NCBI GenBank assembly: GCA_964270895.1
Contig: OZ185447.1
Origin: Podarcis filfolensis
Taxonomy: Eukaryota
Direction: 5' to 3' (one strand)
DNA: 64,000 bases
Shown here: positions 1 through 64,000 of the stretch, in pieces
How the letters are laid out: each line of letters opens with the position of its first letter
Numbering within the stretch: position 1 is the first letter of the stretch
Notes under the pieces: model-generated
What the model was told of the DNA's origin: nothing
Database searches by the model: none
The model's input: the letters and a program-made list of their open reading frames with translations, nothing else
Position numbers and translations under genes: made by a program

Positions 1-295
1 CTGCAAAAGTGCTATTTAAACGGTAAGTAGTGTATTCTTTTTTGGCGTGGGGGACACTCTTGAACCCCAAAGTGGTAGCCTAGAGGTGAGTGCTCTCTCC
101 CGCTTATTCTGCCTCCTCCTAGGTCCCACCGCTGTGCTGCGAGAGTACATTGCAAACCAGCTCACCCAGGAGCTGACCATGCTGCGCCTTTCAGTAGATC
201 AGCGCTTGAAGGCAACGGAGGACCAGTTTAATGCCAAGCTGCTCCAGCTGGAGAAGGGCCCGGGCAAGGGGGGTGCCAAGGGCAAGAAAAAATAA
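1..295 (+). CDS. CFAP119: Cilia- and flagella-associated protein 119 (CCDC189), last two coding exons (partial gene)
   Basis: Exon fragment 1-22 ends at donor G|gtaagt; last exon 123-295 follows ctcctag. Joined reading LQKCYLNGPTAVLREYIANQLTQELTMLRLSVDQRLKATEDQFNAKLLQLEKGPGKGGAKGKKK* resembles the CFAP119 C-terminus as recalled. Tail-to-tail position with PHKG2 matches human 16p11.2. Confidence 0.8.
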
Positions 296-1654
296 GCAGG
301 TTGGGAGGCGAGAGAATTAGCTTTTTAGATTAGAATGTTGAGAGGTTATCAGGCCCCACCCATAAAGTATCTCATTCCTCAGAAATTGTGGAAATGAATA
401 ATAGTCAAAAGGGGGGTGGGCCAGATAGACCACACTTTTAAATGCCTTTTAGAAACCTGTTTTTCAGAAACTTTCTACAGAAACTGTGATGTTAAGACAT
501 TAAAGAGCTTTCCAAACAATCGGTACCACTGTTGCACATCTTCTGTGTGTAGGATCCAGGCTGTATCTCCTCTCTCTCAGCCTGCTGCATTCCCCATCCG
601 AAGCACTCAAACCATTGTATAGAGTAGGTCTCCTCACACCCTACTAGCAGAGCTGCTACACTTTGGGGGCGCTGTCTGAATTGGGGATGTGCGAGTATTG
701 CAGGCATCATGCGTCCATGCCATCTCTCTCACTGGACCAGCTGCTGGAGTGAAACTGAAACACTGCCTTTCTTCAGATTTTCTCTTGAGTCCCTTTGACT
801 CCCACTCTGTCCCACTCTTCTCAAGCTGAACTCTTTTCCCGTGGGTGCACACCCCTTCCAGCAGCAACAGGATACCCCCACCCCCAAAACATTGAACACC
901 CCTTGGATTTTTCGCAGGAGAAATTCAACTCTGTGCCCTCTCCCAACTGAAAGAATATGGCTGCTTCTTAGGAAGCAAAGAAAGCCAAAGTCCGGCATCA
1001 GTTTTGGTCACATTCCATTTTATTCTAATTGTGACATCACGGACGTGGAAAGATGGCACAACCAGGTGGAAAATAAAATACAATATAATCTACAGAGAAG
1101 GGTCGAGCCCAATTCCTGCTAGTAGGGAAAGGGAACTCTGCAATTTCCAATCCCAATCCACCCCCTTCCTCCCTGGACCACCCATACTGGCTATATGCAA
1201 GGATTGATCCCTCAGCAATGGTGAAATTGGCTGCTTTGAGGGGCAAGAGGTAGCAGGTCCCCTTACTGTGGGAAGAGATGCAAGGACAGAAAGTCCTTCT
1301 TCTGGCAACACACAGATAAACCTCCCTAATCCATACACATCTAACAATTCAGATGCTCTGTATTCTTGCCCTGCTCAGATCTCAGGGCCCTTCCAAGGTA
1401 TGTTAGGGGACCCTTAGTTTCCAACAGCCACAAACTCAGGAATTCTTTCCAGAAGGCAAAGAAGTCCTTGTTCCCCAGGAAATTGGACCCCTCTTCGCAT
1501 GCAAGGATGAGGATGCCTCCCCACAGGAGGTACTTGCCGTTCCCCCAAGAAGAGATGGAAGGTGGTGGGACAGTTATTGAAGTGGCTCCTGCCTCCTTTC
1601 TTCGTTCAGGGACCCAGTGACTCCACAGTTGCACAGGGAGCAGCAACCGGGTGT

Positions 1655-9673
<8,019 letters not shown>

Positions 9674-10664
9674 CCTATTGTAGATGTGGAATGCTCTGGA
9701 TCAAGAGCTGAAAAGCAAAGGGTGATGGCAGCAGTGATATTTAGACAGCTGAATACTTCAAGCCCCAGCTACCCAAGAAGAGACATTTTGAAAGGTCAAC
9801 ATGGAAGGTGGAATGCAAGGAATGCAACACAGCAGTTGGAGAGCTAAGAAGGGCAGTAAACATAAGAGGCAAAGGATGTCTGATGTCAGGAGAGGCAGGT
9901 AGAGACATGCCAATTACCATGCCACTTTCAGGGGAGTTGTGGAAGAGATAAAGAATTACCCAGTCTTGGTCATCACTTGGCAGTAACCATTGGTAGGGCA
10001 TAGCTGACAATTTCAACAGACACATTTCAGCCATCAAGTTATCAAGGCCTCCGACACAAATCACAGGTTTCCTTTAGATCATCAAACTAGTCAAAATCAA
10101 CAAGTTGGAGGACTGCAATGTGGCTGCATCAGATTTCCCCAAATAGGGAAGAAAAAGACCAAAAAGCCTGAATCAGCTCTCTGGCACAATCACAATGGCA
10201 GGTTTATTGCTGCCTTGACCATATAACTACAGCAAGACTGCAGTGGGGAGTAGACTGCAGAACTGATCTAAGGGAGATTCCTCTTCAAATGTCAGGCATG
10301 AATGGTGCAGCTTATATCCTTTGTTTTCCATCCTCATACTGCAGCAATCCTGATATTTATTCCTCCAGGCAACTTGGACCAACATTTCAACTGCCTTATA
10401 ACCCTGTGAGGTTAAGCTATGCTAAACCCCACAGAGATTATGAACTCAGATCTCTCTGCAATAAGGCTGCCATGCAAAACATCCTGACTGCCACTGTGGA
10501 GCTTCATTTCAAACAAATATGCATAGGATTGCACTGTGTGTTCAATAGCCATCTACTACATCCCCATGACTCTGAGATTTCTTTGCTCCTTCAAAATAGA
10601 TCCTTACAACCGTGAGTTTGAAACAATACACTGCAATTACATCTCCTGGGTATCAGCACAAATT

Positions 10665-10880
10665 AGGAAAATAAAAAGAGCCTTCTGGGTTGGACCAATG
10701 ATCTGGCCATCATCCTGTTCTCATAGTGGCCAGCCGTATGCCTATGAGAAGGCCGCAAGCAGGACCTGAGCACATCCTGTGGTTTATAGCAGCTGGTTAT
10801 CAGGATCTCACCACTTCTGATCATGGAAGCAGAGTATAGCCAAATAAGAACAGTTGAAGGGAACCTTTTTTCAGCCACAT
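10665..10880 (+). mobile_element. Decayed interspersed repeat (SINE/CR1-related)
   Basis: Shares catcctgttctca(c/t)agtggcca(a/g)cc core with 14865-14960 and 60058-60265. Confidence 0.55.
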
Positions 10881-11699
10881 TCCCTTCTAGACAAGCTTCT
10901 GGGGGCTACATGCCCCATGCAGGGCTGGACAGGGGCAAACACAAAAGTGGGAGGGGCAACAAGTGTCAATATAACCTTTGAACATTAGGCTACTTCCTAC
11001 ACACACTCACACAGCCCTCTCTACCCTCCGTTCAGGGAAGCAAAGAGTTCTAGGACACATTCCAGCCAGGCAAAACCATTCAAGGAGTATGCAAAGCAGG
11101 GCCCATAAGGGGTGTGGCTGGGGAGAGTGCTGAGAGCCAGACAGAGAGGTTGGGAGGGCTAGAAGACCACATTCGGCCCCTGAGCATGAGGTTTCCCACC
11201 TCTGAATCAAAATAAACATGCACTGACAACAGGCTTGGCAGTTGATCCAGATTGTGCACAGGAGCATATCACAATCCCTATTAAACAATTACATCCCTAC
11301 TAAACAATCCCTATTACATTATTTGGAGTGTATAACCCCTTCTACAAGATCTCCAAACCCATAATACCCCTCTTTCTTTCCGCATCCCAGGACTTCCCCT
11401 TCTAAAAACATCTGCAGCACTGGACCACCTTGAAGGACTGGTGTAAGGATTACTAAGACAGCCCTTCGTTCATTATATAAATAACCAACGTTTAAACTAT
11501 TATACTATAATCTATGCAGCGGCTGAGCCAAGATACCCATGCTGTTTATCCTGGAAGTCCGCTTCCCAAGTCTCAATTCAGAGCCACGCAGAGGTGGAAA
11601 ATTCACTCTGTTTATACTCAGAGGCACTCTGTCCGTAGATTTCAGAACCGTGGCCTAGCACTGTCAACAGGTTCCGGGGCTCATCAGAACCCCAGGGTG

Positions 11700-12310
11700 A
11701 AATGAAGCCTTGCCTATCGGTCCAGCCCTTCCGAGTCGCCTCCCCCTCCTCTCTCCAGAGGGATTCCACACGCCGCCCCGCCCCGCCCGTGCACGCGGAG
11801 GGACTCCCCGAGATCCTCACCCGGCAGCGCCGTTGCTGGATGCGAGTGAATGACCCCCACCTGCAGCCGGCGACTCCCAGGCTCCGCCTCCTCTTCTTTC
11901 TGATTGGTCCGTCGCGTTCCAGAGGCGCGGCCGGGCAGTAGCACCAATCGGCGAAAGGAGAAAACAGGGTGTGTTGAGACGGACGAAGGCCGGCATCCAG
12001 TGAGTGGACGGATGGAGAGGGAGCGCTGTCAGCGGCAGCAGCCAATCAGCGCTAAGGTGAAGAAATATGGGGCGGGGATTAAAAGAGGAAGCGGCTGTTT
12101 CCGAACGGCAGCAGGGGAGGAGAGAATGCTCAGCCAATGAGCAAAGCCACGGAAGGGCGGGCAAAAGAAGCGCGTTATTGACAGGCGCGTTGACCCATCG
12201 GCTGCTCGTTTTGAGCAACAGCGCTGAGGGGAGGAGCTCAGAACCCGAAGGCTGGGGAAGACAGCGGCCAATCGCGATCGGAAGTGGGCGGGAGCAGAAC
12301 ATTGGGGTTA
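11700..12310 (-). promoter_or_regulatory. PHKG2 CpG-island promoter with non-coding exon 1 (donor CGG|gtgagg after 11821)
   Basis: CpG-rich. CCAAT boxes at 11903-11907 (minus), 11944, 12042, 12134, 12268 (plus). GC boxes at 12070, 12155, 12286. ETS-type CGGAAGT at 12279. Lies about 2.1 kb upstream of the PHKG2 ATG exon. Confidence 0.75.
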
Positions 12311-15187
12311 TTCAGGGTTTCATAATCGCGATACTAAAGGTCAGGATGAGGTCATAGCTACTACTTTCCCTCCTTCGGTTATTTGTTATGCAATTACACA
12401 ATAAACACCCCCCCAAAACGAAAAATACACTAGGGTCTCTCTACGGAGCAGGAGGTTCTATCTCCATAAACTGCTGCCTCTTGTCTCCTGGGTGGTCCTT
12501 TCGTGTCTTTCAGTTTGGGGCAAATCAGAAGTTTGGCTGTGAACAAAATATGATGATGAGAATGAGGATGATTCCATCTTTCCTCCAAGGAGCTCGAGGC
12601 AGCACATATTTCCTGCCTACCTCCTCTTCCGCTCTTCACAACAGTCTTGTGAAGTGAGTTCTGGCTGACAGATAATGACCCACCCAGGGTCACTCATCGC
12701 TCATCATGGATGAATAAGCATTTGAACCTGTGTCTCGCTGACCCATCATTTTAACCTCAACTTCACAGTCGGGTTTCCTGCACGGGATAAATTGCTCCAT
12801 CCCATGACATCCATAGGGGAAGAAAATCCCTCCAGTAGGACACCCAGTCACCCAGAGGCAGCTACACAAAGTGTAAAAGGATGCCTTGGGCCAAAAGGAT
12901 TTCCCTCTCCTTCTGCATATGCGAAATCAAGCTACATGGCCTCTCCTCCACCCCAAATCTTGCCATGACAAAGATGTGATCTCGTAACATGCAGTAAGAA
13001 TCGCTCACTCTCTTCTTAAGGTGGGAGGGAGGGGGTTATTGGTTGGTTTGTTTTTTCTTGTTTTTACCATGTATTTTTACGTTGTGAACCAACCTGAGAT
13101 CTGTGGATGAAGAGCGGTATACAAATTTAATATAAACAAACAAATAAATAAATAAATAACACATGCCAGGTACAGTTATATCCGTTGTCTGACCAGCATC
13201 TGCCAGTAGTGGTTATACAAGTGTTGTTATTAATGCTTTTTCATTAAGCATTAATGGAAGTGTAACTTCAGAACAGCATCAAGCATTGCAAGGCAACATA
13301 GGCATGTGTGCAACACCATACAGTCAAACAACATGACTGCCCCGCAAGAATCCTGAGAACTGTACTTTGTGAAGGGTGCTGGGCACTATGAGGGGTAAAT
13401 TACAATTTCCAGGATTCTTGGGGGGGAAACTAACTGGTTAAAATGTATGGCATGTATGAAGCTGAAGTCTGCAATACAACTCATACAGCTGTTGTATATG
13501 TATCATGTAGAAAGCTGCCACACTGCGGCCCTCAACTCTGTGCCACACCACAGAGTAACTTCATCACACAACTGCCCTCAAATACTTCTAATTCCAGATG
13601 CTAACCAGCAGCCTCTCCCTTGGAGCCTGCATGTAACAAGAAATCAGCGATTAAAACAGTTGTGAATGTTAACACCTTTCATCTTAGCTAAGGATGCTAA
13701 GCCTAACTGACCCCCCCCAACCATTCTCGCCTCCAATTACATATGGCTGAAGGCCCTTCTCTGCATATTGTATGTTGCATTAATTTACCTTTTTAATTGT
13801 CTGCCCTGCTCCGTAACAAGAAAACAACAAAGAGTATTGGAGTGGCACCTTAAAGACTTGGATTTCTCATAAATCTGCTGGTTTTTACAGCATCACAAGG
13901 TGCTGCCGTTGTTACCTCGGGTTGAAGCAGGGTGGGTTCATAAACTGACAAAGGCAATTTCGCTTCCTTTTAAGTTAATGTTTAAAGGAATGTTTACTCT
14001 CACAATGGGCTTGCCTGCACTTGGAGAATAGCTGCATCTTAAACATGCTCAGCATCATCATGTTTCTGAGCGGGTCATTACCGGTCAGCGGATGTGAGTA
14101 AAGGAAATAGGCATTGACATGATGGGGCAGACCCACACATTTAGAGCACATGTGGATCTGTACCACAATGTCAATGCATTTTTAAATCAGATGACTTCCC
14201 ACAAAGAACCATGGAAGCCATAGCTTGTTAAGGGTGCTGGGAATTTGTAACCACCTCCAACCACCGAGGCCAGGCAGAGGCAGCAGGTGGAAGAAAATAA
14301 GTGGTGGTACAGTGGCAGGATCTCCTGCCCTCTGTGGAGCTTGCTAGAAGTGGGTCGCTTCAGGTCACCTCATTGTTGCACCGGCCATAGGACTACAACT
14401 CCTATCATCCCTGACCAATGGCCATCCCAACTGGGGCTGATGATAGTTGGAGTTCAACCACATCTGGCAGGGGGCACAACTATTCCTGCCACTAGACCCC
14501 AAGTCCAATGTTTTATCTGTTTCTTCCAGCCCTACTCCTGTAATGGCTACCCAAGAGACAAGTGGAACAAAAACAACAACAACCCGCCCCCATGAAATCA
14601 CTGTAGTGCAACTGTTTATTTGTATTTTTGCATATATAATTGATGGGCAGAATAAAAATGCTTATTGAAAATAAATTAAATAAATAAAAGATTGAAGCAA
14701 GAAACACAGCACAGTGCAGAAACTATGTTCCTGTGTTTCCAATATCCTTTGATTCCAAGGGAGCATCTACACACAGGAGCAAAACCTGAATTGGGACAGA
14801 GCAGATACTTTGCCTCAAGAAGAACTCAGGTACATCCCAGCTACGCTAGAGCTTAAAGAGGAGGCGCCTCCCAGCTCAGAGCAAAGGCCCCTCTAGTCCA
14901 GCATCCTGTATTCCACTGTAGCCAATCAGATAAATGTTTTCTCCTGGTGAGTCCATAGAAGCAGGCTACGGAGATCTGATGTCTGCAGCAGAAGCTCTTC
15001 CATTTCTACAGCCTCTCTTCTAGGACCTCCGCAAAACAGGCTTTGACAAGAGTACACCAGACCAGGGTGCACATAACAAAGAACCACATAATACCCATTT
15101 CTGCTAAATCCAGCTGGGCAAGTATGTGGGAACCAGAAGAGAAGATGATCCTGGAAGTCCCAAGTCACATGTTCTTCAGGGTCATCA

Positions 15188-16843
15188 TCATTCAGCTTGA
15201 GTTAAGAGGTAGGAAATTAGGTACACTGACACGGGTGCCAGAATGATGAGGGACACCCAGACACTGATACTTAGGACAGACAATCTCCGGGACCTCCGAG
15301 CCCAGTCAGCCGCTGATACCTGGGAACCAGCCTTTTGCTTCTCACTAGCCTGGATGGGACAAAACCAAGAGAGAGAACCTCATTATTGATGTCACTTATT
15401 TTAAAGAAACATCCTTACATTTTAGGTCTCCTCCTCTGGACTTACCTTTCTCAGTGTATCTTGATGATATGTGTCATTTCCTTGCAACCTTTGATCTTAG
15501 TAGCCTTGACCCAGATTAAGGCTATATAATTCTAAGCTTGTTGTATAATCTTAGAAGGGTCGTACGGACGTGAAGGGGCATGGCTGCGACTCTCATTAAG
15601 GGACCCGGCACTTCTGGATTTGACTCCAAAGGGCCAACCTCCAAGGAACACCTGGCCTATGCCACAGAATGCCTGCCTTGCTGGGGAACTAGGGCTCCTT
15701 TCACAGTCCAGGTGGGGTGGCTCAGCTGTCGGAGGGATGGCATGGCCCAGAACATCCCGCAACATCCCTTTCTGGCCGCACATTGCAGGGGAAGAAGATC
15801 AGTAGTGGTGGCAAGCCCTCTCAGGGAATCTCGTCCACCATCTCCGGCCTTGTTGAGGAACCCCAAGGGTTCTCTGGAGCAGACTCTCATTGCCAGATGG
15901 AACGCAACGATTGCCATGCCTTGGTCTCGGATTGCACATCTCCACAGAGCATTCGCTGCAGTTTCACCATGTGACAAGAATGTGTGGGAGCTTCAAAGGC
16001 AGTAAATATTGGCCTGGGTGGGGCAGTGAGGTGGCTCCTGCCCACAACTGCAATACTGTGCTCAGGAAACATCTCTCTCTCACACACCCCATTTATTATG
16101 TGGATCTATCACTTTGTTTCATTGACATGACAACCCTGGATATACTACATCACTGGTTCTCAGTCACTTTTTACATCGCCTAACATAATATAACTTTGGC
16201 ATGCCTTTAATTTTTTAGCTGCCCATTTGTCCTGTAACTGCCCATCTGTGGGTCCAGCTGCCCATTTTTTGTTTAAAAACCACACTTGCAAGGACACAGG
16301 AGGCACAGCTATAGTTATTTATATTGAAAGGAAGGCAAGAGAATGGCAGAAGCTGTTAAGATCCCAGGGGGTTTTCATCTGATCAGTAAATACATTAGTA
16401 AAGGCTCAAGGTTTTCTCTAAGCAAAGTGTACTCACAGTGGACCTAGTGAACTTAATGGATCCAAGTTTGCTGTGTTCACTATTTTAAATGGCTCTGTTC
16501 TGAGTATGATCAATATCAAACCTGCTTCCCCTCCCTAAGCCTCCAGGAATTCTTTCCCTAGAAACTGGTTCAAATGCTGCACTGCATCCCTTGTCCCACC
16601 TACCCGCATCCCTTGTCAAAGCAGCAGATAACTCACCTTGGTTGCATAGATCAGTGCTAGGACTCCGATGCAAGAGCAGCCACAGATGATGCTAAGTATG
16701 GCCAGACTGCGCAGTCTGTGCTTATGAAAAGAAGGGGGCTTGGCAGGCATGTCCTTCTCCTGGATGTCTGCTGGGATCATCACAATGGTCTCTGCAGCAT
16801 CTTGCTGAAGGGTTCCATTTTTGAGCTCTTGCTCTCCTTCCAT
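15188..16843 (-). CDS. TMEM265: Transmembrane protein 265 (CD225/dispanin-like), 2 coding exons, 122 aa
   Basis: Exon 16843-16637 MEGEQELK...RLRSLAILSIICGCSCIGVLALIYATK (donor gtgagt) and exon 15349-15188 ASEKQKAGSQVSAADWARRSRRLSVLSISVWVSLIILAPVSVYLISYLLTQAE*. SIICGCSC motif and AE terminus match TMEM265; syntenic between SRCAP and PHKG2. Confidence 0.92.
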
Positions 16844-17639
16844 AGCAACTGGAAAGTTGCTGAAGTGTGCTGACAAGCCTGCTCTTTTCTCTCTGCTGTT
16901 TCAATTATCGCCACAATCAGTGATGATCTGAGTCCACATTTGTGCTTCTAAATTCCAAGCCAGGAGCTTGAAACAGCTAGTGGAGAGTTCGATCTTTAAG
17001 AGGGTCAGGTTCAAACCCCAGTGTACAGCACTGAGAAAGTGACTTTCGCTCTTGGCCTCAAGTTTCCTTTGTGTAAAATACCTGGGCGTATTATCGCCCT
17101 ACCTCACCGCTGCAAAAGGAAACGTGGAATTTAAAGAAACGTCTTTCACAAGCTGAGTGTTATAGAAATGATAAGGTAGCAACGCCCAAGAATTAATTCA
17201 CCTGAAGCCAAAAGGGTGTGATCCTCTTTATGCCTAAATAAGTCCCAGTTCCCAGTCTTCAGTACAGCTCCTCTGAAGGAAGAAATATTGAGAATAATCC
17301 AACATCCGCAGGCTGGGAGCTCACCTCTCAGAAACACTTTTATACACACCTGGCAGCTCCCAGTTTGTTTGGTTAGACCTTTTTTGGGCTGGGTCCCAGA
17401 CTCTTTATTGGGTGAGGTCACTGTTGTTGGACCTGACTCAGGTATGCAGGTTGCACATTCCTCCTGAGATCATACTTTCCTCCCCTCCTTGTCTACAGGC
17501 TAGTGCTTCAGCTTAACTGGGTTGCGGTTCAGGGAAACTTAAGAGCAGGAATTTCAATTAATGCAGGCAATCTGGGGGCGGTCTCAGCTGCTGAAGGGAG
17601 ATCAGGCTGAAATGGCAAGGTAGGCAAAATTACCTGCTG

Positions 17640-17717
17640 GGAGCAGCCCAGAGTGGCTGGGGAAACCCAGCCAGATGGGCAGGGTATAAATAAATTTATG
17701 ATGATGATGATGATGAT
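17640..17717 (+). mobile_element. L2-type LINE 3' tail ending in (GAT)n
   Basis: gcagcccagagtggctggggaaacccagccagatgggcagggtataaataaat matches the other L2 tails. Confidence 0.7.
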
Positions 17718-18457
17718 CCACAGTCTCTGGGAAAGGGAGGGATGTAGTGGCACGAGTTAGCACTGTGGGTTCCTTCGCCCTTAACTTTTACACAACTAGA
17801 TTTTTATGACAACTAGATTTTTATGACTTTTAAGTGCTTCCAAAAAAGAAGAGGGGGCAATACAATATTGCATCCACATATTGGTTGTCTAGCCCCATTG
17901 ACTTCAATTTTAGAGCTATAAAGTGTGGGACACATTTACTGCAGCCTTCACAGGTGTTTTTTTGCCCCCCCCGAACTTTTATCCTAACAGAGATAGCAAA
18001 GCTGAATGCAGTGCCTCAGTAGCAAAATGGACTCTTTTTCAACTCTCCTTTCCCAGTCCTTCAGATGCCTCAGGTCTGAGGCCTAGCACATCATGCTGAG
18101 GCTCAAGTGAGCTCAGCCTCCAGCTCTGCTCTCATGTAAATATGGCTAAGAACCAAACTGCAGAACTCTAGAATGGTTGCACCTGCTGGTTTACACATGT
18201 AGGTTTTGAAATAACACAGGAATCTAATTTCACCGTAACTGAGAATTTTGCATTAACTTCCAAGTACAGGTTTAACTCTTGGATTCTGTAAGATTTCACA
18301 TTTTGATCCCCTGAAGGCACGTTTTAGAAGATAAAAGGGGCATAAGGAAAGGCTGACCCATCCAGCCCTCTCACTAGCCCTGCCAAAAGAACAAATGTTT
18401 CCTTTAAAAGTTGTTGTCTTGTAATTACAATTAAGCAACTGTAGCACAGAGGAACTA

Positions 18458-18686
18458 CAGTGGAACCTAGGTTTTCAAACTTAATCCGTTCCAGTAGACT
18501 GTTCAGCTTCTGAAAAGTCCAAAAACTGAGGATCAATGGGCTGGCTGCAGTCAAGGGGAAAAAATGAAAAATGTGGATCAGAAGCTGTTTGGCTTCCAAA
18601 AATAGTTTGAAAACCAGAGCAGTTACTTTCAGGTTCGGGAGCCGAAACGTTCCAAAACGGAGGCATTTGGGAACCGAGATTTGACT
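18458..18686. mobile_element. Tc1/mariner-type MITE, decayed
   Basis: TA-flanked imperfect TIRs cagtggaacctaggttttc / gggaaccgagatttgactg; same family as 40570 and 59217. Confidence 0.6.
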
Positions 18687-19553
18687 GTATGTTTAAATTA
18701 AGTACTTGTTTTCTAGCATTACCTGTACCCATTTGGCCACTGCCAGGGTGGTTCTCATTTCTACAGCCATTCATATATTAGCCCCAAAGAGGGCTGTGTT
18801 TCAGAGGAATGCAGCCACTTGCTTTTTCACAAAACACTGTTGTATAGAAAAGCTACAGGTCAGAAGGCTGTTGTGAGAGGAATATGCCAAAAATGAATCA
18901 AAAGGCCTGAAAAGTGTTAACGGGAAGTCATATATCAACTGACTCATTGTTTACTCTTGGTTACTGTAGGCTCCGGAAGGTGTCATTCCTGATGCTGGCT
19001 ACAAAAATGTGACCAAACTGGTCCCCCGTTGTTTGTGGCATTGCCTGGCAGTGGGAATTTTTGTGCAATTGCCCCATGCCTCAGCTGAGGCGTGCCCTTG
19101 TTTAGACGTGCCAGGGCCCATTTCTGGCTCCTTGATAATCTATTATTGCTCATGGTACTTTCCAGATTAGATTAAAAACCTAGATATTGCAATAACAAGG
19201 AACTAGCTCTTCTCCACCAACATGTGGAGGTAGTACAGGCCTCCCTATTAATCCCCGCTCCCTGAAAGGTATAAAACCAAGAGGGAGCGACTTCTCTCCC
19301 CCAGCGATCAAGAGACATTAAGAGTCAGAGGACACACTCCAGCCAGTCAGAGACTTAGGGGGTGCAAAGCAGAGTCAATGAGGGGTAAAGTCCAAGGATT
19401 GTCCCACAGGCTTGGCAAGTGGCTTGGAGGACTGCATTTGGTCCCTATGCCTAAGTTTCCTCACCCCTATCAACACTGTTAGAGCCCCAAAAACATTCCT
19501 TTTGGTATACCTCACCCAGAGTACAAAATAAATAAGGATGGACGCCCTGCGAG

Positions 19554-20103
19554 GGGCACGGGTGGTGCTGTGGTCTAAACCACCGAGCCTCTTGGGCTTG
19601 TCGAGCAGAAGGTTGGCAGTTTGAATCTGCCCAACAGGGTGAGCTCCCGTTGCTCTGTCGCAGCTTCTGCCAACCTAGCATTTTGAAAGCACAACAGAGC
19701 AAGAAAGAACCCCTGCAGCAGGAAGGTAAACAGTGTTTCCGTGCACTCTGTTTTACGTCACGGTGTTCCATTGTGCCAGAGGTTTAGTCATGCAGGCCAC
19801 ATGACCCGGAAAGCTGCATGTGGACAAATGCCAGCTCCATAGCTGTCAACCTTCCCCTTTTTTGTGGGAAATTCCCTTATTCCAGCAGAGTTTCCCGCTG
19901 CTATCCCGGATTGTTAGATACCCCGTAGACTGTCCCCGGGACAGGTGAGGCTGCTGATTCCTTATTTTCGATGCTGTTGATCCCTATTTTCAAATCTGAA
20001 AATTGACAGTGATGGCCAGCTCCCTTGGCTTGAAGCAAGATGAGCACACCCTCCAGTCGTCCTTGACTGGATCTAACCGTCCAGGGGTCCTTTAACTTTA
20101 CCA
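19554..20103 (+). mobile_element. Sauria-type SINE interrupted by a hAT MITE
   Basis: 5' part 19554-19837 and 3' part 20015-20103 both align by eye to the intact SINE at 53812-54160. Confidence 0.8.
19838..20014. mobile_element. hAT-superfamily MITE with 8-bp TSD GCCAGCTC
   Basis: Termini CATAGCTGTCAA and TTGACAGTGATG (10/12 inverted match); GCCAGCTC at 19830-19837 and 20015-20022. Confidence 0.8.
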
Positions 20104-20668
20104 TACCTGCCCCTGTGAGTCATTGAACTTCTGCATATATGGATTTTAGAAAATGGTGTGCCCCACCTTGTCATCACTTGACAGTGGAGGAAGACTGGAG
20201 AGCTCTCACAGAGGAGCTGAAAGAGGCCATCTAGAAGACCGTGATGCTTTTAGCAGCCAACCTGCTCAGTGCGATTTTTCCTACCCTGGAAAATTTTTTA
20301 GTCCTGAGCCTCAGTGTATAAAAGCAGGGATGTAGCCCTCCTAATGCTGTTACTATTAATTATATTTGTTGTATGTGTTGCTTGCCTCTAGCTCCTGTCA
20401 GCCTCTGCAAGCATGGCCAAGAGTCACACCTGAGAGAGGCCATAATCTCTGAAAGACCACAGGTCCCCCATCCCTGAGGTAAAAGATAATCCCGTCCTCT
20501 CAAAAGCCAGTCATGGCACACAAGCTGGTTTTAGACTAAATGGGAAGTTATCTTTTTGAATATAAGAGTGTGGGCAGAGGGAGGGCCTGTGAGAGCCTGA
20601 GGCTTGCACATGCAACACAATGCAATGGTCTAATACTGTGCATGAACCAAGCGTTGGATCTTCTAAGG

Positions 20669-20862
20669 CAGACCTTTCCAAACTTTTCATGTTGGTGACA
20701 CACTTTTTAGACATGCATTATTTTGCTACACAGTAATTCAGTTTTATTAGCAAACCGGAGGTTAAACTAACCCCTTTCCAGCCCCAGAAGCATTCAGCCG
20801 ACACATCTGCACACTGCAGCTGACACACTAATGTGTTGCGACACAGTGTTTGGAAAGCTCTG
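20669..20862. mobile_element. hAT-superfamily MITE
   Basis: TIRs cagacctttccaaac / gtttggaaagctctg (14/15); 8-bp TSD ttctaagg / ttctaggg. Confidence 0.8.
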
Positions 20863-21095
20863 TTCTAGGGCACTGGTGGGGCACCAGAAGTTCCTGGACT
20901 CCAGCTCCTCTAGTCAGGATGCTCAAGGGTCAGGGATGATGGAAACTGTACAGACATTGGGAGGTCCACAGGTACCCCATCCCTGCTCCAAGAAGACTGA
21001 AACAATCAGAAAAGGAAGCATGAAGTGTCTTCTTTTTTTAAAAAAAGACACTACAGACCCATTTGGTGTGCTGTTGGTTTTTCTTTTTTTAACAC

Positions 21096-21101
21096 TTTAT
21101 T
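21096..21101 (-). terminator. Probable SRCAP polyadenylation signal AATAAA
   Basis: tttatt on plus, about 1.2 kb downstream of the SRCAP stop at 22305. Confidence 0.55.
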
Positions 21102-22304
21102 CATAGCATTATTCTGAAGAAAGATTACATCGGTCTTCTGTACAAGTTCTGAACATGCTTCAGTAGGAAAGACAGCTCCATGGGAACACCTCCCCCTCCA
21201 CCCCAACTGCACCCCCTTCCCCCAAACCAGAGAACTACTGCCACCCCTCAATCCCACTGCGGTGGGGGAGGGGAGGGAACGTTGTGCTCCCCTATACAAA
21301 ATAACCTTTGCATAGATTATGTTCAAAAGAACCTATTTTACAATGAGAGCTGTACACAGAGAGGCAGGGAAGGGAAGAGGGATTTGATCCAACTCAGAAG
21401 CCCACAGAGTCCTCGGAGCAGTGAGGCTGCAATATACATCATTAAAAATGAGACCATCTCTCCTGGTGGCAATGCAAAACATGAGGGCACAACCTTCCCC
21501 TTTTCACGGAGTCAACTCTGCTACCTCCTTGTGCCTCAAAAGGGCCCTAAGCTGTGAACGGAATAAACAGGGCGACAATCAAAAGGGAAAGCCAGAGAAG
21601 GGGACCCAGCATTTGGTCACTGTCATTTAAAAACCAACCCAGAGGCATTAAAAAAGTAAGAGCTAATTGTGTTATAAATCAGGAGGGCATCCCCTGCGGG
21701 TTTCTTGAGGGGAAGGGGCCGAGGGAAAGGATGAAGAGCCCCAAAATGTGATTTTCATTTTAAAAAGGATGCAAGTGCCTAACGAAAGGCTGAACGGAGG
21801 CTTCCCAAAGTGGTACTGAACTTTGCGGGGGCCATTCAGTGGCAGCGGGAGCCCTGAAGCGTCACTCAGGGGGCCACACCTCTATGGGGCTGCTCCCCCA
21901 CCCACTCCATGATCAGCAAGTAGCAGAATTAATTGGGAACAGTGCTGGCTCTGTCACTTCCCCCGCGAGGGAGCAGCTGAGCTACACATCCAGAGCTAGC
22001 CAACTTCTGCAGGAGTGTCCCTCGCCCTGCTCTGAGACAAAGCATCCGGGAGGGAGCAGCCACGCCTGCTGCCCTCCTCCCCCTCCTCCTCCTTCAAGTA
22101 GTACTCTTAACAGTCAAGTCTGGAATGCAGGGAGCTGTGTGGGGACAGGTGAGCCCCATCGGCTGCCCTCCATGATAACGGGAGGATCGAGAGCAAGGGG
22201 TGGGTCGGGGCAGGGGGCTAAAACTGCTTACAGTATGTGCGAGGAAGAGCTGGCCATTGCCCACCCCCCCCAGAGAAGTGACGGCAGAACTTCTCGCGCT
22301 GTGG

Positions 22305-45052
<22,748 letters not shown>

Positions 45053-47120
45053 TTTAGTTCTCTCTTGCTCTTTGCCTCTCGTCCCAACAGCTTCGTTTGC
45101 GGTTGCAGTGCTGGCTTCCTGCTCCAGTGCATGCTCGGAACCGGCCTCATTCTGGTCAGCCAGCCACTGGGACGAGCCGTCCAGCTCCTGGGTTCCTTGG
45201 CAGCCCAGCCTGCGCTCGGGACTGCCTGTCTCAGAATTATCTAGAGATTCATGAAGAGGAATCAGTCGCATTGTGATCAGAGCCAGACTGAAAAGAACTG
45301 AAAGACACCCACTCAAGAACAAGCTAAAGGAAGATTTTCAGAGGAAGTGAAATTAAACGTCAAAATGACATTAGCATGCCCTCTGCCTACAATTTTACTT
45401 TCCTTTAACACAAAGTAAAGCACTAAAAATTAAAGAAGGAAAGTAATGCACCTTAAAAGCAGCTATTAACTAAAGAGCATAAATGTAAACCAAACAGTTC
45501 CCAGCTGATCAAATCTCATTTCTCACTAGGTGCTTTTCAAAAATGAAGCTGTGAGTATAAATATGATTTGATTAATGATTACAGTGAAGGGAGGAGGGGT
45601 TCTTTTTTCCCTTTTTGTTGCTGTTGCCAAAATCAGGGGAGCCCCAGAAAAATTTGCTTGGGAGCCGGATCAGGCCCCCCCAAACTGGGGGTTAGCCTCT
45701 CCCAATTTACGATATACAAGAGATCTGGTGGCAGAACCCAGTAGAAAATTAATATATCCAACACAGTAGCTATCAAAAACACAACAGCATTAGAAAATCT
45801 CCGTTGCTAAGTTTGTACACACAAGCAAACATTTTCTGTTACAGAATAAATGTTTGGGTAATGTGAAAAAATGTTTTCTCTCAAAGTTTGCATTTAAAAC
45901 TTTAATATTTAGACACAAAAGATGTAAACCCTGCCTACAAGTAGAGGATTCCCCTATCTTCCTCCACTGGATACATATTCTACTGTTTAGTACTAAATGC
46001 CTAGACTTTCCAAAAATTTCCAGGGGAGCTATGAACAGATACTGTAAATTTTATTTCATTCCTTTGAGCTGCTTTTTATATCCCTCCATCATATCTCAAC
46101 AAGCAAATTAAGTTTAGTTGTGGCCTAGCCAGATTCCAGTACATAATAAATTCTGGCCCATCAATATAGATGTTGGTGACAGAAAAAGCATTTTGAAAAG
46201 AAAATAAATCCAACACTGAGCTCAGAAAAACAGCCAAAGATTTAGATTTGCTTGATGTTCCTGCTTAAAACCCTGTTGCCAATTCCCCAATGGTATTCAG
46301 TTTCACCTGTACCTGCGTGAGCTGCGAACTCCTCTTGCTTGTCAGGCTGAACTTCCAGGGTTTCGCTTTCCTGGGGAATACTACACCTGAAAAAAGATGG
46401 AACCGTTAGTCCAGAGAACATTTTGTGTGTGCGCGCGTGTGGTAGATGCACAGCAACCTATTCCTTTAGGTAAGGATCATTCAAACTTGCTCTTGGGACC
46501 CTGAACGACTCTGCCAAAGGGTAGATCAAACCCTGTCTCTCTTTTATTGTTACGCAGACAGCATGGGAATAGCCGGCCCACGGGTTGCGGTGGAGAGTTT
46601 TACTGTATGCACCAGCTACCAAATTCAAGCCTATGAAAAGAGGCAGGAACCTGTTTGGGGTGCGGTTTGGTGAACCACTAGAATTATCGCACTTTCCCAT
46701 CCACTTTACGGATTCTGAGTTGTCTAGCAGTGTCCTTTTCACTCACGCCCATGCCTAGGTATCCAGAGCCCAAAATCTTCTCAGTATCTGGGGCTACCCG
46801 GCTGGATGAGTGGAGTATAAATAATAAATTATTTTTATTTTGCTTCCTATGTACCCACCTTTGCTTCAGAAGCGTCAATATTCTGCACGTCACCCTCATA
46901 TCATTATCCCAGGGAAGTTTACTTCCCTTCTTGGCTTCATTCTTTTGAGAGAGATCTACAACCCATTCATCCTGCAAGCTGAGATTTTGCAACTCAACTC
47001 TATTGCTATAGCGTCCTATTAACTCTCTGCTTCTATAGCTCAATTTTGTCCCTAGCTCATAAATAACCCACTATCTCCCAAACCTTTTGTTCCTTCCCTC
47101 TCACTCCACACTTAACCCAG

Positions 47121-50100
47121 TTACCTTGTAATTCTACCTCCCTGGCCTGACCCTGCTGCCTCCATATCCTGCTTCAGCCTCTCAGCCAGCCCCTGCCCTT
47201 CTACTTCCAATCCTGACACAGCCTCACCCTCCACATGCTGTGCCAGCCTCAGCGCCCTCTGTTCAACCTGCCCCAGAATGGAACTAGTCTTAACAGAACT
47301 CAATGGAATAGTATCAATGGGACTTTCAGCCACCTTCACTCCCTTCACATGCAAACCAGTTGGGCCTTCGCCCCACATTGCCCGCCTCATGGCATTGTAC
47401 CTTTTAATTGCAATTCCCATTACCCCATCCCGCCAATCTTTCAACTCTTGCTTTCCTGTTAACAGGCCTGGACTTCGTCTCTCTGCCATAGAGTCAGGAC
47501 TGTCTGCTTTTGAGCCACGAACTGTTACAGAGAGTCGAGACACTGTCTGCTTAGATCCCAACACGTCCTTCAGCCAGTGTACGTTGGCTGATTGGCTTGT
47601 AAGCCCATACACCCTTCTTCCCATCCCAGACACTGGTGGCTCAGGACTTGGTCCTGCTGACTTTACTGCTCCCTGACCTGTCACCATCATGTTTATTCGT
47701 TCTTTTATTCCAGCCCGCAATGGCCCTAAAGCAAGTCCATGCCCAGACCCAAGGCCTGCAGTCCAACCAGAACCTGGTCGTATTGTCGAATAATCTTGTG
47801 TCAGTGGCCTACCAAGCCATGGCAAGTACATTCCTTCTGGATGTTGCCTTGCTCTGTCATCAACATCCTTGGCCAATATCTCCAACTCCTTAACTATCTG
47901 TTCCTGCCTCGGTGGTTCTGCTGGGGTCTGATCAGATTCCTTTCCTGCCTCCTCCATCACAGGAAGCTGCTGAAAGCTCTCTATCCTGTTATCTGCCTCA
48001 GAGAAACATGACATCCCTTCCCGTCCAATTCTGTACCCCATCATAACCACCGGCTCACCTACTTTAACCCTAATTGCACGAGACCTCAATTCAGCTGATC
48101 GTGTCTCCCTCTGATCTAATTCACCCTTTCCCAGTTGCGTACGAGCCTCCTTAATCATTCCCTTCTGCTGAGCCATTGCTGTTAAACTGGTCACAATCAA
48201 CCCTGGAGCCCTGTGCTCCAGCACTCCACGACGGAATCCACATGAGCGTGTTGCCCCTTGATGTGGTACCAGTATTGGCCCTTGCCGTAATCCTGCCAAC
48301 CCTGAAATTATTTTCCCCTTCAACTTGCGACGTTCCTCTTGACTTCCTATGGCAGTGCGCTGTGACAAATGTGATGACAGCACTGAGGAACCTGATTTAT
48401 TCAATTCAGCCACCTTCAGGCTTGGTTCCACTTGACCTTGGGCCAGGTTCGTATCAGATGCCAACCAGGTGACTCTGGTATCTTCTTCACTTGGTTTTGC
48501 CCTTTGACTCAATATCCCCTCCCTGGAAGGCACGCCTGCCATCTCCTGAGTTGGTCCTCCCAACTGTTCTTCTACTTCTGGGCTCCAAACTAGTGTCTTC
48601 TCCTGAGAGGGTACCTTTCTTCCCATAGTACCTTGATGCTGCTCAGTCAACGCAATCTCACCTACACTTGTAACCTCCACTACTGGTCCCTGAAATGGTT
48701 CCACCAGCACCTTAGTATCACTCCGATCGCTGAATAATGCCTCTCTTATTTCTCGAGATTCCTCCCTAGTAACCCTCTCAGTTGAACCCAACTGCTTGGC
48801 TTCTCCCTGATCAAGTCCTACTTGCTCTTTTGTCTCCCTTTGTTCTGGTTCTGCTAGCTCTCCAACTTTCTCCTGACTAGTTCCTAGTTTCACCTCTTCT
48901 CCAGGCCCCATCTCCTGACTTTGCACAAGTTCTTCCTCCAAGCCTCCAGTTTCTTCTTGTGCTCCAGCTACTCTCACTGGTGCTCCCACCGCCTCCTCCC
49001 TTCTTTCTTCCTGACCCACTGCACTCATCTTTTCTGTTTCCCTCTGAGCTGCTCCTATCACTTGCTCAGCCACATCAAGAGCCACGTGTATCATATCCTC
49101 CTTGACAGTCACCTCCTCAGTCTCTACCTGACTTGTCACTACCAAACCCTCCCCCTCAATAAATGCTACATCTCTCTTTGAAGTTGCCACCTCTGCCTCC
49201 CTCTTATCTTCCCCTTCCTCCACTGTGGCTGCCATACTGCCAATCTCACCCTGACTTATCCCAGCCAAATCCTCAACCTGCTTTTGATCTTCTACTGATT
49301 CCACATCTTTCTCTGCAGCCACCTCTTCTGCCTGCTTTTCATCTATTCTTGGTGATCCCTGATCCAGTGTTGATGCCATACTTTCTTTTTCAGTCTTACC
49401 CTCAACTTCTCCCTGACTTGCCACCACCAAATGCTCAGCCTTCTCCTCAGCTGCACCTGCCTCTTCCTCAGCAATCACCAACTCTGACCCCCTCAGATCT
49501 TCTTGTAGGAATTCAGCTTTAACTTGATCCATTGATGGTGCCACCTCCTCTGCTTCTCCCCTGCTTGACTTCACCAAGTCTTCAACTTCCCCCCAACCCT
49601 CTGATGATGCCAAATCTCCTTCCACAATCATGCTTTCAGCCTCTCTCTGATCTACTCCAGATACCCTGTCTTCCCTTTCAATTTCCTCACCAAGTCCCTC
49701 CTCACCTGGTCCAACTGTCATCTCCGCCTCCCTCTTACCCAAAACTGGTTCCTCCTCTCCAGTCAACACCTCAATTTCCCCCTGACCTAGTCCTACCAAC
49801 TCCTCCTCACCCCTTGCTAATATTGCATCTTCCTCTGCAGTCACTTCCTCTAGCTCTCTCTCATTTACATCTGGCACCTTCTCAGTTTCCTCATAGTCAA
49901 TTGCAGGTGCCACATCCTCTTCCTTTCCAGTGACCTCTAGGATCTCCCCTTGACCCAGTCCTGACAACTCCTCCATTTCTCCATGATTATCTGTTGATTC
50001 GCCTTCTTTGTCACTCTCTCCCACCTCCACCGACTCTGGCATCTTTTCAGCCTCCCCCACTGCCTCATCTTCCCTGACAGTTGCCTCAGCTTCCCTCTCT

Positions 50101-50819
50101 TCCAGTTCCATCAACTTTTCCTGTTCATCTCCCTTTTCAACCCTCTCTCCAGAATCTACACGGTCCTCTTCTACCAAATCCTCTTCTTTCCCGTGGTCCG
50201 GCCCTGCCAACTCAGTCCAATTTCCCCCCATTTCTAGAACCATTTCACCCTCTCCAAGCAGTGTTTCTTCCTCATGAATAAATTCCTGAGTCTCCTGCTG
50301 ATCCATTCCTTTTCCAGTCTTCCCCTCAGCTTCCCTCTCATCTGGGCTCCCAAAAACACTGGTTTCCTCCTGATTTGGTTCTCTTGACTCTTCAACTTCT
50401 TCTTTCTCTCTATTACTCTTAAGCTGAAATTCCTCAAGAATCACTGTCTCCAACTCTTCTGCTTTTCTCAGATCTGGTTCAATAATTTCCTCAGCCTCTT
50501 CCCCAGACATTCCTAATGCCACTTCTCTTTTCAGTGCATCCTCAGCCACCCCCCTATCCAGTTCTGCTAAGGGTCCAAATGTATCCTGGTCTGGTTCCAT
50601 CAACTCTCCAGTAGTTGGTGCTTCATGTTCTTTTTCAGCCTCCTCTTCTGCCTCTGAGTCTTTAGCCTCTCCCTGTCCCACACCTGTCTCTGGAAGCAAT
50701 CCAGTTATCTTTCTCTCTGCCTCATTGGGAGGTCCTTCTACTGTGGTCTCCTCATTCACTACAGCCTCCTCTCCCTTCCTATCATCCTGAGCTTTAGCCT
50801 GCCCCTCCTCAGGCTCCAT
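47121..50819 (-). CDS. Uncharacterised 1232-codon Glu-rich ORF inside the SRCAP 5' region; candidate giant alternative SRCAP coding exon or nested intronless gene
   Basis: 3699-nt stop-free frame. ATG at 50819 in strong Kozak context (GTCATGG) with an in-frame TGA six codons upstream. Ends ACA AG|GTAACT (donor overlapping the TAA). AATAAA at 46839-46834. No recognisable domain. Confidence 0.75.
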   Translation of the reverse strand: MEPEEGQAKAQDDRKGEEAVVNEETTVEGPPNEAERKITGLLPETGVGQGEAKDSEAEEEAEKEHEAPTTGELMEPDQDTFGPLAELDRGVAEDALKREVALGMSGEEAEEIIEPDLRKAEELETVILEEFQLKSNREKEEVEESREPNQEETSVFGSPDEREAEGKTGKGMDQQETQEFIHEEETLLGEGEMVLEMGGNWTELAGPDHGKEEDLVEEDRVDSGERVEKGDEQEKLMELEEREAEATVREDEAVGEAEKMPESVEVGESDKEGESTDNHGEMEELSGLGQGEILEVTGKEEDVAPAIDYEETEKVPDVNERELEEVTAEEDAILARGEEELVGLGQGEIEVLTGEEEPVLGKREAEMTVGPGEEGLGEEIEREDRVSGVDQREAESMIVEGDLASSEGWGEVEDLVKSSRGEAEEVAPSMDQVKAEFLQEDLRGSELVIAEEEAGAAEEKAEHLVVASQGEVEGKTEKESMASTLDQGSPRIDEKQAEEVAAEKDVESVEDQKQVEDLAGISQGEIGSMAATVEEGEDKREAEVATSKRDVAFIEGEGLVVTSQVETEEVTVKEDMIHVALDVAEQVIGAAQRETEKMSAVGQEERREEAVGAPVRVAGAQEETGGLEEELVQSQEMGPGEEVKLGTSQEKVGELAEPEQRETKEQVGLDQGEAKQLGSTERVTREESREIREALFSDRSDTKVLVEPFQGPVVEVTSVGEIALTEQHQGTMGRKVPSQEKTLVWSPEVEEQLGGPTQEMAGVPSREGILSQRAKPSEEDTRVTWLASDTNLAQGQVEPSLKVAELNKSGSSVLSSHLSQRTAIGSQEERRKLKGKIISGLAGLRQGPILVPHQGATRSCGFRRGVLEHRAPGLIVTSLTAMAQQKGMIKEARTQLGKGELDQRETRSAELRSRAIRVKVGEPVVMMGYRIGREGMSCFSEADNRIESFQQLPVMEEAGKESDQTPAEPPRQEQIVKELEILAKDVDDRARQHPEGMYLPWLGRPLTQDYSTIRPGSGWTAGLGSGHGLALGPLRAGIKERINMMVTGQGAVKSAGPSPEPPVSGMGRRVYGLTSQSANVHWLKDVLGSKQTVSRLSVTVRGSKADSPDSMAERRSPGLLTGKQELKDWRDGVMGIAIKRYNAMRRAMWGEGPTGLHVKGVKVAESPIDTIPLSSVKTSSILGQVEQRALRLAQHVEGEAVSGLEVEGQGLAERLKQDMEAAGSGQGGRITR

Positions 50820-51229
50820 GACCACATTAACCTTTCACTTATTTCTGGTCTGGTTTCTTGCAAAACTTTGATGGTGCTAAGTAACTGCAACCCCCTCCCA
50901 ACTTTTCAAGTATTATCACTAGCCACTCAAACGCTAGAGCAGTGCAACTGCTCAAGTCCCAGATGATACCCTAATACACTTTGAACTTGCCACCCTTTCT
51001 CAGAACCCTTGCGCCCCGCTAAAAATCAATCCTTGTATCCGCAATCCTGTATTTATTCATTCATTGCACCCTAATCGCAAGCGATTCCCCCTCTGACGCC
51101 TAGTTTCTTTCTTTTTCAGCACAAGTTCGATGCCCTTTGATTTCCCCCCACCCTTTAACCCCTTTGTCACACTTTCCCTCCCACCTTTTCCCTTTGACCC
51201 CTTGACCCCGCCCCGGTTTTCCCCAAAAC

Positions 51230-52620
51230 CCTCCCTCCCTCCCTCGCCCTCCCTCCCTAGTCCCCCGAGAATCCCCGCTCGCCCCTCCCCCACCCGCTGA
51301 GGAGTAGGCGGCCGTTGGTTGGTCGGTTTCGCGGCGCGCGAGTAAACGAGGTGACGGGGGGGGGGGAGGAGGGCGATAGGTGAAGTAATAATAGGCCAGG
51401 ATTGAGAGCGGCCGTTGGCTGGGTAAGCGCGTGCGGCTCCCACATTGGCTCCTTTCTCTTATTTCCCGCCCCGCCACACTCCATTAGTGCGCCCTCTATA
51501 GGCAGGGGAGCGAAATGACCGACGGGAGAGAGGAAGGGACGGGGGAGGTAAAAGGCCGCGCGCGCGCGACCACCGGCAACCAGGCACACGCGCGCGCTCT
51601 TATCTGTTTCCTCACTTTTCCCTCCCGACTCGAAGCAGAGACTTGCACCCTTCCAGGGAGGTGGGTGTGAGCGAGCGGAGTAGAGCCCCGGCCGGTCCGC
51701 CATCTTACCTGGGTGGGAGGGGGGAGGAGTGAGGAGGGAGGGGAGGCGCCTCCTGCCCCGCCTCCTCCTGCTGCCGCCTCAGCCCCAGCGCCGCCGCCTC
51801 GGCCGGAGAGAATCCGCCGCCATCCGCGGCCCCCAGGCCTCTCCCGCGCGACTTCTCCCTTTGCGCGGCCTTCGCCGGTGCTCCTCGGCACGTCGCCCAC
51901 CCCTCCCACCCGGATGCTGATCCCTAACCAGGCCCCGCCGAGCCAGACCCGACCCGCCGCGGCAAAATGGCGGCCGCCACCACCAAGCGCCAGGGCCAGC
52001 CCCTCCCTCCTCCCACCGCTCCCTCCACCCGCCGGCCTCGGCGCTTAAGTCTCGCGAGAGCTCGGGTAACGCGAAGGAGGGTGTGCGTGCGTGGAGAAAG
52101 AGAAAAGAAACTCAGACCCAAAGTGTCTCACAGGCGCGTCGCGCGGGAGGACGGCGTCCCGGCGAGAGGCCGCGGGCCAGAAGAATTGCGGAAGACGGCG
52201 CTCTTCTCCCTCACAATCAGATAGAGCGGGATGTGGGACTGCGAGCCCGCGGGGCGAGGGAAAGGCCATCGCGAGTGAAGGGCATGCTGGGAAATGGAGT
52301 CCTGGGGGATGCTGGGGGTTGGAGTCTCCCTCTCTCTTTCGGACGGAGGGAGGGAGGACTCGATTTGTCTTTCCTCAAAAATTCTTCCAATTGTTCGCTG
52401 GGCGGGCTGGCGCGACTATTCGAAGGTGCTCCAAACAAGATGCACATCGCGCTTATGAATGGGAAGAGGCAGCTTTGGCTCGTGAAAACATGCACTTCCC
52501 CTAGGACTACTCGCAGATACTTCGGACGCGACTTTGAAAGTCAGGAAAGTTTCAATGAATATTGTTTACGTGGGAGGGTGCTCGCACCGTCGCGCGAAAC
52601 GAGGTTGACAAGACGTAGTT
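51230..52620. promoter_or_regulatory. SRCAP CpG-island promoter; non-coding exon 1 donor CAG|gtaaga after 51709
   Basis: CpG-dense. YY1-type motifs at 51697-51706 and 51964-51973, TCTCGCGAGA palindrome 52050-52059, CCAAT at 51448-51444 (minus). Confidence 0.8.
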
Positions 52621-53811
52621 GACAACATTTCGAGCTCATTTCAAAACTTCTAGTGCGCTGATTTTACAGGTGATAAATCTGCATTGGGAACTCCAGAGCT
52701 TCAATGAGTTTTGAGTTTGAAATCATGATTTCTCCAAAAGGAACAAATTCCAAATTTTGACGTTAGGTGCGAAAGTGGGCCTGGCTAACTTGGCAAAGGA
52801 AGGGGAAAAAACACATTGGCATTTAAAGCAAATATGAAAGTTATTTCAAAACCAGTATTTTCATTTTAGATGTAGTATAGACCTTTTCATGTTCATGTGG
52901 TCGAGGCTATAATCCTACACACACAGTTGGCAGTAAACCCTATTGAACCTAATGAATGTTACTTTTGAATAAGCATTTTAGGTTCATGCTAAAGCCTTCA
53001 GCTACCTGCTTATAAACTCATTTTTACCTGCTCTTAATTATGTTTTTTATTACCGTATTTATTGCTTTGATAACTGTAAGTCATAGTTAATTTCTAAATA
53101 AAATAAGGGGATGACGCTTACAAATATTTGCTCTTCTTCACTTCCGTTCTAGATAGATGGTTCAGGATTGGGCCTGTCCAACAAACATAAAACAATGGGG
53201 ACAGAGACAGACTATATAATGCAATGTCTACTTGACTTAATATGCGAGAGGCCTATATTCCAGTCCTACCTCTGCCATTGACTAATTGGCTGCAGTGGAA
53301 AAAACAAATACTAACGGCTAGCTAGGACACCCTCCCACTTATTCTGAGGATAAACCAAGTTAATGCTGCAGTCCTAAACACACAGGGATTTTTAGCAAAA
53401 TTGTAGCTATATTGAGTACTAGCATCTTTGATCAAGCCAATTTGTTATTGTGAATATATGGCAACTTTTAATTTATTTAAACCACTATTCTGTGTAGCAG
53501 GAATAGCTAACCTGCAGCCCAAGATTCCTCTGTATTTGTCATTTTTAAATTGTAAAAAAAACATTTTTGTTAACTGCTTCCGTAGGTCCCACTGTCAGAA
53601 GTGATGACAAGAGAGAGAGAATGTGTCCATCCGTCCGTCGTCGCCCCCCCCCCCAAGATATTCCATGAACCCATGGAAGTTTTGGACTTCTAGATTGGAG
53701 TGCAGCTTGGTAAGTTTGTGTGTGTGTGCTATTTAAAAAAAACAGTTAAATCTAAACTGATAACCATACAATGTTGCCTTACATTTAAGTCAAACTATAG
53801 GTCTAGCATGA

Positions 53812-54160
53812 GGGACGTGGGTGGCGCTGTGGGTTAAACCACAGAGCCTAGGACTTGCTGATCAGAAGGTTGGTGGTTCGAATCCCCGCGACAGGGTGAG
53901 CTCCTGTTGCTCGGTCCCTGCTCCTGCCCACCTAGCAGTTCGAAAGCATATCAAAGTGCAAGTAGATAAATAGGTACCACTCCGGAGGGAAGGTAAACGG
54001 CGTTTCCGTGCTCTGCTCTGGTTTGCCAGAAGCGGCTTAGTCATGCTGGCCACATGACCCGGAAGCTGTACGCCGGCTCCCTCAGCCAATAAAGCGAGAT
54101 GAGCGTTGCAACCCCAGTCGGCCACGACTGGATCTAATGGTCAGGGGTCCCTTTACCTTT
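53812..54160 (+). mobile_element. Full-length Sauria-type SINE with 16-bp TSD
   Basis: gggacgtgggtggcgctgtgg head, B box ggttcgaatccc, 3' ggtccctttaccttt; flanks tataggtctagcatga (53796-53811) and tataggtctagcgtga (54160-54175). Confidence 0.9.
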
Positions 54161-56066
54161 ATAGGTCTAGCGTGACCTAAAGCATTAGTTCTCTATCACT
54201 GCTGTACGTAGCTCTGCTTGTTGCAGACACAAGTGCAAGCTTTGCTGATTGTGTTCTGGAACTAGCTTCTGTTCTTAAAACAATTCATTAAAATGCCTTC
54301 ATCTGTGACATGTTTCTTTCAGATAACTTTTATTTTCATCATAAAAGGGAAAAAGCCACACATTCCATGAATGACATCCAGTTCTGAAGGAACAAATGGA
54401 AACATATGTAGAAGAACTCCTGAGGATGTATTATGAGGACAACACCTCAGAAGGTTTTTACCAAGGGTTTATAAATTCATTTTCACTATACAATAAATTG
54501 TCATAGGATGGTATCCAATTTTAGTCACACATAGAACAAGGTCAGTTAAATCAATAGACCTAACTTGGGACTAGGTTGAAATCTGTGTTGGGGGTCTAGA
54601 AATCTCAGTGGATATTCAACCCAGAAATAATTTTTATCTTTTGTTATCAACACCACTGAGTTTAAAGAGGATGTACAGTTTAAGATGCAATACTTACTTG
54701 GGAGTAAGTCCCATTGAATTAGGACTGTAGTATTAGCAGCTTCGGGATGTTCGCATGGCAATTTAAAAAACCCGCAGCATTCCTATATGTGATAACTACT
54801 TTCCAATGACAGCTATCATTTGGAAACCTCTTGCTGTAACTTTTTTCACAAGTATTACTTTTGAGACCAGAAATTATGTTATTGGGAATATTTTGGCAAC
54901 ATATTATGAAAGCAATATTTACTAAATAACCTACATGTTACAGTGCATATTCTGATTACAAAATATGGGAAGAGTCAGTTTGCCTACTCTGAAGGACTAG
55001 CTCCCATTTGACAAAGGTCAGTTAACAGTAAAAATCACTTGCTATAAACTACTACAGGGATTCTGTTTTTTGGACAATTGGGAACCTTTATTGATCTACC
55101 AGTTTTTTAAAAAAAATCATACAAAACAGCTCATCAAGAAGATTGGACATTAGAGATCCATCTCAGTCTTCTGGATAATTCTGTACCACCCCAAAGAGAT
55201 CATGTATCTTTGTGTCTTAAAAATATAAAAATAAAACCATTTTAAAAAGCTGGGAGACACAATCCCAAATTAGATTGAAAACTGCAGGATTCCTGATTTC
55301 CTAAAAGCTTTTGCCACCCAATTCAATTTGTGAATTTGTAGACTGTGGAGTATAAAAGGCAAGAGTAAGGACTACTACACTTTTCCAGTACTTCATGTTT
55401 CAGACCTGAGCCTCAGTCCAAACTGAACCAGGCATGTAGGTAGGTTTTTTTGTTTGTTTTTATGTATAAAAAATAAAAGTAACCTAGGATATAGCATTTG
55501 GCAGTTGCACTCATTTCTGCAAAACTGATCCCTGCATCATCTCCTAGAACATGATAAAATCTCTAAATTTGTGGCCTGGCAGTGGAAAGAAAAGTTCATT
55601 CTTATTAAAGTGGTTTTAAAAGAGATTTTGGATTCCAGTCATTGTCACTCCAGATTCTTTGCTCCCTTCTGGTTGGAAAGAGACAGCACCAAACATTTAG
55701 ACTACTAGGAAGCAGAAAAGTAAAAAGCAAACTTCACAGACAAGAAACTTTCAATTTTACCTACCTCTTCCATCCTATTCTTATCACAGAGATTAAAAAA
55801 TTGCTGCAATGGAGAACTTTTGTGAAAATACAAGGAGTATAAACCAAATAATATATATGTCACTTATGTAATCATGGCCATTCAGTATTTAGTGAGATTT
55901 CCAAGGGATTGCAATGAACAAGATGTGGCTTTTGAAGTGAGAATGGAGAAAAATAAGGGTGCAACCTGGTAGTAGTCCTGGCCTGGCTGGTTTTTGCTGT
56001 AATGCCACATCTTTTATCACTTTCCCCCAGATTCTACCAAAGCCCAAACAGCCTATGGTGTTAAGG

Positions 56067-56190
56067 TAGGGTTACCAGATGTCCCCGTTTCCCGGGGACA
56101 GTCCCCAGATTTACAAATCAGCCCCCATACAAAATCCATTGAAGAGGAAAAGTGTCTCCAGATTCATTGAAAAAAAACCTGGTAACCTTA
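56067..56190. mobile_element. Short hAT-type MITE
   Basis: TIRs tagggttaccag / ctggtaacctta; 8-bp TSD tgttaagg / cgttaagg. Confidence 0.8.
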
Positions 56191-58282
56191 CGTTAAGGAG
56201 TTGGAAGGGATGCGAAACAAAACTCCAGAATCAGAGATCTCAGGCTGGTGATAGCCAGGGGATTTCCCCAATGACAACAATTCCACACTGCCAATCTAGT
56301 TTTATAATATACCAGGACGGTACAGGATTTGGAGATGTCTGCCCCTTCTGTGTACTTTCTCAACATTAGGAAGTGTTTGTGGCAGAGGTGTCGAAGACTG
56401 ACAACTACTGGTTTGAAAGCGGATTATGGACGGGTCCCTTGCCATAAGCAACCAGGCTACAAGCAGCATCAATGGCCTACTTCCTCCTCCACTCTCATTT
56501 GGCATGATTTATCATACTAGGGCAACTCATAATAATGAGAATCCAGCCTTTAGGGTAAAAAGAGAAATCCTTAGGGCTTTTAGTGCTGCTTAGAGCAACA
56601 ATCAAATCTAGCTCAGTGTTCAATAGTGGCTAGCAAAGTGAAATACCACACTTCGGTGGGGAAACCTCTGGGTATGACTGGTAGGGGTTACCTATAGACC
56701 TGCCCAAATTTACCTTAGTTTCTTGGCATGGCTTATAGCAATGCAAAGTGAGAGGCACCAAAACATACTTTGTCCCAACTTCAAAGGAGTTACGAAGTCT
56801 GTCATGTAGGTATCTTGGACCATTTGATTTTGCCCAACTCCCTGGCAGGTATTAGCTTTTAAATGGGCATTTCTTAAGTTGCCCTCTGGGGTGTGGGGTC
56901 ATGCTTTGGAGAAAGGGCTTTGTCTGCTGGGCTCTAAGTCTAGGACTTATGCAGGAAGGATTAAAGCTGGAGGCAAGAAAATGGAAAACCCACTTTCAAT
57001 TTCAGGCAGCCACTTGCACTGGTTTATCACTCTGTCCCTAAAGCAAAAGGGTGAGGGACGAGGGAGATGGAAATGAGGCTTTCATTTCTCTTCCAAAGCA
57101 AAAACACTGTTGACGCCAAAGTGTTTCACCTCCTGTAAAACCAGTGTCCTACTTCCATACCGTCACAATTGCTCTGGAGATGTGATGCTTTTGGGGGAAT
57201 CTTGATCAAACAGTGTACAGTTTGGCTCCAAGTCTTGTTCCCTTTCATCTTTTAAAGGGCTACAAAAATTATACTCGTCCAGGGTGCCAGCCTCCCTTTC
57301 CCAGAGCTCCAGTTTTAATCAAATAGTGTCCTGCTTGCAACAGATGGGGCTAAACACCCAGGATTCAAGTGAGAAAGATTGTAGAGGTCTTGTGCTTTCC
57401 CCTCCTCTTCCTCCTGCCCTCCTCCCCACCAGCCATCCAAAGACACACACGCACACACCGAGGAATCCAGAAGCACCAGTTTGGGGTTTAATTAACCAAC
57501 CTGGGGAAGAAAAGGGGCACTGGACAAGTGCATTGCACCCTCCTCACTGCACCTTTCCGATCAGTTACAGAAGGAGGAAAGGGACCGGGAGGTGGAGAGG
57601 GTGCGGATACAGGTATAGAAAAGAGCAGTACAGTAAAAACAAGGGGAGCCGTGGGGGAAGGACAGGAGAAGAGGGAGAAGTCACTTTTAAAATCACAATC
57701 TCAAACCTTTTATAAATGTACAAAAAAACCTTTTCCCCCACCTGCTTGGGGCAGAATATATAAATATTTACACTGCCTGGCAGGGGGAGGTGCCCCAAGA
57801 TACAGCCCTCCCCCTTCCCCTGAAAGCAGCTTTCCCATCAGTCCATTGAGGGAGAAGAACATGCCCCAGAGCCATTTCAGCCCAGCAGGAATACTGGAAG
57901 CAGACACAAAACCTGTTAGGAAGAGGGATCTGGGAAGAAACCGGGACCCCAAACCGGGGGCACACCAGCTCCTCGACTCCTGCCCTCCCTCCGCCACAAA
58001 CACCTCTAAAACAGAGACATCACACCCCGTATCTCTTAAGCCCCAACCTGAGCTTGGAAGAGGTTCCAACTATTCATAGCTGAAGGAGGCGAAAGTCCTT
58101 CTGGGAGGGGTGGCTGGGTGCTCCTCAGGTTAAGGCAGCAGGAAGCTGCACTCTTATCCCTGCCTGACAGGAAGGGGATGGGGGGGCTCGGTTTCTCTGC
58201 CCAGGGCTCACGCTGACCCCACCAGTCCACTGGAGACAAGGGAAGCTGCTAGATACAGGTGCACACATGTCCCAGAGCACCA

Positions 58283-61200
58283 TTATCTGGAGTCCCGGTC
58301 CTTGTAGGCTGCCAGTTCCCGGATGTCAGGAGCACGGCGGGGGGAGCAGGGCCGAGCATTCGAAGCAGGGATGAGAGGCGGGGGGGCGCTCAGCAGTCCT
58401 ACAGCGGCAGCAGCCGCGGCGGCAGCCGCAGCAGGGGTGGCTTTTGCCAGCAGCCCGTTTGGGTGGCGGGGATAGGCCATGAGGCTGGGGTGGGGTGGGG
58501 GCGCCAGGCCATATAACCGGGCCCGTTCGTAGTCCTCGGCGGCAGTGGCGGCAGGTGACGGGGTCTCCAGGTAGCGGGGCAGGCGCTGTAGCGGGTGCAG
58601 CTCCAGCCCCCGGTGATAGGGCTCACGCCAGGCTTCGAGCGCAGCATAGGAGGCAGCTGAGGGCGGGGCAGCAACCAGGTATGGGGAGACGCTTCCGCCA
58701 GTTCCGGCCTGGGGTCTCTCAAACACAGCCAGCGTCCCCAGGGGATGGGAAACATGCAGGGTGCTGTGGAAGGGAGGCCCCGTGCGCAGCGCCCCCTCGA
58801 AGCCCGTCAACTCAGGCTCCTCCTTGACCTTCACTTCCTTCTTCAGAGGCAGCTCTGGGTAAGGGGAGCGGGAGGCGTGGCCTGAACCTGCCGGGCTTCC
58901 GTAGCGATGCTCACGCTCTGCTGGGATGTGTGACCGGCCTGGGGGCTCCTCGTGAGCCAATGCTAGGTTCTTTGGGGTGGGAGTAGCTGGAGAGGCACGC
59001 AGTGGATGGCGCGAGAAGAGGGCATCTCTGAAACACATACACAGGCAAAAGAAAGTTTGTGTTGGGGGCAGGAAAAAGTCACTCTCCACAACCTGGTACT
59101 GTCACCCAGCCCTATGCAGACCCCTTATTTGTCACACTGGGCTGGCCCAACTGCCTCTTACTCCACCCATACCTAAAGATCCCAAAGAGCGGCAACTGCC
59201 CTCCCTCTCCTGAATACGGTGGAACCTCGGTTTTCGAGCATCTCAGAAGCAGAACGATTCAGAACCTGAACACCAAAAACCTGGAAGTAATTGCTTCCGT
59301 TTTTGAATGCGCATCGGAAGTCGAACGGCTTCCACTTCATGTTTTTAGGGAAGCTTTTAATGTTTGATGTATTATAGTATTTTAATATTTTTTTGGAAGC
59401 TGCCCAGAGTGGCTGGGGAAGCCCAGCCAGATGGGCGGGGTATATATAATAAATTATTATTATTATTGTTATTATTATTATTATTATTATTACTACTATT
59501 ATTCCATGTTTTCTAATGGGTTTTGCAGACTGCCCATTGATCCTCGGTTTTCGAACGTTTCAGAAGTCAAACTGTCTTCTGGAACGGATTACGTTCAAAA
59601 ACAGAGGTTCCACTGTATCAAACTCCATTCACTCTTCATCCAGGAATAGCCTTGACCCCCTTGTCATCACCTCTGTGTCCCACCTCTTACCTGTCCTTTT
59701 CGTCCTTGATCACTGGCCCTTCTGGCTTCTCGCTCTCCTTCTCGTGCTGGGTCCCTCCACGCTCAGCCCCATCTCCAGCCCCACCTTTGGGCCAGGCTGG
59801 GGCGGTGGGAAAGGAAGGGGGTGTGCGGTGTAAGCGGTTCCATGCCTCATGGGGGCTAGGGAAGGCTGGAGCTCCGGGACTGTCCTTCTGCCCAAAGACA
59901 GCGCTCGAGTCTGGGAGGGGAAAGAAGAAAGATTGGAACTGGCACGTTAGAAAACACTGCTGTCCCCATGGCCCATGTGCAGCAGGGTCCTCAAAAGCCC
60001 CAGGCAGCTGGGCTCACCCAGGTAAGAAGTGTGGGGGCAACTAGGTCCCCAAGTTGGAATAAGAATATAAAAAGAGCCTGCTGGATCAAGCCAATGGCAA
60101 ACCTAGTCCAGCATCCTGTTCTCACACTGGCCAACCAGACGCCTGTGGGAAACCAGCAAGCAGGAAGTGAGAACAAGACCACTCTCCCTTCTGTGGCTTC
60201 TAGCAACTGGTATTTAGAAGCACTGCTGCCTCCAACCATGGAGACAGAGCTTAGCCATCATGTCTAGAGCACTGATGAACACTGCACCATGGTGAAAAGA
60301 GCATAAATAAGAGCTCGTGCATGCAATCTTTTAGAAATAGCCCCCTCCCAAATGCTGCTAGTGAATTGAGGGCGAGGAAATGCACCACACGTTTGAATGA
60401 TTTCTCACAACAAAAACTTTGTGCATGAAGGAAGCCAGCATACCAAGGACACAGGTTCTAACTTGGGCTTCTCCTAATACGTGAATTTCCTAAAGGCAGA
60501 ATTTGTCTCTCTATTCCACTCCTGCCCCAACCCAGTTATTGCCCCATTTGCTTTTCTGAAAGTTTAGGTCAGTCCTAACAGCCTCAAGTTTGCAAGGAGG
60601 AGGCATAAAGCCTTAGCCTTGAAATGACAGCCAGGTGGTAGGAGCACCACAAATGGAGGCAAAGGGAGGAACTTCAAAAGCTTTGGCTCAATGGAAAAAG
60701 TCCTGAAACTTAGCCTCTGAGAGGGGACACAGAAATTGGCAGAAGGAAGAGGCTGGGATCCATAGCTCCTGGGTTTTCCTTCCAGCTCTGAGAGGGAAAC
60801 AAGGGAATGTGGGTGAAACAAGGGGAGAGCAAAAAAAGCCCAAAACTTAGAACCCAGGATTTTCTGCCTCCAGTTCTTCATAATGGGGCTGCAAGGGCTG
60901 GGACGGAAAACCAAGTTTCCTGGGTTACTTCTCCAGCTGTAAGAGTAGAGGGTGGAGTAAGAGGAAAGGAAAGAGTCCTGTATTCAAATCCCCGTCTGTA
61001 GAGAACACCATTCTGGCCCCATTAATTACAGATTTTATGCCCCTAACCCCCAAACAATACTCACTGAAAGATGGGTTGCCCAGGCCCCCAAAAGCCCCAT
61101 TGGAGAGCGCCCCGAGGGAGGCAAAACTGGGGGGCCTGCCAAAGGGATCTGGAAAAGAGGCGAGCAGAGGAGTGAACAATCGTATGGAAGATGCTGGGTC

Positions 61201-63561
61201 CTGCCCCACCGGCCCTGGCATCATTCTGGTGCGCCAGCTCTTACCAATGTGGGGGCTGGGGCTGAGGAAGGAGCCATGAGGGGTGCCGGCAGGACCAAAT
61301 GATGTGCCAGTGCCTGGGTGGTGGATGGCACCTGCAGGACAGAAACATGAAGAAAAGTTAATGTTCGAGATGCTGGGATTGACAGAAGGGGGTGCACCTC
61401 ATGGTTAGTGACATGATTTAACATATTTATAGCCTGCCTTTCCCCCAAGTTGGGATCAAGGCAGCTTCGAACATTAAAAAATATCATTACAACATACTAA
61501 GTAGTAAAAACAAACTAGTTAAAAACAATAGTGAAAATCTCTTAGAACCCATTTCAAACCAGCAGTTAAAATGCAGTTTGCCCTGACAGTGGCAAAGTAA
61601 TCAGCATTGTCTGCACCTTAGCCTGTCTGAATGGGAACATCTTCGCCTGCTGGCAGAAGGATACAAAGAAGGAACCAAACTAACTTCTCTTGGGAGGGAA
61701 TTCCACAATATAGGAGCAGCCAAAGAAAAGGCTCTCCCTCACATAACCACCAACTGTGCTTCTGATGTTGATGGGACTGAGAAGGTGCTCCCCTGAGGAT
61801 ATCAGCATCTGGGCTGGTTAATACAAGGAGATACAATCTTTCAGGTAGAGGATGCTGGGCTCCCAAAAACATAAGCTGGAGTTAGAGTCCCTTGTCACTA
61901 CCAATAATCTAAGCAGCATGTAATCTTTTTTACTGTCTTTTTTAGCTGCCTTGACGCAACCATATAAATGGCAGGGCACACCTGTCCACATTTCACAGGC
62001 AGGGCTACCTGGGGGGGGGGGGAACCACCCTTGAAATCCTGCACACTGGGTCCCTCAAAAAGCTCACTATCATTACTGGCATAGTTCTAGGGGAGCCTCC
62101 AACTACCATAGAAGGGAAAGAGTGTCCACAGAGTTTGCCTGAGACCCAGAAATCTGGCAGGCTGGGTTATAGAGTGCCCTCAGCCTTTTAAGAATCAAGC
62201 GCCGAGGGCCTTCTGGCGGTTCCCTTGCTACGAGAAGTCAAGTTGCAGGGAACCAGGCAGAGGGCCTTCTTGGTAGTGGCACCCACCCTGTGGAACGCCC
62301 TCCCATCAGATGCCAAAGAGATAAACAACTACCTGACATTCAGAAGACATCTGAAGGCAGCCCTGTTCAGGGAAGCTTTTAATGTTTAACAGACCACTGT
62401 ATTTTAATATTTTGTTGGAAGCCGCCCAGAGTGGCTGGGGGAACCCAGCCAGATGGGCGGGGTATAAATNNNNNNNNNNNNNNNNNNNNNNNNNNNNNNN
62501 NNNNNNNNNNNNNNNNNNNNNNNNNNNNNNNNNNNNNNNNNNNNNNNNNNNNNNNNNNNNNNNNNNNNNNNNNNNNNNNNNNNNNNNNNNNNNNNNNNNN
62601 NNNNNNNNNNNNNNNNNNNNNNNNNNNNNNNNNNNNGAGTAAGGCACTGACCTGAGGCTGTGAAGAGAGTGGCTGGGCGTGCCAGCTCCTGGCTGTGAGG
62701 CAGGCTGCCAAAGGCTCCCGTCCCAGGCAAACCGGTGAGAAGGTCGTTCCGGAAGTCCAATTTCTGGGGGTCACCCTGCACCAGCTGAGAGGAAATAAAG
62801 GATACAGAGGCCCCCCTTGAGCAACCAGGCCGGGCACGCTATTCACAGCAGCCTCCACAGCCCACTCTTTGGCAGGGACACCTCCTGCTCCTGCCCAGCC
62901 CCAGGCTCTGCTCTTGCGGTTCCCGTTTACCCGCCTCCTATCCCAGACTCACAGACCCCGCCTTGCATCCAGGGTCCAGCACAGACATCAGAAGAGCAGA
63001 ATGGGAGAGGCTTCTCCCGTTGCTTGCAGCGACCCTCTGGCGGCTACCAGCAGGAGCTGCGCCACACCCCATCACTGTACGCAGGCGGAGGGGGGAGGTG
63101 GCGCAGGCCCACCCTACCTTCATCTTCTCCTGGTGCCGCAGGATCATATATGCTACACGGACGTGCATGGCGCACCACTTCCCGGGCTTCTACGAGAGAG
63201 GGGGGAACCATCAGCTCTGTACGTTATGTCCCTGCTGGGCCAGGCACAAGCTGCCCTACACCCTGACTTGAGCCCCTCTCCCCACCGCCGCCCCCTGTGG
63301 GGTGAGCCATCGCTAGTCCTTGCTACCCCGAGCAGCCACCCCACTGCACCGTGTCCAGGAGGGGTCCCAGGGTTACTCACTCTTAGCGTCGGCCTGAAGG
63401 GATCGGTGAGCTGAAAGGAGACAGAAAAGCCAAGTGGGGGGTTAGTCATCCTTTCCACACTGCCCCGCCCCCTATACAGATGGCACACTCACCTGAGTGC
63501 CTTTCTGGGACAAGGTAGGTGGGACAGCCCCCAGCCGGGATGGCAGGTCAGGGTTAGTGCT
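58283..63561 (-). CDS. FBRS: Fibrosin (AUTS2 family), last 8 coding exons; 5' part lies outside the window
   Basis: Exons 63561-63493 (STNPDLPSRLGAVPPTLSQKGTQ), 63410-63381 (LTDPFRPTLR), 63189-63118 (KPGKWCAMHVRVAYMILRHQEKMK), 62784-62652, 61331-61245, 61148-61065 (DPFGRPPSF...AFGGLGNPSF), 59910-59691 (HEAWNRLHRTPPSFPT), 59027-58283 (...YKDRDSR*). Phases consistent; AUTS2-family motifs; syntenic upstream of SRCAP. Confidence 0.92.
59217..59615. mobile_element. Tc1/mariner-type MITE interrupted by an L2 3' tail with (TTA)n
   Basis: TA|cggtggaacctcggttttc ... aaaaacagaggttccactg|TA; internal 59339-59500 matches the L2 tail family. Confidence 0.8.
60058..60265 (+). mobile_element. Interspersed repeat (SINE/CR1-related)
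   Basis: aagagcctgctggatcaagccaatggc..ctagtccagcatcctgttctcacactggccaaccag core shared with 10665 and 14865 copies. Confidence 0.6.
62190..62469 (+). mobile_element. 3' end of L2-type LINE running into the assembly gap
   Basis: High similarity to the reverse complement of 3588-3903. Confidence 0.8.
62470..62636. other. Assembly gap (167 N) in an FBRS intron, at the position of the L2 microsatellite tail
   Basis: Run of n characters. Confidence 0.99.
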
Positions 63562-64000
63562 CTGGGGAAGAAACAGTGGGTCAGGAGGAGACAGGCTGCT
63601 GAGGAGAACTCTCCTCTCTCCACATTCAGATCCCTCTCCCAAGCACACAGAGAATCATGCAATCCTCTTGGCAGAGGTCAGAAATCCATTCTTGCACTCC
63701 GCCTTCTCTGTTTTCCACATAGAATCCTGGCTCTCCAACCCAGCTAATGAGGAGCTCTGGCTCCCAGCCTCCCTGGTCCACCTCAGGACGAGGGGAGAAT
63801 GCCACTCCATGCAGGCCATGCAGGACACACACACACAGGCATGCTCTCCAAATCACGAGGGATGCTCCCCTCGGCCCCACTTCTTTCCCAGAGCCAGCAG
63901 ATGAACCCAAGAGTCCAAGCACCTGCTCTTCATGCTCAAAAGCTTTGGGGCTCCACTTCTCCCCAGTAACCCTGGCTCCCCGCATCCCCATACTCTGCTC

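Follow-up and report, generated by a model that had tools for sequence, protein, structure and literature searches.

On the evidence of its openness and evolution, the 1232-codon open reading frame (ORF) on the minus strand of the window (the whole 64,000-nucleotide stretch of Podarcis filfolensis contig OZ185447.1 analysed here) is genuine coding sequence, and it is probably, with moderate confidence, the single coding exon of a squamate-restricted, stand-alone gene nested in intron 1 of SRCAP. The ORF lies on the same strand as SRCAP, ~0.9 kb downstream of exon 1 and its CpG-island promoter and ~0.7 kb upstream of exon 2 (Table 1). Its protein is already known in RefSeq as an uncharacterised stand-alone product.

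An earlier note on this DNA had described an ORF of 1232 codons starting at ATG 50819, with its TAA inside a 5′ splice site, and had taken it for real coding exon sequence. All of these features were recovered when the sequence was re-read; the TAA occupies 47123-47121, and counting from an upstream GTG gives 1234 codons. The sense strand contains 18% T, which gives a stop probability of 0.06 per codon and a probability of ~1e-33 that 1232 codons remain open. The remaining two frames across the same interval contain 88 and 95 stops. A tandem repeat was ruled out as the cause of the long frame, zero arrays being detected. Moreover, the orthologous frame is open for 1000-1363 codons in ~10 squamates, spanning lacertids, snakes and iguanians. 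Together with the dN/dS values below, this openness bears out the coding status of the ORF.

Table 1. Features of the SRCAP 5′ region and the nested ORF. A slash marks the boundary between exon and intron.
Feature	Coordinates	Strand	Details
SRCAP non-coding exon 1 in CpG island	51709..52080 (5′ end approximate)	-	donor CAG/GTAAGATGGCGG after 51709
ORF, squamate-restricted protein CDS	47124..50819	-	1232 codons; ATG 50819, last sense codon AGG 47126-47124
Stop codon within 5′ splice-site motif, CAAG/GTAACTGG	47117..47128	-	last exon base if spliced 47125, phase 2
Exon 1b	46859..46899 (counted from its ATG)	-	ATG 46899; donor AAAG/GTGGGT after 46859, phase 2
SRCAP exon 2, 74 nt	46313..46386	-	conserved with both splice sites
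Extra 47 nt if acceptor ttcttttcag/T (45287) is used	45241..45287	-	lacertid-specific acceptor
SRCAP exon 3	44996..45240	-	acceptor ctctag/ATAATTCTGAG, 188-nt leader, ATG 45052 (MQSSP), donor GAG/GTGAGG after 44996

Orthologues share 92-99% identity among lacertids, falling to 47-54% for those of snakes and iguanians; all three groups retain the MEPEEG start and, at the orthologous position, the TAA. The dN/dS comparison that the earlier note had proposed gave ~0.4 against Thamnophis and 0.6-0.7 within lacertids; the overall range of 0.4-0.7 is in keeping with a coding sequence, but the lacertid values show that constraint on the protein is weak. In RefSeq, whose gene models are predictions, the orthologue appears as a separate "uncharacterized LOC" protein of 1000-1363 aa in at least seven squamate species, always between FBRS and SRCAP, and in 6 assemblies FBRS, the LOC gene and SRCAP are annotated in that order as three distinct genes. 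All of the RefSeq products terminate at the orthologous TAA (..RITR, ..KFSR, ..KISR, ..GER), five Pseudonaja and three Notechis isoforms among them. LOC114583697 of Podarcis muralis (XP_028560880), which is 96% identical over the residues searched (700-1232), has the same MEPEEG start, ..GGRITR end and position between FBRS and SRCAP, shows no substantive difference and is the orthologue. A P. lilfordi hypothetical protein is 99% identical over the same residues, and further orthologues are LOC132593046 (Zootoca), LOC134495752 (Candoia), LOC113443587 (Pseudonaja) and LOC113421704 (Notechis). When 1.84 billion representatives were searched exhaustively with a profile, 7 matched, the longest of 1363 aa; all were from squamates and none from outside them. 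A literature search found no mention of LOC114583697, nor the combination of SRCAP and squamates.

The N-terminal ~700 aa of the ORF protein are hyper-acidic (22-28% Glu, net charge ~-150), whilst the C-terminal ~400 aa are basic (net +15), better conserved and, in the orthologue alignment, rich in invariant motifs. A Pfam scan found zero families at E up to 1; HSA, SNF2 and helicase domains were all absent. AlphaFold2 modelling of the conserved C-terminal 410 aa from an 8-sequence alignment gave a mean pLDDT of 34.5 and a pTM of 0.15, and the product is probably intrinsically disordered, as the earlier note had supposed when it called the protein acidic and disordered. Some RefSeq orthologues carry names such as 'titin homolog' (Thamnophis) and 'AKAP12-like' (Anolis sagrei), as well as RP1L1 and enolase-phosphatase. 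We attribute these borrowed names to Glu-rich low complexity, and the identities were rejected, the family-defining Pfam domains being missing at E up to 1.

The SRCAP 5′ structure surrounding the ORF departs from that given in the earlier note in two respects: an exon 2 is present, and the conserved acceptor of exon 3 is at 45240, not 45287. Lizard-snake conservation begins at 45240, the length of exon 3 is identical in 8 species and the length arithmetic of the Candoia RefSeq model agrees with this acceptor. Upstream, the exon 1 region has a GC content of 0.62-0.71 and a donor scoring 11.1; the exon 1 block shares 86% identity with elapid snakes, and its donor does not vary among 5 species, in all of which it precedes the ORF ATG by ~0.8-1.3 kb. 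An extended SRCAP starting from an in-frame ATG in exon 1 was rejected: the frame is open for ~65 codons into exon 1 and contains zero ATG, the ATG within exon 1 belonging to a short uORF. RefSeq SRCAP models of P. muralis and Candoia begin in an exon 167-219 nt downstream of the ORF stop, and the exon 1b ATG is the start of the longest SRCAP CDS in both. These predicted models therefore suggest that transcription through the interval joins SRCAP. RefSeq squamate SRCAP products, at 3320-3479 aa, are too short to hold the ORF. A hexamer scan from the ORF to exon 2 found an AATAAA ~280 nt past the ORF stop in lacertids, which may serve as a 3′ end, and no poly(A) hexamer at a position shared by lizards and snakes.

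The earlier note had predicted that the ORF is spliced from 47125 directly to an acceptor at 45287, to give a lineage-specific SRCAP isoform of ~4740 aa. The join was re-derived and does read ...GGRITSLALITMRLIP... and stay open for 78 codons to the MQSSP ATG at 45052; its alternative, 47125 to 45297, ends in ...SSFQSGSDHNATDSSS and a stop, as had been cautioned. The acceptor at 45287 has a good polypyrimidine tract, and the frame is uninterrupted in the window and in P. muralis. However, these two Podarcis sequences are the only ones in which it is. In Zootoca, a CGA>TGA change within the extra 47 nt places a stop in the fusion frame six codons past the acceptor (...SLALITM, then stop), which the earlier note had itself named as grounds for abandoning the model. 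The splice is impossible in snakes, where the acceptor is missing and an in-frame stop precedes the conserved acceptor of exon 3 by 10 nt. Moreover, the junction bypasses a conserved exon 2 whose acceptor scores at least as well, 45287 falls outside the block of conservation, and no database product supports the model. The ORF could physically continue in frame into SRCAP, but the junction proposed for this is not conserved and fused database products are zero; we regard this exact model as very improbable, and the junction appears from these comparisons to be a Podarcis-specific coincidence.

The sequence at the end of the ORF requires a separate account. The TAA is embedded in a donor-like context, acaAG/GTAACT, and the motif CAAG/GTAACTGG is the same in Podarcis, Zootoca, an iguanian-like ENA contig, Candoia, Thamnophis, Notechis, Pseudonaja and a Logan snake contig, as against flanks that are ~65% identical among the same sequences. 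Counted by lineage, CAAGGTAACTGG is kept in 7/8, and its conservation exceeds that of both the coding and the non-coding flanks. In the exception, Phrynocephalus, the GT of the donor is lost (AGA TAA CGTG) and the TAA is retained. A Micrurus protein entry, which we take to be transcriptome-derived, has the C-terminus ..KISM at this position where others have ..ISR, and from the protein alone the -1 position of the donor may be weakened in that genus. Donor-like sites are common in the purine-rich ORF (12 scoring at least 7.5 with a crude matrix between 50819 and 47125), and the weight of the 47125 donor therefore lies in its conservation rather than its presence. Since a bare stop codon needs no such motif, its conservation counts against a plain stand-alone gene, and suggests that part of the transcripts may be spliced onward to SRCAP exon 2. 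The lack of a poly(A) hexamer common to lizards and snakes, the RefSeq SRCAP models that begin just past the ORF stop and the open route through exon 2 described next also weigh against a plain stand-alone gene.

Such onward splicing could be productive. The ORF would then serve SRCAP as a very long, alternative 5′ coding exon, joined from 47125 to exon 2 (46386-46313) and thence to the acceptor at 45240, with the last Arg of the ORF re-formed at the junction and the stand-alone protein an unspliced by-product. The product would comprise 1232 ORF residues, an 87-residue linker (CSIPQESETLEVQ...KEQERTK) and full-length SRCAP, ~4.7 thousand aa in all. Along this path the frame is kept as far as the SRCAP ATG, with zero stops, in 8/8 species, the donor is more conserved than its surroundings, and RefSeq models the 262-nt leader as coding where an upstream ATG exists. 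The leader contains zero indels among 8 species, and from composition the probability that a given frame is open is ~0.036. However, another frame of the leader, of no relevance to the fusion, is just as free of stops in every species, ~2.5 new stops being expected for either frame. The openness of the linker frame therefore does not discriminate coding, and was rejected as evidence of it. Variable sites in the leader fall 21/11/16 by codon position, with a non-synonymous to synonymous ratio of ~3:1, and ~100 nt are almost invariant, third positions included; this substitution pattern points to constraint at the nucleotide level, as in a UTR, rather than to coding. Furthermore, a fused model or protein was found neither in the 7 RefSeq-annotated squamates nor among the 1.84 billion representatives, in which no protein matching the ORF profile exceeded 1363 aa; Phrynocephalus dispenses with the donor; and no conserved acceptor was found upstream of the ORF ATG. 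A word-index search found none of the 226-717 aa fragments spanning the ORF end that could represent spliced transcript contigs, and the Logan/ENA contigs carrying the ORF (L008, L009, L010) are all colinear with the genome and so uninformative on splicing. We consider this route possible but doubtful. Less likely still is the full scheme that would follow from it, in which a hyper-acidic, largely disordered module of 1232 residues is attached to the H2A.Z-exchange ATPase via the 47125 donor, exon 2 and the exon-3 acceptor, the 'ultraconserved 5′ UTR' is dual-use coding sequence, and choice among the donors at 51709, 47125 and 46859 yields ordinary SRCAP, giant SRCAP or a free acidic protein. 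The peptide CSIPQESETLEVQPDK is common to the fusion and to SRCAP initiated in exon 1b, and mass spectrometry on CSIPQESETLEVQPDK therefore cannot separate them.

Onward splicing could also be unproductive. Transcripts of the ORF, spliced into SRCAP from 46859 or 47125, would then serve mainly as alternative 5′ leaders, the ORF acting as a giant uORF or NMD target that diverts output of the SRCAP promoter, with its protein secondary. The three alternative donors are all predicted to feed exon 2, exon 1b is the start of RefSeq SRCAP models, and both the weak protein-level constraint (dN/dS 0.6-0.7) and the absence of a predicted fold are consistent with this. However, preservation of a frame of at least 1000 codons since the lacertid-snake split requires selection on a translated product, and the invariant motifs of the C-terminal 400 aa argue likewise; we judge it improbable as the main role of the locus.

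We favour a stand-alone gene, because the RefSeq models end at the TAA, FBRS, LOC and SRCAP are separate genes, and a fused database product is lacking. In addition, Phrynocephalus keeps the stop without the donor, the Micrurus entry likewise ends where the stop lies, and in 5 species the ORF is preceded by an unchanging exon 1 and donor. Transcription of this gene would be initiated at the promoter shared with SRCAP or a short distance beyond it, with the exon-1 donor unused. Translation would begin at the ATG of the conserved MEPEEG start, in a good Kozak context, and terminate at the TAA when the overlapping 5′ splice site stays unused, the ORF exon then acting as a terminal or composite exon. 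In composite exons, splicing from a 5′ splice site is in competition with polyadenylation further downstream, the secreted versus membrane choice of immunoglobulin mu being the textbook case, and a phase-2 GTAA donor that is read through becomes a stop codon. The ORF resembles such exons in reaching exactly AG/GTAA, in its conserved donor and in the lacertid AATAAA. It differs in that the use of its donor and of a poly(A) site is putative, and in that no poly(A) signal is shared by lizards and snakes. Elapid isoforms X3 and X5, which end in ..SLRADV, were rejected as evidence of a downstream exon, their ending arising from an internal ORF junction of ~100 nt.

The ORF is like other orphan genes nested in host introns in having squamate-only homologues, fast evolution and predicted disorder, and in lying wholly within SRCAP intron 1. 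However, it differs in its unusual length for an orphan gene (1000-1363 aa), in sharing the strand of its host and in lying near enough to the host promoter to use it jointly. In relation to SRCAP, a Swr1-type H2A.Z-exchange ATPase of the INO80 family, the ORF lies inside the transcription unit and is phase-compatible with exons 2 and 3, but all of the annotated genomes examined treat it as a distinct gene. If the stand-alone reading is correct, this would be an unusually long lineage-restricted gene that has been conserved since the split of lacertids and snakes, if not longer, within the promoter-proximal intron of an essential chromatin remodeller. It would be a useful, but not surprising, case for the origin and persistence of orphan genes inside hosts. 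The main interest of the locus is the conserved donor motif at the stop, together with a route into SRCAP, the H2A.Z loader, that is in frame in every species examined.

Lastly, a candidate SNORA30-like H/ACA snoRNA was observed at 46531..46666 on the minus strand, between the ORF and exon 2. The match to SNORA30/SNORA37 covers the full model length at 27.9 bits (E 0.037), below the Rfam gathering score of 90. The candidate is conserved in snakes and agamids, and the ACA box is kept in snakes.

The acidic reading frame lies on the minus strand and runs from an ATG at 50819, with a GTG two codons 5′ of it at 50825, to a last sense codon AGG (47126-47124) followed by TAA (47123-47121), giving 1232 codons. 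Re-reading of the window bore out all that the earlier note had read directly from the sequence of this ORF, its donor and its joins. Purines dominate the sense strand (A 32% and G 36%, against T 18%), and even given this composition the chance of 1232 open codons is approximately 1e-33. The two other frames contain 88 and 95 stops across the ORF, and a search for tandem repeats within it found none. Six assemblies share the order FBRS (Auts2 family), ORF gene, SRCAP on one strand, each annotated as its own gene, with longest SRCAP products of 3320-3479 aa.

Eleven proteins (882-1363 aa), from squamates only, matched residues 700-1232 in a protein search. Identity was 99% for Podarcis lilfordi, 96% for P. 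muralis (LOC114583697), 92% for Zootoca (LOC132593046) and 46-54% for Candoia, Anolis sagrei, Notechis, Pseudonaja, Micrurus, Thamnophis and Phrynocephalus. Full-length orthologues have a MEPEEG-like start and terminate at the orthologous stop (..GGRITR, ..GEKFSR, ..GEKISR, ..KKGER); five Pseudonaja and three Notechis isoforms are among those stopping there. When 1.84 billion cluster representatives were searched exhaustively with an HMMER profile, seven matched, all squamate-like (longest 1363 aa), and no fused protein of SRCAP length was found; on these searches the family looks squamate-restricted. Glutamate makes up 22-28% of the N-terminal ~700 residues, whose net charge is about -150; such a composition could allow binding to basic proteins, histones for example, as the earlier note had proposed. 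The ~400 residues at the C-terminus have a basic composition (+15) and, when aligned with the orthologues, contain the invariant motifs GLAGLRQG, MGYRIGRE-MSC, WLGRP, SGWTAG, IKERI and LKDWRDGVMG-A. No Pfam domains were found in the protein, and the AlphaFold2 mean pLDDT of its C-terminal part (34.5) suggests disorder, or at least unpredictable structure. The dN/dS ratio is 0.6-0.7 among lacertids and ~0.4 against Thamnophis, where dS is saturated. The protein evolves fast, yet at least 1000 codons have been kept open since the lacertid-snake split.

A CpG island, in which GC reaches 0.71, lies upstream of the ORF. Within it, Podarcis and elapids share a block at 86% identity, which is terminated by an invariant donor, CCCACCCAG|GTAAGATGGCGG (last base 51709). 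We read this block as the non-coding exon 1 of SRCAP. Its donor is ~0.9 kb 5′ of the ORF ATG in every species compared, placing the ORF inside SRCAP intron 1. Exon 1 also carries a conserved short uORF (51779-51823, minus strand; MAADSLRPRRRRWG*), running from ATG to TGA, which snakes retain with two changes, one synonymous and the other Leu>Ile, and which has a 6-nt in-frame insertion in Phrynocephalus. At 51700-51712 (minus strand) the invariant donor CAG|GTAAGATGGCGG overlaps the motif AAGATGGCGGC, a putative YY1 consensus; a GCCGCCATTTTG motif ~250 nt 5′ of the donor is likewise invariant. In the exon carrying the SRCAP ATG (45052, protein start MQSSP), the point where lizard-snake conservation abruptly sets in is ctctag|ATAATTCTGAG (exon start 45240) rather than the acceptor of the earlier note, 45287. 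Some 100 nt 5′ of this ATG (45141-45238, minus strand) are near-invariant in lacertids, snakes and an agamid, even at would-be third codon positions, and are probably an ultraconserved 5′ UTR element.

Predicted features between the ORF and the SRCAP ATG exon
Feature	Position	Strand	Details
Exon 1b	46859-46899	-	ATG 46899; donor AAAG|GTGGGT after 46859
SNORA30/SNORA37-like H/ACA snoRNA candidate	46531-46666	-	27.9 bits, E 0.037, full model length
SRCAP exon 2	46386-46313	-	74 nt; acceptor and donor both conserved

Lacertids, Candoia, Phrynocephalus and an ENA contig keep the donor of exon 1b, a small exon with its own ATG; colubrid and elapid snakes have lost this donor. In P. muralis (3479 aa) and Candoia (3421 aa), the longest RefSeq SRCAP models begin their coding sequence in this exon, which adds ~101 residues 5′ of MQSSP (102 codons in Candoia), and both models reach MQSSP in frame via exon 2 and a 45240-type acceptor. 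This acceptor is the only one available in Candoia; in P. muralis an exon-2-skipping route to 45287 is also in frame from exon 1b. Minus its extension, Candoia SRCAP is 3319 aa, in agreement with the 3320-3326 aa of other snakes.

The ORF ends ACA AG|GTAACTGG, which resembles a consensus donor: the TAA occupies nucleotides +2 to +4 of the would-be intron, and splicing here would leave 47125 as the final exon base (phase 2). Purine-rich sequence of this kind abounds in donor-like strings (12 sites within the ORF score >=7.5 with a crude matrix), so one more at its end is unremarkable by itself. The terminal motif CAAGGTAACTGG is, however, identical in Podarcis, Zootoca, Candoia, Thamnophis, Notechis, Pseudonaja, an iguanian-like ENA contig and a Logan snake contig, with coding and downstream flanks only ~65% identical. 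Phrynocephalus alone deviates at the DNA level (AGA TAA CGTG), losing the GT and retaining the TAA. The Micrurus entry, a protein sequence only, ends ..GEKISM at the same position (ISM vs ISR); it presumably derives from a venom-gland transcriptome, in which case the donor is read through in at least some transcripts of Micrurus. Poly(A) hexamers occur between the ORF stop and exon 2 in each species, including an AATAAA ~280 nt 3′ of the stop in lacertids, but none was found at a position conserved between lizards and snakes.

On balance, the ORF is probably a stand-alone, squamate-restricted gene for a disordered acidic/basic protein, nested in SRCAP intron 1 and probably sharing the SRCAP promoter region. 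No conserved acceptor was found upstream of its ATG, so its exon would need to be either the first one or a much extended exon 1; the stop codon within a conserved 5′ splice-site motif makes that exon probably composite. The earlier note had instead spliced the donor at 47125 directly to 45287, predicting a product of ~4740 aa. In the window this join does read ...GGRITSLALITMRLIP... and stays open to MQSSP, and the competing join to 45297 does yield the short tail that had been quoted. Nevertheless, the exact junction is very improbable: it skips the conserved exon 2, Zootoca has TGA for CGA six codons after the acceptor (...SLALITM*), and neither Thamnophis nor Candoia retains this acceptor, both having an in-frame stop 10 nt 5′ of the conserved acceptor. 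Such stops in the orthologous intervals of close relatives, which the earlier note had itself named as refuting its model, argue against it. Joining exon 2 to 45287 shifts the frame, with a stop after ...AAHAVWL*.

A modified fusion, from the ORF through exon 2 and 45240 into SRCAP (~4.7 thousand aa), would be structurally feasible in all the species examined. The added stretch (2 nt from the ORF donor, 74 nt of exon 2 and 188 nt of exon 3 leader; 264 nt, 88 codons) brings the SRCAP ATG into frame without a stop in 8/8 species with sequence, and the exon-1b models show that RefSeq already uses this frame. From composition, one given frame would be open across the 262-nt exon 2 and leader with a chance of only ~0.036, and no indels occur there across the eight species. 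Against this, another frame, which has no way into SRCAP, is just as free of stops in all the species, and ~2.5 stop-creating substitutions are expected in either. Variable sites are spread over codon positions 1/2/3 as 21/11/16 and non-synonymous changes exceed synonymous ones by ~3:1; together with the invariant core and the equally open control frame, this points to nucleotide-level (UTR or RNA) constraint rather than a coding linker. Moreover, our searches gave no supporting transcript or protein: RefSeq contains no fused model in seven species, though several internal isoforms are modelled, and no 226-717 aa fragment that includes the ORF end turned up in a dedicated search. Logan and ENA contigs carrying the ORF run colinear with genomic DNA, intron sequence included, and are therefore uninformative on splicing. 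We consider this fusion doubtful, and less probable still that ORF-containing SRCAP leaders are mainly regulatory or unproductive.

Lastly, RefSeq isoforms X3/X5 (..SLRADV*) of Notechis (L005:12640-12745) and Pseudonaja (L006:12725-12830) arise from an internal, frame-shifting ORF junction of ~100 nt without GT-AG ends, which is probably a rare variant or an artefact of alignment. In the Phrynocephalus forsythii assembly the ORF tail is frameshifted after ..RYNAMR (L007:12971-13250), and the authors' SRCAP model begins within that tail (13116), which could reflect assembly error, lineage gene decay or a gene-model merge. A literature search found no paper mentioning the locus. The SNORA30-like candidate scores below the gathering score of 90 and is among the best-conserved blocks between the ORF and exon 2 in lacertids, snakes and agamids. 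Human SNORA30 resides in an SRCAP intron. Four papers name SNORA30 and SRCAP together.
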